A stretch of DNA of 64,000 nucleotides from positions 64,001-128,000 of the forward strand of contig CAWCDG010000009.1 in NCBI GenBank assembly GCA_963794325.1, given 5' to 3'. Both the position numbers and the translations under genes were made by a program. This document shows positions 1 to 64,000 of the stretch, piece after piece. Below the pieces are notes generated by a model that saw only the letters and a list, made by a program, of their open reading frames with translations, ran no database searches and had not been told where the DNA came from. Position 1 is the stretch's first letter; the number at the start of each line of letters is the position of its first letter. The DNA comes from an uncultured delta proteobacterium. GTDB lineage: Bacteria > Desulfobacterota > Binatia > Binatales > Binataceae.

Positions 1-342
1 GACAACATCGTCCACGATAGCGTTCCAGTCCAGACCCTGATCGAGCACTGTATAAGTGATGACGTGCAAGAGAGCATAGAAGAAAGCGAGCAAGCCGAGC
101 ATCCGCCGGATACGCATTGGCCATGTCCAACCGAAGGTCGTTTTCAGCGGCGTGCAGCCGAGAGCAGCAACCAGGAAGACGAGAGCGATCAGGCCGAGCT
201 GGTTCAAAGCTTGCGCAATTGGATCGGGGCCGAGATCGTCACGCCAGGCCCGCTCGAGAATAGCCGCGATCGGGACTAACGACCCGGTGAGCACTGCCGG
301 CTTGAGCCACGGCAACGGCGATTTCTTTCTTCGCGCTTCCAT
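1..342 (-). CDS. msrQ: MsrQ heme-binding membrane subunit (runs off the window edge)
   Basis: Manual translation MEARRKKSPLPWLKPAVLTGSLVP...LGCTPLK...RIRRMLGLLAFFYALLH carries ferric-reductase-like TP and RRxLGL..H motifs; directly downstream of msrP. Confidence 0.88.
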   Translation of the reverse strand, partial: MEARRKKSPLPWLKPAVLTGSLVPIAAILERAWRDDLGPDPIAQALNQLGLIALVFLVAALGCTPLKTTFGWTWPMRIRRMLGLLAFFYALLHVITYTVLDQGLDWNAIVDDVV

Positions 343-344
343 GC

Positions 345-1349
345 CTAGAAGAACGTCCTAAGGTCCATCCCCGTATAGAGGCTTGCCACCTGGTTCCCGT
401 AGCCGTTGAAAGGCAGGGTTGGGCGACGGTGATACTCGCCGATCCGTCTTTCGGTCGCCTGGCTCCAGCGTGGATGGTCGACTGCGGGATTCACGTTCGC
501 ATAAAAGCCGTACTCGTCCGGCCCCGCGATGTTCCATGAAGTAGGCGGCTGTTCCGCGGTCAGACTAATATTCACAATCGATTTGATCCCTTTGAAACCG
601 TATTTCCACGGAACCACAAGGCGGAGAGGCGCCCCGTCCTGGTTCGGTAGCCGCTTACCGTATAGACCGACCGCCAGGATCGTCAGCGGATTCATCGCTT
701 CGTCGATGCGCAGACCTTCGACGTAGGGCCATCGTAGAAGATCGGTGCGCTGACCCGGCATCTGTTGAGGATCTAGGAGTGACTTGAAGGCAACGTATTT
801 CGCTCGCGAGGTGGGCGCGACAAGCTTCAAGAGATCTCCTAGCGGGAAACCCACCCATGGGATAACCATCGACCAGGCTTCGACGCAACGCATCCGGTAG
901 ATACGTTCCTCAAGGAGAAACGATTTGATGAGCTGTTCAACCTCGAAAACTTGCGGGTGCGCCACCTCGCCATCGATCGCCACATGCCAGGGACGCGGTC
1001 TCAGGCTGTCGGCGTTCGCGGCCGGATCACTCTTGTCGGTGCCAAACTCGTAGAAGTTATTGTAGTTGGTTACGCCGTTGTAAGAGGTGTTCTTTTCCCC
1101 GGACGCGTAGTCGTAGTGCCGCGCAATGGTGAGCGCCGAGTCATCATCGGGCGCTCCAGTCGCGGTTGCCTTAGCTGTTTTCTCGTGGTCCTTTGCTCGA
1201 AGGCCTCGCATAAGCCAGAGCAGAGTGCTGCCAACCCCACTGCTTGTCGCCGCGAAGAGCAGCGAGCTCTTGATGAATTCGCGCCGCTGAAGGTACACCC
1301 TCTGGGGGGTGATTTCGCTCGTTGCGGGAATGTTACCGATGTCAGACAC
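345..1349 (-). CDS. msrP: Periplasmic methionine sulfoxide reductase catalytic subunit (molybdoenzyme)
   Basis: EITP..RREF Tat-like N-terminus, [47 protein letters not shown]. Confidence 0.95.
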
Positions 1350-1457
1350 CGCGGCCTGTACCTTCTCTCCAAAGCCTCAAACAGACGAAAATCGCATCGG
1401 CGCAGAAAGTTCCTCGCTAGTCGGGCGAATTTGCCACAACGACAAGCGTTCATGTCT

Positions 1458-1486
1458 TTAGATGCCGTGATTGTCCGAAGGGTTAC
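1458..1486 (-). promoter_or_regulatory. Putative ECF-sigma promoter upstream of msrPQ
   Basis: GTAACC-N18-TCTAA; same motif recurs before five other units. Confidence 0.6.
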
Positions 1487-1595
1487 CAATATAGCGGATG
1501 ATTCATCAGCCGCTTAGTCACGAATCAGGTGTCGTAGCCGGGAGCGTTACGCGCGATGTCGAAGCGCTCGAGGTCAATGACGGCCTGGCGCAACG

Positions 1596-1997
1596 TTATT
1601 CTGTCGGGTTCAGTAAGGGCGCGGGCGCGCAAGCGATTAACACAGTGCGTTCTAGTCCAGCTTCACGATGCTTGTGGATTTGCTGATATTCCGCCGTCAA
1701 TCCCATTTCGAATAGAGCCTTCGCACTTGGATATTCCACGAGTGCGACGGCGTCCCACTCGTCGGACGAATCGCCGATCAGCACCGACTCCGGCCGCCCA
1801 GACCACAAGACCTTCCCTCCGACTGCCTCGATCATTTTTACCACCCTTGAGCCGTATCGACCATACGCCTCCGCACCGGTTCCGGCCTCTTCTTGAGCCT
1901 TCGCCCTGAACTTGAGCAGGTTGAGCATCACGATCGGACCGGGGTGCTCTTTAATCAGTTCTGCGAACTTATTCGGGTCGGGACTGATATTGTTCAT
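1596..1997 (-). CDS. DUF1330 family protein
   Basis: GPIVMLNLLKFR...EAYGRY...WDAVALVEYPS...HREAGL pattern. Confidence 0.8.
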   Translation of the reverse strand: MNNISPDPNKFAELIKEHPGPIVMLNLLKFRAKAQEEAGTGAEAYGRYGSRVVKMIEAVGGKVLWSGRPESVLIGDSSDEWDAVALVEYPSAKALFEMGLTAEYQQIHKHREAGLERTVLIACAPAPLLNPTE

Positions 1998-2057
1998 TTG
2001 GCTATCCTATCTACCTTTTTGGGATTCGTCAGCAAATCGAAACCAATTCAGGAACAC

Positions 2058-2745
2058 TCAAGTGTCATACCCCGGAGAGTTACGCGCGACGTCGGAGCGA
2101 TCGAGCATACGCTTCCGCCAAAGCGCAACCGGGTCTTCGTCTTGCAAAACCTTGAAGGGACTCACACTTCGCGCCCACATGAATCCGCTGAAGGCGATGT
2201 AGTCTCCGTAGTCGGGTTCATTTCCAGCCAGGAACGGCTGCATCCTAACAGTAGCGCGAAGGAGCTCGATACTCTGTTGAAACTCGGTGACCCGACTTAA
2301 GCGATGCGCGCCTGCCTGCTCAAGCGACATGCCTAGTTTACGCTCACGGCTGGACCGAAAGTACTCGCGATCCTTTTCGTGGAGATGGTTAAACAGATCC
2401 ACAATTATCAAAGGCATTAGCCCAGGCATCAGAACGGTATCGGTCCACAGCTCCATGAATCGCGCGAATGCCTTCCCACCACGTCCGCGGAACAGGCTAG
2501 GACGTTCGGGATTAGTCTGTTCCAGATGATTCGCGATCTCCCAGGAGCCCACCACGGCTTTCCCCGAATCAACCAGCACAGGTACACGGCCCTGACCTGA
2601 GAAAGCGATTACGTCTTTATCGGTGAACCGCCAAGGTATCGTCTCGACGGGTAGACCTTTATGTTCAAGCGCCAGCGTATCCGCCAGCCGTAAGGGCTGA
2701 ACCGCCGAGCGGGGTCTGCGCCCGCCAGATCGTAAAGGATGAGTG
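2058..2745 (-). pseudogene. Glutathione S-transferase, LigE/beta-etherase-like, frameshifted
   Basis: N-terminal LILYDLAGADPARRFSPYGWRI is in a different frame from LALEHKGLPVETIPWRFTDKDVIAFSGQGRVPVLVD (shift near 2676); no start codon before an upstream TAG. Confidence 0.7.
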
Positions 2746-2809
2746 ACCTCTAAGTGTATGATCCTCAGTAGCTTATCGCAGATTAGGTTATTGAACAGGC
2801 GACACCGGA

Positions 2810-3703
2810 TTAGCTGTTGCTAAGCATGAAATTGACGACCACGCGTGCCAGTTCCTCACCCTTATCTTCCTGCAGGAAATGACCCGCTCCAATTATCGTC
2901 GTATGCGGCTGATTGCGAGCTCCCGGAATTGCCGACTGGAGCAACCGCTCTCCGCCTTTCGTGACCGGATCGCCATCGCTGAACGCAGTAAGAAATGGCT
3001 TCTCCCACCTTCGGAGGACTTCCCAAGCCTTGCGATTTGCCGGCACTGCGGGATCGTCGGGCGCGATAGGAACGAGAATAGGAAATTGGCGCGCACCAGC
3101 CTTGAAGCGCTCGTCGGGAAAGGGCGCATCGTATGCGGCGGCAACCTCGGGCGGAAGTGCGTTCGCACATCCACCCTGGACAATCTGACCGATCGGGAAA
3201 GTCGGTGTCTCCTGCGAGAATTTGCGCCATGCCATGAACGCGTCACCGATTGGGCCTTCACCGGTCGGCAGTCCGGTATTCGCCGCGACGATGCGCGCAA
3301 ATCGCTCTGGATGCTCTGCTGCGACGCGCAGTCCTATCACTCCTCCCCAGTCCTGGCACACCAGAGTTATTCCACGAAGATCGAGCTTCTGAATGAATCG
3401 GGCGGTCCAGTTTACATGCCCTTGATAAGTGTAGTCTCCACGATTAGCTGGCTTATCCGACCGTCCAAAGCCGACCAGATCCGGCGCGATAGCGCGCAAT
3501 CCCGCGGAGACAAAAACGGGAATCAATTTTCGATACAGGTATGACCACGACGGCTCGCCATGGAGCATCAGCACGGGCGGCGCGCTCTGCGGTCCTTCGT
3601 CAACGTAGTGCATTCTCAAACCGCCAACTTCCACATAGCGCGGCTTGAATGGGTAACCGGGCAGATTCGAAAAGCGCTCATCAGGCGTGCGCAATATTTC
3701 CAT
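2810..3703 (-). CDS. Haloalkane dehalogenase
   Basis: MEILRTPDERF, LHGEPSWSYLYR, nucleophile QDWGG, GHFLQED; RBS GGAGG upstream of ATG 3703. Confidence 0.9.
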   Translation of the reverse strand: MEILRTPDERFSNLPGYPFKPRYVEVGGLRMHYVDEGPQSAPPVLMLHGEPSWSYLYRKLIPVFVSAGLRAIAPDLVGFGRSDKPANRGDYTYQGHVNWTARFIQKLDLRGITLVCQDWGGVIGLRVAAEHPERFARIVAANTGLPTGEGPIGDAFMAWRKFSQETPTFPIGQIVQGGCANALPPEVAAAYDAPFPDERFKAGARQFPILVPIAPDDPAVPANRKAWEVLRRWEKPFLTAFSDGDPVTKGGERLLQSAIPGARNQPHTTIIGAGHFLQEDKGEELARVVVNFMLSNS

Positions 3704-3743
3704 CAGATTTCCTCCCAGAAATTGTGCCGACCCTTCAGTCTTC

Positions 3744-4121
3744 TTAATGGTGCCGAAGTGCCATCCGAATCGCGCGCAGCAAGCTTTCTTCATCAAAGGG
3801 TTTGACCAAGCTCGCGATCGGGTTAGCTTCGCGCATCATTTGCCTGGTCCACTTATCATCACGGCCGCTCATCAGGATGGTCGGCACGTGCCATTTTGAC
3901 GCAGCCAGACTCCAGCATAATTCGATCCCGTTCATCCCCGGCATATACACATCCAACAACAGGCACGCGTTGCCTATTGGGAGGTCGCCGCTCAGTAACT
4001 CTTCCGCGCTCTGAAAGTCGAGCACGATGAATCCCAAAACCTGCAACTGCCCTCGCAGCGCGCGACGTAGTGAGGTGTCGTCATCCACCACAATTACCGT
4101 GGCCGCCGCTCTATTCCGCAA
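3744..4121 (-). CDS. Single-domain response regulator (FixJ-like receiver)
   Basis: VVDDD, CLLLDVYMPGMNG, KPF; no output domain. Confidence 0.8.
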   Translation of the reverse strand: MRNRAAATVIVVDDDTSLRRALRGQLQVLGFIVLDFQSAEELLSGDLPIGNACLLLDVYMPGMNGIELCWSLAASKWHVPTILMSGRDDKWTRQMMREANPIASLVKPFDEESLLRAIRMALRHH

Positions 4122-4338
4122 CTAACGATACCAACTGAGATGAAGAGTATCGTTCGGAAGGAAGAACAGGCGGCCTTGCAACATCTTGTCGGGGGAGGGA
4201 CCGATGCCCGGTACGAAGTGCGCCGGATTGAAGGCCGCCTGTCCAATCTTGGCGAAACAGTTTCCGTGATTAGGATTCAGCATGACTCTGCCAGCGAGCA
4301 CATAAGTCGATCGGCGCCGTCTCTAGGCGTCGCGCTCG

Positions 4339-4639
4339 TTACCAAATCCAAACCGGTTGAAGCGCTTGGTCCACCTGCTCCTGCGCGACCTGCTGCCCGC
4401 TCTGCATGCGTTGCACGAGTTGATCGATTTCGTAGCTCTTCTGCGCGAAGGCTGGGTTGTTCTTATTTCCTTCGCGGGCCTCGCGCTGCGTTGCTTGGGA
4501 GGCATGCTCTAGTTCAGCAATGGTTTGTGCGTTGGGCTGAACGGCAGAGTAACTTCTCGAAATTCCGACAGACCCGGCTAGAGCCGGCGACGAGAGAGTC
4601 AAAGCCACCGTTCCGGCGGCGAAAATTGTGCTTCCTCAT
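4339..4639 (-). CDS. Small secreted hypothetical protein; start uncertain (GTG 4608, or ATG 4639 with a frameshift)
   Basis: Signal-peptide-like STIFAAGTVALTLSSPALA; ATG at 4639 has an RBS and promoter motif but is one base out of frame. Confidence 0.5.
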
Positions 4640-4657
4640 TGACTAACACCTCGGTAA

Positions 4658-4686
4658 TTAGAGTGGCGAAACCGGCGGAAGGTTAC
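4658..4686 (-). promoter_or_regulatory. Putative ECF-sigma promoter
   Basis: GTAACC-N18-TCTAA, identical boxes and spacing to the msrP site. Confidence 0.55.
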
Positions 4687-4805
4687 AGCCCAGCACTGAG
4701 TTTTGTGCACTTGGACCCAGATGAGATCGCCACCCGCGGGATGTTAGGATGGGCTCGCCGGTTGCAAGCGACACTAGTTGCGCCCATCCAGGTGCTGTCG
4801 AAGCA

Positions 4806-5630
4806 TCAGTTCTTAGCGACTGGGTACTCCGCGCTAGCACCCTCAATTCTGAGCGACGTAAGGTCTTGAATGAACGCCGCGACACCAAGATGCTCCAGTG
4901 ACCATGAAGGGTCGAGGTCAATAGTCATCTCCTGGACGAAAGAGCCAGGCTGCGTCGCGTCCAGTTCAAATGCCGGCAGCAATTTCCTCACGGTGTAATC
5001 GTAGGTGATTTCGCGCCCGCCGTTCTCGCCTGCGCCAATCTTGCTGACCAGACCGTTCTCGTAAATCGCCAGCATTACCACGAGCCGTCCGGACCCTGCG
5101 GAGCTCAACAATTGCGCGTTAACTTTGACCTGAAGTTTTCGAGACCCCGCTGGAGCGAGGCTCGTTTGAATGCTTGTGCGACCGCGCGGCGAGGTCGCAT
5201 GCGCAGCGGCCACCGCGCGCTCGATACTTCCAGCGTCAGAACCACTGCACTGCCACGCGCCGCCGATCACCATTTGAGGCGTGTACTCGCCGTCCAGGTT
5301 CATCGCCCGAGCGTAGTCGCTTTGTCGCTCAGACCATTGACGTGACGAAAACGGGTCAGCCCACCCTTGATTCCAGTAATCCACGTGGTAGGCCAGTGGG
5401 ATCACCGATTTTGACGAGGCGCCGAGCTCACTAATGAGCCCGTCGGCGGGCGGACAGCTGGAGCATCCTTCGGAGGTGAAAAGTTCCAGCACAACTGGCG
5501 CGCCAACTGCCGCTCCGTCCGTCTGAGAGAACGCAACTGCTTTATGAAAGAGACCGAATCCGATCGCGGCAACGGTTGCGACACTGACAATCCAGGGAAC
5601 AAGACCGAATCGCCCACGGGAGTTTCGCAT
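4806..5630 (-). CDS. DUF1223 secreted thioredoxin-like protein
   Basis: VVLELFTSEGCSSCPPAD, LAYHVDYWN, YTPQMVI, GENGG. Confidence 0.88.
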   Translation of the reverse strand: MRNSRGRFGLVPWIVSVATVAAIGFGLFHKAVAFSQTDGAAVGAPVVLELFTSEGCSSCPPADGLISELGASSKSVIPLAYHVDYWNQGWADPFSSRQWSERQSDYARAMNLDGEYTPQMVIGGAWQCSGSDAGSIERAVAAAHATSPRGRTSIQTSLAPAGSRKLQVKVNAQLLSSAGSGRLVVMLAIYENGLVSKIGAGENGGREITYDYTVRKLLPAFELDATQPGSFVQEMTIDLDPSWSLEHLGVAAFIQDLTSLRIEGASAEYPVAKN

Positions 5631-5703
5631 AGTGACTGTACCTCTCAAGCGTAAACTCGCTGCCGGTCGCGAGGTTGAAGCAATGTTTCGATCTGCGCTG
5701 GCG

Positions 5704-6738
5704 TTACAAAGCATCTTCGATCTCCGGAATGCTCATGGAATCGGCGGTCAAGCCTGGATGGGCTACCTGCACGCATGCCGAGTCAGGGTCTGTTCGCTTC
5801 GCCATGATCGATCGCACAATCGAGGCTTGCGGCGCATTTTGATCGAACGTGACTGAATCGCCGGAGGGGCGAACGCCCAGATCACGCCACATCGCACCGA
5901 GGTCGGGCGTTACTGGAGTTGCTTTCATTTGGTCGTACAACTCCGTGAGGACCGGCACGCCGACGGCGTCGTCTCCAACCTTCAGAGCCCGAACCAGCGG
6001 CCACTCGTGCTCCATGTTGCCGCCAGCGCGGACAATTCCCCGCAGCGCGTCCTGGAGCCCATATCGATTGTTCGTGCGCTGATGAATCTCGACATCCGCC
6101 ATCAGGCAGAACAGCGCGCCGCCCCAATAGGTGCGGCCCCACGTGTGGGTGTTATCGAGGCCGCGATCGCCGGACGCGGGCAGTCCTTTCGGAAGGCCAT
6201 CCACCAGTTCAAGCCAGACTGTCTCCGGCGAAAGATCGCCGACTTGTGAGCGCGCGATTGGCTCGACGTAGGTGGCGATCCCTTCCTCGATCCAGTGGTG
6301 CTCGTGGGGAACCGAAGGGAACGCTAGGTGGACCATCTCATGCGTCATTACCCAGTCGTCTCGCAGGCTTGATTCAGTGGCGAACCTCGACAAGCCAACC
6401 CTGATCACCAAAGTCTCATCGACTAATACTGTCCTGCCGAAGATTACGCCCCTGCCTTCGCCGATCGGCACTACCTTTACGTCCACTTTCCGAACGGGGA
6501 AACCGCCGTAGTATTCGCTTACGGCGCATGCCGATCTTCGAACCCAGTCGAGGACCTCAGTGCGCGCCACGCCGAGCTCACCGGGATCGATTTCCACCTT
6601 GATCGAGGCGCCGCCAATCGAGAGTGACTCATTCGGAGCCGGAGTCTCAGCGGCCGCGTTCATCACGGCAGCGACGCTGAAGAAAAACAAAGCCGCGAAC
6701 ACGATTCCCACTGCGGATCTTAAGCTACTGAAATCCAT
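5704..6738 (-). CDS. Secreted putative gluzincin-like metallopeptidase
   Basis: Signal peptide; HEMVH followed by WIEEGIATY; TYWGGALF. Confidence 0.65.
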   Translation of the reverse strand: MDFSSLRSAVGIVFAALFFFSVAAVMNAAAETPAPNESLSIGGASIKVEIDPGELGVARTEVLDWVRRSACAVSEYYGGFPVRKVDVKVVPIGEGRGVIFGRTVLVDETLVIRVGLSRFATESSLRDDWVMTHEMVHLAFPSVPHEHHWIEEGIATYVEPIARSQVGDLSPETVWLELVDGLPKGLPASGDRGLDNTHTWGRTYWGGALFCLMADVEIHQRTNNRYGLQDALRGIVRAGGNMEHEWPLVRALKVGDDAVGVPVLTELYDQMKATPVTPDLGAMWRDLGVRPSGDSVTFDQNAPQASIVRSIMAKRTDPDSACVQVAHPGLTADSMSIPEIEDAL

Positions 6739-6817
6739 CGTCGCCTTGTTCAAGAACGGGGCGAAGCGACTCTCGCCGCTTCGCCCCGTCTTGGAGGATT
6801 CGGCCTGCCAGCCGCCT

Positions 6818-8110
6818 CTATTGGCCCGAGAGCGACGCTGCTTCCATCGCACGGACCGTAAAAAATTCCTTATCGACCGCACCCTGATTGATGTACCAGC
6901 ATTCGTGTTCAGGAGTATGTTGCCCGGGCAGATAACACATCGTAGAGAAACCCCCTTGCGTGTCGATCCCGGCCGTGCCAACTACGAATTCCCGCTTGAA
7001 AGGATAAATCGCGATGCGCGCGTCGGGCACAGGCCGGTCACGATAAGCCAGCCAGTAGATGTGCGTGCGCCAGAGCTGGCCGCGCTGGTCGTAGGTGTCG
7101 ATGTAGGGCTCGAACCACACCTCGGAGTCCAGATACACGACCGTCTTCTGGTCGAGCGCGCCAGGGTTGTTGACGTCGCGACGCGGAGTCGCCTCGACGA
7201 TGTACATGTGGCGAGTCTCCCAGTTCTCCGGGCAGGCTGAAGCGCCGCCGTCGGTCGCACAGGTCACCTCCGGCGAATGAGCTGCGTGCACCGAGGCGAG
7301 CAACTCCTTCTCACCCAGAAATTTGTAGTCGTACTGCTCCGTCTTTGGGTTGAAGCCTGAGTAGTGATCCGGATCGTTGACCTGGGCGCCGGTTGCGGTG
7401 CTTAGAAGGGCTTCGTTCAGGCGGCGGACGCGTCGGCTGCCGGGGTTCCAGTCCCAGCTATCGTCGCCACGCTTGGGATCGGCGTAACGATAACGGATAA
7501 GTCCGGTTCCGCGTGCATCCTGTGGCGCTAGTACCGGGTAAAGCGCGAACAGCCAGAACCGGCCGGTCTTTTTGAAGTCGGGATCGACCGGCAGCGGCTC
7601 GACCTCGGTGCGACCGACCAGGTTGTAGCCCGCATAATGGCCGACTTCTATGTTGTCGATTATCTGCTGCTCCTTGCCGGGACGAATATATTCGCTCTGA
7701 CAGTCGAAAAAGCGCAGATCGTAATCGTCGCTCTGGATTGGCCGGAAGACGTTGTTCCAGATGACCTTGTTGGCAACGAAAGGATCATTCGCGTCGATCA
7801 GCGGAAAGGGCTGGCCGGCGACGTAGCCCACCATGCTGCGATGGTCCATCGTCAGACGAACCTGGGACGAGTACTTCTCGGTCGCGTCCATGTAGGGCGG
7901 TGGCCAATCGACCCGTTGAGTCGGCACGATGTTCATCTGCATCCCATGCTGAACCATGTAGTAGACGCCAGGCGAAATCAGGCTCTTGACCTTGGCAGCA
8001 TTCTCGGGCGTGATCACATCCCCCGGCTTAACCTGGGCATTCGCCATCGATGCCGCAAGAATAGACACTCCCACGCCTAGCATCGTCATCCTAAGTACTT
8101 TGCGAAGCAT
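6818..8110 (-). CDS. DUF1329 family periplasmic protein
   Basis: Signal peptide, KPGDVIT, YVAGQPFP, RRVRR, WETR; RBS AAGGAGG. Confidence 0.85.
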   Translation of the reverse strand: MLRKVLRMTMLGVGVSILAASMANAQVKPGDVITPENAAKVKSLISPGVYYMVQHGMQMNIVPTQRVDWPPPYMDATEKYSSQVRLTMDHRSMVGYVAGQPFPLIDANDPFVANKVIWNNVFRPIQSDDYDLRFFDCQSEYIRPGKEQQIIDNIEVGHYAGYNLVGRTEVEPLPVDPDFKKTGRFWLFALYPVLAPQDARGTGLIRYRYADPKRGDDSWDWNPGSRRVRRLNEALLSTATGAQVNDPDHYSGFNPKTEQYDYKFLGEKELLASVHAAHSPEVTCATDGGASACPENWETRHMYIVEATPRRDVNNPGALDQKTVVYLDSEVWFEPYIDTYDQRGQLWRTHIYWLAYRDRPVPDARIAIYPFKREFVVGTAGIDTQGGFSTMCYLPGQHTPEHECWYINQGAVDKEFFTVRAMEAASLSGQ

Positions 8111-8178
8111 TACCCGAACCTCCTTGAAAGTGTTGGGCGTGTGGGCATCGATCTCCCCGCGCCGTGAAACCTTGTGTT

Positions 8179-8769
8179 TCAATGACTATCGTGTTGAGAG
8201 AGTAAGTGAGGATCTTCAACCAGGCCGGCCTCGTCATTAGGAGCTTCAGCCGAGCTCTTCGATTTGTTTTGTTGTAGCCATGAACTGATAACTGGCTTGA
8301 TAAGACCATCCATGCTCAGCCATCCGGCTCCCGAAAAGAACAGCCAGACGAAACTCAGCGCATAGAGCGGTTCATCGAGCTCGGCGAAGTCATCAAGGCC
8401 ACCGACATTCTTTAGCTTTACAGTCAGGATCGCGACGATCATGTTGATGATCATCGGGACCGAGACGAAGCGCATTCCCAGACCGAGAATTGTCAGCGCT
8501 CCGCCGAGGAACTCCGTGTATGCCGACAGTGCGGCGTTGAACCCGGGGTAAGGAATTCCCCATCCCTGGAACCTGGTCGTGAACGCGTCGAGGTTGTGAA
8601 TCTTGGCCCATCCGGTCTCCATGAAGAAGTAACCGACGAACAGTCGCATGAGGAGGGCGGGAATCCACCAGGCAGCCGATAGCCGATCGGAGAGTTCAGC
8701 CGCTGCCGTTACGAGCCTTTTGTAGTTCACTCTGCTGATGCCTCCATTCGCGCTAGTTAGATGCGGCAT
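8179..8769 (-). CDS. DoxX family membrane protein (BufD-like)
   Basis: LMRLFVGYFFMETGWAK, EFLGGAL, GAGWLSMD; near the MNIO cluster. Confidence 0.85.
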   Translation of the reverse strand: MPHLTSANGGISRVNYKRLVTAAAELSDRLSAAWWIPALLMRLFVGYFFMETGWAKIHNLDAFTTRFQGWGIPYPGFNAALSAYTEFLGGALTILGLGMRFVSVPMIINMIVAILTVKLKNVGGLDDFAELDEPLYALSFVWLFFSGAGWLSMDGLIKPVISSWLQQNKSKSSAEAPNDEAGLVEDPHLLSQHDSH

Positions 8770-8864
8770 GGCGGCCGAGGTTACAGACTCCTGTTCGGCA
8801 GAGATTTATCCCAACCCATAGCAGCCGGGATGAGACGTTTCATTCGGCAAAGCATCAAAGTTGT

Positions 8865-9155
8865 ATGTATCGCGCAGACAGTATCGCAGAGCTGACAGGA
8901 ACCTTCCGGGTCGAAGAGCGCACAAAGCTTCGAATCGCACCACTGCTCCAAGCTGCCTCTTCCTTCAACGTACGAGCATTCCCTCTCTCTTCGAACGTGC
9001 CGGAGCTCCCGTCGAGGATCCCTGATCAAATTATCGACTTTTACGCTTTCGTGTTTTGCCAGAGCGGGTTTCGAAACTTGGGTCTGACTTTCGAGCAGTT
9101 CCTGGCGGTCATCTCCGTCGTCAAATTTCCGGAATTGCGGCCGACAGACCGCTGA
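8865..9155 (+). CDS. Hypothetical protein
   Basis: 96-aa ORF filling the gap, protein-like C-terminus (FYAFVFCQSGFRNLGLTFEQFL); preceded by weak GAGACG-N17-TCAAA motif. Confidence 0.5.
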   Translation: MYRADSIAELTGTFRVEERTKLRIAPLLQAASSFNVRAFPLSSNVPELPSRIPDQIIDFYAFVFCQSGFRNLGLTFEQFLAVISVVKFPELRPTDR

Positions 9156-9194
9156 TACGTTAATGATGCCTCTTCCACATCAACGCAGCCCAAT

Positions 9195-9800
9195 CAGCGC
9201 CGGAGAAAGACCGCTTTGGTGCTGGCGGGCGGTGGCATTACGGGCTTCCTCTACGAAGTCGGAGTCTTAACCGCCCTTGACGAGCTGGCCGGCCGAGCCC
9301 TGTCGAACGACTTTGATGTCTATGTCGGGACCAGCGCCGGTGCGGTGCTGGCTGCCCTGCTCGCCAATGGTGCTCGCGCGGCGGAGATCTTCGCAGCGAT
9401 GACTCAGAACGAGGCGGGGAGTCCTTTCTACTTTGAGTCTCGCGACATCCTGGGGGTCGGCTCTGGCGGGCCGCTGCGGATGATGGGTCAGTTCGCGCGC
9501 GCGACGTTCGGAACTCTGGGACGCGCGCTTCGGGCCAAACAACGGCCTCGTTCGCACAGATGTTTGCGGACTTTCAAGAGCATCATCCGCCCGGCTTCTA
9601 TTCGACCGCAGCCCTCGAGATGACGCTCTGCGACCGATTTTCAGTGCTTGGGTACAGCCACCAGTTCGACAAGCGATCGCGGGAACTTTTTGTTACCGGG
9701 ACAGACATCGATACCGGCGAGCATCTGGTTTTCGGCGCAGGTGAGTTCGCAGATTCTCACATTTGCCGTGCGGTCGCCGCCTCATGCGCAATCCCAATTC
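9195..9800 (+). pseudogene. Patatin-like phospholipase remnant
   Basis: LVLAGGGITG and GTSAG motifs; frameshift near 9550; second frame ends after AVAASCAIP with no DGG motif. Confidence 0.8.
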
Positions 9801-9833
9801 GAAAGCATACCGGCGGCCCTATGAGATCGGTGT

Positions 9834-9862
9834 GAAACCTTTTTCTCGCTGCGGACATCAAA
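9834..9862 (+). promoter_or_regulatory. Putative ECF-sigma promoter of the bufferin operon
   Basis: GAAACC-N18-TCAAA, 37 nt before the precursor ATG. Confidence 0.6.
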
Positions 9863-9898
9863 GCCACATACTAAACCACTCCTTAGGAGGAGAAAAAA

Positions 9899-10162
9899 AT
9901 GAACGCGAAGAATGCTCTGATCGCCAGTGCGGTGGCGATGCTGTTGGTCACCGGTGCCGTGAATGCGCGCGCCCAAGAGGGCACGGCCACCAACCAGGTG
10001 AAGTGCGTCGGTGCCAACAGCTGCAAGGGACAGTCGTCCTGCAAATCCGCCCAAAATGACTGCAAGGGCAAGAACGCCTGCAAAGGACAGGGCTTCGTCC
10101 AAACGTCCACGCAGGATTGCAAGGACAAGGGCGGTACCGTCGCACCTCCGGACGGCAAGTAG
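9899..10162 (+). CDS. bufA2: Bufferin-type (BufA2-like) secreted RiPP precursor
   Basis: Sec signal peptide then six Cys in repeated xCK(G/S) units; strong RBS; immediately upstream of DUF692. Confidence 0.85.
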   Translation: MNAKNALIASAVAMLLVTGAVNARAQEGTATNQVKCVGANSCKGQSSCKSAQNDCKGKNACKGQGFVQTSTQDCKDKGGTVAPPDGK

Positions 10163-10209
10163 ATCAACTGGGGGGACCTCGGCTTCGCCGCCGGGGTCCT
10201 GCCAAATCC

Positions 10210-11052
10210 ATGAGCTTCTTACCCCATCTAGGGCATGGCGTCGGTCTTCGGACGGTTCACTACCCGCACGTTCTGGACAAGTCGGCGGGTGCGGACTGGT
10301 TCGAAGTGATCTCGGAAAACTTCATGATTGCGGGCGGCCGGCCTCTACAGATTTTGGAGAAGGCCCGGGAGCTCGCGCCGGTAGTTCTTCACGGCGTGTC
10401 GCTCAATATCGGCGGAACCGATCCTCTAAGAGAGGACTATCTGGCCGAACTCGAATTGTTGATTCGACGGTTCGCTCCTGCGTGGGTTTCCGATCATCTT
10501 TGTTGGGGAGCAGTCGGCGGACGCTTTGCCCACGATCTCTTGCCGCTTCCTTACACTGAAGAAGCGGTAAGGCACGTCGCCGCTCGAATCCGCCACGTCC
10601 AGGACCGACTCGGACGCCGCATCCTGATGGAGAATGTTTCCAGCTACCTCACCTATTCAATTTCGTCCATGCCGGAATGGGTGTTCGTTTCCGCCGTCGC
10701 CGAGGAAGCCGATTGCGGCATCCTGTTGGACGTAAACAACATTTACGTCAACGCAATCAACCACGGCTTCTCTCCGCTGGAATATCTTTTGGGAATTCCC
10801 AGGGAGCGGGTCGGGCAGATCCACCTGGCCGGTCATAGCAGCTCGGGAGATTTGCTGATCGACACTCACGACCATCCCGTTCCGGCACCGGTATGGCGGC
10901 TCTATCGCGAGGCGGTGCGACGGTTCGGGCGGGTATCAACGCTGGTGGAATGGGACGATCAGATACCTCCTTTTGAAGTACTCCTGGCCGAAGCAAATCG
11001 CGCGCGTGAAATTGAGGGCGAAGTACTCAATGCCAGCTCCATCTCTCTATGA
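10210..11052 (+). CDS. bufB: DUF692 multinuclear non-heme iron oxidase (MNIO)
   Basis: GVGLR, FEVISENF, HGVSL, SDHLCW, ENVSSY, LLDVNNIYV, HLAGH, IDTH, EWD. Confidence 0.93.
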   Translation: MSFLPHLGHGVGLRTVHYPHVLDKSAGADWFEVISENFMIAGGRPLQILEKARELAPVVLHGVSLNIGGTDPLREDYLAELELLIRRFAPAWVSDHLCWGAVGGRFAHDLLPLPYTEEAVRHVAARIRHVQDRLGRRILMENVSSYLTYSISSMPEWVFVSAVAEEADCGILLDVNNIYVNAINHGFSPLEYLLGIPRERVGQIHLAGHSSSGDLLIDTHDHPVPAPVWRLYREAVRRFGRVSTLVEWDDQIPPFEVLLAEANRAREIEGEVLNASSISL

Positions 11053-11815
11053 AGTCCAGCGCTTGTTCTGGGAGTCTGTAGCGGTCCAGCCCGGCCGAGA
11101 CTCAATTGCACCCGCCTTCGTGCGTCTGGTTCGCGGTCACGACGACAGCGATCGGAAAGCACGAATCGGTGTTTACGCGGAGGCTTACTTTTTGCGGCTC
11201 CGCGACGTCCTGCGAGAAGACTTCCTTCGCGTAGCCGCTCTGGTCGGCCCCGCGCAATTTGATGAAATTGTCAAAGGTTATCTTGAGGCGTTTCCTTCGA
11301 GGTGGCCGTCGGTGCGTCACCTGGGCCACGCGCTGTCTGAATTCCTCCGGCACAGAACAGACACGCCCAAGTGCCTTGCCGATCTCGCCGAACTGGAATG
11401 GGCCCGCATTGAGGTCTTTGACGCGCCCGATGCTGAATGTGCGACAATCGAGGACTTTATCTCCGTTCCGGCAGATGCCTGGCCGGCTCTGCGCTTCTCG
11501 GCGATACCCGCGATCAAAACTTTGCGCGCTCAATACCCCGTGCAGCGCCTTTGGTCTGGTGGCTCATCACTCGACGTGTCAGCGGAAGAGACCGCTCTGC
11601 GTGTCTGGCGCGCAAATGACTGCCGAGTCTTTCATGCGCCGATGGACCAAAGAGAGTCGGCGGCGCTCCGGAAGATGATATCGGGCCAACCGTTCGCGAC
11701 AATCTGTGAAACCTTCGCTGACTTGCCCGAGGATGGAGCGGCGCAAGAATCGGCGGCGCTTCTTGTACGATGGATTGAGGACGGAATCATCCATCGAATC
11801 GACCAAGCGGCGTAG
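11030..11815 (+). CDS. bufC: DUF2063 MNIO partner protein
   Basis: RIGVYAEAYFLRLRDVLREDF, ADLAELEWA; overlaps the MNIO stop. Confidence 0.85.
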   Translation: MPAPSLYEVQRLFWESVAVQPGRDSIAPAFVRLVRGHDDSDRKARIGVYAEAYFLRLRDVLREDFLRVAALVGPAQFDEIVKGYLEAFPSRWPSVRHLGHALSEFLRHRTDTPKCLADLAELEWARIEVFDAPDAECATIEDFISVPADAWPALRFSAIPAIKTLRAQYPVQRLWSGGSSLDVSAEETALRVWRANDCRVFHAPMDQRESAALRKMISGQPFATICETFADLPEDGAAQESAALLVRWIEDGIIHRIDQAA

Positions 11816-11816
11816 C

Positions 11817-12071
11817 CTACGAACCACTTCCATTCTTGAGTCTACTGTCCAGGATCCTGTTGACAAGAGACTTCGGCATCATCGTTTCCGCGGAATTGTT
11901 CGGGTCGTCCGCTATCCGCTTGGCCGCGCTGATTGTCAGCTCATATCCCTTCAGATAGTCGGAGCATCGCACGCACTTCTGGCCGTGCTGCAAAAACGAT
12001 CGACGATCAACATCGCTCAATTCACCGTCTCGTAATCTACCAATCAGGCCGACGAACTGGCGGCAAGTCAC
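11817..12071 (-). CDS. zf-HC2 zinc-finger anti-sigma-like small protein
   Basis: MTCRQF...DGEL...HGQKCVRC (HxxxCxxC); GTG start just after the NDH-2 stop. Confidence 0.75.
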   Translation of the reverse strand: MTCRQFVGLIGRLRDGELSDVDRRSFLQHGQKCVRCSDYLKGYELTISAAKRIADDPNNSAETMMPKSLVNRILDSRLKNGSGS

Positions 12072-12072
12072 T

Positions 12073-13455
12073 TCACGCTGCACGATTTGCTTCCCTCTCC
12101 TCATCAGAGCCTTTCGATGGCGTCGTGCTCAGAGGACGTCTGGCAGTCACGCATGCGAAATCCTTTGCGAACCATAGATCGAGCGTCCAATCGAGGGCAA
12201 CTCGTACCTTCTTCTCTAGCCGCGGGAGCTTGAATAGGTAGATAGTGCGCCAGAGCCACCAGGCAAGAAACCCTGAGAAATTGATGCCAAAAACATTAGC
12301 CACCCCGCTGCGTCGGCCGATTGCGGCGAGCCGGCCTAACGTCGAGAACCGAAAGGATTTCTTTTTTCCTCCCAGAATGTCCGCGGCGACGTTGCGTGCA
12401 ACGCATCTGCCTTCGCGAATCGCGTGCTGAGCGGTAGGTGGATGAAATCCTCCGGTCTTGCGGTCGGGAATCGACGCGCAATCGCCCACCGCCCAGACAC
12501 CGGGAAAGTCTTTAACCTGTAGATAGTCATTAACGAGAATACGTCCCTTGCTTTTGGGGATCGGCAAAGCCGCAACGAGGGGATTCTGTGCATTCCCGGC
12601 GGCCCAAATCAGCGTGGTGGCGGGGATTGTCTTACCATCTGAGAGTTCGACCAGACCGCCGCGCACCGCAGTGACTCGCACGCGCGTGAATATCTCGACG
12701 CCGCGGGCAGCCAGCTTTCGTTGCGCATAGGCGCCGAGCTTGGCGCCTAACTCAGGCAAGATAAACTCCTCGGACGATATCAGAATCGTGCGAACAAATT
12801 CCGGTGTCAGGTTTGGATAAAAACGAATCGCGGCGCGGACGAAGTCATGGATCCCACCCAGCGTTTCGACTCCGGCAAAACCGGCCCCCACTACCACGAA
12901 CGTGAGCAGAGGCTGGCGCTCGCCGGCCGCGCACTCCGAGTTCGCTTCCTCGAGATGCGTGATCAGACGGTTCCTCAATTCGATCGCGTCGTCGAGGGTC
13001 TTGATAGTCAGCGCTGCGTCCTGGACTCCCGGTAGGCCGAAGAAGTTCGTGCTCGAACCCAGCGCGATTATCAGATGGTCGTACGGGAGTTCGTGGACGT
13101 GGCGATCGAAGCCATGGGTGACGGTAACGCATCGTCGTTCGAGATTTATCTTTTCTATATTCCCAGTGAACGTCTTTACGCGCCGGAGCAGCTTCCGAAG
13201 GGGATTGATGATGGTGTTCATTTCAAGATCGCTCGCCGCGACTTCATGCAACATCGGCGTGAATAGAAAGTAGTTATCCCGCGTCACTAGGGTGATGTTT
13301 ACGTTGTCACGGTCGCGGAGAGCGTGTTCCAGTTCAATCGCGGCGTATATGCCGCCGAATCCGCCTCCGAGTATAAGGACGCGGCAGGCGCGATCTGCGC
13401 CTGTTTCAGGCTCCGCCCCCCGGCATCCGAAGTCATGGTTTACCGCTTGGTCCAA
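12073..13455 (-). CDS. ndh: Type II NADH dehydrogenase-like FAD oxidoreductase
   Basis: ILGGGFGG, FTPMLHEVA, VVGAGFAGVE, GDCA, PTAQHA, WRTIYL. Confidence 0.88.
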   Translation of the reverse strand: MDQAVNHDFGCRGAEPETGADRACRVLILGGGFGGIYAAIELEHALRDRDNVNITLVTRDNYFLFTPMLHEVAASDLEMNTIINPLRKLLRRVKTFTGNIEKINLERRCVTVTHGFDRHVHELPYDHLIIALGSSTNFFGLPGVQDAALTIKTLDDAIELRNRLITHLEEANSECAAGERQPLLTFVVVGAGFAGVETLGGIHDFVRAAIRFYPNLTPEFVRTILISSEEFILPELGAKLGAYAQRKLAARGVEIFTRVRVTAVRGGLVELSDGKTIPATTLIWAAGNAQNPLVAALPIPKSKGRILVNDYLQVKDFPGVWAVGDCASIPDRKTGGFHPPTAQHAIREGRCVARNVAADILGGKKKSFRFSTLGRLAAIGRRSGVANVFGINFSGFLAWWLWRTIYLFKLPRLEKKVRVALDWTLDLWFAKDFACVTARRPLSTTPSKGSDEEREANRAA

Positions 13456-13504
13456 ATGATTTCTCCGCTGTGGAACCGTTGAAATTACCGGATTGTTCCA
13501 TACC

Positions 13505-13532
13505 TTAGATGCGCCTCTGGCCGCGGGGTTTC
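13505..13532 (-). promoter_or_regulatory. Putative ECF-sigma promoter of the ndh/anti-sigma operon
   Basis: GAAACC-N17-TCTAA with the shared CATC core. Confidence 0.55.
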
Positions 13533-13617
13533 ATTATTCCTGTTGGCGTACTGCCGCATCGGCACTAGAATCGATCCGGCAGACAACTCCGTGACGATAG
13601 GGCTGGAGTTCTCCTTG

Positions 13618-15576
13618 ATGGGGAAGAACGGGTTCACGACAGAAGGCTCTTCCGGCGATGCAGCGCTGCGCGAGATCGTCGAGGGCATAGAATCGGAAAC
13701 GGGCGAGCGTTTCTTCTACTCGCTCGTCAAACACCTCTCGTCCGCACTCGGTTGCGAGTACGCGTTCGTTTCCGAACTGCCGGCAGACCGTTCGCGCTTT
13801 CGGACGCGTGCCGTGTGGGGACGCGGAAGTTTCATGGAAAACTTCGAGTCTCCTCTCGATGGTACTCCGTGCGAAGCAGTTCTGAACGGCAAGGTCTCTC
13901 ATCATCCCGAACAGATCCGCCAGCTCTTCCCCGCCGACGCCGGCCTCAAGCAGTGGGGTGTCGAGAGCTATTGCGGCGTTCCCTTGCTTGATTCCGCCGG
14001 AACCGTCGTCGGCCACCTGGCGATCCTGTCTGAGCGGCCGATGTTGGACGGACCCCGCGGGCTCGCGATCATGCGAATTTTCGCGGCCCGCGCGCGCGCC
14101 GAACTAGAGCGCCTACGCACAGAGGAAGCACTGCGCCAGGTGAACGAGGCGTTGGTACGGAGCGAAGAACGCTTTCGCGACCTATTCGACGAGGCTCCGA
14201 TAGCCTACGTCCATGAAGGGCTTGACTCGCGGTTCATCGAGGCTAACCGCACGGCGATGAGGATCCTCGGCCTCAATGCCGAAGAGATCGACGGAATGAC
14301 GGGGAAGTCTTTGATGCCCGATACTCCCGAGGCCCAGCAACGCTTAGGCGAGTGGCTCGCTTCAATGGAGCGCGGCACCGCTACGACAGGCACCGTCCTC
14401 GAGATACGCCGCAAAAATGACGGTAGGCCCGCGTGGATCCAGTGCTGGTCAAGGCCAGCTCCCGACGGCAGTTACACGCGGACTATGTTCATCGATGTAA
14501 CGGACCGCGTGCTCATGGAGCGAGAGAAGGTGCGCCTCCAAGCTCAAAACACGTACCTGATTGAAGAGATCAAGGAAACGCACAACTTCGAGGAGATCGT
14601 CGGGCAGAGCCGGGCTCTCGCCGAGGTAATCGAAAAGGTAAAGCTCGTCGCGAGTACGGATTCGTCGGTCCTGATTCTGGGCGAAACCGGCACCGGAAAG
14701 GAGCTGGTGGCGCGCGCCGTGCACTCGAACAGCGAGCGCAGGAATCGGCCGCTGGTCAAGGTGAACTGCGCCGCTCTTCCTGTTGGTCTCATCGAAAGCG
14801 AGTTGTTTGGTCATGAGAAGGGAGCCTTCACCGGCGCGACCGATCGCCGTATCGGCCGGTTTGAGCTCGCGCACGGAGGGACTATCTTTCTGGACGAAAT
14901 CGGCGAGATGCCGCCGGATTTGCAGGTCAAGCTGCTGCGCGTTCTCCAGGAGCACGAGTTCGAGCGGGTCGGTGGCTCGAATCTGATCAAGGTCGACGTG
15001 CGTGTGATTGCCGCGACCAACCGCGACCTTCTGCGATCGGTTTCCGAAGGAATGTTTCGGCAGGATCTCTACTACCGCCTCAACGTCTTCCCGGTTCACC
15101 TGCCGCCGCTGCGCGATCGGCGCGAGGACATTCCGCCGCTGGTACATTACTTCGTCCGCCGCTTCAGCCTGAAAATCGGGCGCAAGATAACTCGCATCCA
15201 GCGCGAAACGATGGAGCGGCTGGTCAGCTACGCTTGGCCGGGAAATGTACGCGAGCTCGAAAACGTGATCGAGCGATCGGTAATCCTGTCGCGGGGGAGC
15301 GAACTTGAAGTCGCGCCCGGCGTCTTGGCAGAAACCGCGGCTGTTGCGCACACGCAAACCGGCAGGCCCGCGCATGAGGATAAGAACCTGTCGGTTGCTC
15401 CGCCGCAAAGCATCGATCAGGTGGAACGCAATCACATCCTCGAAGTTCTGATGCGAACCAACTGGCGAATCGAAGGAGCCGATGGAGCGGCGGCGTTGTT
15501 GAACCTCAATCCCAGCACATTGCGCAGCCGGATGAAAAAGCTCGGCGTTCAGCGGAGCACGCAAGGGGTTTCGTAG
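13618..15576 (+). CDS. Sigma54-dependent activator (GAF-PAS-AAA+-HTH, FhlA-like)
   Basis: [32 protein letters not shown]-terminal HTH. Confidence 0.92.
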
Positions 15577-15578
15577 GT

Positions 15579-15594
15579 CCGCGATATGTCGTGG
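15579..15594. promoter_or_regulatory. Candidate enhancer (UAS) palindrome
   Basis: CCGCGA-TATG-TCGTGG about 100 bp upstream of the predicted sigma54 start; resembles CAACGA-N4-TCGTTG sites at 49283-49332. Confidence 0.45.
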
Positions 15595-15658
15595 GCGCGC
15601 TTCGCGGCTCGCGGTACCCAAAAAGCCTAAATCCCCGGAATCATTGCGATCTCGGTCG

Positions 15659-15674
15659 TGGCCTGCGCCTTGCT
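15659..15674 (+). promoter_or_regulatory. Sigma54 (-24/-12) promoter
   Basis: TGGCCTGCGCCTTGCT, exact GG-N10-GC spacing. Confidence 0.7.
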
Positions 15675-15686
15675 CTACCAGAGGTC

Positions 15687-16613
15687 ATGATCAGAATCAC
15701 CGTCGTTCCCCGTGAGCACAGTGCGACTCGAGTCATCGTCGAGGGGCGGATAGCCAAGGCCGCATCGCTCGAATTGGCCGGTGTATGTGACCAGCATCTT
15801 GCCGGCGGAGAAAACCTTGAGCTCGATCTGTCGGCTGTGACATTCGCGGACAGTGACGGCGTGACCCTGGTGCGTGATCTGGTTAAGAAGGGCTGCGTAC
15901 TAGAGGAATGCTCCGAGCTGGTACGTACTCTGGTCGGGGATCAATCGTCGCAATCGCCAAAGTCCAATGGTGCTGGCAACGAAAACGAACGGCAGATGCT
16001 CGCGCAACTACGCGCCGGCGACGACGGCGCCTTCGAGCTGGTCGTGCAGCGATACGGCGACCGCATGCTGGCGACCGCCCGCAGATTTCTTAAAAACGAG
16101 AGCGACGCGCAAGACGCTGTCCAGGAGGCGTTCGCCTCTGCATTTCGCGCGCTCAACAAATTCAATGGCGACGCGATGCTTTCTACCTGGCTTCATCGCA
16201 TTGTCGTGAACGCGGCGCTCGTGCAGTTGCGGTCCAAAAGACGTAGAGCCGAACGGACGATACAGGACTTGCTTCCGCGCTTCGACCAGGAGGGCGAGTG
16301 GATCGGCGATCCGGTCACTTGGACCGATGCCAGCGAGACCATTTTGGAACGTCGCGATTCACGCGAGATGGTGCGGCGATGCATCGAGCGACTTCCCGCG
16401 ATATACCGTTCGGTCGTTCTGCTGCGCGATATCGAGGAGCTGGATACAGACGAGACTGCACGATCCCTTGCGATCACCCCGAACACAGTCAAAGTGCGGC
16501 TCCATCGTGCTCGCCAAGCGCTCAAGACTCTCATTGAGCGAGAGCTTGGCCTCCAGTTCTCTAATTCGAACCAAATCGGCTCATGCGATCGTGAGCACCG
16601 CACTTCGCTCTAG
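15687..16613 (+). CDS. STAS domain-ECF sigma factor fusion
   Basis: N-terminal VEGRI...LDLSAVTFADSDG (STAS) then DAQDAVQEAF, STWLHRIVVN, TVKVRLHRAR (sigma regions 2 and 4). Confidence 0.85.
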   Translation: MIRITVVPREHSATRVIVEGRIAKAASLELAGVCDQHLAGGENLELDLSAVTFADSDGVTLVRDLVKKGCVLEECSELVRTLVGDQSSQSPKSNGAGNENERQMLAQLRAGDDGAFELVVQRYGDRMLATARRFLKNESDAQDAVQEAFASAFRALNKFNGDAMLSTWLHRIVVNAALVQLRSKRRRAERTIQDLLPRFDQEGEWIGDPVTWTDASETILERRDSREMVRRCIERLPAIYRSVVLLRDIEELDTDETARSLAITPNTVKVRLHRARQALKTLIERELGLQFSNSNQIGSCDREHRTSL

Positions 16614-16721
16614 GCAAAGGTTCTGTAGGCAAGCCGCGAGACCAATCTCTTATGCCTTGGCTCCTCGCAGTCGAACCCGGCCGGAGTGTTGCCAGCTCAC
16701 CGAAAATGAACGCGAACCCTT

Positions 16722-17528
16722 GTGGCAGGCAACTCGCAGATAAGTAAAGCTCCAGGTCGATTTGCCTTCATTGCGTCGGCAGTGTTCGCCTTTCCGGCGA
16801 TAGCGTTCGCGCAATTCGGTGGTCAGGGCCTTGGTAGCGCACTTAGCAACGATCCCTTGTCCCACCAAGGTCAGGTCCGCCCCGGCGTCGATGATACCGC
16901 TGGTCACGCCGCGCAGGAGAAGCCCTTCAATATCATCAAAGACGTAAAGCTGGGCCTCAAAGATGCTGATCCGAACGTGCGCGTGGGTGAGTTGACCAAA
17001 TTACGCGATCTGCAAGATCCAGAGGTGAACGCTATTCTCATGGAATCGATGGCCGACCCGGATTTGCGCGTGAAGCTTAAGGCGATCGACATCCTTGGTG
17101 CACGCGAGGCTGATGAGGCAGTAGCGCCGATGTCGTCGATGCTGTTTCAGCGATCGACGGAGCAAATCGCGAGACTTCATCTGATTGCGGAGCTGGGCCG
17201 AATCGGCGACGGGCGAGCTGCAACGGCTATTATGCAATTTCTAGCGGAGCCCGAAGACGAGCGCGGACGCGGCACTGCGGTATTCGCGCTGGGCGAGATT
17301 GGAAATGAGAAAGCGACGCCGCTCCTCAAAAGCGTTCTGATCGAAGACCAGAGTCCGACGGTACGACGGCTGGCGCGAGAAGCGCTGCGCAAGATCGACG
17401 GCGAGCTTCCTTTCGAGCACCAAAAGCAGCTGGCGTCGCGACAAGACCCGCATGCCCCGGTCCCGACCGATCAGAAGCTCGCAAAGCTGCGCGAGCTCGA
17501 CCAGAAGTTGCAGAACCAGGAGCGTTAA
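16722..17528 (+). CDS. Secreted HEAT-repeat protein
   Basis: Signal peptide AIAFA-Q; repeats DPNVRV, DPDLRVKLKAIDILG, AVFALGEIG, PTVRRLAREAL. Confidence 0.75.
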   Translation: MAGNSQISKAPGRFAFIASAVFAFPAIAFAQFGGQGLGSALSNDPLSHQGQVRPGVDDTAGHAAQEKPFNIIKDVKLGLKDADPNVRVGELTKLRDLQDPEVNAILMESMADPDLRVKLKAIDILGAREADEAVAPMSSMLFQRSTEQIARLHLIAELGRIGDGRAATAIMQFLAEPEDERGRGTAVFALGEIGNEKATPLLKSVLIEDQSPTVRRLAREALRKIDGELPFEHQKQLASRQDPHAPVPTDQKLAKLRELDQKLQNQER

Positions 17529-17575
17529 ACCGGGGTGTTCTCGATTGCGGCATTCCTGAGCCTCTTGCCGCCTCT

Positions 17576-17989
17576 TTATCCTTCAAGCCGAGACCTAAGG
17601 GCTCTCCCGCTTGCTAGCTTCGCCGTAAGCACGGGAGACCGACGAATCATCCGCGGTGCTTCGCCCGCAAGCTCGCGGTCGCCCCAACGGAGTAGCTCCC
17701 TTCTGAGGAGGCTAGGATCGACGTCGAGGGCATCACAGATGTACTGGACGGAAAATGGCCCGCTTCCCTTGTCGCAGAACAGCCACCACTCGGCATCGGA
17801 AAATAGCCCGTGGCGAGGTCCTTGCTCCGATGCAGCCCCCATACGAAAGCACCGCACGGCGTCGCTGAGCACCGCTAACATAAGGCGTTTCTCTGGTTCA
17901 AGACACCTGGTTCGCGAGTCAAAGTGTTGCGATGGCAGGATGATGTCAGGCGCCAAGATCCCATCGACTGTCCAGTTCGCCGTGGACAT
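17576..17989 (-). CDS. Conserved hypothetical protein
   Basis: ILPSQHF...PEKRLMLAVLSDAV...PFSVQYICDALDVDP; preceded by the ECF motif. Confidence 0.65.
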   Translation of the reverse strand: MSTANWTVDGILAPDIILPSQHFDSRTRCLEPEKRLMLAVLSDAVRCFRMGAASEQGPRHGLFSDAEWWLFCDKGSGPFSVQYICDALDVDPSLLRRELLRWGDRELAGEAPRMIRRSPVLTAKLASGRALRSRLEG

Positions 17990-18079
17990 CTGGCGATCTT
18001 CTGTTTCCGTGGACTGTCGGAGACGTGACACGCGGGTGAGGCCTACAAGGTTGTGCGAGGACTTTCCGAACCGTGCCAA

Positions 18080-18108
18080 TTGGATGCAATGAGAGGGCCT
18101 CGGGTTAC
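18080..18108 (-). promoter_or_regulatory. Putative ECF-sigma promoter
   Basis: GTAACC-N18-TCCAA with CATC core. Confidence 0.55.
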
Positions 18109-18187
18109 ACATAGGCGCGGAGGTCGACCCCGCATCCGATCGAAGGATCGAGCGGCGCAATCGCGGGTGCTCGCTCACGGCCTTCGC

Positions 18188-18215
18188 GAAACCAATGGTC
18201 CTCGCCGGCATCTTA
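18188..18215 (+). promoter_or_regulatory. Putative ECF-sigma promoter (divergent partner)
   Basis: GAAACC-N17-TCTTA with CATC core, ending 7 nt before ATG 18222. Confidence 0.5.
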
Positions 18216-18221
18216 GTAAAG

Positions 18222-19385
18222 ATGACCTCGGCTCTCGATTGCGATGTGCTTGTCGCCGGCGGTGGACCCGCTGGGCTTGCCGTTGCAATAGCAGCGCGAA
18301 TGAACGGTCTGAGTGCAATCGTAATCGAGCGCCGCCCCTCTCCACCTGACAAGGCTTGCGGCGAATGCCTTATGCCGCCGGCGGTGCTAGCGCTCGACCG
18401 AATGGGGGTGCTGGATTTGATCGATCCCGCCCATCGCCCGTCGATCGACGGCATTCGCCTTAAAGTGGGCCCGGCGTCGGCTGAGGCACATCTGCCCCCA
18501 CCCGGTGCAGTGGCCGTCCGAAGGACCACGCTGACTGGCGCAATGATGCGTCGAGCTCGCCGACTCGGCGCGGAAGTTCAAACGCGCATCAGCGTGCTCG
18601 GCTATCGTGTCCAGCAGGACACGGTGCTTGCGGAAACGGATGTGGGACTAGTGCGCGCCCGATTCCTTGCTGCCGCAGATGGTCTCCATTCGCGGCTGCG
18701 CGCGGTGGCCGGATTGCAGGCGACATCGAGCGGCCCGCGTCGATTCGGGATACGCCAACATTTTCGCGTTACGCCGTGGAGCCGCTTCGTCGAAGTGCAC
18801 CTGACCGATGGTGTTGAGGCCTATGTCACTCCCGTCGGTCCTGAACGAGTGGGTGTCGCGTTCCTGTGGGACGAAGCGAGCGTGGCGCGGCAATCGATTG
18901 ACAAACTTCTTGAACGATTTCCTTCTATTTCGATGCGTCTCGCAGGAGCGGTGGCGGATTCCCGTCCTCGGGGCGCGGGCCCAATGGCATGTTCAGCGCG
19001 CTCGCGAATCTCAGATCGATTTGCGCTCGTGGGAGATGCGGCAGGTTATATTGATGCAATCACTGGCGAAGGGTTGTCACTCGCGCTCGTCTCGGCGCTC
19101 ACTCTTGGCAGGATACTTCCCGCCGCGCTCGAATTAGGCGGGTCGCGTGAGACGCTGCTCGCGTACCAGCGCGAATCCGAGCGCCAGTATCGCCGCTACG
19201 CATTTGTGACGAAGACTATGCTCGCCTTTGCGCGCCGTCCTGCGCTTCACAGGCCAGTAATCGCAATGCTCGCGCGACACCCTCAAATGTTCTCCGCGAT
19301 ACTCTGCCTCGCTGTCGGCTCGCGGCCGGCAAGAGAACTGCCCGAGAACACCCCATCCCTGAGCCCTGCGGAATCGCAAGATTGA
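18222..19385 (+). CDS. FAD-dependent monooxygenase/oxidoreductase
   Basis: VAGGGPAG, DKACGE, AADGLHS, LVGDAAGYIDAITGEG. Confidence 0.85.
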   Translation: MTSALDCDVLVAGGGPAGLAVAIAARMNGLSAIVIERRPSPPDKACGECLMPPAVLALDRMGVLDLIDPAHRPSIDGIRLKVGPASAEAHLPPPGAVAVRRTTLTGAMMRRARRLGAEVQTRISVLGYRVQQDTVLAETDVGLVRARFLAAADGLHSRLRAVAGLQATSSGPRRFGIRQHFRVTPWSRFVEVHLTDGVEAYVTPVGPERVGVAFLWDEASVARQSIDKLLERFPSISMRLAGAVADSRPRGAGPMACSARSRISDRFALVGDAAGYIDAITGEGLSLALVSALTLGRILPAALELGGSRETLLAYQRESERQYRRYAFVTKTMLAFARRPALHRPVIAMLARHPQMFSAILCLAVGSRPARELPENTPSLSPAESQD

Positions 19386-19406
19386 ACCCTATCTAGGAGG
19401 AAGAAT

Positions 19407-19850
19407 ATGCGTTCATCGAAAATTCTAACATTGCTAGCTATCGGACTGGCGCTCGCAAGTTCCGGCTGCGGTGCGCTGGAGGCCGCAAGGTCAGAGCAGG
19501 TTGAAAAGCAAATAGCTTTCGAGCATCGCGTTGACACTGCTCATGTCTGGGTCACCACGGAGTCGCCTCCGGCCGGCCAGCCTTATTCCACGCTTGGCGA
19601 GTTAAGTTACACCGAACCGTTCTCGCCCGATGCGATCGACGAGGCCAGGATCAGCGACAAGCTGAAGAAAATAGCCCTCCAGAAATGGCCGGACATGATC
19701 GACGCGATCGTCAACGAGAATCAGACGGTTTCCGCCGACGGCTCGCAGATCACGGTCACGGGAAAGGCAATTCAATACGACTCGTCGGTGGACCGGGCTG
19801 CCTTGCATCACCTTAACGACGACCTCGTCGCGTCGCCGAACGGCAACTAG
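19407..19850 (+). CDS. Hypothetical lipoprotein
   Basis: RBS AGGAGG; lipobox LASSG-C. Confidence 0.7.
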   Translation: MRSSKILTLLAIGLALASSGCGALEAARSEQVEKQIAFEHRVDTAHVWVTTESPPAGQPYSTLGELSYTEPFSPDAIDEARISDKLKKIALQKWPDMIDAIVNENQTVSADGSQITVTGKAIQYDSSVDRAALHHLNDDLVASPNGN

Positions 19851-20112
19851 TAGCCGACAGGGGCAAGCGGAAACCGTTCGCGACGCGCCCGACCGGCTAC
19901 AGAAACCGTCGCTTTGCAGACTGCCCCCGACTGGTTCTCAGTGTGGGAGTTCCGAAGAGACTGCAGAGAAGAGAGAAAAGCTCCAGAAACGACAGAGGTG
20001 AACATGCTTGATATTGTTGGCCCTTTTTCAATACTTACACGGAAACTTACACACTTTCACATTTGATGGAAATAAAGCCAATAAAACAGGGAACTTTTCG
20101 CTACAATCAAAC

Positions 20113-20186
20113 GACTTAAAATCCTCTGGAGCGAAAGCTCCGTGCGGGTTCGACCCCCGCCTCCGGCAACCACTATTTTGGCGTGG
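20113..20186 (+). mobile_element. att-like scar: 3' part of tRNA-Leu(TAA)
   Basis: GACTTAAAATC anticodon arm, long variable arm GGAGC-GAAA-GCTCC, T arm GCGGGTTCGA, ends near CCA; no 5' half; preceded by AT-rich DNA. Confidence 0.75.
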
Positions 20187-20239
20187 CCAGCTTTATCCGG
20201 TTAAACTGCCATCGACTATCGGTATTAGTTGAGTCGCGA

Positions 20240-20905
20240 TTAGATGCGCTCGGCCACCAGCACCTCGGAACTCAGGCTGAAGGAGGAAACCACCTCGCGG
20301 AACTCGACTCGCCAGTCCGGTGACGAGACGAAATCCAGCAATTCTAGCGGTCGGCATCCGCCAACCAGCGACGGCCGGGCATCGTGGATGCGGCTCCAAA
20401 CGCCGGAGACCGCCTTCTGAAATGCTGAAGTCCCATGGGTGAGACTGACCAGGCATAGCACCCCGCCGGGTTTGAGAAGGCGATGCGCTTCAGACAGCAG
20501 TTGTCCAGTAGATTCGCGGCTGAGTAGATCGAGCACGTAATTCGAAATGTAGCGATCGAAGCGACCGTCCGGCTCGCCGACGGTTACGTTTCCATCGGAG
20601 AGGCGCACTTCGGCTCGGTCGGAATAGCTGGAAAGGCGGGCTCGGGCGAGTGCTGCCATCGTCGAGCTGAGATCGACTCCCAAGTAGCGGCAATCCGCCG
20701 GCGTGATTTCGGACAATATCTGCTGCGCGAATCGGCCGGTACCGCATCCAAACTCTATGATGGAGTGAGCGGCCTGAAACTTAGCCGCTTGAAGCAGCCT
20801 CTGGAGCGGAGGATCTTCGTAAAACCGCTGCCAGTCCTGCCACGCCCCCATGCGATCGTAAAACGCTCGGGCCTGATCCACGGTCAGTACGCGTTCCGCT
20901 GTCAC
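20240..20905 (-). CDS. Class I SAM-dependent methyltransferase
   Basis: IEFGCGTG, GVDLSSTM, LKPGG. Confidence 0.85.
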   Translation of the reverse strand: MTAERVLTVDQARAFYDRMGAWQDWQRFYEDPPLQRLLQAAKFQAAHSIIEFGCGTGRFAQQILSEITPADCRYLGVDLSSTMAALARARLSSYSDRAEVRLSDGNVTVGEPDGRFDRYISNYVLDLLSRESTGQLLSEAHRLLKPGGVLCLVSLTHGTSAFQKAVSGVWSRIHDARPSLVGGCRPLELLDFVSSPDWRVEFREVVSSFSLSSEVLVAERI

Positions 20906-20990
20906 GATCCGCAGAATACGTCACTTCTCGACAGAATGCTGCGGTCGGCGGGAGCCTATTTCGTGGAGACCCAGGTTCTTTCACTCATAG

Positions 20991-21056
20991 ATGAATCTAT
21001 TCATTTTTGTTGACCCACCACGCCAATCGGCGCTATAAAATAATGAATGGATTCAT
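20991..21056 (+). promoter_or_regulatory. Sigma70 promoter flanked by two TetR operator palindromes
   Basis: ATGAAT-NN-ATTCAT at 20991-21004 and 21043-21056; TTGACC (21010) N18 TATAAA (21034). Confidence 0.75.
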
Positions 21057-21721
21057 CTTTGGACGCACGGCCAGTCGGACTCCGCGACCGGCAGAAGCTG
21101 GAGCGCGAGCGCCGTATCGTTAGGGCGGCCGAGAAATTATTCGCCAGGAAGGGCTACGCTGAGGTTGCGATGGAAGATGTTGCGGCGCGCGCGGGCCTGG
21201 CGGTCGGCACGATCTACAACTATTTTCCGTCCAAATCTGCGCTCCTGCTCGCGATCGTCAGGAGTGAAACGGAATCGCTGCTTGCGCGAGGGCGGAAGAT
21301 CCTCGACGACCCGCCGCGCGACGCGGTGGCGGCCGCGTGCTCGTTCACCGAGATTTTTCTCGAGGACTTTACCCGTGACGACCGGCGGCTGTGGCGCGAA
21401 CTGTTCGGCGCTGCGATCGCAGAGCCGGCCACGGTGGGGCGGCGCCTGTTCGAAGGCGATGCGCAACTGGTAACGCAGCTTGCCTCGCTCCTCGAGCGAT
21501 ACCGGATCGACGGGATTCTCGCATCCGATATAGAACCCATGCCCGCGGCGACCGTCCTTTACGGCGTCTGCTTCACGTGGATGACCGCTTATTTGATGAA
21601 CGACTCGATCAGCGCCGAGATGGTGCGCAACGAGATTCGTCGCGGTACCGCGATCGCCATGAGCGGGTTGTTTCCGCGCGCCGACACAATCTCAATTACC
21701 AGGAGAGGACAGGCACCATGA
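21047..21721 (+). CDS. TetR/AcrR family regulator
   Basis: AAEKLFARKGY...VAARAGLAVGTIYNYFPSK. Confidence 0.92.
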   Translation: MDSSLDARPVGLRDRQKLERERRIVRAAEKLFARKGYAEVAMEDVAARAGLAVGTIYNYFPSKSALLLAIVRSETESLLARGRKILDDPPRDAVAAACSFTEIFLEDFTRDDRRLWRELFGAAIAEPATVGRRLFEGDAQLVTQLASLLERYRIDGILASDIEPMPAATVLYGVCFTWMTAYLMNDSISAEMVRNEIRRGTAIAMSGLFPRADTISITRRGQAP

Positions 21722-22083
21722 TCGAAATTATCGAAGGCTTTCCAGAAAATGTAGTGGGAATTCTGGCCAAGGGCGAAGTGACGAGAAAGGACTACCTCGA
21801 GGTGGTGATACCGGCAATAGACAAGGCGCTGAAGCGAAATGCCAAGCTGCGGCTTTACTACGAGCTGGGTTCCCAATTCAGCGGAATCGATTTCGGCGCC
21901 GAATGGGAAGATTTCAAACTCGGAGTTGAGCATCTTTCCCGTTGGGAACGGGCGGCCGTCGTCACCGACGTCGCCTGGATCAGGCATCTGGTCGGCGCTT
22001 TTCGCTTTCTGATGCCCGGAGAAATGCGAGTCTTCACTTCCGCCCAGACATCAGAAGCCCGGAAATGGATCGTCGCCGCGTAG
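21718..22083 (+). CDS. SpoIIAA-like (STAS/SEC14) protein
   Basis: GEVTRKDY, WEDFKLG, WERAAVVTD; ATGA coupling to tetR. Confidence 0.85.
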   Translation: MIEIIEGFPENVVGILAKGEVTRKDYLEVVIPAIDKALKRNAKLRLYYELGSQFSGIDFGAEWEDFKLGVEHLSRWERAAVVTDVAWIRHLVGAFRFLMPGEMRVFTSAQTSEARKWIVAA

Positions 22084-22117
22084 CCCGACGCCGCGATCCG
22101 ATCTCAAAGGAGTAGCC

Positions 22118-23128
22118 ATGGCTCCGGACGATTTTATTCCGAATCAGTGGTACCCGATCTTCGACAGCTCGAAGTTGAGACGGCGCAAACCCGTCGGCAT
22201 CACGCGCCTCGGCGAGCGACTGGTGTTGTGGCGCGACAGTAGCGGCGCCGTCGTATGCATGGCGGACCGTTGCCCTCATCGCGCCGCCCAGCTCAGCCTC
22301 GGATGGGTCCGAGACGACTGCCTGGTGTGTCCGTTTCACGGACTGCGGTTCGATTCGGCCGGCCGATGCGTGCTGATTCCCGCCAATGGCGAGGGCGAGC
22401 CGGTGCCGCGCGGTTTCGATTTGCCGTCACATCAGGTCCGCGAGGCGCACGGCCTCGTCTGGTATTGGTTCGGTGATTCTCAACCCGCCAGCGAAATCCC
22501 GTGGTTTCCCGAAGCGCCTGATCCAGGTCCGCGAACCAGCTTCGTGCAGCGCGATTACCCCGTTTCATACCTGCGCGTGATGGAGAACCTTGGCGACATG
22601 CATCATGTACCTTTCGTTCATCGAGCGACAATTCCCGGCGCAGGAACTCGCGTCGAGATGCAGGAAGCGCGGCTCGACGGCGCCATCATTCGAATGAAAG
22701 TCTCGCTGCATCAAGAACGACCCGGCTGGATGCGGCCGACGTACAACTTCACTTACGCAATTCGCTTACCCACGCTCGCGACGATTGAGGTCGCACGAGG
22801 GATACAGTTTGTCGCCAGCGCGACGCCGATCGATCACGACCATACGTGGCTGTGGGCGCGATACGGACAGGACTATATTCCAGGATGGCTGGGTGGCAGA
22901 GTCATCGCGCGGCTGGCGGCGAAGTTCGACCTCGAGCTGGTGTTCACGCATCAGGACATGCGGATGCTCGCGAGCCAGCAGCGCAATGAACCTGGGGATA
23001 TCTCGTCCTACCACCTGTTCGAGGCAGATCGCGCGATCGCGCTGTATTTTGGTCTGCGCAAACAGGCGATGGACGAAGCTCACTCGCGAGTCAGTTCGAT
23101 CAAACTTCGCGCCGCTGGCGCCGAGTGA
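22118..23128 (+). CDS. Rieske non-heme iron oxygenase alpha subunit
   Basis: CPHR...CPFHG Rieske motif; ENLGDMHHVPFVH iron site. Confidence 0.9.
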   Translation: MAPDDFIPNQWYPIFDSSKLRRRKPVGITRLGERLVLWRDSSGAVVCMADRCPHRAAQLSLGWVRDDCLVCPFHGLRFDSAGRCVLIPANGEGEPVPRGFDLPSHQVREAHGLVWYWFGDSQPASEIPWFPEAPDPGPRTSFVQRDYPVSYLRVMENLGDMHHVPFVHRATIPGAGTRVEMQEARLDGAIIRMKVSLHQERPGWMRPTYNFTYAIRLPTLATIEVARGIQFVASATPIDHDHTWLWARYGQDYIPGWLGGRVIARLAAKFDLELVFTHQDMRMLASQQRNEPGDISSYHLFEADRAIALYFGLRKQAMDEAHSRVSSIKLRAAGAE

Positions 23129-23144
23129 AACGGCTGAATAGCAA

Positions 23145-24287
23145 ATGGGGAAGTTTGCGACACTGGTGTGGAGGAATCTACGCCGCAGTCCGCGGCGCAC
23201 CATCCTCACCATCATGGCGATTGCGCTGGCGGCGTTCACGTACTCGTCGCTGTCGAGCCTTCCAAATATTATGCGCGCAACGCTGAGCACCCCCGATTCC
23301 GCACGGCGCATCATCGTGACGAGCGACTCGGGATTTTTCAATCGTCTGCCCGATTCGTACAAGCCCAAAATTCTTGCGGCGCCGCACGTCGTCGCAGCTT
23401 CGGGATTGGTGTACTTCGGCGGAATCTATCGTAGTCCCAGCGACCAACTCGGAATCGCGGTCGATGCAGACCAGGCGGAACTGATGTGGCCCGATTGGGG
23501 CGTCACCCCGGAGCGGGCCGGCGAGTTCCGCGCCAGCGCCACGGCGTGCCTGGTGCCGGCGGCGATGATGCGAAAGTACGGCTGGCACGTCGGCGAGCAG
23601 ATCATCCTCAGAGGCACCATTGTGCCGGTGGACGTGACCCTGCGCATCGCCGACACTTTGGGCGCGAGCGCGCCGCCTGACTCACTGCTATTTCGCCGCG
23701 ACTACCTGGAACGGTCGCTGGGTGGGAGCCCGACCGTGAATGCGTATCACGTCATGCTCGATCGCGCCGATTCGGTGCCCTCTGCGATCGCGGCAATCGA
23801 CGAAATTTTCTCGAACTCGGCGGCCGAGACTCATAGCGAATCCGAGGCTGCGTGGTTTTCAAACTTCATCAACCTCGACACGCTCTTCGCGATGCTCCGG
23901 GCGATGGCGATCCTGGTAGTAGCCTCGGTCGCCCTGGTAGCGCTCAACAGCGTCGTGATCGCGGTGCGAGAGAGGCGCAGTGAAATTGCCGTCATGCGCG
24001 CGATAGGTTTCAGTCCCTCATTGATCATGTACCTGACGGTCGCGGAATCGGCGCTGCTGGGCTTGGTGGGAGGGGCGGTCGGGTGCGCGGCTACTTTTCT
24101 CATCGCGAAGAATTTGCCGCTCTCACTCCTGCCGCTGGGACCAATAGATCTGCTCGGGATCATTTCGCCGGGAGTGATCGTGCAGGCCTTTGTCTTATCG
24201 ATCGCTATAGGAGCGGCGGCTGGATTGATTCCGGCGCTTGGTTCGGTGCGCCAATCGGTGGTCGAGTCGATCCGCGCAATAGCCTAG
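23145..24287 (+). CDS. MacB/FtsX-like ABC permease
   Basis: RNLRRSPRRTILT, ERRSEIAVMRAIGF. Confidence 0.85.
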   Translation: MGKFATLVWRNLRRSPRRTILTIMAIALAAFTYSSLSSLPNIMRATLSTPDSARRIIVTSDSGFFNRLPDSYKPKILAAPHVVAASGLVYFGGIYRSPSDQLGIAVDADQAELMWPDWGVTPERAGEFRASATACLVPAAMMRKYGWHVGEQIILRGTIVPVDVTLRIADTLGASAPPDSLLFRRDYLERSLGGSPTVNAYHVMLDRADSVPSAIAAIDEIFSNSAAETHSESEAAWFSNFINLDTLFAMLRAMAILVVASVALVALNSVVIAVRERRSEIAVMRAIGFSPSLIMYLTVAESALLGLVGGAVGCAATFLIAKNLPLSLLPLGPIDLLGIISPGVIVQAFVLSIAIGAAAGLIPALGSVRQSVVESIRAIA

Positions 24288-24433
24288 GCGATGAATTTTC
24301 GGCCGCGCGCGCGTACCGATCCGGCAGTTAGCGCCGGCCTTACGTTTCCCTCGGTGCGCGCTGCCAATAGCGGCCTCGAATCGCCGCGCGTCGTGTGAGG
24401 TTCTCGTGATAGAGCGGCTGTCCTCCGGCTAGA

Positions 24434-25822
24434 TCAAGATCCGGCGCGCCGCTTGACGCCGGCGAGTATCGCATCGGCGAGTGCGCCGTAGTTGCCGTCA
24501 TAATGATGAGCGCCATTCCTGCGGAACGTTTCGACGCCTCGCTGCGCGAGCGCAGGACAGGCAGTATCGGTCTCGTCCTGTCCGTAGAAGCACTGGATGA
24601 GGTGCGCCGGAATTTTTGTTGCTTGCGGCAACACTGGAAGTGCGTCGGGTCCGGGCGGTTCGCCCAGCCATCCGCGAACCGAAATTTCGAAATCCGCAGA
24701 TTTCGAGAGTCCCAGCAAAGAGATCAGAACCACGTGGTCACGCAAGCTCGGCGGCAGAAGGTTGTAGGCGAACGGCATCACGTCGGCGCCGAATGAGTAA
24801 CCGACCAACACTACTTTGTCGGCGTGCCATTTTGTCATGAACGTCTGGATCAGCGCGCCGACCACATCCGCGGTCTGCTGCGGCGTCTTCTTGCTCCAGA
24901 AATATCGAAGAGTGTCCAGGCCAACGACCGGCACACCTTGCTGCTGAAGGTCCTCCGCGATGGTCTTGTCGAGGTCACGCCATCCGCCATCACCTGAGAG
25001 GAGGATCGCCATCAGCTTCGACGGATGGTCAACCGGCAGCTCGGCGAGCGGCAAGCCAGAGATATCAACCGCCTTCGGAATATTCGTGGGAGCGTTGGTT
25101 ACCGCGGGCCGGAGCGGCGCGAGATGCGGCTCGATCAGCGATCGCAGTGCGTCGCCCGGCGCCATGCTGGGCGGCATCTCGTGGAGATCGATCGGCGCGC
25201 CCTCGTGACGCAGTCTCATCAGGTATTCGCGGTCCGCTCTGCGGACGTGATGGGTCAATCCGACTATCCAGAAGCCAGGCAATTTTTTTGGAGCGCCATA
25301 GCGAAATCCACCCCTGCGCGCCGTCGTGGGCAGGTCGGAACAAATTGGTTGCCTGCTCGCTATGATCTCCGCGGGATCGATCGACACGGCACCCGCAATC
25401 GTTACTGCGGGAGCCTGGACCAGGTTCAATTCGGCGAGCGTGCCGCCTTCGCCGACGCCGGCAACAATCGGTGTCAGGTAGGTTGGAAGCCGGCGCTCTC
25501 TCTCCAGTTGGCGGGTGAGCAATTCCGTATCGTAGACCAACTCGTGGCACTTCTCCTTGAGCTTATCGAGCCCCCGCAAATATTTTTTGCTATCAACCTC
25601 GGCCACCAACGCGCCGCCTTTCGCCATCGCTCGCGCGGCAGCCTCATCTGCCTTCGTCAATCCCTTGCGGCCGGAAAAGTAGATCACGACCGCACGAGCT
25701 TCACCCGTCGGCTCGGCTAGTTTGACGCTGCCGTAGCGGCCCGGCTCGAACGCATATGCGGTCGATGCAGAGAGGCAAAAGGCGGCAGCGATGAAAGCGA
25801 GCGCACGACGCAATCCAATCAT
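24434..25822 (-). CDS. acvB: AcvB/VirJ family lysyl-phosphatidylglycerol hydrolase
   Basis: SGDGGWRDLD, LRYFW, GYSFGADV; downstream of mprF. Confidence 0.88.
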   Translation of the reverse strand: MIGLRRALAFIAAAFCLSASTAYAFEPGRYGSVKLAEPTGEARAVVIYFSGRKGLTKADEAAARAMAKGGALVAEVDSKKYLRGLDKLKEKCHELVYDTELLTRQLERERRLPTYLTPIVAGVGEGGTLAELNLVQAPAVTIAGAVSIDPAEIIASRQPICSDLPTTARRGGFRYGAPKKLPGFWIVGLTHHVRRADREYLMRLRHEGAPIDLHEMPPSMAPGDALRSLIEPHLAPLRPAVTNAPTNIPKAVDISGLPLAELPVDHPSKLMAILLSGDGGWRDLDKTIAEDLQQQGVPVVGLDTLRYFWSKKTPQQTADVVGALIQTFMTKWHADKVVLVGYSFGADVMPFAYNLLPPSLRDHVVLISLLGLSKSADFEISVRGWLGEPPGPDALPVLPQATKIPAHLIQCFYGQDETDTACPALAQRGVETFRRNGAHHYDGNYGALADAILAGVKRRAGS

Positions 25823-28417
25823 GTCGCGGAGGAACCTCGCCTGTATCCGCTGGCGAGCGCTGCCACGTCCGCGAGGGTGATGAATGGACCGGCCGCGCCC
25901 GATGCCGCCAGATACCGAGGTTCCCAGACCGGGCGAAACTTATTCTTGAAGCTGCGCAGTCCCTGAAAATTGTAGATGGGTCTGCCGTGTTGCCATACCA
26001 GGCCTGCGATGCGATTCCACCGTGACGAAAGCGGTCTCCGCGCGATACCTGCCAGTGGCGCCATCCCAAGGCTGAGCCGCTTGAAGCCTCGGGCTTTCAG
26101 ATCCAACGCCAACTGCGTGAACAAGCATTCCATCGTACACGGTGGCGCGCCTGGCACCTGCCGCATAAGTCCTACCGTCGCTTCGGTCTGCAGATCCGTC
26201 GTCATGAAGGTGACGAACGCGATCGGCTTCCCATGTTGCGATAACAACGCTGCCGATTGAGCCGCGACAAATCGCGGCTCGAAGCCCGCGACCGAGAACC
26301 GTCGCTCAGCGGCGTGATTTCTGGCAAGCCACCTATCGGAGATCTCACTGAGCACTTCCCTGCTCCTGGCATATCTGTTGAGGAGGCAGAATCTGGAATG
26401 TCAGTCCTTCTCGTTCGCCGCGCTTCAGCGCCTGGCGCAGCCCATAGCGCTCGGAACCTTCCATGCTGAACTGCTCCAGGTAAATGCAGGCCTCTTCGCC
26501 GACCTTCACGACTCTAAGGCCCGCGTCGAGGTAGAGCGGCAAGCTATCGGGACGAACCTGGTAGAAGGCGGCGCGTCCGCCGTGCTTGTCGGCAAGTTCG
26601 ACGAAGCGCCAAACCAGTTCCGGCCATTCCTCGCAGCGTCCTACGGGATCGAACAGCGCAACCCAACTCCGGCCGCGCTTGGCATACATGAGGAACGAGT
26701 TTCCCGAGCTGGAAAACAGAAAGCTCTTGTCGCCCATCAGCGCCAGCGTCGCGGCACTGCGCTCCTGGCCGCCAATGATGGCAGTTGCGCGCGACAGGTC
26801 TGGTTCCGAAGGTGGCTGGATGCGTCCGGGCGCGGTCCGCAGCAACTGCCATAACGAAATGCCGAGCGCCAGAATCGACGCTCCGAGAATCGCTCGCAAT
26901 GCCCGGGATGCCTGAGCATCGAATTCAAACTGCCACCAGATTTCCCGCCGATAGGCGACGTCACGAAAGGCGAACAGCAGGATACCGATCGCGCAGGCGA
27001 TGACGACGGCAATCGCGATGAACCAGCCCAGCCTGAACGGCTGATGCAGGAACGCGGCCGGGCGAGTGAACTCTCGGCGCGTCGCGAGCAGAAGACATAT
27101 CAGGAAAACAATTGCGGCGGTTTCGCCGAATGCCAGGCCTTTCGCCAGACTGAATGCAACGTTGACCAACGCGACAATCAGCGCGACCCACCATGCGCCG
27201 TCCAGCCGATGATACAGGCCGCGAGCCACGAACAGCAGAAAGACGCCCGCCAGGGTCGCGAGCAAGTGCGAGATCTCAACGGCCCAGAGCGGCAGGACAC
27301 CTTGCAGCGCCGCCAGCCGCCAATCCAGCGCGGGAGTCGCGCCCGATAAGACCAGCATGACGCCGACCGCGAAGGTGACGGCGCTCAGAAAAATAGGCGC
27401 GAGAAGTTCGGCTCCCAGCGAAACCCGTTCCCCGGCTTTTGAGCGAAAACGGCCCGGCACGCTCCGCAGTTCGAATCCCGCCAATGACGCTGCGGCAAGC
27501 AGTAGCGGCAGCACGAAATACACGCCGCGATAAATCAGCAGTGCTGCCACCAACTGGTTGGAATCGACAAAGCGTCTCAGCGCGAGGAAGACGACGACGT
27601 CGAAAACGCCGAAGCCGCCCGGGACCCGGCTGATCAGACCCAGCGCAGTCGCCGCCGAAAAGACTGCCGCGAAACTGAAGAAGTCGATCCGCGCGCCTGG
27701 CAACAGAAACCAGAACGCCGCGGCCGCCGCCGTCAAATCGATCGCGCTAGCCACGAGCTGAAGGAGTGTGATCGAAAGTGCGGGCATCGCGATCGAAAGC
27801 CGCCCGATTGCTATCGGTTGCCGCCGCCATGAACGAAGCAGCAGCGCGAGCAGGAGTGCGAGCAACGCGGCGGCGCCGGCTAATCGAATCGACGTGATCG
27901 AAACAGGCAACAAGTGCGCGATCGCATTCCCGGAAAGCATCAGACTGAGTGCTGCGAACGCCGCCAGGCCAATGCCGAATGCCACGTTGATGAAGAGCAT
28001 GACGCGCGCCGTCTGCTCAGGGCGCACGCCGACCGCGCCATAGACGCGATCGCGAACCGCGTCGGCGGTCAGCGCCTTGAAACTGACGGCGTTGCCCAGT
28101 GCAGAGCCGCAGAACGATGCGAGCAGCAGGGCCGGCGTCGATACTTGCACGCCGACATAACTCAATGCGCACAGATCGCGGGCGACCAGCGCCAGGTAGC
28201 TCAATCCCGTCAGCAGAATAGAAATCCAGATGAGCCTATGTGGTGTCGCTCGAAGCGCCTGTGTCACTCCGTGATAGTCGAGCCCGCGTGACAAATCATT
28301 GAGAAGGAAGAGCACTAGCGCACATGCAGCGACCGCGGCGATAGGACCCGCGATACGCCGCAAAATCTTCGCGCGACTGGTCAGCGAGCGATTGGTATGC
28401 AGCAGTTTTTTGTCCAT
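25819..28417 (-). pseudogene. mprF: MprF flippase/aminoacyl-PG synthase, split by a frameshift near 26360
   Basis: TM flippase region, WWQFEF..ASRALR, GDKSFLFS, KVGEEA in 26345-28417; ISDRWL, LSLGMAPL, YNFQGLRSFKNKFRP in 25819-26355. Confidence 0.85.
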
Positions 28418-28442
28418 GAGCGACAGCGTCTGCGTCTTTTCA

Positions 28443-29429
28443 TCAGGAAGCGTCTCTCGCGTCGGTGAAGGTGGAGTCGCGTTCAGTAATAGACGCGTCG
28501 TCGATGATTCGGGCCAGCGTCCAGCGAGACGATTGCGATAACATCGGTGCGCGCGCGACGACTGCCCATTCTCCCTCTCTCACCGTGAATCTGTGCGCTT
28601 CTGCCATAAGTTCCGGCGCTGCGGCAAGACTTGGATTCTTCCAAAGCAGCGCGCGTATGCGAGCGCGTTCCAACCCGATCCTGGTCTTCAGGCTCGGGCT
28701 GCAGCGCCCCGCCTGCCACGCCCTCAGCTTGTCCATGAGTCCCGCCAATGATTCGATCACAGTGCGTCGAACCGAGGTTGCCACGCTCGAGATTTCCTCA
28801 GCAATGCCGACCGGATCCAGTTCGTCAAATTGTCGGGACCGAGCGGCGGCTGCCTGCGCGCGACACCACGCATAGTGATCTTGATCGGAATCGCCAGTTT
28901 CGTCGTCGGAATTTGTTGCGACGCGAAGCTTTAGCCGGATAATGCGAAGGCTGAGCCGCATGAGGGCAACGGCCTCAGTTTCCGCCTCGGGTTCATCAGT
29001 GGTGACCAGCACGAGATCCGAAGTTAGGACCTCGTGCAAAGCTGCTTTCTCCCCCAGAATCAGCATCGCAGCAAAGCAAGCGCGTCTGTACAAACTCCTC
29101 CACTCAAGCTCGATCAGTCCCGCAAGCGAGGACGATCGGGAAAGGGCGTCGTCAATTTTGAATCTTGCCGATTCGATTTCAGAGCGCCGAGCCGGGCTGT
29201 GATACTGCGAGCCGACGTTCCAAATCGTCAGATGAGTCAGGAGTTTCTCAACCGCTTCCCTCAGTGGGTTCGAATCATTCACTCGCGCGCTTTTTTCCAG
29301 CACATCTCCGACGGCGTCCCAGTCGATTTCATAGATCCGGCGATCCAACAGTAGGAGTTCGGTCGCCTTGCTCCAGGCGTAAAGGTCTCGCTCGCGAAGC
29401 CTTCGATTTTCGTCATCTTTGTCCGACAC
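28443..29429 (-). CDS. Protein with two tandem DUF29-like domains
   Basis: DLYAWS...IDWDAV..LE...LLTHL..W and DHYAWC..QA...LDP..IAEEI...LMDKL..W. Confidence 0.65.
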   Translation of the reverse strand: MSDKDDENRRLRERDLYAWSKATELLLLDRRIYEIDWDAVGDVLEKSARVNDSNPLREAVEKLLTHLTIWNVGSQYHSPARRSEIESARFKIDDALSRSSSLAGLIELEWRSLYRRACFAAMLILGEKAALHEVLTSDLVLVTTDEPEAETEAVALMRLSLRIIRLKLRVATNSDDETGDSDQDHYAWCRAQAAAARSRQFDELDPVGIAEEISSVATSVRRTVIESLAGLMDKLRAWQAGRCSPSLKTRIGLERARIRALLWKNPSLAAAPELMAEAHRFTVREGEWAVVARAPMLSQSSRWTLARIIDDASITERDSTFTDARDAS

Positions 29430-29575
29430 TCTGTTCTCTCCCAGTGGGCCGATTCCGCGCGGCTGGATAGCATCCAGTCTCCGCGACGGTCGGTTTCGGA
29501 TATCAGGCGAATTGTCGGCATGCGCCCGCGGCTCATGCTCGGCGATATCCCGCGAAACGCGACTATTGGAGAGAG

Positions 29576-29908
29576 CTAAATTCTCAGACGGCAGAGGAGC
29601 GCAAGAGGAAGGGAGCTTACAGGTGCAAGAGAAAAAATGCGCACCGAAAAACGCGACATCCGCCGCAGGCGTGCATCGAATACTCTTCCGAACGACCCTT
29701 GAGGCGCGGAAACCTCTTGCAGAGAGCGCGAGCGAAGGTTCTCCTCAAACGGCAGTGTCCTGCTTTGACGCCGGGCGCTGCGCAGTGGGAGATTGAAGAC
29801 AACGGGCGCCGAATCGCCTTTCGTCGTTCCACTCGGTGCAATCGCGCCTGGCAATGCGCAAGTGATTGCGAGCAACGACGTCAGCAACCATAGACCGAGC
29901 GTCTTCAC
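29576..29908 (-). CDS. Putative leader protein ending LALLCRLRI
   Basis: GTG start 7 nt after a TACACT box; hydrophobic signal MKTLGLWLLTSLLAITCALP; 110 aa; C-terminus resembles 33617-33949. Confidence 0.6.
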   Translation of the reverse strand: MKTLGLWLLTSLLAITCALPGAIAPSGTTKGDSAPVVFNLPLRSARRQSRTLPFEENLRSRSLQEVSAPQGSFGRVFDARLRRMSRFSVRIFSLAPVSSLPLALLCRLRI

Positions 29909-30118
29909 GTCACTGAGTGTACATCCAATTTTCGATCGGAGCGAACCGTAAGAACCGCCGCGCAAGGGTCTTTTTGCCACCTGATTAGAGGCAGCAGAGC
30001 CCGAAGTTGCACGCGTGCAACGATCCTTAAGACGCAAAACAAGGAAATTCCAATTCCTTTTTTCTGGTTCCTCTTTTGCTTGCCGTTGGGTGAGAGAGAT
30101 TCTAGTGACAGTCGACTC

Positions 30119-31258
30119 ATGACGGCCTTCGAGAAAAATCGGTTCTATATGCCCGAGCTTGACGGGTTGAGGTTCTTCGCTTTTCTGGCGGTGTTCCTGT
30201 CGCACGTCGCGGTGTTTTCCAACGGCAACCACGGATCAAGACCCGCAGTAGTAGAACTCTGCAACATGTTCGGCCGGTTTGGCGTCGACCTGTTTTTTGC
30301 ACTCAGTGCCTATCTTCTGACCTGCCTGATGCTTGCCGAGAGGGAGAAATCCGGCACGATTCGGATTGGCGCTTTCTATATGCGCCGCCTGTTGAGAATA
30401 TGGCCGCTCTATTTCGCCTGGTTGGCCGCGCTGATGCTGACACGGCATCTATGGTCTGATTATTCGCTGAGCTTCTTCGTCCCTTTTCTATTATTCGGGG
30501 GAAATTTCGCGGCTTCGCTCGGCGTGGTTACGAGTCTGGTCATCCTGCCGCTGTGGAGTCTTTCGGTCGAGGAACAGTTTTATCTCGTGTGGCCGCTGCT
30601 CATGCATAACCTGACCCGCCGCGGCGTGGTCGTGGCCGGCGGCGCAATCTGGATATTCACGAGCTGGGCCCGGTTCGAACTGCTTCGAAGCGGGATGACG
30701 CCTCATCAGATCTGGTTTATTGGGTTCGCGCGGCTCGGCGCGATTGCGCTCGGAATCATGATGGCCGTACTCCCGCGACATTCGCCTCGCGCTCGCGGGC
30801 TGTGGTTTCTGGTGGGCTCGGCTTGTTGGGCGGATGCTGCCATGTGCCACCTCTATAGAATGCACTCCGAGGGATTTGCGCCTCCGATGGTCGGCTTTGC
30901 GATGGCTGCGATTGGCGCTGCAGCGTTCCTCTTTGCTGCGATCGGAATCAAGGAAGGCGGTATTCTGACCAAGCCCACTTCGGTCTACTTGGGGCGTATC
31001 TCATACGGCCTGTACATTTTCCATGGCGCCGCGCTGGTGCTGGCCGCCCATATCTTGCCCGCGTTGCCAGATCCTGCGTTTTGGCCGGCGTTATCGATTC
31101 TGGGTTTCGGTCTGACACTGGCCCTTTCGACGGCATCCTACCGATGGCTTGAAAGCCCTTTCCTCCGTCTGAAGAAACGCTACGAAGTCATCAGCGCCGC
31201 GCCGGTGATTTCGGGTCGCCTAGGTCATGAGCGTCTCGCGGTCAACGAAAGCGACTAA
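30119..31258 (+). CDS. Acyltransferase family 3 (OafA-like)
   Basis: PELDGLR, GVDLFFALS, RRLLRIWPLY, WSLSVEEQFY, LGRISYGLY. Confidence 0.92.
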   Translation: MTAFEKNRFYMPELDGLRFFAFLAVFLSHVAVFSNGNHGSRPAVVELCNMFGRFGVDLFFALSAYLLTCLMLAEREKSGTIRIGAFYMRRLLRIWPLYFAWLAALMLTRHLWSDYSLSFFVPFLLFGGNFAASLGVVTSLVILPLWSLSVEEQFYLVWPLLMHNLTRRGVVVAGGAIWIFTSWARFELLRSGMTPHQIWFIGFARLGAIALGIMMAVLPRHSPRARGLWFLVGSACWADAAMCHLYRMHSEGFAPPMVGFAMAAIGAAAFLFAAIGIKEGGILTKPTSVYLGRISYGLYIFHGAALVLAAHILPALPDPAFWPALSILGFGLTLALSTASYRWLESPFLRLKKRYEVISAAPVISGRLGHERLAVNESD

Positions 31259-32011
31259 AGCGACAAATTGCCGGCGACACGCGCATTACCTGGATTTCCG
31301 TACCGCGCCAGAACACTTCAATGCCGTAAGGATACTCCGCGGCGAAAGCGGCGCTCGATCGTCTTACCGGCGTCCCTCACGGAGATGCCCGACGAATGAA
31401 AAGTGGGACTCATCGAATTGCCGGAATCATCGTAGATATTAGATTTGCGGCGGGGCGCTCGATGAAACGGGATGGCGAGTACACAAGGGCGGCAAGAGCC
31501 GATTCTCGAGCGGGGCTACGATATCCAGGGCACACGAGCGAGCAGGGTCATACGCGCGCTCGAGAGTCACACACCTGTATCCTGATCGGCGATCAACGAA
31601 GCTACGCAGGTCTCCGATGGCTTCTCGGATGTCTTTGGCTGACATTCGAGCGAAAGTGCGACGTGTGCAAGCAGCGCTGACATTCGGTCAAGCGGAGCAA
31701 GATCTCGCAGATGACAAGGTGCACGCTCGGCGTGCCGAAGGCGGCGATTGTCTTTTGGTGGGCCGTTGGAGACTCAAGGCAGCTGAATAAGAGTCGGCGA
31801 AACAGCCCTCTTCACTGCTAAAATGGATCGTCGTCCGACGTATGAAAAATGAACATTCGAAGCAAACATATCGTCACATGTAATAGGTGCCCGCGCAGAG
31901 GCCGCGACGAGTCGCGAGCTCTCTGTCACCCCCAAAAAAGAGGCGACCCGTGGCGGCTCGCCGTGGCATCCGAACCTCATCCCGCGCAAGCGCACATGAA
32001 GGAGGTAGCGT

Positions 32012-33322
32012 ATGCCAACAGGAGATTGTGTCTCGGTCCGCCACGTGCCCGCTGCGATGGTCGCGATCGCACTCGCGATTGCACTCGCGGTCCCGGCAGG
32101 CGCCGCAGTAAAACCGGGCGACGTCATCACCGCTCAAACCGCGTACAAGGTGAAAGACCTTGTCTCGCCCGGCGTTTACTACAAAGTCACGAACGGCATG
32201 ACGATGGACATCGTGCCGACCTCAACCATCCAGTGGCCACCGCCGTTTCGCGACGCCACTGAAAAGTATGCCGACCAGGTGCGGCTCTCGCCCGACGGCC
32301 GGTCGCTGGTGAACTATGTCGCTGGGCAACCGTTTCCGTTTCTTGATCCCAATGACCCGAGCGTTGCGACCAAGATCATGTGGAACGCGGCGTTCAGACC
32401 TATCACGTCCGACGACTATGACCTGCGATACTACGATTGCGACGACGTGTACGAAGGACTCAACAAGCCGTACAACGTGATCGACTACTTTCAGATTGGA
32501 CACTACGCCGGTTACGACGAAGTCGGGCGGACCGAAGTCGATCCAATCCCGATCGATCCTGACTTTAAGGCGACGGGGCGCTATTGGATGTTCGCTCTTT
32601 ACCCGATTCTCACGCCCGAAAATCTTCGCGGGTCTGGTTTCATTCGCTACCGCTACGCAAACCCAACCAAGGCTGACGACATCTGGCAGTGGACTCCAGG
32701 AACGCGGCGGCTGCGGCGCCTGAACGAAGGCATCATGAGCGACGCAGTTGTGGGTGGAGGCAATCCCACTTCGTTCGACCCCGATCACTACTCCGGATTC
32801 AACGCCAAGGTCGAGGAATACAACTACAAGCTCCTTGGCCAGAAGACGATGCTTGCGTCGGTGAACGCCAAGCATTCGCCGGAAATCACCTGCTCAACCG
32901 ACGGCGGCGCCAGCGCGTGTCCCGAGAATTGGGAGATGCGCCAACTGTACATTGTCCAGACCTCGCCGCGCGTCTCGGTCAACAGCCAGGCGCTGCACTC
33001 GAAGTCGATTCTCTACATCGACGGCGAGATGTGGTTCGAACCTTACGTGGATGAATACGATCCCAACGGTCAGCTCTGGCAGAATCACATCTACTGGCTG
33101 ACCTATCGCGACCGACCGGTGCCTGATGCGCGCATAGCGATCTATCCCTTCAAGCGCGAATTTGTGGTGGGCGCCGCCGCGACCGACGTTCAGTCTGGAA
33201 TGACCACGATGTGCTACCTGCCCGGGCAAAGCACGCCCGAGCACGAATGCTGGTACATCAACATGGGCGGAGTCGACCGCGATTTCTTCACGACCAACGC
33301 GATGGTCCGAGCCGCGCCGTGA
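32012..33322 (+). CDS. DUF1329 family periplasmic protein (paralog of 6818-8110)
   Basis: Shares YRDRPVPDARIAIYPFKREFVVG and MCYLPGQxTPEHECWYIN; RBS AAGGAGG. Confidence 0.85.
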   Translation: MPTGDCVSVRHVPAAMVAIALAIALAVPAGAAVKPGDVITAQTAYKVKDLVSPGVYYKVTNGMTMDIVPTSTIQWPPPFRDATEKYADQVRLSPDGRSLVNYVAGQPFPFLDPNDPSVATKIMWNAAFRPITSDDYDLRYYDCDDVYEGLNKPYNVIDYFQIGHYAGYDEVGRTEVDPIPIDPDFKATGRYWMFALYPILTPENLRGSGFIRYRYANPTKADDIWQWTPGTRRLRRLNEGIMSDAVVGGGNPTSFDPDHYSGFNAKVEEYNYKLLGQKTMLASVNAKHSPEITCSTDGGASACPENWEMRQLYIVQTSPRVSVNSQALHSKSILYIDGEMWFEPYVDEYDPNGQLWQNHIYWLTYRDRPVPDARIAIYPFKREFVVGAAATDVQSGMTTMCYLPGQSTPEHECWYINMGGVDRDFFTTNAMVRAAP

Positions 33323-33421
33323 TCAATGACGCGGGACCTTGTTCCTGAACTGCTCCCGGTGAGCGAACCCGATGTCACTACTGCGACAGGGGTGGAAATC
33401 ATCAGAAGCGAAAGGTGCTTA

Positions 33422-33496
33422 AGGGACTCGAAATCCTCTGGAGCGAAAGCTCCGTGCGGGTTCGAGTCCCGCCCCGGCACCATTATTTTGGCGTGG
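33422..33496 (+). mobile_element. Second att-like degenerate tRNA-Leu 3' fragment
   Basis: 35 bp (33431-33465) identical to 20119-20153; ends GGCACCA then the same TATTTTGGCGTGG flank. Confidence 0.75.
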
Positions 33497-33616
33497 TGAG
33501 GCCTATCTGGTGAACGCGGACGATTGACCGCCATCGACGACTAGCAATCGCTCCTACTTGGAAAACTCAGAGCGGATTGCCTTCACCGCTGGCGTCAGGC
33601 TAAGAATGTAGTCGTC

Positions 33617-33949
33617 TTGCGCCTTCTCGCCATAATCCTTGCTGTCCTGCTTCTTCCGTTCAGCATGAACGTGCCGTCAGCGATGGCGTGTCCGACAGCG
33701 GCGTGCTGCGGCCCCGATTGTTCGAGCAGCGCTCCGATCAATCAGTTGAGCTGCTGCAAAACGCCGGTTGCGCCGGATCGAGCGACGATTCAAGCGCGAG
33801 ATACGCAACATTTCGATTCGATCGGGAGTATGCCCGTAGCGGCGGTGATCGTCGCGACTTCGCACTCGCGGAGCATCGTCGTCGCTCGAGGGTATTCGCC
33901 ACCCGACCGTCTCCTTTCGTTGGCACTTCTCTGTTCCCGACAAATCTGA
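33617..33949 (+). CDS. Cys-rich putative leader protein upstream of the Cus-like operon
   Basis: Signal peptide, CPTAACCGPDC...SCCK, C-terminal YSPP...LALLCSRQI. Confidence 0.7.
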   Translation: MRLLAIILAVLLLPFSMNVPSAMACPTAACCGPDCSSSAPINQLSCCKTPVAPDRATIQARDTQHFDSIGSMPVAAVIVATSHSRSIVVARGYSPPDRLLSLALLCSRQI

Positions 33950-34134
33950 ACCTTCCATAAGCGCGTGAGTTGAATGGCGAATGTGCCTCATTCGCCGCCG
34001 ACGCTTGCGTGCCGCCTGCTCGCGACAATCCGATGAACATCTGCCGATACGATTCGGCAGGTTAAAGCGCAGGTTCTGGACCTGCGAAGGACTCAGCCGC
34101 GCCGCGATCGATCGCGGCTGGAAGGTTGGAATTT

Positions 34135-35451
34135 GTGAAGTGCCAAAGCATTCGCCGCACAACGGCGCGAAAGTTGATAGCGACCATATTCGCCATCGCA
34201 ATTCTGACGGCGATTCCATCGGCGGGACGCGCACAGGATGGCGCTTCGGCGACTGAAACACCCTCCGGCTCGGATCGACTGCGAGCGCTTGTCGATGAGG
34301 CTCTCGCTCGCAGCCCGGTAGTACTCGCGGCGCGCAGCCACTGGCAGGCTCAAACGAAGGTGCCGATCCAGGCCGCCACGCTGCCTGATCCGGAGGTCTC
34401 GCTCCAGCATTTCACCGTTGGAAGTCCGCAGCCATTCTCAGGCTATGAGAGCAGCGACTTCTACTACACCGGCTTCGGCGTCTCGCAGGACATTCCGGGG
34501 CCCGGCAAGCTCCGCCTGCAAAGGTCTGAGGCCGAGAGAGATGCCGAGTACTCCAAGCATCGCTACGAAGCCGCCGGTCGCGCCGTCGAAGAAAAGGTCA
34601 AGGAGCTCTACTACGAGCTGTTCTATCACGCTAAGACGCTGGCGATCCTTGATCGCAATCAGGACGAGCTGCAGCAGATTCAGAAAATCGCCGAAACCCG
34701 CTACCGCCTCGGACAAAGCCAGCAGCAGGATCTGATCAAAGCGCAGCTTCAGACCACCGAGCTCCTCAAGGAGCACGCAATGCACCATCAGGAGGAGGAT
34801 CAAGAACAGCTCGCGCTCAAGCAGGTGCTCGGGAGGGATCCCGACTCGCGCAATATCGACATCGGTGACGTCGAAATGACGCAGCTCCAGCTCGACGCAT
34901 CGCAGATCGCGCAGTTGGCCGACAGCGGTTCTCCCGACCTCGCCGCGGATCGCGCGATGGAAGCGCGTAGCGCCGAAGCGTTGAAGCTTGCGCATCAGGG
35001 ATACTGGCCGGACTTCACGGTCGGTTACTCGTATCAAAAAACCGGGCCCGGTTTCAGCGACTATTACATGTTGAGTCTCGGCGCGAAGGTTCCGCTTTAT
35101 TTCTGGCGCAAACAGACGCCCGCCATCGAGCAGGCCGCGCTTGAGGCCGAATCAGCGCGCGCGCAAGTCCGTGCAACTCAGCTGCAGGTCTCCTCAGATG
35201 GAGAAAGCAGCATGGTCGCGATGCGCACCGCGGAACGGATCCTGGCTATCTATCGCGACGGTCTGATCCCGCAGGCCGAAACGTCGCAAGCCTCGGCGAT
35301 GGCGGCGTATCGAGTCGGCAAAGTCGATTTCCAGACGCTGCTCTCGTCGGTGCTCGATCTGCAGAACCTGCGGCAGGAGTACTACCGCAGCCTCGCCGAC
35401 CACGAGATCGCTATCGCCAAACTCCAGCAGGTAATCGGTGACCGACGATGA
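34135..35451 (+). CDS. cusC: TolC/CusC-like outer membrane efflux protein
   Basis: LPDPEV, VSQDIPGPGKL, YRVGKVDF; GTG 34135 with SD GGAAGG (TTG 34126 is an alternative start). Confidence 0.85.
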   Translation: MKCQSIRRTTARKLIATIFAIAILTAIPSAGRAQDGASATETPSGSDRLRALVDEALARSPVVLAARSHWQAQTKVPIQAATLPDPEVSLQHFTVGSPQPFSGYESSDFYYTGFGVSQDIPGPGKLRLQRSEAERDAEYSKHRYEAAGRAVEEKVKELYYELFYHAKTLAILDRNQDELQQIQKIAETRYRLGQSQQQDLIKAQLQTTELLKEHAMHHQEEDQEQLALKQVLGRDPDSRNIDIGDVEMTQLQLDASQIAQLADSGSPDLAADRAMEARSAEALKLAHQGYWPDFTVGYSYQKTGPGFSDYYMLSLGAKVPLYFWRKQTPAIEQAALEAESARAQVRATQLQVSSDGESSMVAMRTAERILAIYRDGLIPQAETSQASAMAAYRVGKVDFQTLLSSVLDLQNLRQEYYRSLADHEIAIAKLQQVIGDRR

Positions 35452-36923
35452 ACTACAACTCACTAAGTTGGCGAGTCTGCATGCTGGCTCTCTTTATGGC
35501 CATCGCGGCCCCAAGCGCACACGGAGCGGATTCCCAGCTCGCGCCCATCCGCATCACGCCAGAGCGCAGGCAACTGATCGGCCTGAAGTTCGCGACCGTG
35601 GCGCGAAGGGACGTGAGCGACCGCCTCGAAACCACCGGCAACATCGAGGCCGACGAACGGCTGCAAGGTTACGTGCAAACGCGTTTCGCCGGATGGATCG
35701 AAAAAGTGTTCGCGAATTCGAGCTACCAGTACGTCCGCCGTGGTCAGCCGTTGTTTACGATTTACAGCCCGGACTTGGTGAGCACCGAGAACGAATATCT
35801 GCTCGCTCTCGAGGCTCGCAAGCGCGTGAAGGATAGCAGTGTCGCCGACGTGACCAACGACGCGTCATCGCTGGTCGATTCCGCCGCGGAACGTCTCAAG
35901 CTGTGGGGAGTGTCGCCGCGCGAGGTCGCGCGCCTGGAACGCGAACGCACTGTGCGGCGCGCCGTCGAGATCGACTCTCCCATGAGCGGATACATCGTCG
36001 AGCGCAACGCGCTGCCCAACCTGTATGTGCAACCCGACACGCGCCTGTTCACGATCACCGATCTGTCGAAGGTCTGGATCTACGCGGCGGTGTTTCAGAA
36101 CGAGATCGGAAAAGTCCATCCCGGCGATCCTGCAACCGTTACGGTGGACGCCTATCCGGGCACGAACTTCGACGGGCGCGTCGATTTCATCGAGCCGCAG
36201 ATCGATCCCATGACGCGCACCGCAAAAGTTCGATGCGAGTTCAACAACCCCAAAGGCCAGCTCCTTCCCGGGATGTTCGCGCATGTCGCGCTTGACCTTC
36301 CGATGGGCGAGCAGACCGTGATCCCTGACACGGCGGTTCTGCGCACCGGCACACACAACGTCGCGTTCATCGATCGCGGTGACGGTTATCTCACGCCCGC
36401 CGAGATCGAGTTGGGTGCGCACGTCGGCGACGAATTCATTGTGCTCAAGGGACTCGCGCCGGGTCAGCAGATAGTCAGCTCCGCCAACTTCCTGATCGAT
36501 TCGGAAAGCCAGCTCCAGGCAGCCGCCGGAGCGTTTGTGCCGCCTCCACCGGGCGTCGGCGCGAATGCTCCTGGAGCAGCCACTGAGGCAATCCCCCAGG
36601 CAAGCATCGAGTTCACCAGCGACCCGAACCCGTTGGTGCGAGGTCACAACAAGGCGATCGTGACGGTGCGCGATTCCAAAGGCGCGCCAATCTCAGGCGC
36701 GCAAGTGACGGTGTCCTTCTACATGGCGGCGATGCCCGCGATGGGAATGGCGGCGATGCGCGCGCAAGGCACCGCGGAAGATCAAGGGAATGGAACCTAC
36801 TCGGCGAATATCGATCTACCGAGCGGTGGCACCTGGAGCCTGACGATCACCGCGTCCAAGGGTGGTCAACCTATCGCGACCAAGCAAATGGACGTGTCGG
36901 CCAGCGGCTCCATGGCGATGTGA
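35448..36923 (+). CDS. cusB: CusB-like RND adaptor with C-terminal Met-rich YtkA/FixH-like domain
   Basis: GWIEK, IYSPDL, DPMTRT, LLPGMF, SANFLIDSES; tail MAAMPAMGMAAM...GTWSL. Confidence 0.88.
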   Translation: MNYNSLSWRVCMLALFMAIAAPSAHGADSQLAPIRITPERRQLIGLKFATVARRDVSDRLETTGNIEADERLQGYVQTRFAGWIEKVFANSSYQYVRRGQPLFTIYSPDLVSTENEYLLALEARKRVKDSSVADVTNDASSLVDSAAERLKLWGVSPREVARLERERTVRRAVEIDSPMSGYIVERNALPNLYVQPDTRLFTITDLSKVWIYAAVFQNEIGKVHPGDPATVTVDAYPGTNFDGRVDFIEPQIDPMTRTAKVRCEFNNPKGQLLPGMFAHVALDLPMGEQTVIPDTAVLRTGTHNVAFIDRGDGYLTPAEIELGAHVGDEFIVLKGLAPGQQIVSSANFLIDSESQLQAAAGAFVPPPPGVGANAPGAATEAIPQASIEFTSDPNPLVRGHNKAIVTVRDSKGAPISGAQVTVSFYMAAMPAMGMAAMRAQGTAEDQGNGTYSANIDLPSGGTWSLTITASKGGQPIATKQMDVSASGSMAM

Positions 36924-36933
36924 GGACCGAAGC

Positions 36934-39900
36934 ATGATCGAAAGAACTATCGACTGGTGTAATGAGAACCGCTTCATCCTGTTCTTCGGCGTGCTCGCGC
37001 TGATACTCGCGGGCATCTGGTCGCTCGATCGAATCCCGCTCGATGCGCTACCGGACATCTCCGACGTTCAGGTGATTATCCACACCGAATGGATGGGTCA
37101 GCCGCCCAACCTCATCGAAGATCAGGTGACCTATCCTATTGTCACCGCGATGCTTGCCGCGCCGCACGTAAAGGCGGTCCGCGCGCAGACCATGCCCAAC
37201 GACTCTTATGTATTCGTCGTCTTTGAAGACGGCACTGACATCTATTGGGCGCGCAGCCGCGTGCTGGAATACCTGCAGCAGATCACGGGCAAGCTTCCGA
37301 CGGGCGTAAATCCTGCAATAGGTCCCGATGCGACCGGCGCGGGCTGGGTCTACGAGTATGCTCTCGTCGATAAGAGTCATACTCACAATCTCGCCGATCT
37401 CCGCAGCCTGCAGGATTGGAACGTGCGCTATGCGCTCGAAACGGTGCCGGGGGTTTCGGAGGTCGCCACTATCGGCGGCTTCGTAAAGCAGTACCAGGTC
37501 AAGCTCGATCCAAATCGGTTGCTCGCGCTCAAGGTCCCGTTGGAAACGGTGATCGACAAAATCCGCGACAGCAATGGCGAAGTCGGTGGGCGCGTGCTCG
37601 AGATGTCGGGAGCGGACTACATGATCCGCGGCCTCGGCTACGTCCATTCGGTCACAGACCTTGAGCAGATCTCCGTCGCAACCAACAATGGCACGCCGGT
37701 GCTGATAAGAGATTTGGGCGTCGTAAGTCTCGGACCCGACTTGCGCGAGGGCGCCGCAGAATGGAACGGCGACGGCGAAACCGTCGGCGGCATCGTAGTA
37801 ATGCGCTACGGACAGAATGCGCTCACCGTCATCGACGGGGTCAAGCAGAAGCTCGCTCAGATTCAAAAGACCCTGCCGCGCGGCGTTGAAATCGTAGCCG
37901 GTTACGATCGTTCGGGACTCATCCAGGCATCGATCAACACTTTGAAGCGCGATCTGCTCGAAGAGGCCATCATCGTAAGCCTCGTGATCATCATTTTCCT
38001 CTTCCACCTGCGCTCCGCGCTGATCCCGATTCTTGCGCTGCCGATCGCGGTCATCGCGACCTTCATTCCGATGTACTATCTGCAGATCAGCTCCAACATC
38101 ATGTCGCTCGGCGGGTTGGCGCTGGCGATAGGTGTGCTGGTCGATGCTTCGATCGTGATGGTCGAGAACGGCTATCGACACCTATCGGAAGCGCAGCACC
38201 TCGCGTCGCTAAGAGGCGAATCGGTTTCCCCATCCGAGCGGCAGCGAATTTTGCTATCGGCCGCAAAGCAGGTCGGCCGCCCGATCTTCTTCTCGCTGAT
38301 AATTATTGTCGTCTCATTCCTGCCGGTGTTCCTGCTCGAATCGCAGGAGGGACGGATGTTTCGTCCGCTGGCTTATACCAAGTCCTTTGCGATCGGCTTC
38401 TCTTCAATTCTCGCGATCACCGTGGTTCCGGTGCTGATGGTTCTCTTCATCCGCGGTAAGCGCCTTCGACCGGAGGAGGACAACCCCATCTCGCGCTTCT
38501 TCCAGGCCATCTATCTGCCGGTCATCCGATGGTGCCTGCATCATCGCGCCCTGACGATCGTCGCCAACGTGATATTCGTGCTGCTGACAATTCCGCTGCT
38601 GTTCAAGATAGGCAGTCAGTTCATGCCGCCGCTCTACGAAGGATCGAGTCTCTACATGCCGACTGCCTTGCCCGGTATTTCGATCAGCTCAGCGGTAGAT
38701 CTGATGCAGAAGCAGGATCAGATCATCCGAACGTTTCCCGAGGTCGAAAGCGTGTTCGGCAGTGTAGGACGTTCGGATAGCGCGACCGACAACGCGCCGC
38801 TGGACATGTATGACACGACTATCATGCTCAAGCCTCGCGCCCAGTGGAGAAAGGGCATGACCTACGATTCGCTGATCGCGGAGATGGACGACAGATTACA
38901 TTTTCCCGGTCTGTCTAACTCGTGGACGATGCCAGTCGAGAATCGGCTCGACATGGAGTTGACCGGGATCAAGACCCCGGTAGGACTGAAAATTCAGGGT
39001 CCCGAGGTCGATAGGATTCAGCAGATAGGTTCGCAGATTGAAGAGATACTTGGATCCGTTGCGGGCACGCGAGGAATTTTCGCCGAACGAGTCTCTCAAG
39101 GGTTCTACATCAACGTCGATGTCGATCGCGCGGTCGCCGCGCGGTACGGACTGACGGTCGGAGCCGTTCAGCGCGCAGTCAGCTCTGGCATGGGCGGCGA
39201 GAATATCGCGACCACCGTCGAGGGGCGCGAGCGCTACTCGATAAACGTCCGCTATCTCGCGGATTACCGAAATGACCTGAACGCGCTCCGCCGCATATTG
39301 ATCATGACGCCGACCGGCGCGCAGATTCCGCTCGGCGAGGTCGCGCATATCGACTTGAGCCCGGGCCCCTCGATGATCCGCGACGAAGATGGGCAACTAA
39401 CGGGCTACGTCTATGTTGACCTCGCGACTTCGGACTACGGCAGCTATGTTGACAGCGCGCAGCGCGTGCTGGATCGGCAGCTCCATCTGCCCGCCGGATA
39501 CACTCTGAAATGGTCGGGCGAATATGAGTTCCAGTTGCGCGCGCGAAAGCGCCTGACGGTCATCCTGCCAATCGTATTCGGTCTGATCTTTGTCCTGCTC
39601 TACATGCTCTTCCAATCGGTGACCGAATCGATCGTGCTCATTCTTCCGACCGTGTACGCGATGACCGGCGGGCTTCTGCTTCAGTACATGATGGGCTTCA
39701 ACTTCAGCGTCGCCGTATGGGTCGGCTACATCGCGCTGTTCGGAATCGCGGTCGAGACCGGCGTTGTCATGGTGATCTACCTTCACGAAGCACTGAATCG
39801 TCACATTGCCGCCGGCCAACTAACCCAGGAAGGCGTCGAAGCAGCGGTTATCGAGGGCGCAGTCCAGCGCCTTCGCCCCAAGCTGATGACCGTTGCGGTG

Positions 39901-40080
39901 GTAATGCTCAGTCTCGCGCCGATTTTATGGGAGAGCGGAATCGGTTCGGACGTGATGAAACCAATCGCAGCGCCAATCGTCGGCGGCATGATCACCTCGA
40001 CGATTCACGTACTCATACTCGTGCCTGTGTTCTTCGCGATCATGAAGGAACGCGCACTAAGGAAAGGAACCCTGCTTTGA
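36934..40080 (+). CDS. cusA: CusA/SilA heavy-metal RND transporter
   Basis: LDALPDISDVQVI, GPDATG.GWVYEY, QFMPPL.EG..LYMP, RLRPKLMT. Confidence 0.95.
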   Translation: MIERTIDWCNENRFILFFGVLALILAGIWSLDRIPLDALPDISDVQVIIHTEWMGQPPNLIEDQVTYPIVTAMLAAPHVKAVRAQTMPNDSYVFVVFEDGTDIYWARSRVLEYLQQITGKLPTGVNPAIGPDATGAGWVYEYALVDKSHTHNLADLRSLQDWNVRYALETVPGVSEVATIGGFVKQYQVKLDPNRLLALKVPLETVIDKIRDSNGEVGGRVLEMSGADYMIRGLGYVHSVTDLEQISVATNNGTPVLIRDLGVVSLGPDLREGAAEWNGDGETVGGIVVMRYGQNALTVIDGVKQKLAQIQKTLPRGVEIVAGYDRSGLIQASINTLKRDLLEEAIIVSLVIIIFLFHLRSALIPILALPIAVIATFIPMYYLQISSNIMSLGGLALAIGVLVDASIVMVENGYRHLSEAQHLASLRGESVSPSERQRILLSAAKQVGRPIFFSLIIIVVSFLPVFLLESQEGRMFRPLAYTKSFAIGFSSILAITVVPVLMVLFIRGKRLRPEEDNPISRFFQAIYLPVIRWCLHHRALTIVANVIFVLLTIPLLFKIGSQFMPPLYEGSSLYMPTALPGISISSAVDLMQKQDQIIRTFPEVESVFGSVGRSDSATDNAPLDMYDTTIMLKPRAQWRKGMTYDSLIAEMDDRLHFPGLSNSWTMPVENRLDMELTGIKTPVGLKIQGPEVDRIQQIGSQIEEILGSVAGTRGIFAERVSQGFYINVDVDRAVAARYGLTVGAVQRAVSSGMGGENIATTVEGRERYSINVRYLADYRNDLNALRRILIMTPTGAQIPLGEVAHIDLSPGPSMIRDEDGQLTGYVYVDLATSDYGSYVDSAQRVLDRQLHLPAGYTLKWSGEYEFQLRARKRLTVILPIVFGLIFVLLYMLFQSVTESIVLILPTVYAMTGGLLLQYMMGFNFSVAVWVGYIALFGIAVETGVVMVIYLHEALNRHIAAGQLTQEGVEAAVIEGAVQRLRPKLMTVAVVMLSLAPILWESGIGSDVMKPIAAPIVGGMITSTIHVLILVPVFFAIMKERALRKGTLL

Positions 40081-40178
40081 GGAGCACGCGGATACTGCTT
40101 TGCGCTGCACGCAAGTCACAAGGGCGTAGTGATGCAATCGCGCCTGGACCAGGCGAAGAGGCCAACATTGCTACGTGT

Positions 40179-40796
40179 TCAAACCGACCGAGCGCTGCCT
40201 TCGTAAAGGAAAGAAAACGGACGCGGAGCAAATTTCTGGTATCCGGTGCTGAGTCGCTCGATACGAAATCCGGCGGCTTGAATAAGATCATCAACCTTTC
40301 GATTGAGATGACAGCCACCGCCGATGTGTTTCCAGACCGGCGTGATCCGGTCCTGCCAGAGCACCACGTCCGGATCGGGCGCGCGCCCGTGCTCTGCGAA
40401 CAGCAGTGCGCCCTCGGGTTTGAGAACTCGCCGCATCTCGACGAGCGCCGCGCCTACGTCAGGTATGGAACACAGCGTGAAGGTCATCACGACGGTATCA
40501 AAGCTATGATCATCGAGCGGCAATTTCTCGCTTGAGGCTTCCAGCAGACGCACGGGGAATCCCACATTTGCGACGCGCTGGCTGGCCTTTGCCAGAAGTT
40601 CGGCCGAGGGATCGACTCCATAAACGGTTTCCACACTCGGGGGATACGATGAGAGGTTGAGACCCGAACCGATCCCAATCTCAAGCACTCGTCCCTGCGC
40701 GGCTCCTGCCGTGCGCTCCCGGAACGGGGCGAAATTCTTCTGGCGCATGGTCAACTCGATCACTTGCGGCAGTATCCATCGATTGTAGAAACCCAT
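40179..40796 (-). CDS. Class I SAM-dependent methyltransferase
   Basis: VLEIGIGSG, FTLCSIPD, EHG, GGCHLNR. Confidence 0.88.
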   Translation of the reverse strand: MGFYNRWILPQVIELTMRQKNFAPFRERTAGAAQGRVLEIGIGSGLNLSSYPPSVETVYGVDPSAELLAKASQRVANVGFPVRLLEASSEKLPLDDHSFDTVVMTFTLCSIPDVGAALVEMRRVLKPEGALLFAEHGRAPDPDVVLWQDRITPVWKHIGGGCHLNRKVDDLIQAAGFRIERLSTGYQKFAPRPFSFLYEGSARSV

Positions 40797-41133
40797 CTGG
40801 TCTTCACTCCACGTTCACGAAAAGTTCGATACCGCGCCCGCGAAGAACTTTGGTCATCACTGGGGCGAACTTGATTAGCTTCCCGTATGTGGCTTACCTG
40901 AATCCTGAGACGAAGAATATCTGCGAGAATACCGCGACGCTGCATGCGAGTTCAGTTTTTGCCCTAAAAACACGCCCCATTTGCATCCGGTTGCATCGGC
41001 GTCATAAATGAGTAAATCATTAGATACGAGGCTGCATGGTCAGGAATCACCAACTATGCGGTGTTTAAAGAAGGTTCGATTACTTATGTTTGGTCACACG
41101 AAGAAACCTTTAGAGCTCGCGGGACGAAAGGTC

Positions 41134-41613
41134 ATGGAAAAATCGCTGCTGAAGCAGTTCGAGGGATCCGACGGTCGCCGGCATCTGATCAAGGCCTTGA
41201 CCTTGCAGCCGCTGATTCGCGATCAAAACGTGGCAATCGTACTCGCGCGGCGGGTGATGCTCGAAGCAGTTCCCGCCGGCAAGAAACTCATTCAGCAAGA
41301 TGCTTCCGACCGGGATCTTTTTCTGATTCTGGAGGGCGTATTTTCGATCGTCATCAACGGGCGCATCGCGGCCAGTGCGAAAGCCGGCGAGCATGTCGGT
41401 GAAATGTCGGTCGTCGATCCCGAGATGCCTCGCTCGGCGTCGGTTATTGCGAGTTCGGATTCGATCGTTGCGCGCATTTCAGAGTCTGACTTTTCGACGG
41501 TCGCCGATCGATTCCCTCAACTGTGGCGGCGAATCGCGCTTCAACTGGCACGCCGGGTGCGGCATGGATTCCCGGTCGATCGCGCAAGAGTGAAAGCGGG
41601 CCGCGCCGCTTAG
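41134..41613 (+). CDS. Stand-alone cyclic nucleotide-binding domain protein
   Basis: LIQQD...LFLILEG...GEHVGEMS...RSASV. Confidence 0.8.
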   Translation: MEKSLLKQFEGSDGRRHLIKALTLQPLIRDQNVAIVLARRVMLEAVPAGKKLIQQDASDRDLFLILEGVFSIVINGRIAASAKAGEHVGEMSVVDPEMPRSASVIASSDSIVARISESDFSTVADRFPQLWRRIALQLARRVRHGFPVDRARVKAGRAA

Positions 41614-41619
41614 CCAACC

Positions 41620-42519
41620 TCATCGACTTTTGAGGGCTTCGAGCTCGTCCAGCGTGCGCGGCCAATCATCGTGCATAAGGCGCGAAAGAGCGCGGTCAGC
41701 TAACAGGCGGCCGCCAGTTTGGCACTTCGCACAGTAGTTAGTCTCGTTGCTCGCATAGCGGATGCGCTGAATCCTGGCGCCGCATCGCGGGCACGGCTGA
41801 CGATAGCGGCCGTGGACCGCCATCTCCGGTCTGAACGCGGTCACCTTCTCCGGAAATTCAGCGTCAGCTTCGGCGCGCAAACGATCGATCCATTCGAGTA
41901 ATGTCGCGCGAGTAGCGTGGTAAAGCCGCGCGACTTCATCGCCGGTCAATTTCTGCGTCATCGCGATTGGCGAGAGCTGCGCGCGATGCAGAATTTCGTC
42001 GGAGTATGCGTTGCCGATTCCGCTGAAAATATGTGGGTCGGTTAACGATCGCTTCAGCGTGTGATTGGACGATCGTAGCGCCGTAGCGAATTCGTCGAGC
42101 TTGACCTCGAGCGGTTCGACCCCGCCGGCATTCAACGACTCGAGGCCCGCATCTGTCTCCACCACGCGCAGCGCGGCCCGTCGCTGCGTTCCCGCTTCGG
42201 TAAGCCAGAGCCAGCCGTTGTCGAACTCGAAGGCAGCCAGGATATTTCTGCCACCGAGTTTCGGCGCGGAGGTTTTCCAATGCAGGCGGCCCGCGATCAT
42301 GAGATGTAGTACGAGCCACAAATCGCCTTCGACGCCGATAGCGATCTGCTTCCCGACCCGTCGGACTTCGTTGACCGTCCGGCCCGCGGTTGCGATGATC
42401 GGCGGCGCAATGGAGCGCAACAGAAACGGGGATTTGACGATTGTCCTGACCAGCTGGTGCCCGACAACGCGCGACCGGATCGCTTCGACATAAACGCTGA
42501 TATCAGGCAGTTCCGGCAT
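41620..42519 (-). CDS. Fpg/Nei family DNA glycosylase
   Basis: MPELPD, HLMIAG, SGIGNAYSDEIL, CPRC...CAKCQ zinc finger. Confidence 0.9.
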   Translation of the reverse strand: MPELPDISVYVEAIRSRVVGHQLVRTIVKSPFLLRSIAPPIIATAGRTVNEVRRVGKQIAIGVEGDLWLVLHLMIAGRLHWKTSAPKLGGRNILAAFEFDNGWLWLTEAGTQRRAALRVVETDAGLESLNAGGVEPLEVKLDEFATALRSSNHTLKRSLTDPHIFSGIGNAYSDEILHRAQLSPIAMTQKLTGDEVARLYHATRATLLEWIDRLRAEADAEFPEKVTAFRPEMAVHGRYRQPCPRCGARIQRIRYASNETNYCAKCQTGGRLLADRALSRLMHDDWPRTLDELEALKSR

Positions 42520-42571
42520 GAGAGTTTTTTTACCGCGCGCCGTGTTACATTTACCCCGAATCGTGTCTAAA

Positions 42572-42723
42572 CAGGATGTTGAAAAAGTAATTTTCAACGC
42601 CTGTTCCCTCTCTCTTGTCTCCCCCAAAGGGGGAGAGGCTATAGGTAAGAGGACAGTTTAACGCAGGGTGTTGAAAAGCTTGAAATCGAAAATGAATATT
42701 GATTCCGGTTTTTCAACACCCTG
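42572..42723. repeat. MITE-like composite palindromic repeat, copy 1
   Basis: Ends CAGGATGTTGAAAAA / TTTTTCAACACCCTG; near-identical to 52207-52359. Confidence 0.8.
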
Positions 42724-42738
42724 TATCGAGGACGCGCC

Positions 42739-43149
42739 ATGAACTACTTTCTTGCCAAGACCGAACCCGGCACTTACTCGATCGACGATCTCGAGCGCGA
42801 CCGGCGCACCAGTTGGGACGGGGTGACCAATCCGCAAGCGGTCCGCGCGATCCGCGAGATGAAGCCCGGCGACACCGTGTTCATCTACCACAGCGGCGGT
42901 GTTTCGAGCGTGGTCGGATGGGCGGTGGTGAAATCGGCCCCGCGCGACGATCCGAAAAATCCGAAGTCTGCGGTGGTCGATTTGGAATTCGGTGGGCGAT
43001 TGGATTCACCCATCGCTCTGGCGGAGATCAAGCAATCAGGAAAGTTTGATGACTTGGCGCTGGTCCGGCAAGGACGACTGTCGACGATGGCGGTGCCCGA
43101 AAACCTGGTGGCGTGGATTCGCGTGCGAAATCCGAAAGCGAAGATCTAG
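42739..43149 (+). CDS. EVE domain protein
   Basis: YFLAKTEP..YS, WDGVTN, GD.VFIYHS, RLS. Confidence 0.9.
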   Translation: MNYFLAKTEPGTYSIDDLERDRRTSWDGVTNPQAVRAIREMKPGDTVFIYHSGGVSSVVGWAVVKSAPRDDPKNPKSAVVDLEFGGRLDSPIALAEIKQSGKFDDLALVRQGRLSTMAVPENLVAWIRVRNPKAKI

Positions 43150-43219
43150 AAGACGCGAGCGCCTCGCGAGAAGCGAGGCGCCCACGACCTTCAGAACGTC
43201 GGCTGTTTAGCTTCAACGA

Positions 43220-43570
43220 TTAGTAACAACGCCCGCGAGCCCAGCTGGCTTGCCGCGCCAGGTCCCAGGCGGCCGCGGGGTGGCCATTGTACCGATCTAT
43301 CAAAGCCTGCCTCTGGAGACGCTGGGCATTTGCGCAAGCGCCATATCCCCATGCTCCACCGCGATAGCCAGAGCCGTAGTACCGATTCGCATAATCATAG
43401 CCGCGGTAGCGATAGCCGTCGTCGGAGTCGCGATGCCCCCAGTTAACAAGTTCAACATAGTTGGAATTTGCGTTGTAGGCTGGTTCGGCGAAGGCTGGTG
43501 CACTCATCATGGGCAGCGCCAGCATTGCACCCGCCAAAACGCCAGTAATCAATTTTGTTTTGAATTTCAT
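43220..43570 (-). CDS. Secreted Tyr/Gly-rich hypothetical protein
   Basis: Signal peptide SAPAFA; two Cys; sigma54 site upstream. Confidence 0.7.
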   Translation of the reverse strand: MKFKTKLITGVLAGAMLALPMMSAPAFAEPAYNANSNYVELVNWGHRDSDDGYRYRGYDYANRYYGSGYRGGAWGYGACANAQRLQRQALIDRYNGHPAAAWDLARQASWARGRCY

Positions 43571-43595
43571 GGAACTTGCACCTGCGAGAATAGAA

Positions 43596-43611
43596 AGCAT
43601 CAACAGTGCCA
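43596..43611 (-). promoter_or_regulatory. Sigma54 promoter
   Basis: TGGCACTGTTGATGCT (GG-N10-GC). Confidence 0.6.
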
Positions 43612-43796
43612 ATACTGACCTATCAGGAGATTTTCGAAATCCCTGATCTTTTTCGAGCCGAAACCGTCTGAAGCTCGTACGAAATACAGGCCTTCGCGCG
43701 AATGGATTTTCTACAATGCGAAACGCGGGAAGATGAACATATTGAAAGGAAAACGAAAGCGGCTATCGACGACTCTCCGCGAGCAACATGAGCTGC

Positions 43797-45026
43797 TCAC
43801 GCTATCGTATTCCGCGCACCAGCAATCGTCAGACCCAGCGCTTTGGCGATCTCAGTAGCGATCCAATCCGCCTGGATAGGATCTCCGATTCCGTCACCAA
43901 AATTCAGGTTGCCATCGTCACCGTAACGCACCTGGATTCGACGATACAGCGTCGTTCCGGCGGTCATCCCCGCGATTGACCTGACGTCGCGCACCTCGCT
44001 GGACGCAACTCGCCGCGTCGATACGGGAATACCGCACAAGCGCCACGTCACTTTCAGTTCGCCATCACCGATGACCACGGTCGTGGTGCCGAACATCATT
44101 GCGGTGACCCAGATAACCACGATCGCTTCGATAACCGGCCACATGATTTTGAAGATCAGTGGTGCGTGTTCTTTGAAGACTTCGTAAGTGCAACCGGACC
44201 AAATCGCCAGGAATACCAACATACCGAAGATCACCGACGGATTGCGGAACGCCCGAAAATGGACTTTGGTATGGCCGTCGGCGGTGGGCCCGATGCGGAT
44301 AGCCGAACCTTGCGGACGAAACTCGCTCACGCGCTGGTCGCGGCGGATGCGCAAGTCGACCGCGTCGGCAGCCTCCGCAGAGCTTTCGCCGAGCTGAAAG
44401 ATCGGCACCTCGAAGCTCGATTTGTAGTTGACGATCCCGCCGGGCGAGGACGCCTTGAGTTGCCAGTAGATCCGATCCCGGAAGTTGGTATCGTCAGTCG
44501 GCCTGCATTCGGGAGGAATCGGGAACGCGACCGGGATCGAGCCGTCGCCAGCGGACGTGACCTCCGAGTCGTCGCTCCACAGCGGCCGGTTGCTGCTGCT
44601 ATTGCCCGAGCTAGTGACGTTGATACAGACCAGCTTGAGGTTTACCCGGCGCATCGGCTCGACACCGCCGCCAACGTGGATAGAGCCTTCGAGCGTTCCG
44701 CCTATTTTCCCCGGCACTGATTTCATCTCGAAGCGCGAAACGCCGTACACATTCCATCGTAAAAGCAGGTGTATCGCCCAACCGATCAGTCCGCATCCAA
44801 TTATCGGAAAGATTGCGAGCAACGCGAATTTTGGCTCGTAGCGCAGGTTATGAGCTAGTAACGCCGGTACTGCGCTTGGCAGCGCGATCGCATTCCAGAA
44901 GAGCGCGAGCGCGGAGACTGCAATCGCGCCGGGCTTGGCGCTCGAATGAATCTCGCCCGCTGCCCACTGCGCGCGCCACAGCCATGGTTCATTCGGATGC
45001 GCGTGTTTCAGATCCACTTTCGTCAT
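43797..45026 (-). CDS. Hypothetical membrane protein
   Basis: 409-aa ORF with two TM pairs flanking a beta-rich soluble domain. Confidence 0.7.
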   Translation of the reverse strand: MTKVDLKHAHPNEPWLWRAQWAAGEIHSSAKPGAIAVSALALFWNAIALPSAVPALLAHNLRYEPKFALLAIFPIIGCGLIGWAIHLLLRWNVYGVSRFEMKSVPGKIGGTLEGSIHVGGGVEPMRRVNLKLVCINVTSSGNSSSNRPLWSDDSEVTSAGDGSIPVAFPIPPECRPTDDTNFRDRIYWQLKASSPGGIVNYKSSFEVPIFQLGESSAEAADAVDLRIRRDQRVSEFRPQGSAIRIGPTADGHTKVHFRAFRNPSVIFGMLVFLAIWSGCTYEVFKEHAPLIFKIMWPVIEAIVVIWVTAMMFGTTTVVIGDGELKVTWRLCGIPVSTRRVASSEVRDVRSIAGMTAGTTLYRRIQVRYGDDGNLNFGDGIGDPIQADWIATEIAKALGLTIAGARNTIA

Positions 45027-45068
45027 TGCTGCGATAGTTATCGAAGCCCAGCAATTGTGTCACCTAAG

Positions 45069-45101
45069 AAAAAACGGGAGCGGTCACAACGACCGCTCCC
45101 G
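45069..45101 (-). terminator. Rho-independent terminator
   Basis: CGGGAGCGGTC/GACCGCTCCCG stem followed by T6 on the minus strand. Confidence 0.85.
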
Positions 45102-45134
45102 CTCTCATAACTCCGAACTGATCGAATCTGCTGG

Positions 45135-45683
45135 CTACGGAGTGCTCTTGGCAGGCTTTTCCTTGTTGAACGTCAAGGTCATCGCGACGACGCCCGCCGC
45201 GACGTTCAAGCCGTTCTGTCCTTCGATCGACACCGGCTGCAACGCGACCGAGCTGTTGAAGCCTCCGACCAGTACGTTGGCGCCCGCGCCGACTCCTACC
45301 GCTGCGCTCGCAGTCGCCCCGCCGTAGTGACCGGCAAGTGCGCCCTGGCCGAGGTTGGTGGTCGGTGCCAGAACCGCCCACAGAATTACGCCCGACTGCA
45401 GGTAGCCGATGTCAGCGCCGAACTTCGTGATCGAGCCCGTGTAGTACTCGGTATATCCGGGCTGTAGCGCGTATGCGCACTCCAGCTTGCGCGATGAGCC
45501 GAAAATAAATCCCCATCCTGCCGCTACGTGACAGGTCAGGTATCCGGCGCGTACCGCGGCCCCTCCGCCGCTTGCTGGAGCGGGTGCAGGCGCTGCGCCT
45601 TGGGCGCGTGCGGATGGTGATCCGGCGGCCAATGCAATCGCCAAACCCAGCGCGACTACCAGTCCCTTCGATTTCAAATTCAT
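45135..45683 (-). CDS. DUF992 family secreted protein
   Basis: GYLTC...GFIFGSS..LEC, GVGAGANVLVGG, LQPVSIEGQ.GLNVAAG. Confidence 0.88.
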   Translation of the reverse strand: MNLKSKGLVVALGLAIALAAGSPSARAQGAAPAPAPASGGGAAVRAGYLTCHVAAGWGFIFGSSRKLECAYALQPGYTEYYTGSITKFGADIGYLQSGVILWAVLAPTTNLGQGALAGHYGGATASAAVGVGAGANVLVGGFNSSVALQPVSIEGQNGLNVAAGVVAMTLTFNKEKPAKSTP

Positions 45684-45880
45684 TTTCGTCCTCCGTTCTA
45701 TGGTCAGGCTGTCTGTTCCGTTGGTTCCCTAGTCGAGGGCAAACTCGCATTTTACTTGGGCAAATGCAATACGAGCGCTCCCAGTGCCTTCGTCCGGCGA
45801 CTACGGCTTGACTATGATTCCACAATACCGCACCATCCTGCGGTTGCAGCCGTCACGCCAAAACTCAGGAGAACCCATCG

Positions 45881-46385
45881 ATGAGCCTTAAGAGTATTCT
45901 TGCTCGTTTCACCGCCGCTTCGCTTTTTCTTTCTGCACTTGGATTGAGCGGATTCGCCTTCGCGCAACCCTCGCAGAAACAACTCGACATCGCGGCCGCG
46001 CGAGCACAGCGCAAAGCGACAGTCGGCGCAAATATGAATCTCACGCCGGATGAAGCGTCCAAAGTTCTGGCCGGTTTACGACGCGTACGAAAAAAAGATG
46101 GATAGCATCGAGGATCGCCACGTCAAAGAGCTCAAGGATTTTGCCAAAAAGTACAATAGCTTCACCGACGCCGACGCCAAGAAGAAACTGGACGAGGTTC
46201 TGGCGATCCAGCAGGCGCGGCTCGACGTGCAAAAGGAATTCGTTCCGCAGTTCCGCGACGTCGTCTCACAGGTGAAGGTGACCCGCTTCTATCAGATCGA
46301 CAATAAGATCCAGGCGCTGATCCAGTGCGACATCGCGCAGTTGGTGCCGCTCGCGGCAGCGCCCGGCGAGACTAATCAACAGTAA
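45881..46385 (+). pseudogene. Periplasmic helical protein with a +1 frameshift at 46061-46064
   Basis: Removing one A from AAAG joins MNLTPDEAS to KFWPVYDAYEKK into one signal-peptide protein. Confidence 0.7.
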
Positions 46386-46391
46386 CTGACC

Positions 46392-46425
46392 AGGTCTGCC
46401 CGCGCTGCGCGCTGCGGGCAGACCT
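46392..46425. terminator. Hairpin between convergent genes
   Basis: AGGTCTGCCCGC...GCGGGCAGACCT 12-bp stem. Confidence 0.6.
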
Positions 46426-46954
46426 ATTTCTTATGCACGCGCGCGATCGACTCGAGGATCAATTGGCGGGCCGCGTCGCGATCCACCCAATCGCCTACCT
46501 TTACCCACTTCCCTTTTTCCAGATCCTTGTAATGGCGGAAGAAGTGATCGATCTGATCGAGCATTATCTTCGGCAGATCGGTGTAGTTCCCGATTCCATC
46601 GAAATACGGGTTTAGCTCGTCCACCGGCACCGCGAGAATTTTCTCGTCAATGCCGTTCTCGTCTTCCATCAGCAGTGCCCCCACCGGACGGCATCTGATG
46701 ACGGCGCCGGGCGCGACCGGCGCTTGTGACAGCACGAGCACGTCACAAGGGTCACCGTCTTCGGACAGCGTATTCGGAATGAATCCGTAATTGGCCGGAT
46801 AATACATCGCGGTATGCAGAAAACGATTCACAAACAGGGCGCCGGAGGCCTTGTCGAGCTCATACTTCACCGGAACTCCGCCCTGCGGGATTTCCACCAG
46901 CACGTTGATCTCGTCTGGCGGGTTGCGCCCCGGCGGAATTTTCGTAACGTCCAT
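46424..46954 (-). CDS. ppa: Inorganic pyrophosphatase
   Basis: KYELDK, YPANYGFIP.TLSEDGDP.D, HFF.HYKDLEKGKW. Confidence 0.95.
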   Translation of the reverse strand: MDVTKIPPGRNPPDEINVLVEIPQGGVPVKYELDKASGALFVNRFLHTAMYYPANYGFIPNTLSEDGDPCDVLVLSQAPVAPGAVIRCRPVGALLMEDENGIDEKILAVPVDELNPYFDGIGNYTDLPKIMLDQIDHFFRHYKDLEKGKWVKVGDWVDRDAARQLILESIARVHKK

Positions 46955-47051
46955 GCGATTGCGCGCCTCCGTGAATTGAATTGAGTAGAGCACGCGATCG
47001 CATTCAAGGCCATCGCGAGTCGGCGCAACCACGACTCGTGAGATCGGTCGG

Positions 47052-49133
47052 TTACTTCAGGCCGAGTTTCTTGATGCGAGTGCTTAGCGTGCTCGGCCTG
47101 ATTCCCAGCAACTCTGCGGCGCCGCCGGCGCCATAAATTCGGCCACCGCTGCGTTTCAACGCGGCAATCATATTGTCCCGCATGCGGCGGGTCATCTCCT
47201 TGTCCGGGATCACTTCCGACTCTTCGCGAGATTTGGACCGAGTTGCCGCCGGCGCAGACGACCGTGATTCCGCCGATGGAATATCGAGCCCGAGCGATCC
47301 CAGATGAGATGTGATCACCGCCCGCTCGATGACGTTTTGCAGTTCGCGGACGTTTCCAGGCCAATCGTAATTCTGTAGTTGGCGCATCTGGCTCGGGGTC
47401 AGATGCAGACCCGATCGACTGAACCGCTTGCTCGCCAGCTCCAGAAAATGCTTCGCGAGTATTGGGATGTCGTCCTTGCGCTCGCGCAACGGCGGCACCT
47501 CGATCGGAAAAACGCTCAGCCGGTAGTAGAGATCCTCCCGGAAGCGCCCCGCGCGGACCAGGCTTTTGAGGTCACGATTACTCGCCGCGACAATCCGGAC
47601 ATCGACGCGCCGCATCGTATCGGCGCCGACCGGCTCAAATTCGCCCTCCTGCAGGACTCGCAGCAGCTTGGGCTGCATCGCCAGCGGCAGCTCGCCTATT
47701 TCGTCCAGAAAAAGAGTGCCGCCATCAGCCAATTGAAAGCGGCCGATTCGATCTCTCAGCGCGCCACTGAACGCCCCCTTGACGTGGCCGAAGAACTCAC
47801 TTTCGAATAACTCCCGCGGGATTGCGGTGCAGTTGATCTTGACCAGTGGACGGTCGCGCCGCAGGCTCCGTTCATGGATCGCGCGTGCCACCAGCTCCTT
47901 TCCCACTCCGGTCTCGCCGAGGATAAGTACGGTGGCATCGGTCGGAGCGACCATCTCGATCTGCTCCAGCATGCGATGCACTCCGGCGCTTTTGCCGAGG
48001 ATCGCGCCGCTGCCGGAAGCTGCTCTGACCTCCTCCTGCAGGTATGCGTTCTCCGACTCCAGCCGCTCGCGCAGCTTGTCGTAGTATTGAACCCGCTCGC
48101 TGATATCGCGCCAATTGAAGACGACGTATCGAGTATCGGCCGGGTCCCGCAATCGCCGGCCAACTGCTTCGACGTCGATGGTTGAACCGTCGCGGCGTCG
48201 CACACGCACGCGTATCGTCTGAACTTCTTCCGGATTTTCAAGTGCGCGGCGGATTTTGTCGGTAAGCGGAGCGACGTCTTCCGGCCTGATAAAGTCTCCG
48301 GCGTGGCGCCCTATCATCTCCTCCGGCTTGTAACCCAGCAGGCGCTCAGCCGACGGCGTCATGTATATGATCCGTCCGTCAGCGTCCAGAACTGTGATGC
48401 CGTCGGATGCGTTTTCGGTTAGCGCGCGAAGGCGATCATGGCTGCGGCGAAGCTCCTCACGCTCCTCAGCCCAACGAGCGAGCTGGGCGATCATCCAATC
48501 GAGCCTGGCCGCTTCCGATGGCTGCGCGATCAGCGCGGGCGGTTCGTAGTAAGGATCGGAAATGAGCTTCTCCTCGACGATTGCCATGGGATGGCTGCGG
48601 AGCGCGGCTTGAAGATATTCCGCGGAAAGTAGCTGTCGCTCGTAAATGCAAACGGCGATGGCGTGCGCTTTCGGGAAAAACTCGGTATTCAAGCGCGCCT
48701 CGTATTCGATCAGAACGTCATGCGCAACCTCGAGTTCCACCGCCCAGGTCATTTCAACCACGAAAGCGGCGCGTGAAAAGCCCGCTTTCAACGCCTGTTG
48801 AGCTCTGGCCCTGAACACCGACAGGAAGGCAGTCGCGTCTAACTTCTCCAGCGGCATATATTCGCGACCGCTGAACAGCGTCAGCGCGCCCCGTTCACGG
48901 GCCTGTTCGACGTCGATTCCAGCCTGAGCGAGTTCGGCAACCACGTCTTCCATTGCGCGTTCGCCGATTGCGTAAAAGCACATCTCCTTCCGGGAGAGGC
49001 AACGTCGCACAAAGGGGACAACGATAGAATGAGCCAGCGGCGAGCCGGATGAGATCGCGCAAACGTGATCGCCCGGTTGGAGCGATTCTATTTGGTCTTC
49101 AAGAGTCGGTACGCTGAACAGACCGGAACTCAT
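47052..49133 (-). CDS. Sigma54-dependent activator with MEDS and PAS input domains
   Basis: GDHVCAI...EMTWA...YEARLN...CIY...SHP (MEDS); GETGVGKE; GAFSGA; WPGNVREL; alternative start 49175. Confidence 0.9.
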
Positions 49134-49282
49134 GTCCCACCTTTCTTGTGTCCAGCTATGAGACGCTCCTCCCATAATCTAACTTATTAAGCAATTTTGC
49201 GACCGCTTTGTTGACTCCAAGTATTCTTCGTGGGATCGCGGAGCGGACAGCCGCGAGAGGCGTCGTGCAACACCTAGTCGCC

Positions 49283-49332
49283 ACAACGAAATGTCGTTGT
49301 TAGACGCAATCGCAACGAAACTTCGTTGCGAT
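49283..49332. promoter_or_regulatory. Tandem palindromic enhancer sites
   Basis: ACAACGA-AATG-TCGTTGT and ATCGCAACGAA-AC-TTCGTTGCGAT, centres 29 bp apart. Confidence 0.7.
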
Positions 49333-49391
49333 ATGATGCCGTTAATTTCTCGTTACCCCAGCATTATTAAGCATTTTTCTGCCCAGACCGC

Positions 49392-49407
49392 TGGCACAAC
49401 GCCTGCT
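49392..49407 (+). promoter_or_regulatory. Sigma54 promoter
   Basis: TGGCACAACGCCTGCT (GG-N10-GC). Confidence 0.75.
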
Positions 49408-49417
49408 TTTATATGCG

Positions 49418-49780
49418 ATGGTTAAACAGACTGATCGGCCCTCCACCGTTGACCCAAAAACCGCGAATCAACTGTTGAATCTCCTGGATGGAGATGACAC
49501 CGAGATTTTCGAGATCGATCGTTCCAACCTGGTCCTTCAACTTCGCACCCTCCACCGCGCAATCAACGAAAGCGCAGAAGAGATGGCGATGGTCGCTGAC
49601 GAGGCGGTATTTGCCAAGTCAGTTTCTCAGGCACTGACCCGTACCGCGCGGAAGTTATCCCGGGCCGCGGAAGATTTGAACGCTCTTCATCGGATGCTCC
49701 AGCAAGCTCGTCCACCCACCGTTCCAGCACGACTCACGCGAAAGCCGGCGCCGCGCAATCGACGCAGGAAACCAAATTGA
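49418..49780 (+). CDS. Hypothetical coiled-coil protein, paralog A
   Basis: FEIDRSNLVLQLRTLHRAINESAEEM; homologous to 50326-50679. Confidence 0.75.
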   Translation: MVKQTDRPSTVDPKTANQLLNLLDGDDTEIFEIDRSNLVLQLRTLHRAINESAEEMAMVADEAVFAKSVSQALTRTARKLSRAAEDLNALHRMLQQARPPTVPARLTRKPAPRNRRRKPN

Positions 49781-50325
49781 TGGTAAGCACGAGAACGCGA
49801 GCGGATCAGCGACACAAGCTTGGCAAATCACTACACTCTTAGCTGTCGTGTGGGGAGTTTCTTTTGAGATATACAGCGCTGAGTTGACGCGCACGGATCA
49901 GCTTTGATCTCGCTGATTCGAAGATGATGCCGCCAAGCGTGCGATGAATTACTGGCCTAAAATCGACCTCTGGCATCTTCCACAGATGAAGGGAGGTGCC
50001 GACGAACTTTGCGACATCCTTTCGTGCACTCAAGTTGCAAGAGTCGTGGCAGTGATTTCATATTCGAATGGTGGCGCATCGATCAGAAGATATTGCTCCA
50101 CGCACGAGCACAAAGGCTTCGAAGCGCTGAAACGAAACTACCCACAGGTCCTACCGCTCGATCACCGCCTCTCAAGCTCGATACGCACCTTCAAGCCACG
50201 ATAACCGAAGCAGCCGTTCGTTCAGACCCGGTCCTCGGATAGCTGGTGACAGCTAGTTTTTGAGCCCTTGACTTTCAGTGAGCAAGGCGGTCTCTCTTAG
50301 ACTCATCGAGCAGGAGGCATCGACC

Positions 50326-50679
50326 ATGCTGAAATCTTGCAAATCTCGAAATGCTCGAAAAAGTACAGATCTTCCGCAAACTTTCGATTCGTGGTTCGAT
50401 CAAAACGAACTTTTCGAAATCGATCGTTCCAACCTGGTCCTTCAACTCCGCACCATAAGGCGTGCAATCAACGAGAGTGCGGAGGATATGGAGATGACGG
50501 CGGTCGAGAGGGTATTTGTTGACTCAGTCTCTCGAATCCTCGCCAGAACCGCGCGGAAGTTGTACCGGGTCTCAGAGGATTTGCACGGTCTCCATGGGAT
50601 AGTCCAGCGAGCGCGTCTTCCCAAAGAGCCTGAACAATCCAATTCAAGGCGGCTGCCGCGCAGGAAGAAACGAAACTGA
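50326..50679 (+). CDS. Hypothetical coiled-coil protein, paralog B
   Basis: FEIDRSNLVLQLRTIRRAINESAEDM; RBS AGGAGG. Confidence 0.75.
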   Translation: MLKSCKSRNARKSTDLPQTFDSWFDQNELFEIDRSNLVLQLRTIRRAINESAEDMEMTAVERVFVDSVSRILARTARKLYRVSEDLHGLHGIVQRARLPKEPEQSNSRRLPRRKKRN

Positions 50680-50710
50680 TCTACGTCAGATGCGCGCGCG
50701 CCAGTCGCGG

Positions 50711-51169
50711 TTATTGATTCGGCGATGCTCCAGTCACTTTCGTGTTCGGAGTGTTCACTTCGATACTATGCTGTTGCCCGGGGACGTTGGTATGAATGTC
50801 GCCGCTGATAAGCGTCACGCGGCTTGGCACGGACTGCCCGTTCACCATGACGCTGTCCTCGATCTCGACGCTGGTGTTGCCGGCGAGCGCCATCGAGCTG
50901 CCGTCGCCAAACCCAAGTGTCACAGCACCGTCCGGCTGCGTCGTCACCGTATCGTGAAGTTTGAGCGCGGTTCCTTGCTGAGCGGGGAGCGTCGCGCCGC
51001 CGCGTCCGATTTGCGCGCCGCCGCTGACCTGCGTAACCGCGCCGACGCTGTCATCGGCCCGCACCGTCGAGCTCGCGCTGAGCATACCGAGCATTGCGGC
51101 CACCGCTATGAATGTGACTGATCGGTGGATGATCCTTCGCGCACAGATTCCGGATTCGATTTTTTTCAT
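50711..51169 (-). CDS. Short secreted FecR-domain protein
   Basis: D.VTT...LGFGDGS...LAGNT...V.TPN; ends where FecR-domain proteins usually continue. Confidence 0.65.
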   Translation of the reverse strand: MKKIESGICARRIIHRSVTFIAVAAMLGMLSASSTVRADDSVGAVTQVSGGAQIGRGGATLPAQQGTALKLHDTVTTQPDGAVTLGFGDGSSMALAGNTSVEIEDSVMVNGQSVPSRVTLISGDIHTNVPGQQHSIEVNTPNTKVTGASPNQ

Positions 51170-51329
51170 ATGAATTCCTGCGTCCTGCTGTCTCGTTAAA
51201 CTCTCACGCACGATACCATAGCATCGCTAAGCCCTTGCAGCTACGAAGCCAAAGGGCAAATGCTCCGGTCGCGCGTTGAAACCAATCTCGGGGGGAAATA
51301 CCCTCATAGCCGGGTATCGAAACCAAGGT

Positions 51330-51563
51330 ATGACGGGAATCGGCAAATCTGTTCTCGCAGCCGCGATGCTTGTTTGCGCGATCTCGGTCACTGGATGCGT
51401 GCAGACGCAGGAGATCGATCAGACGATGCCGCCGTACGCATCGATCTCCGACGAAGGTCGCGATCCGCCGAAGCCTCCACCACCGTCCGATGATTCCGGC
51501 GGATTCATGAGCGCGCTCGGGTCCGTACTTATGTTTCCCGTTCGTATGATTGAGGCGTTCTGA
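51330..51563 (+). CDS. Small hypothetical lipoprotein
   Basis: Lipobox VTG-C; Pro-rich middle. Confidence 0.55.
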   Translation: MTGIGKSVLAAAMLVCAISVTGCVQTQEIDQTMPPYASISDEGRDPPKPPPPSDDSGGFMSALGSVLMFPVRMIEAF

Positions 51564-51594
51564 ATCAATTCAAATAGTCTCTCGCGGTCCCGCT

Positions 51595-52161
51595 GTGAGC
51601 ACTCGAACCTTCACGAATCTCGAAACCCCACGCCTGATTCTGAGGCGCTTTCGCGGTTCGGACCTCGCGAGTTTCATGGCCTATCGAAACGATCGCGAAG
51701 TCGCACGCTACCAGTCGTGGGAATCGATTTCCCATGCTGAAGCGGCGAAATTCATCGCGCAGCAGGGACGCCACCGCCCCGGGATTCCCGGCAAGTGGTT
51801 TCAATTCGCGGCGGAAATCAAAGCGGGCGGCGAACTGGCCGGCGATTGCGCACTGCTGGTTATCAGGACGACGCCGCGAATCGGTGAGATCGGCTACACC
51901 TTCGCGCGCGCATACCAGCACAGCGGACTCGCGACTGAGGCTGCGCGAGCGGTGATAGATTTCGCCTTCGATGTGCTCGAGCTCAACCGCGTAATCGCCA
52001 CCACCGATTGCCGCAATGCTCCGTCGGTCGCGCTGATGGAGCGGCTCGGAATGAAAAGGGCAGGGCACTTCCTCCACAACGCCTGGTTCAAGGGCGAATG
52101 GTGCGACGAGTACCAGTATGCGGCGATCCGCGACGAATGGTCGCGCGACTGCCTTTCTTGA
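51595..52161 (+). CDS. RimJ/RimL GNAT acetyltransferase
   Basis: LETPRLILR, EIGY, G.ATEA, N..S..LMERLGM. Confidence 0.9.
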   Translation: MSTRTFTNLETPRLILRRFRGSDLASFMAYRNDREVARYQSWESISHAEAAKFIAQQGRHRPGIPGKWFQFAAEIKAGGELAGDCALLVIRTTPRIGEIGYTFARAYQHSGLATEAARAVIDFAFDVLELNRVIATTDCRNAPSVALMERLGMKRAGHFLHNAWFKGEWCDEYQYAAIRDEWSRDCLS

Positions 52162-52206
52162 CAATCTCGCCCGACGCGTCATTGATACGGCAAGTCCGCC
52201 TTCTAA

Positions 52207-52359
52207 CAGGCTGTTGAAAAAGTAATTTTCAACCCCTGTTCCCTCTCTCTTGTCTCCCCCAGAGGGGGAGAGGTTATAGGTAGGAGGACAGTTTTTACGC
52301 AGGGTGTTGAAAAGCTTGAAATCGAAAATGACGATTGGTCCCAGTTTTTCAACACCCCG
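52207..52359. repeat. MITE-like composite palindromic repeat, copy 2
   Basis: Near-identical to 42572-42723. Confidence 0.8.
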
Positions 52360-52374
52360 CCAGGAGGATTCGCC

Positions 52375-53490
52375 ATGACCCGGATAATCGACGCCGACGG
52401 GCATATCGTCGAGCCGCGCGCGCTCTGGCAAGACTACGCCGAGCCGAAATTTCGCGATCGCATGATCCAGATTCGGCGCAATCGCGACGGTGGCGACGAG
52501 CTGTGGATCAACGACGAAAATCGCAGCCGCCCGTCGCTCCCGGTGGCGGCGTCGATGACTCCGGGCGGACTTTCCGATCTAGATCGCGCGCGCAAACTTA
52601 CTTGGGACGACATCCTGCCCGGCGGCTACGATCCTCACGCCCGCATCAAGGTGATGGATGAAGAGGGCATCGACGTCGCCGTTCTTTACCCGTCGTTGTG
52701 GCTGCTCTACGGCGACCTGACCGATCCGCCGCTCGCGGCGGCCGCGTGTCGCGCTTATAACAACTGGCTCGCTGATTTCTGCAAGCCATTTCCGAAACGG
52801 CTGTTCGGCGTCGCACCGATGCCGATCCAGGACGTCAACGAAGCGATCCGCGAGATGCGCCGCGTCGTGCGTGAACTCGGCTTCAAAGCGGTCTTCGTCA
52901 GGCCCAATCCTTTCAATGGGCGCCGTCTCAACGACGCGGCCTACGATCCGTTCTGGCGCGAAGCGCAGGAGCTAGACATTCCGGTCGCCGTTCACGGCAG
53001 CTTCGGTACCAAGATGCCCACGATGGGCGGCGATCGTTATCACGATCCGTTCTTCTTCCACATGGTCTGTCATCCGTTCGAGCAGCAAGCGGCCTGCATG
53101 GATATCGTGTGCGGCGGAGTGCTCGCGCGATTTCCAAAACTGACGGTCGGCTTCCTCGAGTCGGGAATAGGATGGCTCGGGTACTGGCTCGATCGGATGG
53201 ACAGCCATTACGAGAAGATGGGCACCTACGTGCCGTGGCTGAAGCGCAAGCCGAGCGAGTACTTTGTCGAGCAATGCTACATCTCGATGGATCCCGACGA
53301 GAGCACGCTGAAAGCGATGATCGATCTGGGCGTCGAGCGCAACGTGCTATGGGGCTCGGACTACCCGCACTTCGACTGCACCTATCCGGGCGTGGTGCGC
53401 GAGGTAACCCGCGTGCTGGAGAAACTGCCCGCGAGCGCCCGCGACAACATCCTGACGCAGAATGCGCTGCGGTTTTACCGGCTCAGCTAG
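52375..53490 (+). CDS. Amidohydrolase family 2 protein
   Basis: IDADGHIVE, AYNNWL, VHG, FLESG, WGSDYPHFD. Confidence 0.9.
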   Translation: MTRIIDADGHIVEPRALWQDYAEPKFRDRMIQIRRNRDGGDELWINDENRSRPSLPVAASMTPGGLSDLDRARKLTWDDILPGGYDPHARIKVMDEEGIDVAVLYPSLWLLYGDLTDPPLAAAACRAYNNWLADFCKPFPKRLFGVAPMPIQDVNEAIREMRRVVRELGFKAVFVRPNPFNGRRLNDAAYDPFWREAQELDIPVAVHGSFGTKMPTMGGDRYHDPFFFHMVCHPFEQQAACMDIVCGGVLARFPKLTVGFLESGIGWLGYWLDRMDSHYEKMGTYVPWLKRKPSEYFVEQCYISMDPDESTLKAMIDLGVERNVLWGSDYPHFDCTYPGVVREVTRVLEKLPASARDNILTQNALRFYRLS

Positions 53491-53507
53491 TCAGCCCGTA
53501 TTCCGGT

Positions 53508-53544
53508 CCCCTTCCAACTATGGGAAGGGGTTAGGGTGGTTAGG
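53508..53544. repeat. REP-like palindrome between convergent genes
   Basis: CCCCTTCC..GGAAGGGG-TTAGGGTGGTTAGG. Confidence 0.4.
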
Positions 53545-54277
53545 TGGCGCGGGCATGTACGATCGCGCCGCCGAGGCCGCCTGCGGCGATTACGCCGTGC
53601 AGACCGGAATACATCGAAAAAACGAAGTTGTACCATTCAGCGCCGCCGATCTTTTCGATCTTGTCGCGCTTGAGCTGAATTCGTCGGACGAACTCCGCGT
53701 ACCATCGCGCGTACTCGGCGTTTAGATCCTCGATATCGCCGGCCTGCCACCCGGCATCACGCAGCATCGCAGCAATCTCCGACAATCGAATCGCATGCGG
53801 CATCATTGGGTTCGGCGTATCACCCGCCTTCGCGCCGACGGTGTAGTCGAAGATGACGAGCGCAGCACCGGGCGTCGCCACTTTGCGTAAGCCCGCCAGC
53901 GCCTCGGGTTGGCGATCGAACGCGTAGAACGCGTTGAGCATGTAGATGACGTCAAACTTTCGCGTGACGGTGCGCGGTACATCGAGCACGTCGCAAACGT
54001 GAAATTCAATTTCTGGATAGGTAGTGCGCGCGTACTCGATCGATTCGGCGTCGCGATCGATTCCTTCGACATTCCCCCATCCATGCCGCCGCAAATATTC
54101 CGCGCTGCCGCCACGCCCGCATCCGACGTCGAGCAACCAACTGTCGCCGTTTTTCGGAATCGAACGAAACGAGCGCTCGATCGCTTCTTCCTCGCCGGCA
54201 TGCGCGTAATCGCCCTCGCGAATCAGCGCGAGGATCCGCTTGCCTTCGAATGAGTTCATGTTCATCGGCGATGGCAT
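53540..54277 (-). CDS. Class I SAM-dependent methyltransferase
   Basis: LLDVGCGRGG; start region MPSPMNMNS. Confidence 0.82.
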   Translation of the reverse strand: MPSPMNMNSFEGKRILALIREGDYAHAGEEEAIERSFRSIPKNGDSWLLDVGCGRGGSAEYLRRHGWGNVEGIDRDAESIEYARTTYPEIEFHVCDVLDVPRTVTRKFDVIYMLNAFYAFDRQPEALAGLRKVATPGAALVIFDYTVGAKAGDTPNPMMPHAIRLSEIAAMLRDAGWQAGDIEDLNAEYARWYAEFVRRIQLKRDKIEKIGGAEWYNFVFSMYSGLHGVIAAGGLGGAIVHARAT

Positions 54278-54392
54278 GGCGCTTGAGCCAGTATAGTACC
54301 TCAAAGGATTTTGCCCGAAGAGCGCCCAAATGATAGTCATGCGCGGCATGACGACGAATGCGGGGGCTCGCCGTCGGGGAGGGAAATTCACA

Positions 54393-55829
54393 ATGCCCGC
54401 AAGTCTCGGCCGTGCCCGAATCGTTGTTCCGATCGCGCTTCTGACTTTCACGCTGATGTTTGGCGGATCAGCGCTGGCCAAGCCAGCGACCTTCTGCGTC
54501 AACCCGGGCGGCACTGCTGGATGCTTCTCGAAGATCCAGGATGCGGTGAACGCAACGGGAAAATCCGGTTCCGTCGTCAACGTCGCTGTCGGAGCCTACT
54601 TCGACAATGTGACTGTTCCGAAAATCAAGCTGACCATAAACGCCGATCCCGACACGGCAATTTTTGGGAACACCAGTGATCCGATCCTCACGATTGCCGC
54701 CGGCGCGAAAGTAACCATCAACAATCTGCAATTCCAGGACACATTTACCAGCTCATCATGCATCGAGAGCCATGGCAGCCTGACGATGCACAACGTTGCA
54801 GTCTTTCTTTGCGCCGGAATGAGAGGCGCGGCGATCCACCAGATCGGCGGGAAGCTTACGATCACCGACAGCGAGATCAACGGCAACGAGGCGACGGAAA
54901 ACGGTGGATGTCTGGCGATGGAAGGCGGCAAACTGAATCTTCGGAATACCGACCTTACTAACTGCTTTGCAGGCGGAGACGGCGGCGCGCTCTGGCTGTC
55001 AAACACCAAGGCCAATATCGTCGGTCGCGCCGGCGAAGCTCACCAACCGTCGCTTAATATCATGAGCAACCAGGCGTCTGGTTCCGGCGGAGGTATCTTT
55101 GCCAGCGGCGGAAAAATCTCCATCGAAGCGACGATCCTGTCGGACAACTTTGCGACGGGTGGAGATGGCGGCGGAATTGATTCGATCTCGTCCTTGACGA
55201 TCACCAACAGTGTCATCGAGAACAACACCTCGCTCGACGACGGCGGCGGTATCCTGGCTCAGCCGACGGGCAAACTCAGCGTGATCAACAGCTCGATCAT
55301 CGGCAACAACTCTGACGAGAGCGACGGGGGCGGAATTGCGGCGGAGACGACGTTCAACCTGGTTAACGATACGCTGTTCGGTAACCGCAGCGCTCAAAAT
55401 GGCGGGGCGATCCTCGCTCAAGCGAACGGTAAAATCGGCTCGCTGACGATCGACGGCAACCACTCAGTGCACGGTAACGGCGGCGGCATCGACATCGCCA
55501 GCGGCTCGGTGAAAATCTCGAACACGATCATGGCGCTGAATTCGGCGCCGATGGAATTCGCCCAGGACTGCGGTGGCAGCTTCGTGTCGCAGGGCTTCAA
55601 CCTGATCTTTGACACGACAGGATGTACGGTTTCCGGGCAGACCGCGTCGAACATCACCGGCGAAGATCCCAATCTTGGCGCACCAGGGCCGTTCGACGTT
55701 AAGATCGTGCAGGAGCCGAATCAGGGGAGCCCGGTGCTCGGCGCCGGCGGGCATTGCCAGAAGACCGACGAGCGATTGCACTCACGCCCGAAGACCCGAT
55801 GCGACATCGGCGCCTTCGAATCGCCGTAA
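54393..55829 (+). CDS. Secreted beta-helix protein (GGAI/GGGI repeats, choice-of-anchor Q-like C-terminus)
   Basis: Repeated N.A..GGG(I/L) motifs; ends CDIGAFE. Confidence 0.8.
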   Translation: MPASLGRARIVVPIALLTFTLMFGGSALAKPATFCVNPGGTAGCFSKIQDAVNATGKSGSVVNVAVGAYFDNVTVPKIKLTINADPDTAIFGNTSDPILTIAAGAKVTINNLQFQDTFTSSSCIESHGSLTMHNVAVFLCAGMRGAAIHQIGGKLTITDSEINGNEATENGGCLAMEGGKLNLRNTDLTNCFAGGDGGALWLSNTKANIVGRAGEAHQPSLNIMSNQASGSGGGIFASGGKISIEATILSDNFATGGDGGGIDSISSLTITNSVIENNTSLDDGGGILAQPTGKLSVINSSIIGNNSDESDGGGIAAETTFNLVNDTLFGNRSAQNGGAILAQANGKIGSLTIDGNHSVHGNGGGIDIASGSVKISNTIMALNSAPMEFAQDCGGSFVSQGFNLIFDTTGCTVSGQTASNITGEDPNLGAPGPFDVKIVQEPNQGSPVLGAGGHCQKTDERLHSRPKTRCDIGAFESP

Positions 55830-55943
55830 GTTCGCTAGCGATAAATATCACCCTCGCGACGCTTGCTTGCGCTATGGCGGGAGCGACTCCATACTCCGGC
55901 GCGTAGTCGGTTCGCGGGGTAGCGAGTCGCGCGGGGAGATCAA

Positions 55944-57113
55944 ATGATTCGACAGATTGGGCTCCGGGTATTTGTGTGTCTGTTTTTCCTGATTGCAGCG
56001 GCTCCGGCTCGCGCGGGCGACGTTGCTGAGGCGCTGACCACCTTCGCGGCTGCCAAGGTCGTAATCGGACAAAAGGACTTCACCGGCGGCGATTGTAATC
56101 GAGTGACGGAGATTCCCGCCGCTAACACTCTTTGCGAGGGGGAAGGTGCTCCGGCGTTGGGCAAGAAACGACTTTACATTCCCGACAGCGTTAACGAGCG
56201 CGTGTTGGGATTCAAGAAAATCCCGAAAAAGAATGGCGCATCCGCCAAGTTCGTGCTCGGTCAGACCAACTTCTCGAACATCAGTCCTGGGACGGACAGT
56301 AAGTCTTTCGATTATCCATCGCGACTTGCGATTGCGGGCAGTCAGCTATTCGTGGTGGATTTCAGCAACAACCGCGTGCTCATCTGGAACAAGCTGCCGA
56401 CCAAGACCGACACGCCCGCGAATGTGGTAGTCGGCCAACCCGACTTTAACTCAAGTACAGGCGAGGTCACCCAATCGGGGCTGCGCGGTCCGGACGCGGT
56501 GGCGGTCGCAGGTGGCAAGCTGTTCGTATCAGACCACGCGAACAATCGAGTCCTGATTTGGAATCCGATTCCTACCGCCAATGGCGCGAATGCAAATGTC
56601 GTACTGGGCCAGGCCGATTTCACCAGTTCCGGCACCGCGACCAGTCAAACCGGGTTAGATGGGCCGGCCGGGCTATGGAGCGACGGCACCCGGCTGGTGG
56701 TCGCGGATTTCTTTAACAACCGGGTACTGATTTGGAAAAGCATTCCGACCGCCAATGACGCGCCGGCCGATTTAGTCGTGGGACAACCGGATTTCAACTC
56801 CAGCAGCGTCTCGGGGATAACCGCGCAAAGCCTCGAGGAACCAGGCGACGTAACATCGGATGGCACCAGATTGTTGGTGGCGGATTCGAGAAACAATCGC
56901 GTACTGGTGTACGCACCTTTTCCCACTGCGAACGATCCAGCAGCCAGCATCGTGCTCGGTCAAGCCGATTTCACACATGACCTGGCGAATGCGGGAAATG
57001 CAACGCCATCTGCGCAAACTCTCAACGATCCTTTCGGTGTATCTGTGATCGGCAAGCAACTGTTCGTCGACGACAATGGCAACTCGCGGATCTTGATATT
57101 TAGCTTGCAGTAA
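55944..57113 (+). CDS. Secreted NHL-repeat beta-propeller
   Basis: Repeated L.V.D..NNRVLIW and VVGQPDF units. Confidence 0.85.
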   Translation: MIRQIGLRVFVCLFFLIAAAPARAGDVAEALTTFAAAKVVIGQKDFTGGDCNRVTEIPAANTLCEGEGAPALGKKRLYIPDSVNERVLGFKKIPKKNGASAKFVLGQTNFSNISPGTDSKSFDYPSRLAIAGSQLFVVDFSNNRVLIWNKLPTKTDTPANVVVGQPDFNSSTGEVTQSGLRGPDAVAVAGGKLFVSDHANNRVLIWNPIPTANGANANVVLGQADFTSSGTATSQTGLDGPAGLWSDGTRLVVADFFNNRVLIWKSIPTANDAPADLVVGQPDFNSSSVSGITAQSLEEPGDVTSDGTRLLVADSRNNRVLVYAPFPTANDPAASIVLGQADFTHDLANAGNATPSAQTLNDPFGVSVIGKQLFVDDNGNSRILIFSLQ

Positions 57114-57155
57114 GTGACAGCCGCCACGTCGCGTGTGTCCGGGGCGGCGACGATT

Positions 57156-60100
57156 CTACGAGGCGAGGCGGCCGTCTGCCGGTTCTGAAGTTTGCGGGGC
57201 CGCGATCTTTTTGGTCGCTGGCTGGATAGCCGGCACAACCTCGCGCCCTTCGCGCCACGCGTTGTAACGTTCCAGGAAAGCTTCCATGTAAGTGTAGAAG
57301 ACCGGTGTTATGTAGAGGGTCAGGAACTGCGAGAAGAACAGACCTCCCACTACTGCCACGCCTAGCGGACGGCGCGACGATCCGCCGGCGCCCAGTCCTA
57401 TGGCGATCGGCAAGGTTCCCATCAGCGCCGCCATCGTGGTCATCATGATCGGGCGGAAGCGGATGATGCAGCCCTCGAAGATCGCGTCGGCCGGCGATTT
57501 GCCTTCGGTGCGCTGAGCATCGAGCGCGAAGTCGATCATCATGATGGCGTTCTTCTTGACCAGACCCACCAGCATGATCACGCCGACAAATGCGAACAGG
57601 TCGAGCTCCATCCCGAACAGCCACAGCGTCATCAACGCGCCGAAGCCCGCCGACGGCAGGCCGGAGAGAATCGTGATCGGATGGATGAAACTTTCGTAGA
57701 GCACGCCCAGCACCAGGTAGATGACGAGGATCGTCATCATCAGCAACACGCCGAGTCCCGAGAGCGACGACTCGAATGCCTGCGCAGTGCCCTGGAAGTC
57801 CGTCGTGATGCTATCGGGCAGCGTCGCCGCCGCAAGCTTGTTCACCTCGCCGAGCGCTTTGCCCAGTGAAACGCCGGGCGCGACGTCGAATGAAATCGTC
57901 GCCGACGGCAGTTGTCCCGAATGGTTAACCTGCAAGGGCCCCAGCGATCGCGTGAACTTGACCAGCGTGTCGAGCGGCACCAGCGCGCCGCTGGACGATC
58001 GCACGTACAGCAGCGACAGCGTGCCCGGCTCGGACTGGTACTGCGGCTCGACCTCCATGATGACCCAGTACTCGTCGTTGGGCGCGTAGATTGTCGAGAT
58101 CTGGCGCGAGCCATAGGCATTGTAGAGCGCGTCCTCGATCGCTCCCGCGGAAATTCCCAGCGAGTGCGCCTTGTCGCGATCGATGTCGATACTCACCTGC
58201 GGATTTTCAACTTGCAGGTCGCTGTTGACGCCGCGCAAATCCGGCAGCTGGCGCAGTTTCGATTCGAGCAGCGGCGCGTACTTGTAGAGCGTCGCGGTGT
58301 TCTGACTCTGCAGCGTCATCTGGTACATGCTGCGCGTGAATTGCGCGCCAATCCGAATGGGCGGCGGATTCTGCAGAAACACGCGCAGCCCGGGCACGCT
58401 GTTCAGCACCGGCCGCCACTTCGTGATCAATTGATCGACGCTGAGCGCGCGCTCCGACGCCGGCTTCAGATGCAGAAAAATAATTCCCGAATTGGTTGCA
58501 CCGCCCGGACCGCCCGATCCCACGCTGACGAAGTAGCTGCGAATGCTCGGGTCGTCCTTGATCAGGCTGGCGGCGGCGAGTTGATGCTCGACCATCGAGT
58601 CGTAGGAAATTCCCTGCGCCGCGAGCGTGAAGATGATCAACTGGTCGGCGTCTTCCGACGGCAGGAAGCCCTTGGGAATCGCGTAGAACATGTAGATCGT
58701 CGCTAGCAGCAGCGCGCCTGAAAAATACATCGTCGCGCGCCGATGACGCATCACCCACGACAGGCTGCGCTGATAACCGTCGAGCATCCGATCGAACCAG
58801 CGCTCGGTGACTGCGTAAAGTTTTCCGTGACGCTCGCTGCCGGGCGGCCGCAAAAAGCGCGAGCAGAGCATCGGCGTCAACGTCAGCGACACGAAGCCCG
58901 ACACCAGAATCGCCGCGCCAATCGTGACGGCGAACTCATGCAGCAGACGTCCGAGAATCCCGCCCATGAACAACACCGGGATGAACACCGCCGCGAGCGA
59001 GAACGTCATCGACAGGATGGTGAAACCGATCTCGCTGGCGCCATCGAGCGACGCGGTCATCACGTCCTTGCCCATCTCCATGTGGCGCACGATGTTCTCG
59101 AGCATGACGATCGCGTCATCGACCACGAAGCCGACTGCGAGCGTGATTGCCATCAGCGAGAGATTGTCGAGCGAGTAGTCGAGCGCCCACATGACGGCAA
59201 ACGTGCCGATGATCGACATCGGCAGCGCCAGGCTCGGGATGATCGTCGCGGACAGGTTGCGCAGGAACAGGAAGATCACCATCACGACCAGGAAGATGGT
59301 GAGCAGCAGCGTGTACTGGACGTCGTTGACCGACGCGCGAATCGTCTCGGCATGATCGCCGAGCGTGTTGATATGCAGCGAGGCGGGCACTTCCGCGCGG
59401 AAGGCGGGAATCAGGCGCAGCACATTGTCGACGACTTCGACCGTGTTGGTGCCCGGCTGACGTTGCACCGCGAGCACTACGGCACGTTCGCCGTTCGACC
59501 ATCCCGCGGTCTTGTCGTTCTGCACGCTGTCGAGCACGCGCCCGACATCCTCGAGCCGCACCGGCGAACCGTTTTGATACGCGACGATCAGCGATCGATA
59601 CGCCGCGGCGTTGGTCAACTGACCCTTGGTGTCGACGGTGAACGCCTGGTGTTTGCCGTAGAGCGTGCCGGTCGGCATATCGACGTTGGCATTCTGGATT
59701 GCGGTAGAGACCTCGTCGATGCCGATACCGCGGGTCGCCAGCGCCTTGGGATCGAGCTGAATCCGCACCGCGTACTTTTGCGATCCGTACACCTGCACCT
59801 GCGCGACGCCGGAGACCATCGAGATGCGCTCGGCCAGGTACGTCTCGGCATACTGATCGACCTGCGAAATCGGCATCGTGTTCGAGCTGAGCCCGAGATA
59901 CAGAATCGGCTGATCGGCGGGATTAACTTTGCGGTACGAAGGCGGACTCGGCATCCCCTGCGGCAGTTCGGCCTGCGTTTCGGCGATCGCGGCTTGCACG
60001 TCCTGCGCGCCGGCGTCGATATTCCGCGTGAGATTGAACTGCAGCGTGATGTTGGTCGAGCCCTGGATATTCGACGAGGTCATCGAGTCCAGGCCGGCGA

Positions 60101-60320
60101 TCGTCGAGAACTGTTTCTCGAGCGGTGTGGCGACCGACGAGGCCATCGTCTCGGGACTCGCGCCGGGCAGGCTTGCGCTCACGACGATCGTCGGGAAATC
60201 GACGTTGGGCAGATCGTTCACCGGCAGATATCGATACGCCATCAAGCCGAATAGCACGATCGCGAGCGAACTCAGCGTCGTCATCACCGGGCGGCGAATA
60301 AATCCTTCAGCGATATTCAT
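57156..60320 (-). CDS. MdtB/MdtC-like RND transporter
   Basis: FIRRPVMTTL, LPNVDFPTI, GFVVDDAIVMLENI, RFRPIMMTT. Confidence 0.93.
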   Translation of the reverse strand: MNIAEGFIRRPVMTTLSSLAIVLFGLMAYRYLPVNDLPNVDFPTIVVSASLPGASPETMASSVATPLEKQFSTIAGLDSMTSSNIQGSTNITLQFNLTRNIDAGAQDVQAAIAETQAELPQGMPSPPSYRKVNPADQPILYLGLSSNTMPISQVDQYAETYLAERISMVSGVAQVQVYGSQKYAVRIQLDPKALATRGIGIDEVSTAIQNANVDMPTGTLYGKHQAFTVDTKGQLTNAAAYRSLIVAYQNGSPVRLEDVGRVLDSVQNDKTAGWSNGERAVVLAVQRQPGTNTVEVVDNVLRLIPAFRAEVPASLHINTLGDHAETIRASVNDVQYTLLLTIFLVVMVIFLFLRNLSATIIPSLALPMSIIGTFAVMWALDYSLDNLSLMAITLAVGFVVDDAIVMLENIVRHMEMGKDVMTASLDGASEIGFTILSMTFSLAAVFIPVLFMGGILGRLLHEFAVTIGAAILVSGFVSLTLTPMLCSRFLRPPGSERHGKLYAVTERWFDRMLDGYQRSLSWVMRHRRATMYFSGALLLATIYMFYAIPKGFLPSEDADQLIIFTLAAQGISYDSMVEHQLAAASLIKDDPSIRSYFVSVGSGGPGGATNSGIIFLHLKPASERALSVDQLITKWRPVLNSVPGLRVFLQNPPPIRIGAQFTRSMYQMTLQSQNTATLYKYAPLLESKLRQLPDLRGVNSDLQVENPQVSIDIDRDKAHSLGISAGAIEDALYNAYGSRQISTIYAPNDEYWVIMEVEPQYQSEPGTLSLLYVRSSSGALVPLDTLVKFTRSLGPLQVNHSGQLPSATISFDVAPGVSLGKALGEVNKLAAATLPDSITTDFQGTAQAFESSLSGLGVLLMMTILVIYLVLGVLYESFIHPITILSGLPSAGFGALMTLWLFGMELDLFAFVGVIMLVGLVKKNAIMMIDFALDAQRTEGKSPADAIFEGCIIRFRPIMMTTMAALMGTLPIAIGLGAGGSSRRPLGVAVVGGLFFSQFLTLYITPVFYTYMEAFLERYNAWREGREVVPAIQPATKKIAAPQTSEPADGRLAS

Positions 60321-61489
60321 GACGCTGCGCCGCCCTCGGCGTTCAGGCCGCTTTTAATCGTAACCGTCGAACCGGGAATCAGCCTGAGCTGCCCGTCGGT
60401 AACGACTGTTTCGCCCGGCTTGAGCCCGCTGGTCACAACGGTCTGATTGTCGATCGATTCGCCGATCACGATCGGCCTGATCTCGGCTTTCATACTCGGC
60501 TTCACGACGAAAACGAACGAGCCCTGTTGCCCCGTCTGGACGGCCTGCGACGGCACCAGGATCGCGCCCGGATGTTCGTGCAGTACCAGCGTAGTATTGA
60601 CGAACTCGCCCGGCCATAGGCGCGCATCGGCGTTGGAAAATAGCCCCTTGAGATTTATCGTGCCGGTCTTCGCGTCAACGCTGTTATCGACGAAGCTCAG
60701 CTCGCCCGACTCGAGCGGACCCTGCTGTTCCGGCAATGAGACCTGGACAGCGAGCTTGCGCTCCGCCATGAACTCGCGCACGGCGGGCAGCTTCTGTTCG
60801 GGTATCGCGAAATCGACGTACACCGGATGCACCTGGTTGATCACAACCATCGCAGTGTCGGCGTCAGGCTTCACCAGGGCGCCGGCATGCACGAGCAAGT
60901 CGCCGGTGCGTCCGTCGATCGGCGCGCGAATCGAGGTGTACTCGAGATTCAATTGAGCGGTCTGCACCGCCGCTTCATCGGCTTCGACCGAGGCCTTGAG
61001 CGAGCCGGCCGCCGCCTCGGCCTGATCGTATTGCTGGCGCGATCCGACTTCCTGTTTGAGCAGCGTCGAGTAGCGCTGCCAATCGGCCGCCGCCTGCCGA
61101 TACTGCGCGCGATCCTTGGCGAGGTTCGCCTGTGCTTGATGAAGCGCGGCTTCGAATGGACGCGGATCGATCGTGAACAGCAGGTCGCCCTGCTTGACGT
61201 CTTGTCCTTGCCGGAAGTTCACCTGCATGATCTGCCCGTTGATCTGCGCCTTCACCTCGACGGTCGAGAAGGCCTCGACCCGGCCTATCGCGCGGATCGT
61301 ATCGGCGACAGTCTTCTGCTCGACCTTGGCCGCGAGAATCGGCACCGCCTCGCGCTCGCCGAAAGTATCAGCAGGCCCGTGCGAGCATCCCGCTATCGCA
61401 ATCAGTGCGAGCATCGGGACGAAAGCTGTCGCGCACCATCGCTTCAAGGTGAGATTGCCTTTCAACTCCGGCTTGCGGATAAACCGCAC
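60317..61489 (-). CDS. MdtA-like RND adaptor lipoprotein
   Basis: IAG-C lipobox, IDPRPF, APIDGRTG, LWPGEFV, VVTDGQ.RL.PG. Confidence 0.9.
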   Translation of the reverse strand: MRFIRKPELKGNLTLKRWCATAFVPMLALIAIAGCSHGPADTFGEREAVPILAAKVEQKTVADTIRAIGRVEAFSTVEVKAQINGQIMQVNFRQGQDVKQGDLLFTIDPRPFEAALHQAQANLAKDRAQYRQAAADWQRYSTLLKQEVGSRQQYDQAEAAAGSLKASVEADEAAVQTAQLNLEYTSIRAPIDGRTGDLLVHAGALVKPDADTAMVVINQVHPVYVDFAIPEQKLPAVREFMAERKLAVQVSLPEQQGPLESGELSFVDNSVDAKTGTINLKGLFSNADARLWPGEFVNTTLVLHEHPGAILVPSQAVQTGQQGSFVFVVKPSMKAEIRPIVIGESIDNQTVVTSGLKPGETVVTDGQLRLIPGSTVTIKSGLNAEGGAAS

Positions 61490-61650
61490 AGCCGGGAGAG
61501 TGTTACGTCGTCAAAGTAGCGTTGAGGATATTATCAGGCCCGCGCAACACGAGAAAATCACGAATGTCGACCGAAACCGCACTCCGGGTCAGTCTTTTCT
61601 GTCCAGAAGGGGGCGGGTTGAGGGAAGAGATTCCTAAATTACCCCGATAG

Positions 61651-62226
61651 CTATCGCGAGGCTTCCGACACGAGCGCCGGATGATGCGCCGGCAACTGGC
61701 AGAAACTGTCGCTCTCGATTTGCAGCGCTCGATTGAATCGCGCGCGCATATTCTCGAGCGCGATAGTCGCCGTCAGATCGACGATTTGCTCGGTATTGAA
61801 ATGCCGCTTGAGCTCCTCGAACACATCGTCGGGCACATCGACTGAAGCCAGCGTCATCTCTTCTGCATAGCGCAGCGCCGCGCGCTCGGCGGGAGTGAAT
61901 AGCGGATTCTCCGCATACTCCGCCAGTGCGGCGAGCTTCTCTTCGCTAAGTCCGACCCGGCTGCCACCGGCAGCATTGATATCTATTCAGAAAACGCACC
62001 CGATCATCTGCGCTGCGCGCAAACAAACCATCCGCTTCAGAGCCGGCGGAGTGACCTTCGAGCTTTCGATCGACTGCTGGAATATCGACATCGTGAATGT
62101 GATACCGGGTCGATACGCCCACGCCTTATACGGATTGAGAACTTTGCCGAGCTGCCGCTTCATCATCCAGGTGAACGGCTTCAGGAGCCAGCTAATCTGA
62201 TTTTCTTCGAGCGGTTCAATACGCAT
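61651..62226 (-). CDS. AhpD/carboxymuconolactone decarboxylase-like protein with in-frame UGA (probable CxxU selenoprotein)
   Basis: Frame continues past TGA 61987-61989: AAQMIGCVF-U-IDIN...ERAALRYAEEMT...ENMRARFNRAL, 191 codons. Confidence 0.8.
61960..61974 (-). promoter_or_regulatory. Putative bacterial SECIS hairpin
   Basis: GCUGCC-GGU-GGCAGC, with the G-starting loop 18 nt after the UGA. Confidence 0.65.
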
Positions 62227-62241
62227 AGGAATAAACTCCGG

Positions 62242-62679
62242 CTATGCAGCGCGCGCTCGCACCGCGCGAGTTTCATCCGACTGACTATAGAGGATAACAG
62301 TAATCGCAATTAGTAAGATCGCTGGAATGTAGATACCCAGCACCTCGGTCACCAGATGCTCAGTCGAGAGCAATCCCGCGGCATGTGAGTATATGTGCAA
62401 CGCGGAATGCATCGCGCCGGCAACGGCGGCAACTACAACCGCAATCGCGTTGCGCCGAGGATTCATCGCCGCCGCAACCAGTCCGATGCCCACCGCGAGA
62501 AAGAACGTCCCACCGTCCATCACGAGGTGCATATTATACGCCCCAGTCTCAGGCACCCCCGGCACCAGTTTGAAGAACCACGACGATGGAAAGAAGAACA
62601 TCTCGATACCATTGACGATATCGAGCGCCGCGAGAATCCAGAGGACAGGTACGACCCATCGAGGCAGTTTGGATTTCAT
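62242..62679 (-). CDS. Four-TM membrane protein with conserved-looking His residues
   Basis: P..WF..VPGV..TG.YN.H...D.G; H..LH..SH; likely co-transcribed with the AhpD-like gene. Confidence 0.7.
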   Translation of the reverse strand: MKSKLPRWVVPVLWILAALDIVNGIEMFFFPSSWFFKLVPGVPETGAYNMHLVMDGGTFFLAVGIGLVAAAMNPRRNAIAVVVAAVAGAMHSALHIYSHAAGLLSTEHLVTEVLGIYIPAILLIAITVILYSQSDETRAVRARAA

Positions 62680-62853
62680 CCAGCATCTCTCCGCAAGATA
62701 GATGTACCTCGCCCCAAACCGCGAATCCACGACCCGCAGTCCCAGCGCCGCCCACAATCACAAAATCTGGAGGGGGGAAGATTAGCGGGGCGGAGGAGTC
62801 GCCTCTTGGGGACAAGAGGACTCCCAGCTTCCATGGCAGTTCTACTGAGGCGT

Positions 62854-63900
62854 TTAGACCTGGCTCACGGTATAGGCCACCTGGCTTCCGTCGAAATACG
62901 GCTTGTAGTACGTCGATCCATAGACGTAGTAACTGTTTCCGTTGATGGTCGTAGAGTAAGCCCCGTTAGGAAGCTGATAAACGTTCGCCCCGATGGGTGC
63001 CGTTACGATTTCGTACCCAGCCCCGTTCTGCTGATAGAAGATGCCGTTCGAGTAGTAGAAAGTTGCGCCGTAGGCGTAGGCGATGGTGGCACCCGGTGGC
63101 AGATACGCGATTGTCGAGCCAATCACAGGTGCGCCGTATTGCGGGCTAGCTCCGGCGTAGTAGGGAGCCGGCGCCGGATTGTTGATGATCGTGGTGGATG
63201 ACGGCTGTTGGTTCATCGCCGAGCCAACTACCATGCCTGCAGCCAGTCCGCCTACAGCGCCGAGTGCCGCAGCACCGGCGACATCACCCGAGCTATATCC
63301 TCCTCCGCCGCAGCAGTAATAGGGATTACCTCCACCGCCGCCGTAGTAGTTGTTGTTGTTGCTACTGTCATAGTTGTTGATCGTGGCATCTTGCTTGTTC
63401 TGCAGTTTCTTTTCGGTGTTTTCGTTGTTCTTTTGAAGAGTATTCGCTTCGTTGTATCTGGCCTGCTGCTGCTCTTCCTGGTTGGCGTTGTAAGTGTTGT
63501 AGTCCGATTGCTTGTCTGCCGAACTAGAGCTGCCTCCGTAGCTGTTCCCGGAGCTGCTTCCAGAGTGCTGCCAGGATTGGCCGCCCGAAGAGTAGCTATC
63601 GGAGTGGCTGACATTGCCGCCCCCAAAGCCGTCGCCACCTCCGCCGTGACCGCCCCAGCCGCCTCCGCCACCTCCCCATCCGCCTCCGCCGCCACGGCCG
63701 CCCCATCCGCCACCACCGCCACCACCCCAACCACCACCGCCGCCACCACCTCGACCACCCCAGCCGCCACCGCCTCGACCACCGCCGCCGCCCCATCTGG
63801 CATAGGCTTGCGGAGCGGTTAGCAAAGAAACTCCGGCGATCAGGATGGCGATTTGAAGCGCGAGTCTTCTGCTGGTCGAAGGATTCGATTTGTTGTTCAC
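62854..63900 (-). CDS. Secreted Gly-rich protein with Tyr-rich (DUF6515-like) C-terminus
   Basis: Signal peptide, GGGGW repeats, LP.G...Y.Y..G..Y repeats. Confidence 0.7.
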   Translation of the reverse strand: MNNKSNPSTSRRLALQIAILIAGVSLLTAPQAYARWGGGGGRGGGGWGGRGGGGGGGWGGGGGGGWGGRGGGGGWGGGGGGWGGHGGGGDGFGGGNVSHSDSYSSGGQSWQHSGSSSGNSYGGSSSSADKQSDYNTYNANQEEQQQARYNEANTLQKNNENTEKKLQNKQDATINNYDSSNNNNYYGGGGGNPYYCCGGGGYSSGDVAGAAALGAVGGLAAGMVVGSAMNQQPSSTTIINNPAPAPYYAGASPQYGAPVIGSTIAYLPPGATIAYAYGATFYYSNGIFYQQNGAGYEIVTAPIGANVYQLPNGAYSTTINGNSYYVYGSTYYKPYFDGSQVAYTVSQV

Positions 63901-64000
63901 GGCTTTGTCTCCTTCACCTTCATGATGTCGATCCGCTTGGCGTCCTTCGGAAGGTCGGGACGAAACACGCTCGCCGGGATGCTCTCCGGGAATTTCCAGT
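63897..64000 (-). CDS. C-terminal end of a DUF2092-like periplasmic protein (partial)
   Basis: Manual translation WKFPESIPASVFRPDLPKDAKRIDIMKVKETKP*, stop overlaps the next GTG. Confidence 0.45.
   Translation of the reverse strand, partial: WKFPESIPASVFRPDLPKDAKRIDIMKVKETKP

Follow-up and report, generated by a model that had tools for sequence, protein, structure and literature searches.

A leader open reading frame on the minus strand of the window (the whole 64,000-nucleotide stretch of DNA analysed), here called ORF A, is, as gene order in its relatives indicates, the first cistron of a conserved operon composed of the leader, a dispensable tandem-DUF29 gene, mprF and virJ/acvB. Its C-terminal tail, LCRLRI-stop, is by its pattern of substitution under strong selection at the amino-acid level. 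This tail is modular, as its occurrence on leaders without detectably homologous bodies and before different genes shows. We tentatively propose, at odds that we judge to be close to even, that ORF A acts in cis as a nascent chain, like CutF or SecM, and relays translation to mprF.

The leader gene and its product

A sequence-only reading of this DNA had described a 110-aa ORF with a signal peptide, ending PLALLCRLRI*, and this ORF was confirmed at 29576-29908, its N-terminus being hydrophobic by reading. Its features are:

29576..29908, minus strand: leader ORF A, 110 codons plus TAG stop, GTG start (coding part 29579-29908, 110 aa)
29834..29908, minus strand: N-terminal signal-peptide-like segment of ORF A, about codons 1-25 (VK, hydrophobic run, AIA), read from the sequence
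29579..29608, minus strand: conserved tail PLALLCRLRI of ORF A, with the last six codons, LCRLRI, at 29579-29596

Judged by its orthologues in 12 genomes and an excess of third-position differences, ORF A is a real gene. Of 47 genomes of the genus, 11 contain a full-length, stop-free orthologue of 110-111 aa, and one more comes from another genus (L066). The differences between orthologues number 386, 313 and 539 at codon positions 1, 2 and 3, with a dN/dS of 0.45 over the whole ORF. A large protein database holds 28 clusters of the family, all of them hypothetical or unnamed, and the Pfam and NCBIfam libraries gave no match for ORF A or for leader B (see below). Unpublished genomes (G019, G024, G244, G391, and G365) enter tallies only, and no sequence analysis is based on them.

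The product is most likely an exported polypeptide of approximately 110 aa with a net positive charge and without a predicted fold. Export is suggested by the hydrophobic N-terminus (VKTLGLWLLTSLLAITCALPGAIA). What can be read there with regard to the signal-peptide rule for CutF-like proteins is a lysine at position 2, some 20 hydrophobic residues and the sequence AIA. The AlphaFold2 model, based on a 24-row alignment, has a pLDDT of 56.9 and a pTM of 0.21, with a helix at residues 2-17 and secondary structure elsewhere only at residues 102-105. The protein has just two cysteines, one in the signal segment (Cys17) and one in the tail (Cys106), and no histidine; about 80 residues separate the hydrophobic segment from the LCRLRI tail. 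Along the protein body dN/dS ranges from 0.22 to 0.65 and the family shares an internal block, FNLPLRSxRRxSRALPxEENL; this constraint could equally mean that the mature protein has a function. In this genome ORF A indeed lacks its own SD, as first noted, but some orthologues have GGAG 12-13 nt or AGGAG 1 nt before their start. A promoter and terminator scan of 28300-30300 gave nothing beyond the shuffled expectation.

Selection on the C-terminal tail

LCRLRI is unchanged in 11 of 11 genus orthologues despite synonymous substitutions (last six codons: pS 0.205, pN 0.014, dN/dS 0.059). Since dN/dS is thus about 0.06 in the tail against 0.45 for the whole ORF, the tail is selected as a peptide. 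Four tail residues (L105, L108, R109, and I110) do not vary across the 24-row alignment, and conservation of C106 and R107 is 90% or more. Within the whole 4.45-Mb genome the motif L.LLC...I* is found only in ORF A and leader B, and its reversed form in none of 204,078 stop-delimited frames. The tail region (SSLPLALLCRLRI) contains one proline only, and SPP occurs in one of the 24 aligned proteins of the family (P0127). A search of the literature found no paper that mentions LCSRQI, LCRLRI, or LCSLQI.

The operon downstream of the leader

Three genes follow ORF A:

28443..29429, minus strand: tandem-DUF29 gene, 328 aa (Pfam PF01724, E 1.2e-27, two stretches)
25819..28417, minus strand: mprF-like lysyl-phosphatidylglycerol synthase, split into a 690-aa ORF and a 178-aa ORF
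24434..25822, minus strand: virJ/acvB-like hydrolase, the last gene of the operon (Pfam VirJ, E 4.6e-78)

LPG_synthase_TM and both halves of LPG_synthase_C are distributed over the two mprF ORFs. ORF A always heads leader-(DUF29)-mprF, with virJ/acvB after mprF in both loci checked, and the order leader-DUF29-mprF-virJ is also present in another genus. Orthologues of mprF with 87-92% identity were found in exactly the 11 leader-holding genomes, and no leader was seen upstream of the more distant mprF genes (63-66% identity) of G018, G009, and G016. Five of the 11 genus genomes, all of which keep the leader and mprF, have a decayed or shortened DUF29 gene or none. No GGAG-type SD precedes mprF, whose start is 25 nt past the DUF29 stop. 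The DUF29 remnants of G003 (42 aa) and G028 (184 aa) are still in frame, begin at the original start and stop 25 nt short of mprF, which is compatible with a translational relay. G007 has lost the DUF29 gene together with its SD and has an intact leader, whose stop segment pairs with the mprF start at only -4.6 kcal/mol, a value that 94% of windows equal. The literature searched for an mprF leader held nothing relevant among the matches listed.

The spacer and the pairing of leader stop and downstream SD

The region between ORF A and the next cistron contains:

29430..29575, minus strand: intercistronic spacer of 146 nt, conserved and structured, reaching the GTG of the tandem-DUF29 gene
29498..29550, minus strand: hairpin GGAUAUC...GAUAUCC with an inner GCAUG/CAUGC stem (RNAalifold columns 62-107; compensatory pairs 83/87 and 70/99)
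29458..29485, minus strand: hairpin CGCGG-(CUGGAU..AUCCAG)-CCGCG (RNAalifold columns 124-161)
29568..29581, minus strand: proposed anti-SD strand, i.e., the last codon, TAG and CUCUCUCC; the CU-rich segment is kept in orthologues
29427..29441, minus strand: SD-like GGAGAGA and GTG start of the DUF29 gene

In terms of mean pairwise identity, the spacer (0.744) is about as conserved as the coding sequence of ORF A (0.790), the 150 nt upstream of ORF A reaching 0.552. The GGAUAUC/GAUAUCC and CUGGAU/AUCCAG hairpins previously read in the 146-nt spacer are indeed in the sequence, and both belong to the RNAalifold consensus of nine orthologues, in which two pairs show compensatory changes. An Rfam search of 28000-35000 at E up to 1 gave only two sub-threshold matches, both unrelated to the spacers.

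The pairing of 12 out of 14 positions, two of them G-U, that had been proposed between the leader stop and the SD (AUUUAGCUCUCUCC with GGAGAGAACAGAGU, in the hand register) is present, with an RNAduplex energy of -14.6 kcal/mol, but it is not clearly beyond chance: 8.8% of 273 other 22-nt windows and 8.5% of 200 shuffles pair equally well or better with the SD window. Ensemble folding of the whole ORF A region gave 13.2 expected pairs between the stop and SD segments, a number reached by 2 of 60 shuffles of the stop segment (shuffled mean 6.6). As shuffled stop segments in the ensemble test still keep 5-6.6 expected pairs, part of this signal is merely that of a CU-rich strand near a purine-rich SD. 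The ensemble values are 9-13 pairs in six of the nine DUF29-bearing orthologues; L023 shows only weak cross-pairing, and L004 and L024 show none. The duplex rank test was exceptional in 1 of 10 A-type loci, with 4-87% of other windows pairing as well, and the orthologue from the other genus (L066) ranked at 49%. RNAalifold did not recover the proposed helix from the ORF A alignment and paired the tail codons with DUF29 codons 2-5 instead, with nil covariation. As MAFFT places gaps in the SD region of this alignment, the pairing claim for ORF A is based on the duplex and ensemble tests only. The stop:SD pairing of ORF A is, therefore, present but only marginally above chance, and missing in some orthologues.

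Leader B and the other tail-bearing leaders

The second leader of the window with this tail lies on the plus strand, before an OEP gene:

33617..33949, plus strand: leader B, Cys-rich, 110 aa, ending LALLCSRQI-TGA (coding part 33617-33946)
33944..33956, plus strand: closing-helix strand of leader B, AUC-UGA-ACCUUCC
34120..34137, plus strand: GGAAGGUUGGA strand and GTG start of the OEP gene

That ORF A is otherwise dissimilar to this Cus leader (33617-33946, plus strand), as first noticed by eye, was confirmed: BLASTP aligned only the tail (7/11 identical) and hhalign of the A and B families only the signal peptides, with a probability of 31%, and homology of the two bodies was rejected on these results. 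The last 10 codons of leader B have a dN/dS of 0.018 (pS 0.335), and its SPPDR places the second proline 15 residues from the end.

Within the bacterial family the shared tail of the Cys-rich leaders is LxxLC[SR]x[QR]I-stop, and the tail is present in 48 of 94 sampled genomes of that family. Searched as a DNA pattern, it gave 46 rows in the genus vs. 5 for the reversed control, and among 136 new cluster representatives from a Cys-rich profile search 90 end in C[SRC][LRIM][QR]I; these profile matches included no A-family proteins. We defined the tail-bearing group by length, N-terminus, the LxxLC[SR]x[QR]I-stop ending and a spacer of 120-214 nt, a definition that ORF A fits. The leaders are 96-128 aa long, with a hydrophobic N-terminus, a structured spacer of that size and a co-directional next gene, and their bodies have a column identity of 22%. 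The B, C, and D leaders have a CCxxxC...CC motif and, in most cases, an SPP some 15 residues before the C-terminus. Genes of no fewer than four kinds lie downstream of the tail (OEP/RND efflux, small periplasmic proteins, DUF29-mprF, and a pro-kumamolisin-type peptidase), and one of the small periplasmic genes is followed by a heavy-metal-type ATPase. Chance tail matches (L031, L033, L067, L068, L078, and L079) were dropped after inspection; L031, which we take to resemble HisH, is a 219-aa open frame without leader features.

For the Cys-rich leaders the pairing of the stop region with the SD is well supported, complementarity being kept with differing sequences. The closing helix of the B family has 94.5% of its cells paired vs. 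30-62% in slid controls, and three of its pairs changed on both sides, which 8 of 500 shuffles reach. A scan of relatives for enriched anti-SD pairing at such tails had been suggested; it bore out the idea for the non-A leaders, whose stop-adjacent window is among the top 5% of SD-window partners in 21 of 42 (L072, for which the downstream start could not be fixed, was omitted from the duplex test), but not for the A-type. Individual cases are a 16-bp stop:SD helix of -27.5 kcal/mol in L030, stop-adjacent windows better than all alternative windows in L069, L074, and L080, and a compensatory insertion in L032. Thus, of the reusable regulatory module proposed earlier, the reuse of the tail before different kinds of genes stands, whereas its anti-SD part is marginal at ORF A and absent from some of its orthologues.

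Comparison with described systems

The closest described system to ORF A is CutF of Rhodobacter capsulatus with the CutF-like/DUF2946 proteins, in which a copper-sensing chain, exported while nascent, stalls at its C-terminus and unmasks the next SD (PMC9973294; bioRxiv 10.1101/2025.02.05.636593), and in which the OEP (CusC/CzcC) gene is the commonest neighbor (PMC9973294). ORF A resembles these proteins in its size (110 aa vs. <150 aa), its position on the same strand directly before the next gene, a conserved C-terminal motif, a putative N-terminal signal segment and an RNA structure over the next SD, which in its case is predicted; the OEP neighbor and the Cys motifs are features of the B, C, and D leaders and not of ORF A. 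It differs in having neither a Cys/His metal motif nor PP, in its non-metal downstream genes, in an invariant LxxLC[SR]x[QR]I abutting the stop instead of a proline run, and, together with the other tail-bearing leaders, in a spacer of 120-214 nt with a predicted long-range masking helix (stop region:SD region) rather than a local stem-loop. Set beside the rules for CutF-like proteins in the accessible part of PMC9973294, ORF A agrees in length and in the spacing to the next gene (146 nt) and departs in the proline and metal motifs.

Profile searches gave no link to this family. Pfam DUF2946 (PF11162) had no match in ORF A or leader B at E up to 1, none in seven Cys-rich relatives at E up to 10, and only sub-threshold matches elsewhere in this genome; of 251 genomes sampled across the phylum, just 3 contained it. 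A bridge from the Cys-rich leaders to DUF2946 was also rejected, as 10 of the weakest matches of a profile search of 1.84 billion representatives were without DUF2946 at E up to 1.

Arrest peptides related to Sec/YidC, such as SecM, VemP, and MifM, share with ORF A an N-terminal export signal, which in ORF A is putative, a spacer of >30 aa, a conserved C-terminal motif and restriction to a lineage. In some classes the stop codon occupies the A site at arrest, as described for NSP-stop, NAP-stop, and DGMK-stop peptides (PMC10987492, in part); the same source notes that arrest may work only with the ribosomes of a particular lineage. There, the stalled ribosome unmasks a downstream SD, as we infer for ORF A. 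By the criteria in the same source, ORF A has the conserved tail at the proper distance but no sec/yidC neighbor: it precedes DUF29, mprF, and virJ, not secA, secDF, or yidC, and its tail differs from the RAPP-type, KYxIW, and proline-stop motifs.

Two further small upstream proteins are comparable, as far as the accessible text of the sources goes. CruR of Bordetella pertussis, a DUF2946-type ORF, has a post-transcriptional effect on its downstream neighbor, from which it is separated by an intergenic region of 162 nt (146 nt for ORF A), but it is copper-responsive, has a different C-terminus and is reported to work independently of its signal sequence, via Rho-dependent termination (PMC9426467; PMC9973294). 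CzcI of Cupriavidus metallidurans, a small protein upstream of an RND efflux operon, is classed as CutF-like although it has no C-terminal proline motif; it is set apart from ORF A, by description only, by its metal-efflux context, its other sequence family and the lack of an LCxxxI tail (PMC9973294). Literature linking Binatota to CutF, DUF2946, leader peptides or ribosome stalling was not among the matches listed.

The sequence-only reading did not recognize the module as described. This is right only in part, as exported nascent-chain sensors with a stalling C-terminus that unmask the next SD are described in the papers on CutF and DUF2946. ORF A is probably a new form of a known type of translational sensor; list D and the cluster logos of PMC9973294 could contain members of the tail-bearing group.

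Possible modes of action

If ORF A acts as a nascent chain, its signal sequence would engage the translocon with the ribosome still at the last codons, and the LCRLRI tail, in the exit tunnel, would slow termination at UAG. The ribosome so held would mask the CU-rich segment after the stop and open the spacer structure, so that the next cistron's SD and start became free, and translation would then be handed on to mprF, the duration of the pause being set by how well the Arg-rich chain is pulled through the membrane. Export, stalling, regulatory effect and sensed signal are all presumed for ORF A. Several observations run against such a mode of action: a proline motif such as the one that stalls CutF is missing from the tail, most CutF-like intergenic regions are shorter (<100 nt in the accessible part of PMC9973294) than the 146 nt found here, the leader is kept intact in G007 without the DUF29 SD or pairing with the mprF start, and the stop:SD pairing is exceptional in only one A-type locus.

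If the tail is an arrest sequence, the few arrest peptides known from bacteria would be joined by a lineage-specific motif, one that can be combined with unrelated sensing domains, and the CutF principle of sensing by a secreted nascent chain would extend from metals to membrane-lipid remodeling (mprF/acvB) in an uncultured soil phylum. Even without arrest, >150 protein clusters that share an almost invariant C-terminal hexapeptide call for an explanation.

It is possible, though on balance rather unlikely, that ORF A works in trans, as a small cationic protein, for the most part disordered and either secreted or periplasmic, that acts with MprF/AcvB or on the envelope and whose tail is a free C-terminal post-translational signal (a ligand of PDZ or tail-specific proteases, a degron or a modified Cys) and not an arrest sequence. 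The constraint over the whole body with its conserved block, the retention of the leader in G007 and the non-significant pairing of the A-type would all agree with this, as would a tail that ends exactly at the stop every time, as a C-terminal recognition motif would; the reported rapid degradation of exported CutF (PMC9973294, in part) makes a degron-like end plausible. Against this reading, AlphaFold2 predicts no fold, and placing the same tail on unrelated bodies, each directly before a different gene, with conserved structured spacers and strong stop:SD pairing, is a cis layout that would not be needed in trans. Also against it are the stop codons, which go with the type of leader (of 12 A-type leaders, 11 end in TAG and the remaining one in TAA; all Cys-rich leaders seen end in TGA), while the genome as a whole uses TGA at 50%, TAG at 30%, and TAA at 20%.

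What the nascent chain of ORF A might sense is more speculative. Its Arg-rich, Cys-poor body may report how readily positively charged chains pass through the membrane, and hence surface charge or membrane potential, and feed back on mprF-acvB, as one case of a family-specific portable termination-arrest tail, LxxLC[SR]x[QR]I-stop, on varied exported sensor bodies, of which the Cys-rich ones would report periplasmic metals to efflux/ATPase operons. We regard this scheme as unlikely to hold in full; if it did, lipid aminoacylation would for the first time be seen under the control of a nascent-chain sensor, and arrest peptides would offer a case of modular evolution.

Upstream translation that unmasks a downstream ribosome-binding site is established, e.g., for the coat and replicase genes of MS2, and any ribosome at the leader stop might open the long-range pairing and the spacer structure that hide the next SD, without programmed arrest and with a tail conserved for an unrelated reason. 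The closing helix brings the stop and the next start together, and both the in-frame DUF29 stubs, with their kept starts and ends 25 nt before mprF, and the missing GGAG-type SD of mprF would suit such plain coupling. We nevertheless consider it quite improbable, as it leaves unexplained the near-invariant last 6-10 residues on bodies with so little identity, as well as the export signal and the 96-128 aa length of all these leaders. Finally, although open frames are common at 59% G+C and the pairing statistic of ORF A is weak, a chance open frame in GC-rich DNA with a coincidental tail and pairing is extremely improbable, being contradicted by full-length conservation in 12 genomes with a third-position excess, by a tail motif found twice in the genome vs. 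0 when reversed, and by the 46 pattern matches in the genus vs. 5 for the control.

ORF A and its conserved cassette

The minus-strand ORF of 110 aa with a signal-like N-terminus and a PLALLCRLRI end, picked out in the sequence-only reading, is present as noted (ORF A) and is followed by a DUF29 gene:

GTG start at 29908, TAG stop at 29576-29578, minus strand: ORF A, 110 aa, C-terminal end PLALLCRLRI
GTG start at 29429, minus strand: DUF29 gene, 328 aa with two DUF29 stretches, separated from ORF A by a 146-nt spacer

The N-terminus of ORF A (VKTLGLWLLTSLLAITCALPGAIA) reads as Sec-signal-like, and its mature part holds 15 Arg and Lys versus 5 Asp and Glu over 85 residues. Stop-free, full-length orthologues, at 61-74% identity in the first search, are present in 11 of 47 genomes of the host's genus, and a locus from one other genus within the family (L066) encodes an orthologue of 110 aa with the tail LAFLCCLRI followed by TAG. 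In a collection of 5.8 billion proteins ORF A is represented by only 28 clusters, none of them informatively named. The start assignment is supported by an ATG at this position in the orthologue of G006, one of the genus genomes. Differences between orthologues favour the third codon position (386/313/539), and dN/dS is 0.45 for the whole ORF and 0.059 for the last six codons, where synonymous change is ongoing (pS 0.205); the tail, therefore, is selected as a peptide, far above the remainder. On this comparative evidence, ORF A is a genuine gene. AlphaFold2, using a shallow alignment of 24 rows and hence providing weak evidence, gave no fold (pLDDT 56.9, pTM 0.21), the only helices predicted being those of residues 2-17 and 102-105.

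Downstream of DUF29 lie genes for an mprF-type lysyl-phosphatidylglycerol synthase and a virJ/acvB-type hydrolase, and the order leader-DUF29-mprF-virJ is also found in the other genus. A close mprF orthologue (87-92% identity) stands beside the leader in exactly the 11 leader-bearing genomes of the genus; four additional genomes possess mprF at 63-66% identity, and no ORF A-like leader was seen upstream of it in the three of these inspected. Judged by gene order, ORF A heads a conserved cassette, in which DUF29 is, by the same comparison, dispensable: it was judged full-length in 6 of the 11 genomes (five measured, G021 inferred from spacing), is reduced in frame to 184 aa in G028 (L054) and to a 42-aa stub in G003 (L059), is interrupted in G006 (L056) and degenerate in G064 (L058), and is absent in G007 (L060). 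Since the original start is retained in both in-frame remnants, whose stop lies 25 nt before mprF, and no GGAG-type Shine-Dalgarno sequence (SD) precedes the mprF start, there is a hint, from small numbers, that the feature preserved is translation flow towards mprF.

A tail shared by unrelated leaders

The tail of ORF A also occurs on leaders of other kinds:

33617-33949, plus strand: leader B, 110 aa, Cys-rich, end LALLCSRQI, upstream of OEP-HlyD-RND genes
L077:1522-1809, minus strand: leader of locus L077 (G397:C16), 96 aa, few cysteines, end LLRLLCSLRI-TGA

In the whole 4.45-Mb assembly, ORF A and leader B are the only ORFs with an L.LLC...I-stop end, and the reversed motif is not found. 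The genus was scanned at the DNA level with a degenerate pattern encoding L-x-x-L-C-[RS]-[LR]-[RQ]-I-stop, with the reversed pattern as control, which yielded 46 rows by our count (8 A-type leaders, 32 Cys-rich leaders and 6 unrelated) versus 5 for the control. In a class-wide draw, raw matches were obtained in 77 of 401 genomes, 48 of them within the 94 sampled from the family. The leaders in the tail-bearing loci fetched are 96-128 aa long and have hydrophobic N-termini, CCxxxC...CC and usually SPP, the Cys-rich ones having the invariant end LCS[RL]QI-TGA. The next gene is OEP in most fetched loci and a small periplasmic protein in some; in L028, L042, L070 and L082 Cys-rich tail leaders precede signal-peptide proteins of 101-131 aa without a Pfam match. 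In L028 the gene thereafter has a Cys-rich N-terminus, which we take to resemble that of a heavy-metal P-type ATPase. In L077 a pro-kumamolisin-type peptidase, whose domains are Pro-kumamolisin activation and subtilase, is encoded 120 nt downstream of the leader; here both leader body and target gene are of a third kind among those with the tail.

A profile built from 23 Cys-rich leaders matched 151 representatives at E <=0.001 among 1.84 billion, of which 136 were new, and 90 of these 136 end in C[SRC][LRIM][QR]I. A-family proteins were absent from these matches; ORF A and the Cys-rich leaders have only tail, length and putative export signal in common. The tail sharing is, as judged from these patterns, far beyond chance, and the idea of a reusable module is supported. 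Among the distant matches P0231-P0265, some end in ...PPLFLRLRSLQP, ...PIFLRTLSLRL or ...PPLFELHSSLLI (type ...PPLFL..SLRL) and others in ...SGLSPPRLA (type ...SPPxxA); none of the ten distant matches scanned hits Pfam DUF2946. This suggests that the Cys-rich leaders are part of a broader family in which the C-terminal motif varies.

The stop codon tracks leader type, with TGA in every Cys-rich leader seen and TAG in 11 of 12 A-type leaders (TAA in the other); long ORFs of the host genome use 50% TGA, 30% TAG and 20% TAA.

Pairing between the stop region and the downstream SD

For each locus, two windows were defined: the stop window, made up of the last codon, the stop and the following 16 nt, and the SD window, made up of the next start codon and the 22 nt preceding it. 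Their best duplex was ranked against those formed by every other window of 22 nt in the stretch that begins 200 nt ahead of the stop and runs up to the SD window. The stop window was in the top 5% for 14 of 25 B-type loci, which are close relatives and so not independent, for 2 of 5 C/D-type and for 5 of 12 further loci, i.e., for 21 of 42 non-A leaders. Diverged Cys-rich loci keep the complementarity with different sequences. In L030, UUCUCGUCCCG pairs with CGGGACGAGAA and AUCUG with CAGAU, and the duplex (-27.5 kcal/mol) ranks above all 308 alternative windows; in L069, L074 and L080 the stop window likewise outranks every alternative, and in L032 an insertion on one strand of the pairing is matched by one on the other. 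RNAalifold recovers the helix from the B-family alignment, with 94.5% of cells paired versus 30-62% when the partners are slid, and three pairs changed on both sides (equalled in 8 of 500 shuffles).

The stop:SD pairing is weaker for A-type leaders. The 12-of-14 pairing of AUUUAGCUCUCUCC with GGAGAGAACAGAGU reported for ORF A exists but is marginal relative to chance (rank 8.8%, equalled in 8.5% of shuffles); A-type ranks run from 4% to 87%, with only 1 of 10 loci in the top 5%. Of nine orthologues, six gave 9-13 stop:SD pairs in ensemble folding of the whole region, one gave 3.4 and two gave none; shuffled stop segments reached as many pairs as observed in 1-5 of 60 trials and still average 2-6.6 pairs. 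RNAalifold did not recover this helix from the A alignment. The spacer hairpins are present as originally written, and the spacer itself is constrained, since its pairwise identity (0.744) is like that of flanking coding sequence and unlike the 0.552 of the 150 nt that precede the ORF.

Comparison with known systems and interpretation

The nearest described system to ORF A is CutF of Rhodobacter capsulatus, which is exported and carries a Cu-binding motif (PMC9973294). CutF-like proteins were selected there for a length of <150 aa, a signal peptide, PP among the last 15 residues and a neighbouring gene in the same orientation, most commonly an OEP gene. The Cys-rich leaders of the family fall within this rule set; those scanned have no match to Pfam DUF2946, which is nearly absent from the phylum (3 of 251 sampled genomes). 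ORF A, in contrast, has no metal motif, PP or DUF2946 match and is, therefore, not filed as CutF-like. The statement that the module is not described was nevertheless too strong with so close a system on record. Of the four features by which Sec/YidC arrest peptides are nominated in PMC10987492, ORF A shows three, namely a conserved C-terminus, >30 aa of spacer and, putatively, an export signal; its downstream genes are of a different kind. The same paper documents arrest in which the A site is occupied by the stop codon.

The original observation on ORF A is largely right. We tentatively favour, as a reading with close to even prospects, that ORF A is a leader acting in cis on the mprF-acvB operon as an exported nascent chain: the ribosome would pause at the leader's stop codon in a tail-dependent manner, and the pause would open the structured spacer. 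The main alternative, which is rather unlikely, is that ORF A encodes a small secreted protein with a recognition motif at its C-terminus. Plain translational coupling without arrest, to be set beside the in-frame DUF29 remnants on one side and the peptide-level selection on the tail on the other, is the least likely of the three.

Annotation of neighbouring sequences

In the window, mprF (25819-28417, minus strand) is split into ORFs of 690 and 178 aa with one LPG_synthase_C half each, whereas in relatives the gene is a single ORF of 868-919 aa; the split is a frameshift or assembly error near ...CAGGGAAGTGCTCAGTGA, with the junction near 26345-26355. The start of the OEP gene after leader B is most likely the GTG at 34135, rather than the mechanically listed TTG at 34126; this GTG (or ATG) is kept in 24 relatives. 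Just upstream of leader B, the stretch 33389-33475 (plus strand) is tRNA-like, with a T-arm and then the end ...GGCACCA; ARAGORN called no tRNA here and Rfam tRNA-Sec scored only 22.1 bits against a threshold of 47. It may represent a tRNA remnant.

What the first reader, a model, noticed from the sequence alone, without database searches (positions are those of the whole stretch)
33617..34140. Candidate leader-peptide translational switch on the Cus-like operon: the leader's stop region pairs with the cusC Shine-Dalgarno
Seen: a 110-aa ORF with a signal peptide, a Cys cluster (CPTAACCGPDC..SCCK) and the tail YSPP..LALLCSRQI*. Bases 33940-33957 (ACAAAUCUGAACCUUCCA, covering the last codons and stop) can pair at 16 of 18 positions, one of them G-U, with 34119-34136 (UGGAAGGUUGGAAUUUGU, covering the SD and the start of the GTG). 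The 185-nt spacer is packed with hairpins (GGCGAAUG/CAUUCGCC, CUGCCGA/UCGGCAG, CGCAGGU/ACCUGCG, CCGCGAU/AUCGCGG). Known: CutF/CruR (DUF2946-type) uORFs regulate copper genes by ribosome stalling at RAPP-like motifs. Inference: a ribosome paused at this different C-terminal motif or at the stop would free the SD, coupling periplasmic metal status to efflux synthesis.
Basis: partly seen in the sequence, partly recalled or inferred. Interest (0 to 1): 0.85.

Follow-up and report, generated by a model that had tools for sequence, protein, structure and literature searches.

The report
Exported leader peptide gating copper pump

Summary
The 110-aa ORF (33617-33949), the 16-of-18 pairing 33940-33957: 34119-34136 and the four named hairpins are all there. 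The ORF is a real gene of a narrow family (Ca. Binatus/Binataceae; 29 clusters among 1.84 billion). Its last residues, CSRQI plus TGA, are identical in 37 of 37 unique loci while the codons vary.

The helix from the stop region to the SD is kept: 91.9% of cells pair in 73 loci against 27-61.5% when slid. In a fold with neutral ends, the stop window pairs with the SD/start of the next long ORF in 54 of 90 loci, against 10 of 90 for a control window. Diverged loci rebuild the helix with other sequences.

The kind is known: CutF/CruR-type sensory leaders, catalogued mostly upstream of RND outer-membrane genes (PMC9973294). SilD of Cupriavidus shows the same anatomy. This family matches neither Pfam DUF2946 nor the SilD profile. 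Its spacer is long (185 nt) and structured, and the arm sits on the stop codon, 45 nt past the PP motif.

Ribosome stalling and metal response are untested. Verdict: new variant of a known kind.

The parts
33617..33949 (+). Leader gene: 110-aa exported Cys-rich small protein (TTG start here, GTG in most relatives; TGA stop)
   Evidence: Found in 11 of 24 other genomes of the genus at 42-83% identity with no internal stops. 70 database relatives. 29 representative clusters. No Pfam or NCBIfam family.
33617..33688 (+). Signal-peptide-like N-terminus (residues 1-24, ...PSAMA before C25)
   Evidence: Read directly and the alignments. No signal-peptide predictor was run.
33689..33757 (+). Cysteine cluster C25, C30, C31, C35, C46, C47 (candidate metal site)
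   Evidence: C30, C31, C35 and C46 are invariant and C47 is kept in at least 90% of 14 members at 26-70% identity. The last CC lies 60-67 residues from the C-terminus in 158 of 162 unique family members, with a mode of 63.
33890..33949 (+). C-terminal conserved motif G92-Y-S-P-P-D-R-L-L-S-L-A-L-L-C-S-R-Q-I110 plus TGA: candidate arrest sequence
   Evidence: CSRQI plus TGA are identical in 37 of 37 unique loci, while the codons vary: Ser 4 codons, Arg 4, Gln 18 CAA/19 CAG, Ile 35 ATC/2 ATT. TGA is the stop in all 72 further loci. Distant members found by HMM keep PP(P) followed by LLCSRQI.
33940..33957 (+). 5' arm of the long-range helix (last codons, stop codon, anti-SD ACCUUCC)
   Evidence: In 54 loci the long-range-paired positions run from about -5 to +8 relative to the last base of UGA.
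33950..34134 (+). 185-nt structured spacer with five inner stems (33961-33970/34003-34012; 33975-33983/33989-33997; 34039-34047/34054-34062; 34068-34075/34079-34086; 34101-34107/34112-34118)
   Evidence: 48 inner pairs: 88.7% of cells paired, 13 pairs changed on both sides against 5.3 +/- 1.7 in shuffles, 0 of 500 shuffles as high. Single copy in the genome. No Rfam match. No promoter-like or terminator-like site in 33200-34300.
34119..34136 (+). 3' arm of the long-range helix: SD GGAAGG (34120-34125), the spacer to the start, and the first two bases of GTG 34135
34135..35451 (+). Outer-membrane factor gene (TolC/CusC-like)
   Evidence: PF02321, E = 8.1e-45. The start column is GTG, ATG or TTG in 73 loci.
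35448..36923 (+). Membrane-fusion protein gene (CusB/HlyD_D23 with a C-terminal YtkA-like domain); overlaps the OMF stop by 4 nt
36934..40080 (+). HME-RND pump gene, CusA-like (the listed ORF starts at GTG 36862; ATG 36934 is the more likely start)
   Evidence: TIGR00914, 1122.9 bits, matching from residue 25. CusA 1045.7 bits against ZneA 537.4 bits. Sequence around the start read.
33920..33929 (+). Optional outer extension of the helix: TTGGCACTTC pairs perfectly with GAAGTGCCAA at 34137-34146 (codons 1-4 of the OMF gene)
   Evidence: Present in the same form in 2 of 73 loci. A related 8-bp version occurs in 19 loci.

Best explanation
This is a CutF/SilD-like sensory leader in front of a Cus-type (Cu/Ag) RND efflux operon of a Candidatus Binatus bacterium.

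SHOWN BY SEQUENCE COMPARISON
- The leader encodes an exported, Cys-rich 110-aa protein.
- Its C-terminal 18-19 residues (Y-SPP-x-R-xx-SLALLCSRQI) are its most constrained part.
- The last codons, the UGA and the 8 nt behind it (anti-SD ACCUUCC) pair across a 185-nt hairpin-packed spacer with the SD and start codon of the outer-membrane-factor gene.

INFERRED
1. On a free mRNA the helix hides the ribosome-binding site, so the pump genes are poorly translated.
2. A ribosome that reaches the end of the leader and lingers there (UGA in the A site, or the last sense codons) covers the whole 5' arm and frees the SD.
3. How long it lingers is set by the nascent chain: the conserved tail and the PP motif sit in the exit tunnel and act as an arrest sequence.
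4. At that moment the Cys cluster, 63 residues behind the peptidyl-transferase centre, has just reached the periplasm through SecYEG. Binding of Cu(I)/Ag(I) there would change the pull on the chain and so the pause, tying periplasmic metal to pump synthesis, as shown for CutF and CutO.
5. MFP and RND follow by ordinary coupling: the OMF and MFP genes overlap by 4 nt, and the MFP stop lies 10 nt before the likely RND start.
For: Gene is real and peptide-selected
- Relatives in 11 of 24 other genomes of the genus, 70 database hits, 29 clusters by full HMMER.
- CSRQI plus TGA in 37 of 37 unique loci, with synonymous codon variation.

Distant members
- P0084-P0091 (found by HMM, 26-43% identity) keep the signal peptide, CC-x3-C...CC, SPP/PPP/TPPP and LLCSRQI.

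Helix
- It is in the MFE fold and in the RNAalifold consensus.
- 16 pairs, 91.4% paired in 33 loci and 91.9% in 73 loci, against 27-61.5% for slid partners.
- In the 73 loci, 16 cells changed on both sides against 7.5 +/- 2.2 in shuffles (0 of 500 as high); covariation score 0 of 500.

Independent versions
- L012, L036/L103, L041, L044/L045 and L114/L117 have other sequences, and in part other downstream genes, yet still pair the stop region with the SD/start.

Neutral-end fold of stop-60..+300
- The partner of the stop window is the SD plus start of the next long ORF in 49 of 90 unique loci, plus 5 on the start only.
- A control window 30 nt upstream gives 1 plus 9 of 90.

Flanked folds
- Median 9.8 expected base pairs against 0.8 with a shuffled arm; at least 6 bp in 23 of 36 loci.

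Geometry
- The paired arm runs from about -5 to +8 around the last base of UGA in 54 loci.
- From established knowledge of ribosome footprints, about 9 nt beyond the A-site codon are covered.

Ruler
- Last CC to C-terminus is 60-67 aa in 158 of 162 members.
- The unrelated-looking SilD family has 59-63 aa from CxxHC to its C-terminus in 61 of 61 scored (of 62 collected).

Same anatomy in SilD loci
- Invariant tail PPPLAILHCCFR[IT]*.
- Stop region paired with SD/start in L119, L120 and L121.

Precedent
- CutF: signal peptide, CxxxC, Pro-rich C-terminus and an SD-shielding stem-loop are all required for Cu-dependent CutO. CutF-like genes lie most often upstream of OEP genes (PMC9973294, sections 5, 6, 11).

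Context
- No metal-responsive regulator gene next to the operon: the neighbours are DUF1329, a methyltransferase and a cNMP-binding protein.
- No promoter-like or terminator-like site in the spacer.
Against: - No experiment bears on this, and no RNA data could be found.
- Most helix pairs hardly vary. The two conservative covariation measures are not outstanding: pairs with a double change 40 of 500 shuffles, pair types 23 of 500. The loci are kin, so shuffle counts overstate support. The structure was derived from one of the aligned sequences.
- With flanks the helix is not the dominant prediction in 13 of 36 loci. In the neutral-end fold it is not the dominant prediction in 36 of 90 (22 no partner, 10 other partner, 4 SD-like only).
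- Duplex ranks in diverged loci are only moderate: L041 11 of 1046, L036 13 of 1029, L012 38 of 1038, L044 117 of 1017, L045 125 of 1021.
- The PP motif lies 45-48 nt before the stop. A CutF-style stall on the prolines would not reach the arm, so the pause site must be elsewhere and is only guessed.
- No Pfam DUF2946 hit for 9 of 9 members at E up to 10. No profile link to SilD (hhalign probability 11.7%). The analogy therefore rests on architecture alone.
- The loci fetched by the search for related loci were found with the tail itself as the search pattern, so their tails are conserved by construction.
- A few loci carry the leader without an intact partner downstream (L043, L059, L110, L112).
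- The SilD fold is not unusually stable (z = -1.53).
Confidence: 0.55

Rival explanations
1. Plain, unregulated translational coupling. The long-range helix simply makes OMF translation depend on passage of any ribosome through the end of the leader, fixing a ratio of products. There is no programmed arrest and no metal sensing. The small protein has a job of its own in the periplasm.
For: - Everything that supports the helix fits this reading equally.
- No pause has been shown.
- The arm is opened by any terminating ribosome.
Against: - It does not explain why the last ten residues are the most conserved part of the protein, at the peptide level.
- It does not explain why the distance from the Cys site to the C-terminus is held at 60-67 residues while the sequence between drifts.
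- It does not explain why an unrelated-looking family (SilD) shows the same three features.
Confidence: 0.2
2. The small protein is chiefly a trans-acting periplasmic metal-binding protein (a chaperone or sensor standing in for CusF, or an accessory like CzcI). Its invariant tail is a docking or sorting motif, and the RNA helix is secondary.
For: - Invariant Cys cluster and a signal peptide.
- No CusF-like gene was seen among the ORFs scanned in the operon.
- In some loci the leader is followed by other exported proteins rather than the OMF.
Against: - No known fold or family: Pfam, NCBIfam and PDB sequence searches were all empty.
- The middle of the protein is poorly conserved.
- The tail ends exactly at the RNA arm.
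- CutF, the studied analogue, acts only in cis and is not detectable in cells (PMC9973294, section 5).
Confidence: 0.12
3. Control of transcription rather than translation, as for CruR. A ribosome paused at the leader's end protects the 185-nt untranslated spacer from Rho (or from RNases), and release of the pause ends transcription before the pump genes.
For: - CruR, a DUF2946 leader, works this way (PMC9426467, abstract).
- The spacer is long and untranslated.
- No intrinsic terminator was found.
Against: - The spacer is tightly structured and not C-rich over G (A37, C53, G56, T39), which makes it a poor Rho-loading site by the usual criteria.
- The conserved feature is an anti-SD:SD helix, which points to initiation control.
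Confidence: 0.08
4. An RNA-only element. The spacer is a ligand-, temperature- or sRNA-responsive structure, and conservation of the leader's 3' end reflects RNA constraints only.
For: - The inner stems covary: 13 pairs with double changes, 0 of 500 shuffles as high.
- The fold is unusually stable (z = -4.15).
Against: - Synonymous sites in the tail vary freely while the residues do not.
- Two inner stems are missing in the 141-145-nt spacer variants, and the whole spacer differs in diverged loci that keep the tail and the closing helix.
- No Rfam family matches.
Confidence: 0.05

Closest known systems
CutF of Rhodobacter capsulatus (cutFOG operon) and the rule-defined 'CutF-like' proteins (PMC9973294; bioRxiv 10.1101/2025.02.05.636593)
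   Same: - Small exported protein with a Sec-type signal peptide, a Cys metal motif and a Pro motif near the C-terminus.
- Lies in cis before a metal-homeostasis gene whose SD is shielded by RNA structure.
- The most frequent downstream neighbour of CutF-like genes is an OEP gene of an RND pump (section 11).
   Different: - No Pfam DUF2946 match.
- CutF ends PEPEGPPPRL, with PPP 2 residues from the end. Here PP is followed by 14 residues that are nearly invariant.
- The spacer is 185 nt against mostly under 100 nt (section 12).
- The anti-SD sits on and just after the stop codon.
- The phylum is Binatota.
SilD / CusD of Cupriavidus metallidurans (first genes of silDCBA and cusDCBAF; function unknown; PMC7563307 passages; named as CutF-like in PMC9973294, Fig. 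6 legend)
   Same: - First gene before the TolC-like gene of a Cu/Ag RND operon.
- Signal peptide, Cys/His motif, prolines, then an invariant hydrophobic-Cys tail (PPPLAILHCCFR[IT]*).
- Metal motif to C-terminus 59-63 aa.
- Stop region pairs with the SD/start of the next gene in L119, L120 and L121.
   Different: - No detectable sequence or profile similarity.
- Shorter spacers in two of the three loci looked at (72 nt in L119 and L121, 134 nt in L120) and few inner hairpins.
- The stop codon is TAG in two of the three.
- Only 1 of 20 SilD relatives reaches DUF2946.
CruR (Bp2923) of Bordetella pertussis (PMC9426467, abstract)
   Same: Metal-sensing upstream ORF with a conserved Cys motif and a C-terminal arrest motif, heading a copper-related operon.
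   Different: CruR arrests on RAPP, copper relieves the arrest, and the output is Rho-dependent termination. Here the conserved RNA feature is an anti-SD helix, and there is no RAPP motif.
SecM-secA and other monitoring substrates (as summarised in the bioRxiv paper, section 3)
   Same: An exported leader whose C-terminal arrest keeps a ribosome at the end of the ORF and melts a structure hiding the next gene's SD. The conserved C-terminal stretch here (18-19 aa) is comparable in size to SecM's arrest sequence of about 17 aa; that SecM length is recalled, not taken from a call.
   Different: SecM monitors secretion activity, not a metal, and has a different motif. Arrest has not been shown here.
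Termination-stage arrest peptides: PepNL (PMC11890864, abstract) and TnaC (recalled)
   Same: The ribosome is held with a UGA stop codon in the A site. Here UGA is invariant and the RNA arm fits a ribosome at that position.
   Different: Those are short cytoplasmic leader peptides responding to tryptophan. There is no sequence likeness, and a stall at the stop codon here is only one possibility.

Membership tests
Pfam DUF2946 (PF11162), the family of CutF and CruR | Match to the PF11162 profile | tested here: not met
   No hit for the window protein at E up to 0.01. No hit for 9 of 9 family members at E up to 10. PF11162 gave 0 matches in the window's genome, which is 85% complete.
CutF-like proteins as defined by rules in PMC9973294 (section 10) | Shorter than 150 aa | tested here: met
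   110 aa.
CutF-like proteins as defined by rules in PMC9973294 (section 10) | N-terminal signal peptide | tested here: inconclusive
   Basic residue, hydrophobic run and AMA before C25, read by eye. No predictor was available.
CutF-like proteins as defined by rules in PMC9973294 (section 10) | [quoted passage not shown] | tested here: inconclusive
   P95-P96 are followed by 14 residues, so only the second Pro falls within the last 15. 14 residues follow the last PP in 135 of the 154 members that have a PP (of 162 scored).
CutF-like proteins as defined by rules in PMC9973294 (section 10) | [quoted passage not shown] | tested here: met
   185 nt to the OMF gene.
CutF-like proteins as defined by rules in PMC9973294 (section 10) | Retrieved by iterative jackhmmer from CutF seeds (membership of lists B-D) | not testable with these tools
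No CutF sequence was held.
SilD/CusD family | Sequence or profile similarity to SilD relatives | tested here: not met
   hhalign of A3 against SilD: probability 2.4%. A3 against the 20-member SilD alignment A5: probability 11.7%, aligning only 15 columns of the signal peptide. tblastn of the leader against 72,556 plasmids: no match.
SilD/CusD family | Architecture: first gene before the TolC-like gene; Pro motif then invariant Cys-containing tail; stop region paired with the next SD | tested here: met
   for SilD. for this family.
Ribosome arrest peptides (SecM, VemP, MifM, TnaC, PepNL) | Demonstrated sequence-dependent ribosome stalling | not testable with these tools
   Needs toeprinting, peptidyl-tRNA detection or ribosome profiling.
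Cus-type HME-RND tripartite efflux system (the regulated operon) | OMF, MFP and CusA/CzcA-family RND genes in one operon, with the RND closest to CusA | tested here: met
   PF02321, PF16576 and TIGR00914 (1122.9 bits, above the cut-off of 701). CusA 1045.7 bits against ZneA 537.4 bits. The metal-binding methionines of CusA were not checked.

The most novel reading that the evidence does not exclude
The tail Y-SPP-x-R-xx-SLALLCSRQI-UGA is a new arrest peptide that holds the ribosome at, or one to five codons before, the stop codon, not on the prolines. Together with the SilD-type tail PPPLAILHCCFRI, it defines a widespread but unrecognised 'ruler' design. In that design a periplasmic Cys site sits a fixed 60-65 residues from the peptidyl-transferase centre and reports Cu/Ag across SecYEG to the ribosome. 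A stop-anchored anti-SD arm lets the signal act over spacers of up to about 190 nt. This contradicts the expectation that such switches need short intergenic regions.
Probability: 0.3. Interest if true: 0.7.

Novelty: new variant of a known kind. Interest (0 to 1): 0.55.

Why it matters
Metal efflux pumps are usually thought to be switched on by two-component or MerR-type regulators. CutF and CruR showed that a nascent exported peptide can do the sensing.

What this locus adds:
- It extends that idea to a Cus-type RND pump in an uncultured soil phylum (Binatota), through a protein family that current domain libraries do not recognise.
- It offers three checkable design rules: an invariant post-proline tail, a Cys-to-C-terminus distance of about 60-65 residues, and an anti-SD arm sitting on the stop codon.
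- All three rules also hold for SilD of Cupriavidus, a culturable, non-pathogenic metal-resistance model in which they could be tested.
- It shows how such a switch can work across a long spacer, if the spacer folds so that the stop codon and the SD are brought together.

Tried and rejected
Checks that came back empty or closed
- Rfam search of 33000-34500 at E up to 1: nothing for the spacer.
- Promoter and terminator scan of 33200-34300: 0 and 0. An internal promoter or an attenuator in the spacer is therefore not supported, but the scan covers sigma-70-type sites only.
- Spacer as a repeated element: rejected; single copy in the genome.
- Opposite-strand ORFs 33677-34261 and 33214-33534: no family. 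The synonymous pattern favours the + frame.
- Expression data: no RNA holder listed among 10 runs.
- Structure prediction of the leader: not accepted by the tool.
- PDB sequence search with the family profile: 0 hits at E up to 10.
- Phylum-wide search: 3 of 401 genomes, G000 included, all of the same genus.
- Literature: 'CSRQI' anywhere in the text gave 0 papers. A combined search on arrest peptide, efflux, upstream ORF and SD gave nothing on this family (listing only).
- Supplementary files of PMC9973294 (lists of CutF-like proteins, cluster HMM logos) could not be seen. They may already contain Binatota members or the SilD-type tail.

Readings considered and dropped
- A stall on the PP motif as in CutF, as the sole mechanism: set aside because the prolines lie 45-48 nt before the arm.
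- The small ~100-aa exported proteins and the Cys-rich lipoprotein that follow the leader in some loci: no Pfam family.
- The upstream region was aligned in 18 loci. Only a short GATTGC block and an (A/G)GGT block before the start are shared, and no regulator site could be named.
Full report
WHAT IS THERE

On the + strand the window carries this order:
- a 110-aa ORF (33617-33949; TTG start, TGA stop);
- a 185-nt spacer;
- a TolC-like outer-membrane-factor gene (GTG 34135 to 35451; PF02321);
- a CusB-like membrane-fusion gene (35448-36923; HlyD_D23 plus a YtkA-like C-terminal domain);
- a CusA/CzcA-family RND gene (most likely ATG 36934 to 40080; TIGR00914, 1122.9 bits).

The RND protein scores 1045.7 bits against E. 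coli CusA and 537.4 against ZneA, so 'Cus-like' is a fair label. Metal specificity itself was not tested.

Titles of related records place the locus in Candidatus Binatus / Binataceae (Binatota) metagenome-assembled genomes from soils and peat.

THE OBSERVATION

- Bases 33940-33957 pair with 34119-34136 at 16 of 18 positions, one of them G-U.
- This helix closes the minimum-free-energy fold of 33930-34145: -92.3 kcal/mol; shuffles -73.1 +/- 4.6; z = -4.15; 0 of 200 shuffles as stable.
- The stop-region window pairs with the SD window better than with any of 1046 other windows of the 3.3-kb locus.

THE ORF IS A REAL, PEPTIDE-SELECTED GENE

- It has relatives without internal stops in 11 of 24 other genomes of the genus, at 42-83% identity.
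- It has 70 relatives in the 5.8-billion-protein set.
- It has 29 representative clusters at E up to 0.001 among 1.84 billion proteins read by HMMER.
- In an even sample of the phylum it was found in 3 of 401 genomes, G000 included, all of this genus.
- No Pfam, NCBIfam or PDB sequence match exists for it.

Alignment shows four parts:
- a signal-peptide-like N-terminus;
- an invariant Cys pattern CC-x3-C ... CC;
- a drifting middle;
- a C-terminal block G-Y-S-P-P-x-R-x-x-S-L-A-L-L-C-S-R-Q-I.

Distant members at 26-43% identity carry SPP, PPP or TPPP followed by ...L[AST][LI]LCSRQI, with one exception (P0084, ...RLCSLQI).

Across 37 unique loci, C-S-R-Q-I and TGA are identical in 37 of 37 while the codons differ: Ser 4 codons, Arg 4, Gln 18 CAA/19 CAG, Ile 35 ATC/2 ATT, and Leu at -9 has 6 codons. 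Selection therefore acts on the peptide and not merely on the RNA.

A caveat: the search for related loci used the tail as its search pattern, so those loci have it by construction. The unbiased support comes and 44/45.

THE LONG-RANGE HELIX IS CONSERVED

- RNAalifold on 33 loci keeps a helix between UCU-G-AACC (the Ile codon, UGA and the next three bases) and GGUUGGA, plus the enclosing stem, the first hairpin and the last hairpin.
- For 16 named pairs, 91.4% of cells pair in 33 loci and 91.9% in 73 loci, against 24-61.5% when the 3' partners are slid by 1-3 columns.
- In the 73 loci, 5 pairs and 16 cells show changes on both sides. No shuffle in 500 reached the observed percentage paired, double-change cells or covariation score. 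The two conservative measures were reached by 40 and 23 of 500 shuffles.
- The evidence from covariation is thus positive but modest, because most positions hardly vary and the loci are kin.
- Single lineages are telling. L022 moves the SD by one to two bases and changes the arm to match (A-U to C-G, C-G to U-A). L029 and L041 turn A-U into G-C. One of the two loci with an AUU Ile codon has the compensating G-to-A.
- The inner stems covary more clearly: 48 pairs, 13 with double changes against 5.3 +/- 1.7 in shuffles, 0 of 500 as high.

INDEPENDENT VERSIONS

In diverged loci the spacer, and sometimes the downstream gene, are different, yet the fold again closes between the stop region and the next ribosome-binding site:
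- L012 (from an unpublished genome, G019): GAUCGCCAUUC with GAAUGGUGAU.
- L036 and L103: UGAUCCUUCC with GAGGA...AGGAUCA.
- L044 and L045: CCUCCGC / CCUCCA with GCGGAGG / UGGAGG.
- L114 and L117: the stop region with the start-codon region.

To avoid the bias of folding a segment whose ends are the two arms, I folded stop-60 to stop+300 in 90 unique loci and asked what the stop window (-8..+9) pairs with.

| Window tested | SD + start of next long ORF | Start only | SD-like only | Other partner | No partner |
|---|---|---|---|---|---|
| Stop window (-8..+9) | 49 | 5 | 4 | 10 | 22 |
| Control window (-40..-23) | 1 | 9 | 1 | 33 | 46 |

With 90-nt and 60-nt flanks, 23 of 36 loci keep at least 6 expected base pairs between the two windows. 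The median is 9.8, against 0.8 after shuffling the arm. The remaining 13 favour other pairings, several of them with leader codons about 45 nt upstream.

GEOMETRY

- In the 54 loci with the helix, the long-range-paired positions form a block from about -5 to +8 relative to the last base of UGA, and drop sharply at +9.
- By established footprint data a ribosome covers about nine bases beyond its A-site codon. A ribosome with UGA in the A site would therefore hold the whole arm single-stranded.
- A ribosome on the PP codons, 45-48 nt upstream, would not reach the arm.
- The last Cys pair lies 60-67 residues from the C-terminus in 158 of 162 unique members, with a mode of 63, although the residues between are poorly conserved.
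- That length is roughly an exit tunnel plus a translocon (inference). The Cys site would then just be outside the membrane when the ribosome reaches the end of the ORF.

COMPARISON WITH WHAT IS KNOWN

- CutF of Rhodobacter capsulatus is an exported small protein with CxxxC and a C-terminal PPP (P109EPEGPPPRL118). [quoted passage not shown]
- The same authors list 5,334 rule-defined CutF-like proteins. Their commonest downstream neighbour is an OEP gene of an RND pump, and most spacers are under 100 nt. [quoted passage not shown] SilD and CusD are named in their network figure legend.
- CruR of Bordetella uses RAPP and Rho-dependent termination (PMC9426467, abstract).

I fetched silD of pMOL30.
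- SilD ends ...RPPPRPLAILHCCFRI.
- Its relatives share an invariant tail PPPLAILHCCFR[IT].
- They have 59-63 residues between CxxHC and the C-terminus in 61 of 61 scored (of 62 collected).
- In three loci the stop region pairs with the SD or start of the TolC-like gene: L119, spacer 72 nt, fold z only -1.53; L121, CCUCCG directly after the stop pairs with CGGAGG, P 0.89-1.0; L120, spacer 134 nt.

The anatomy found in the window is thus the anatomy of the SilD class.

Yet the Binatus family is not detectably related to it:
- no PF11162 hit for 9 of 9 members;
- hhalign probability 2.4% and 11.7% against SilD and its family;
- no tblastn hit in plasmids.

SilD relatives themselves barely touch DUF2946: 1 of 20, and 2 of 80 precomputed.

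MECHANISM

Shown by comparison:
- an exported Cys-rich leader with a peptide-selected tail;
- a conserved stop-anchored anti-SD helix over a folded spacer;
- a Cus-type pump operon behind it, with overlapping or abutting genes;
- no neighbouring metal regulator gene among the ORFs scanned.

Inferred:
- the helix represses OMF initiation;
- a ribosome dwelling at the end of the leader relieves it;
- the tail and PP motif in the tunnel set the dwell time;
- metal bound by the emerged Cys cluster modulates it, by analogy with CutF.

The pause site is unknown. The options are the stop codon, as in PepNL (PMC11890864, abstract) or TnaC (recalled), or the last sense codons. The invariant UGA could equally reflect its place in the helix.

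I put 0.55 on the full switch model and about 0.8 on the narrower claim that the helix is a real, selected feature coupling leader translation to OMF initiation. Rivals: constitutive coupling (0.2), a trans-acting periplasmic protein (0.12), Rho or stability control (0.08), an RNA-only sensor (0.05).

NOVELTY

The kind is known and was even catalogued for OEP neighbours, so this is not categorically new. What is new:
- a sequence family outside DUF2946 and SilD, in Binatota;
- a 118-192-nt structured spacer bridged by a stop-anchored arm;
- a pause site that cannot be the prolines;
- the tail, ruler and arm rules shared with SilD, which I did not find stated in the text I could read (the supplements were closed).

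LIMITS

- There is no experiment and no RNA run.
- The signal peptide was judged by eye.
- The loci are related to each other, and many were ascertained through the tail itself.

Noticed in passing
window 33418-33482 (+): The 3' two-thirds of a tRNA-Ser(CGA)-like gene, about 135 nt upstream of the leader. It has an anticodon arm, a long variable arm, a T arm, and an acceptor 3' strand with CCA, but no 5' half. Rfam tRNA-Sec scores 22.1 bits against a gathering score of 47, and ARAGORN finds nothing. A 92% copy sits in the same place in L003 only. It may be an attachment-site remnant of an island carrying the pump operon.
   Followed up: partly
L119:224-619 (-) and alignment A5; L120, L121: SilD of Cupriavidus metallidurans pMOL30 and its relatives end in an invariant tail PPPLAILHCCFR[IT]*. 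They keep 59-63 residues between CxxHC and the C-terminus, and pair their stop region with the SD/start of the TolC-like gene. This is the same design as the Binatus family without detectable homology.
   Followed up: partly
window 33920-33929 with 34137-34146: A perfect 10-bp complement (TTGGCACTTC / GAAGTGCCAA) lies between the leader codons for L-A-L-L and the first codons of the OMF gene. It extends the closing helix, in this form only here and in L049. A related 8-bp version occurs in 19 loci with partner bases A-U 11, G-U 4, G-C 3, other 1 and A-C 0.
   Followed up: partly
L036:1934-2239, L088:917-1225, L113:642-941, L116:1488-1790, L044:1868-2182, L114:1429-1932; L080:1640-2221: In some loci the leader is followed not by the OMF gene but by an uncharacterised exported protein of about 100 aa. 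One type ends ...VDPxEIDxALEPxxVW; a second type is duplicated in L114. In other loci (L080, L098) it is followed by a 193-aa lipoprotein-like protein with a CC...CCCPC cluster. None has a Pfam family.
   Followed up: partly
window 36862-36936: The RND ORF as listed starts at GTG 36862, inside the MFP gene. ATG 36934, 10 nt after the MFP stop and in the same frame, fits the TIGR00914 match, which begins at residue 25.
   Followed up: yes
window 33570-33616 and the same region of 17 other loci: Upstream of the leader only two short blocks are shared: GATTGC about 45 nt before the start, and (A/G)GGT 8-12 nt before it. The start codon is GTG in most loci, TTG here and ATG in L003. No sigma-70-like promoter was found by the scan.
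   Followed up: partly
L059, L110, L112, L043: Loci where the leader and part of the spacer are followed by unrelated or truncated sequence. In L059 the spacer runs straight into the C-terminal part of an RND gene. These are rearranged, decayed or mis-assembled copies.
   Followed up: no
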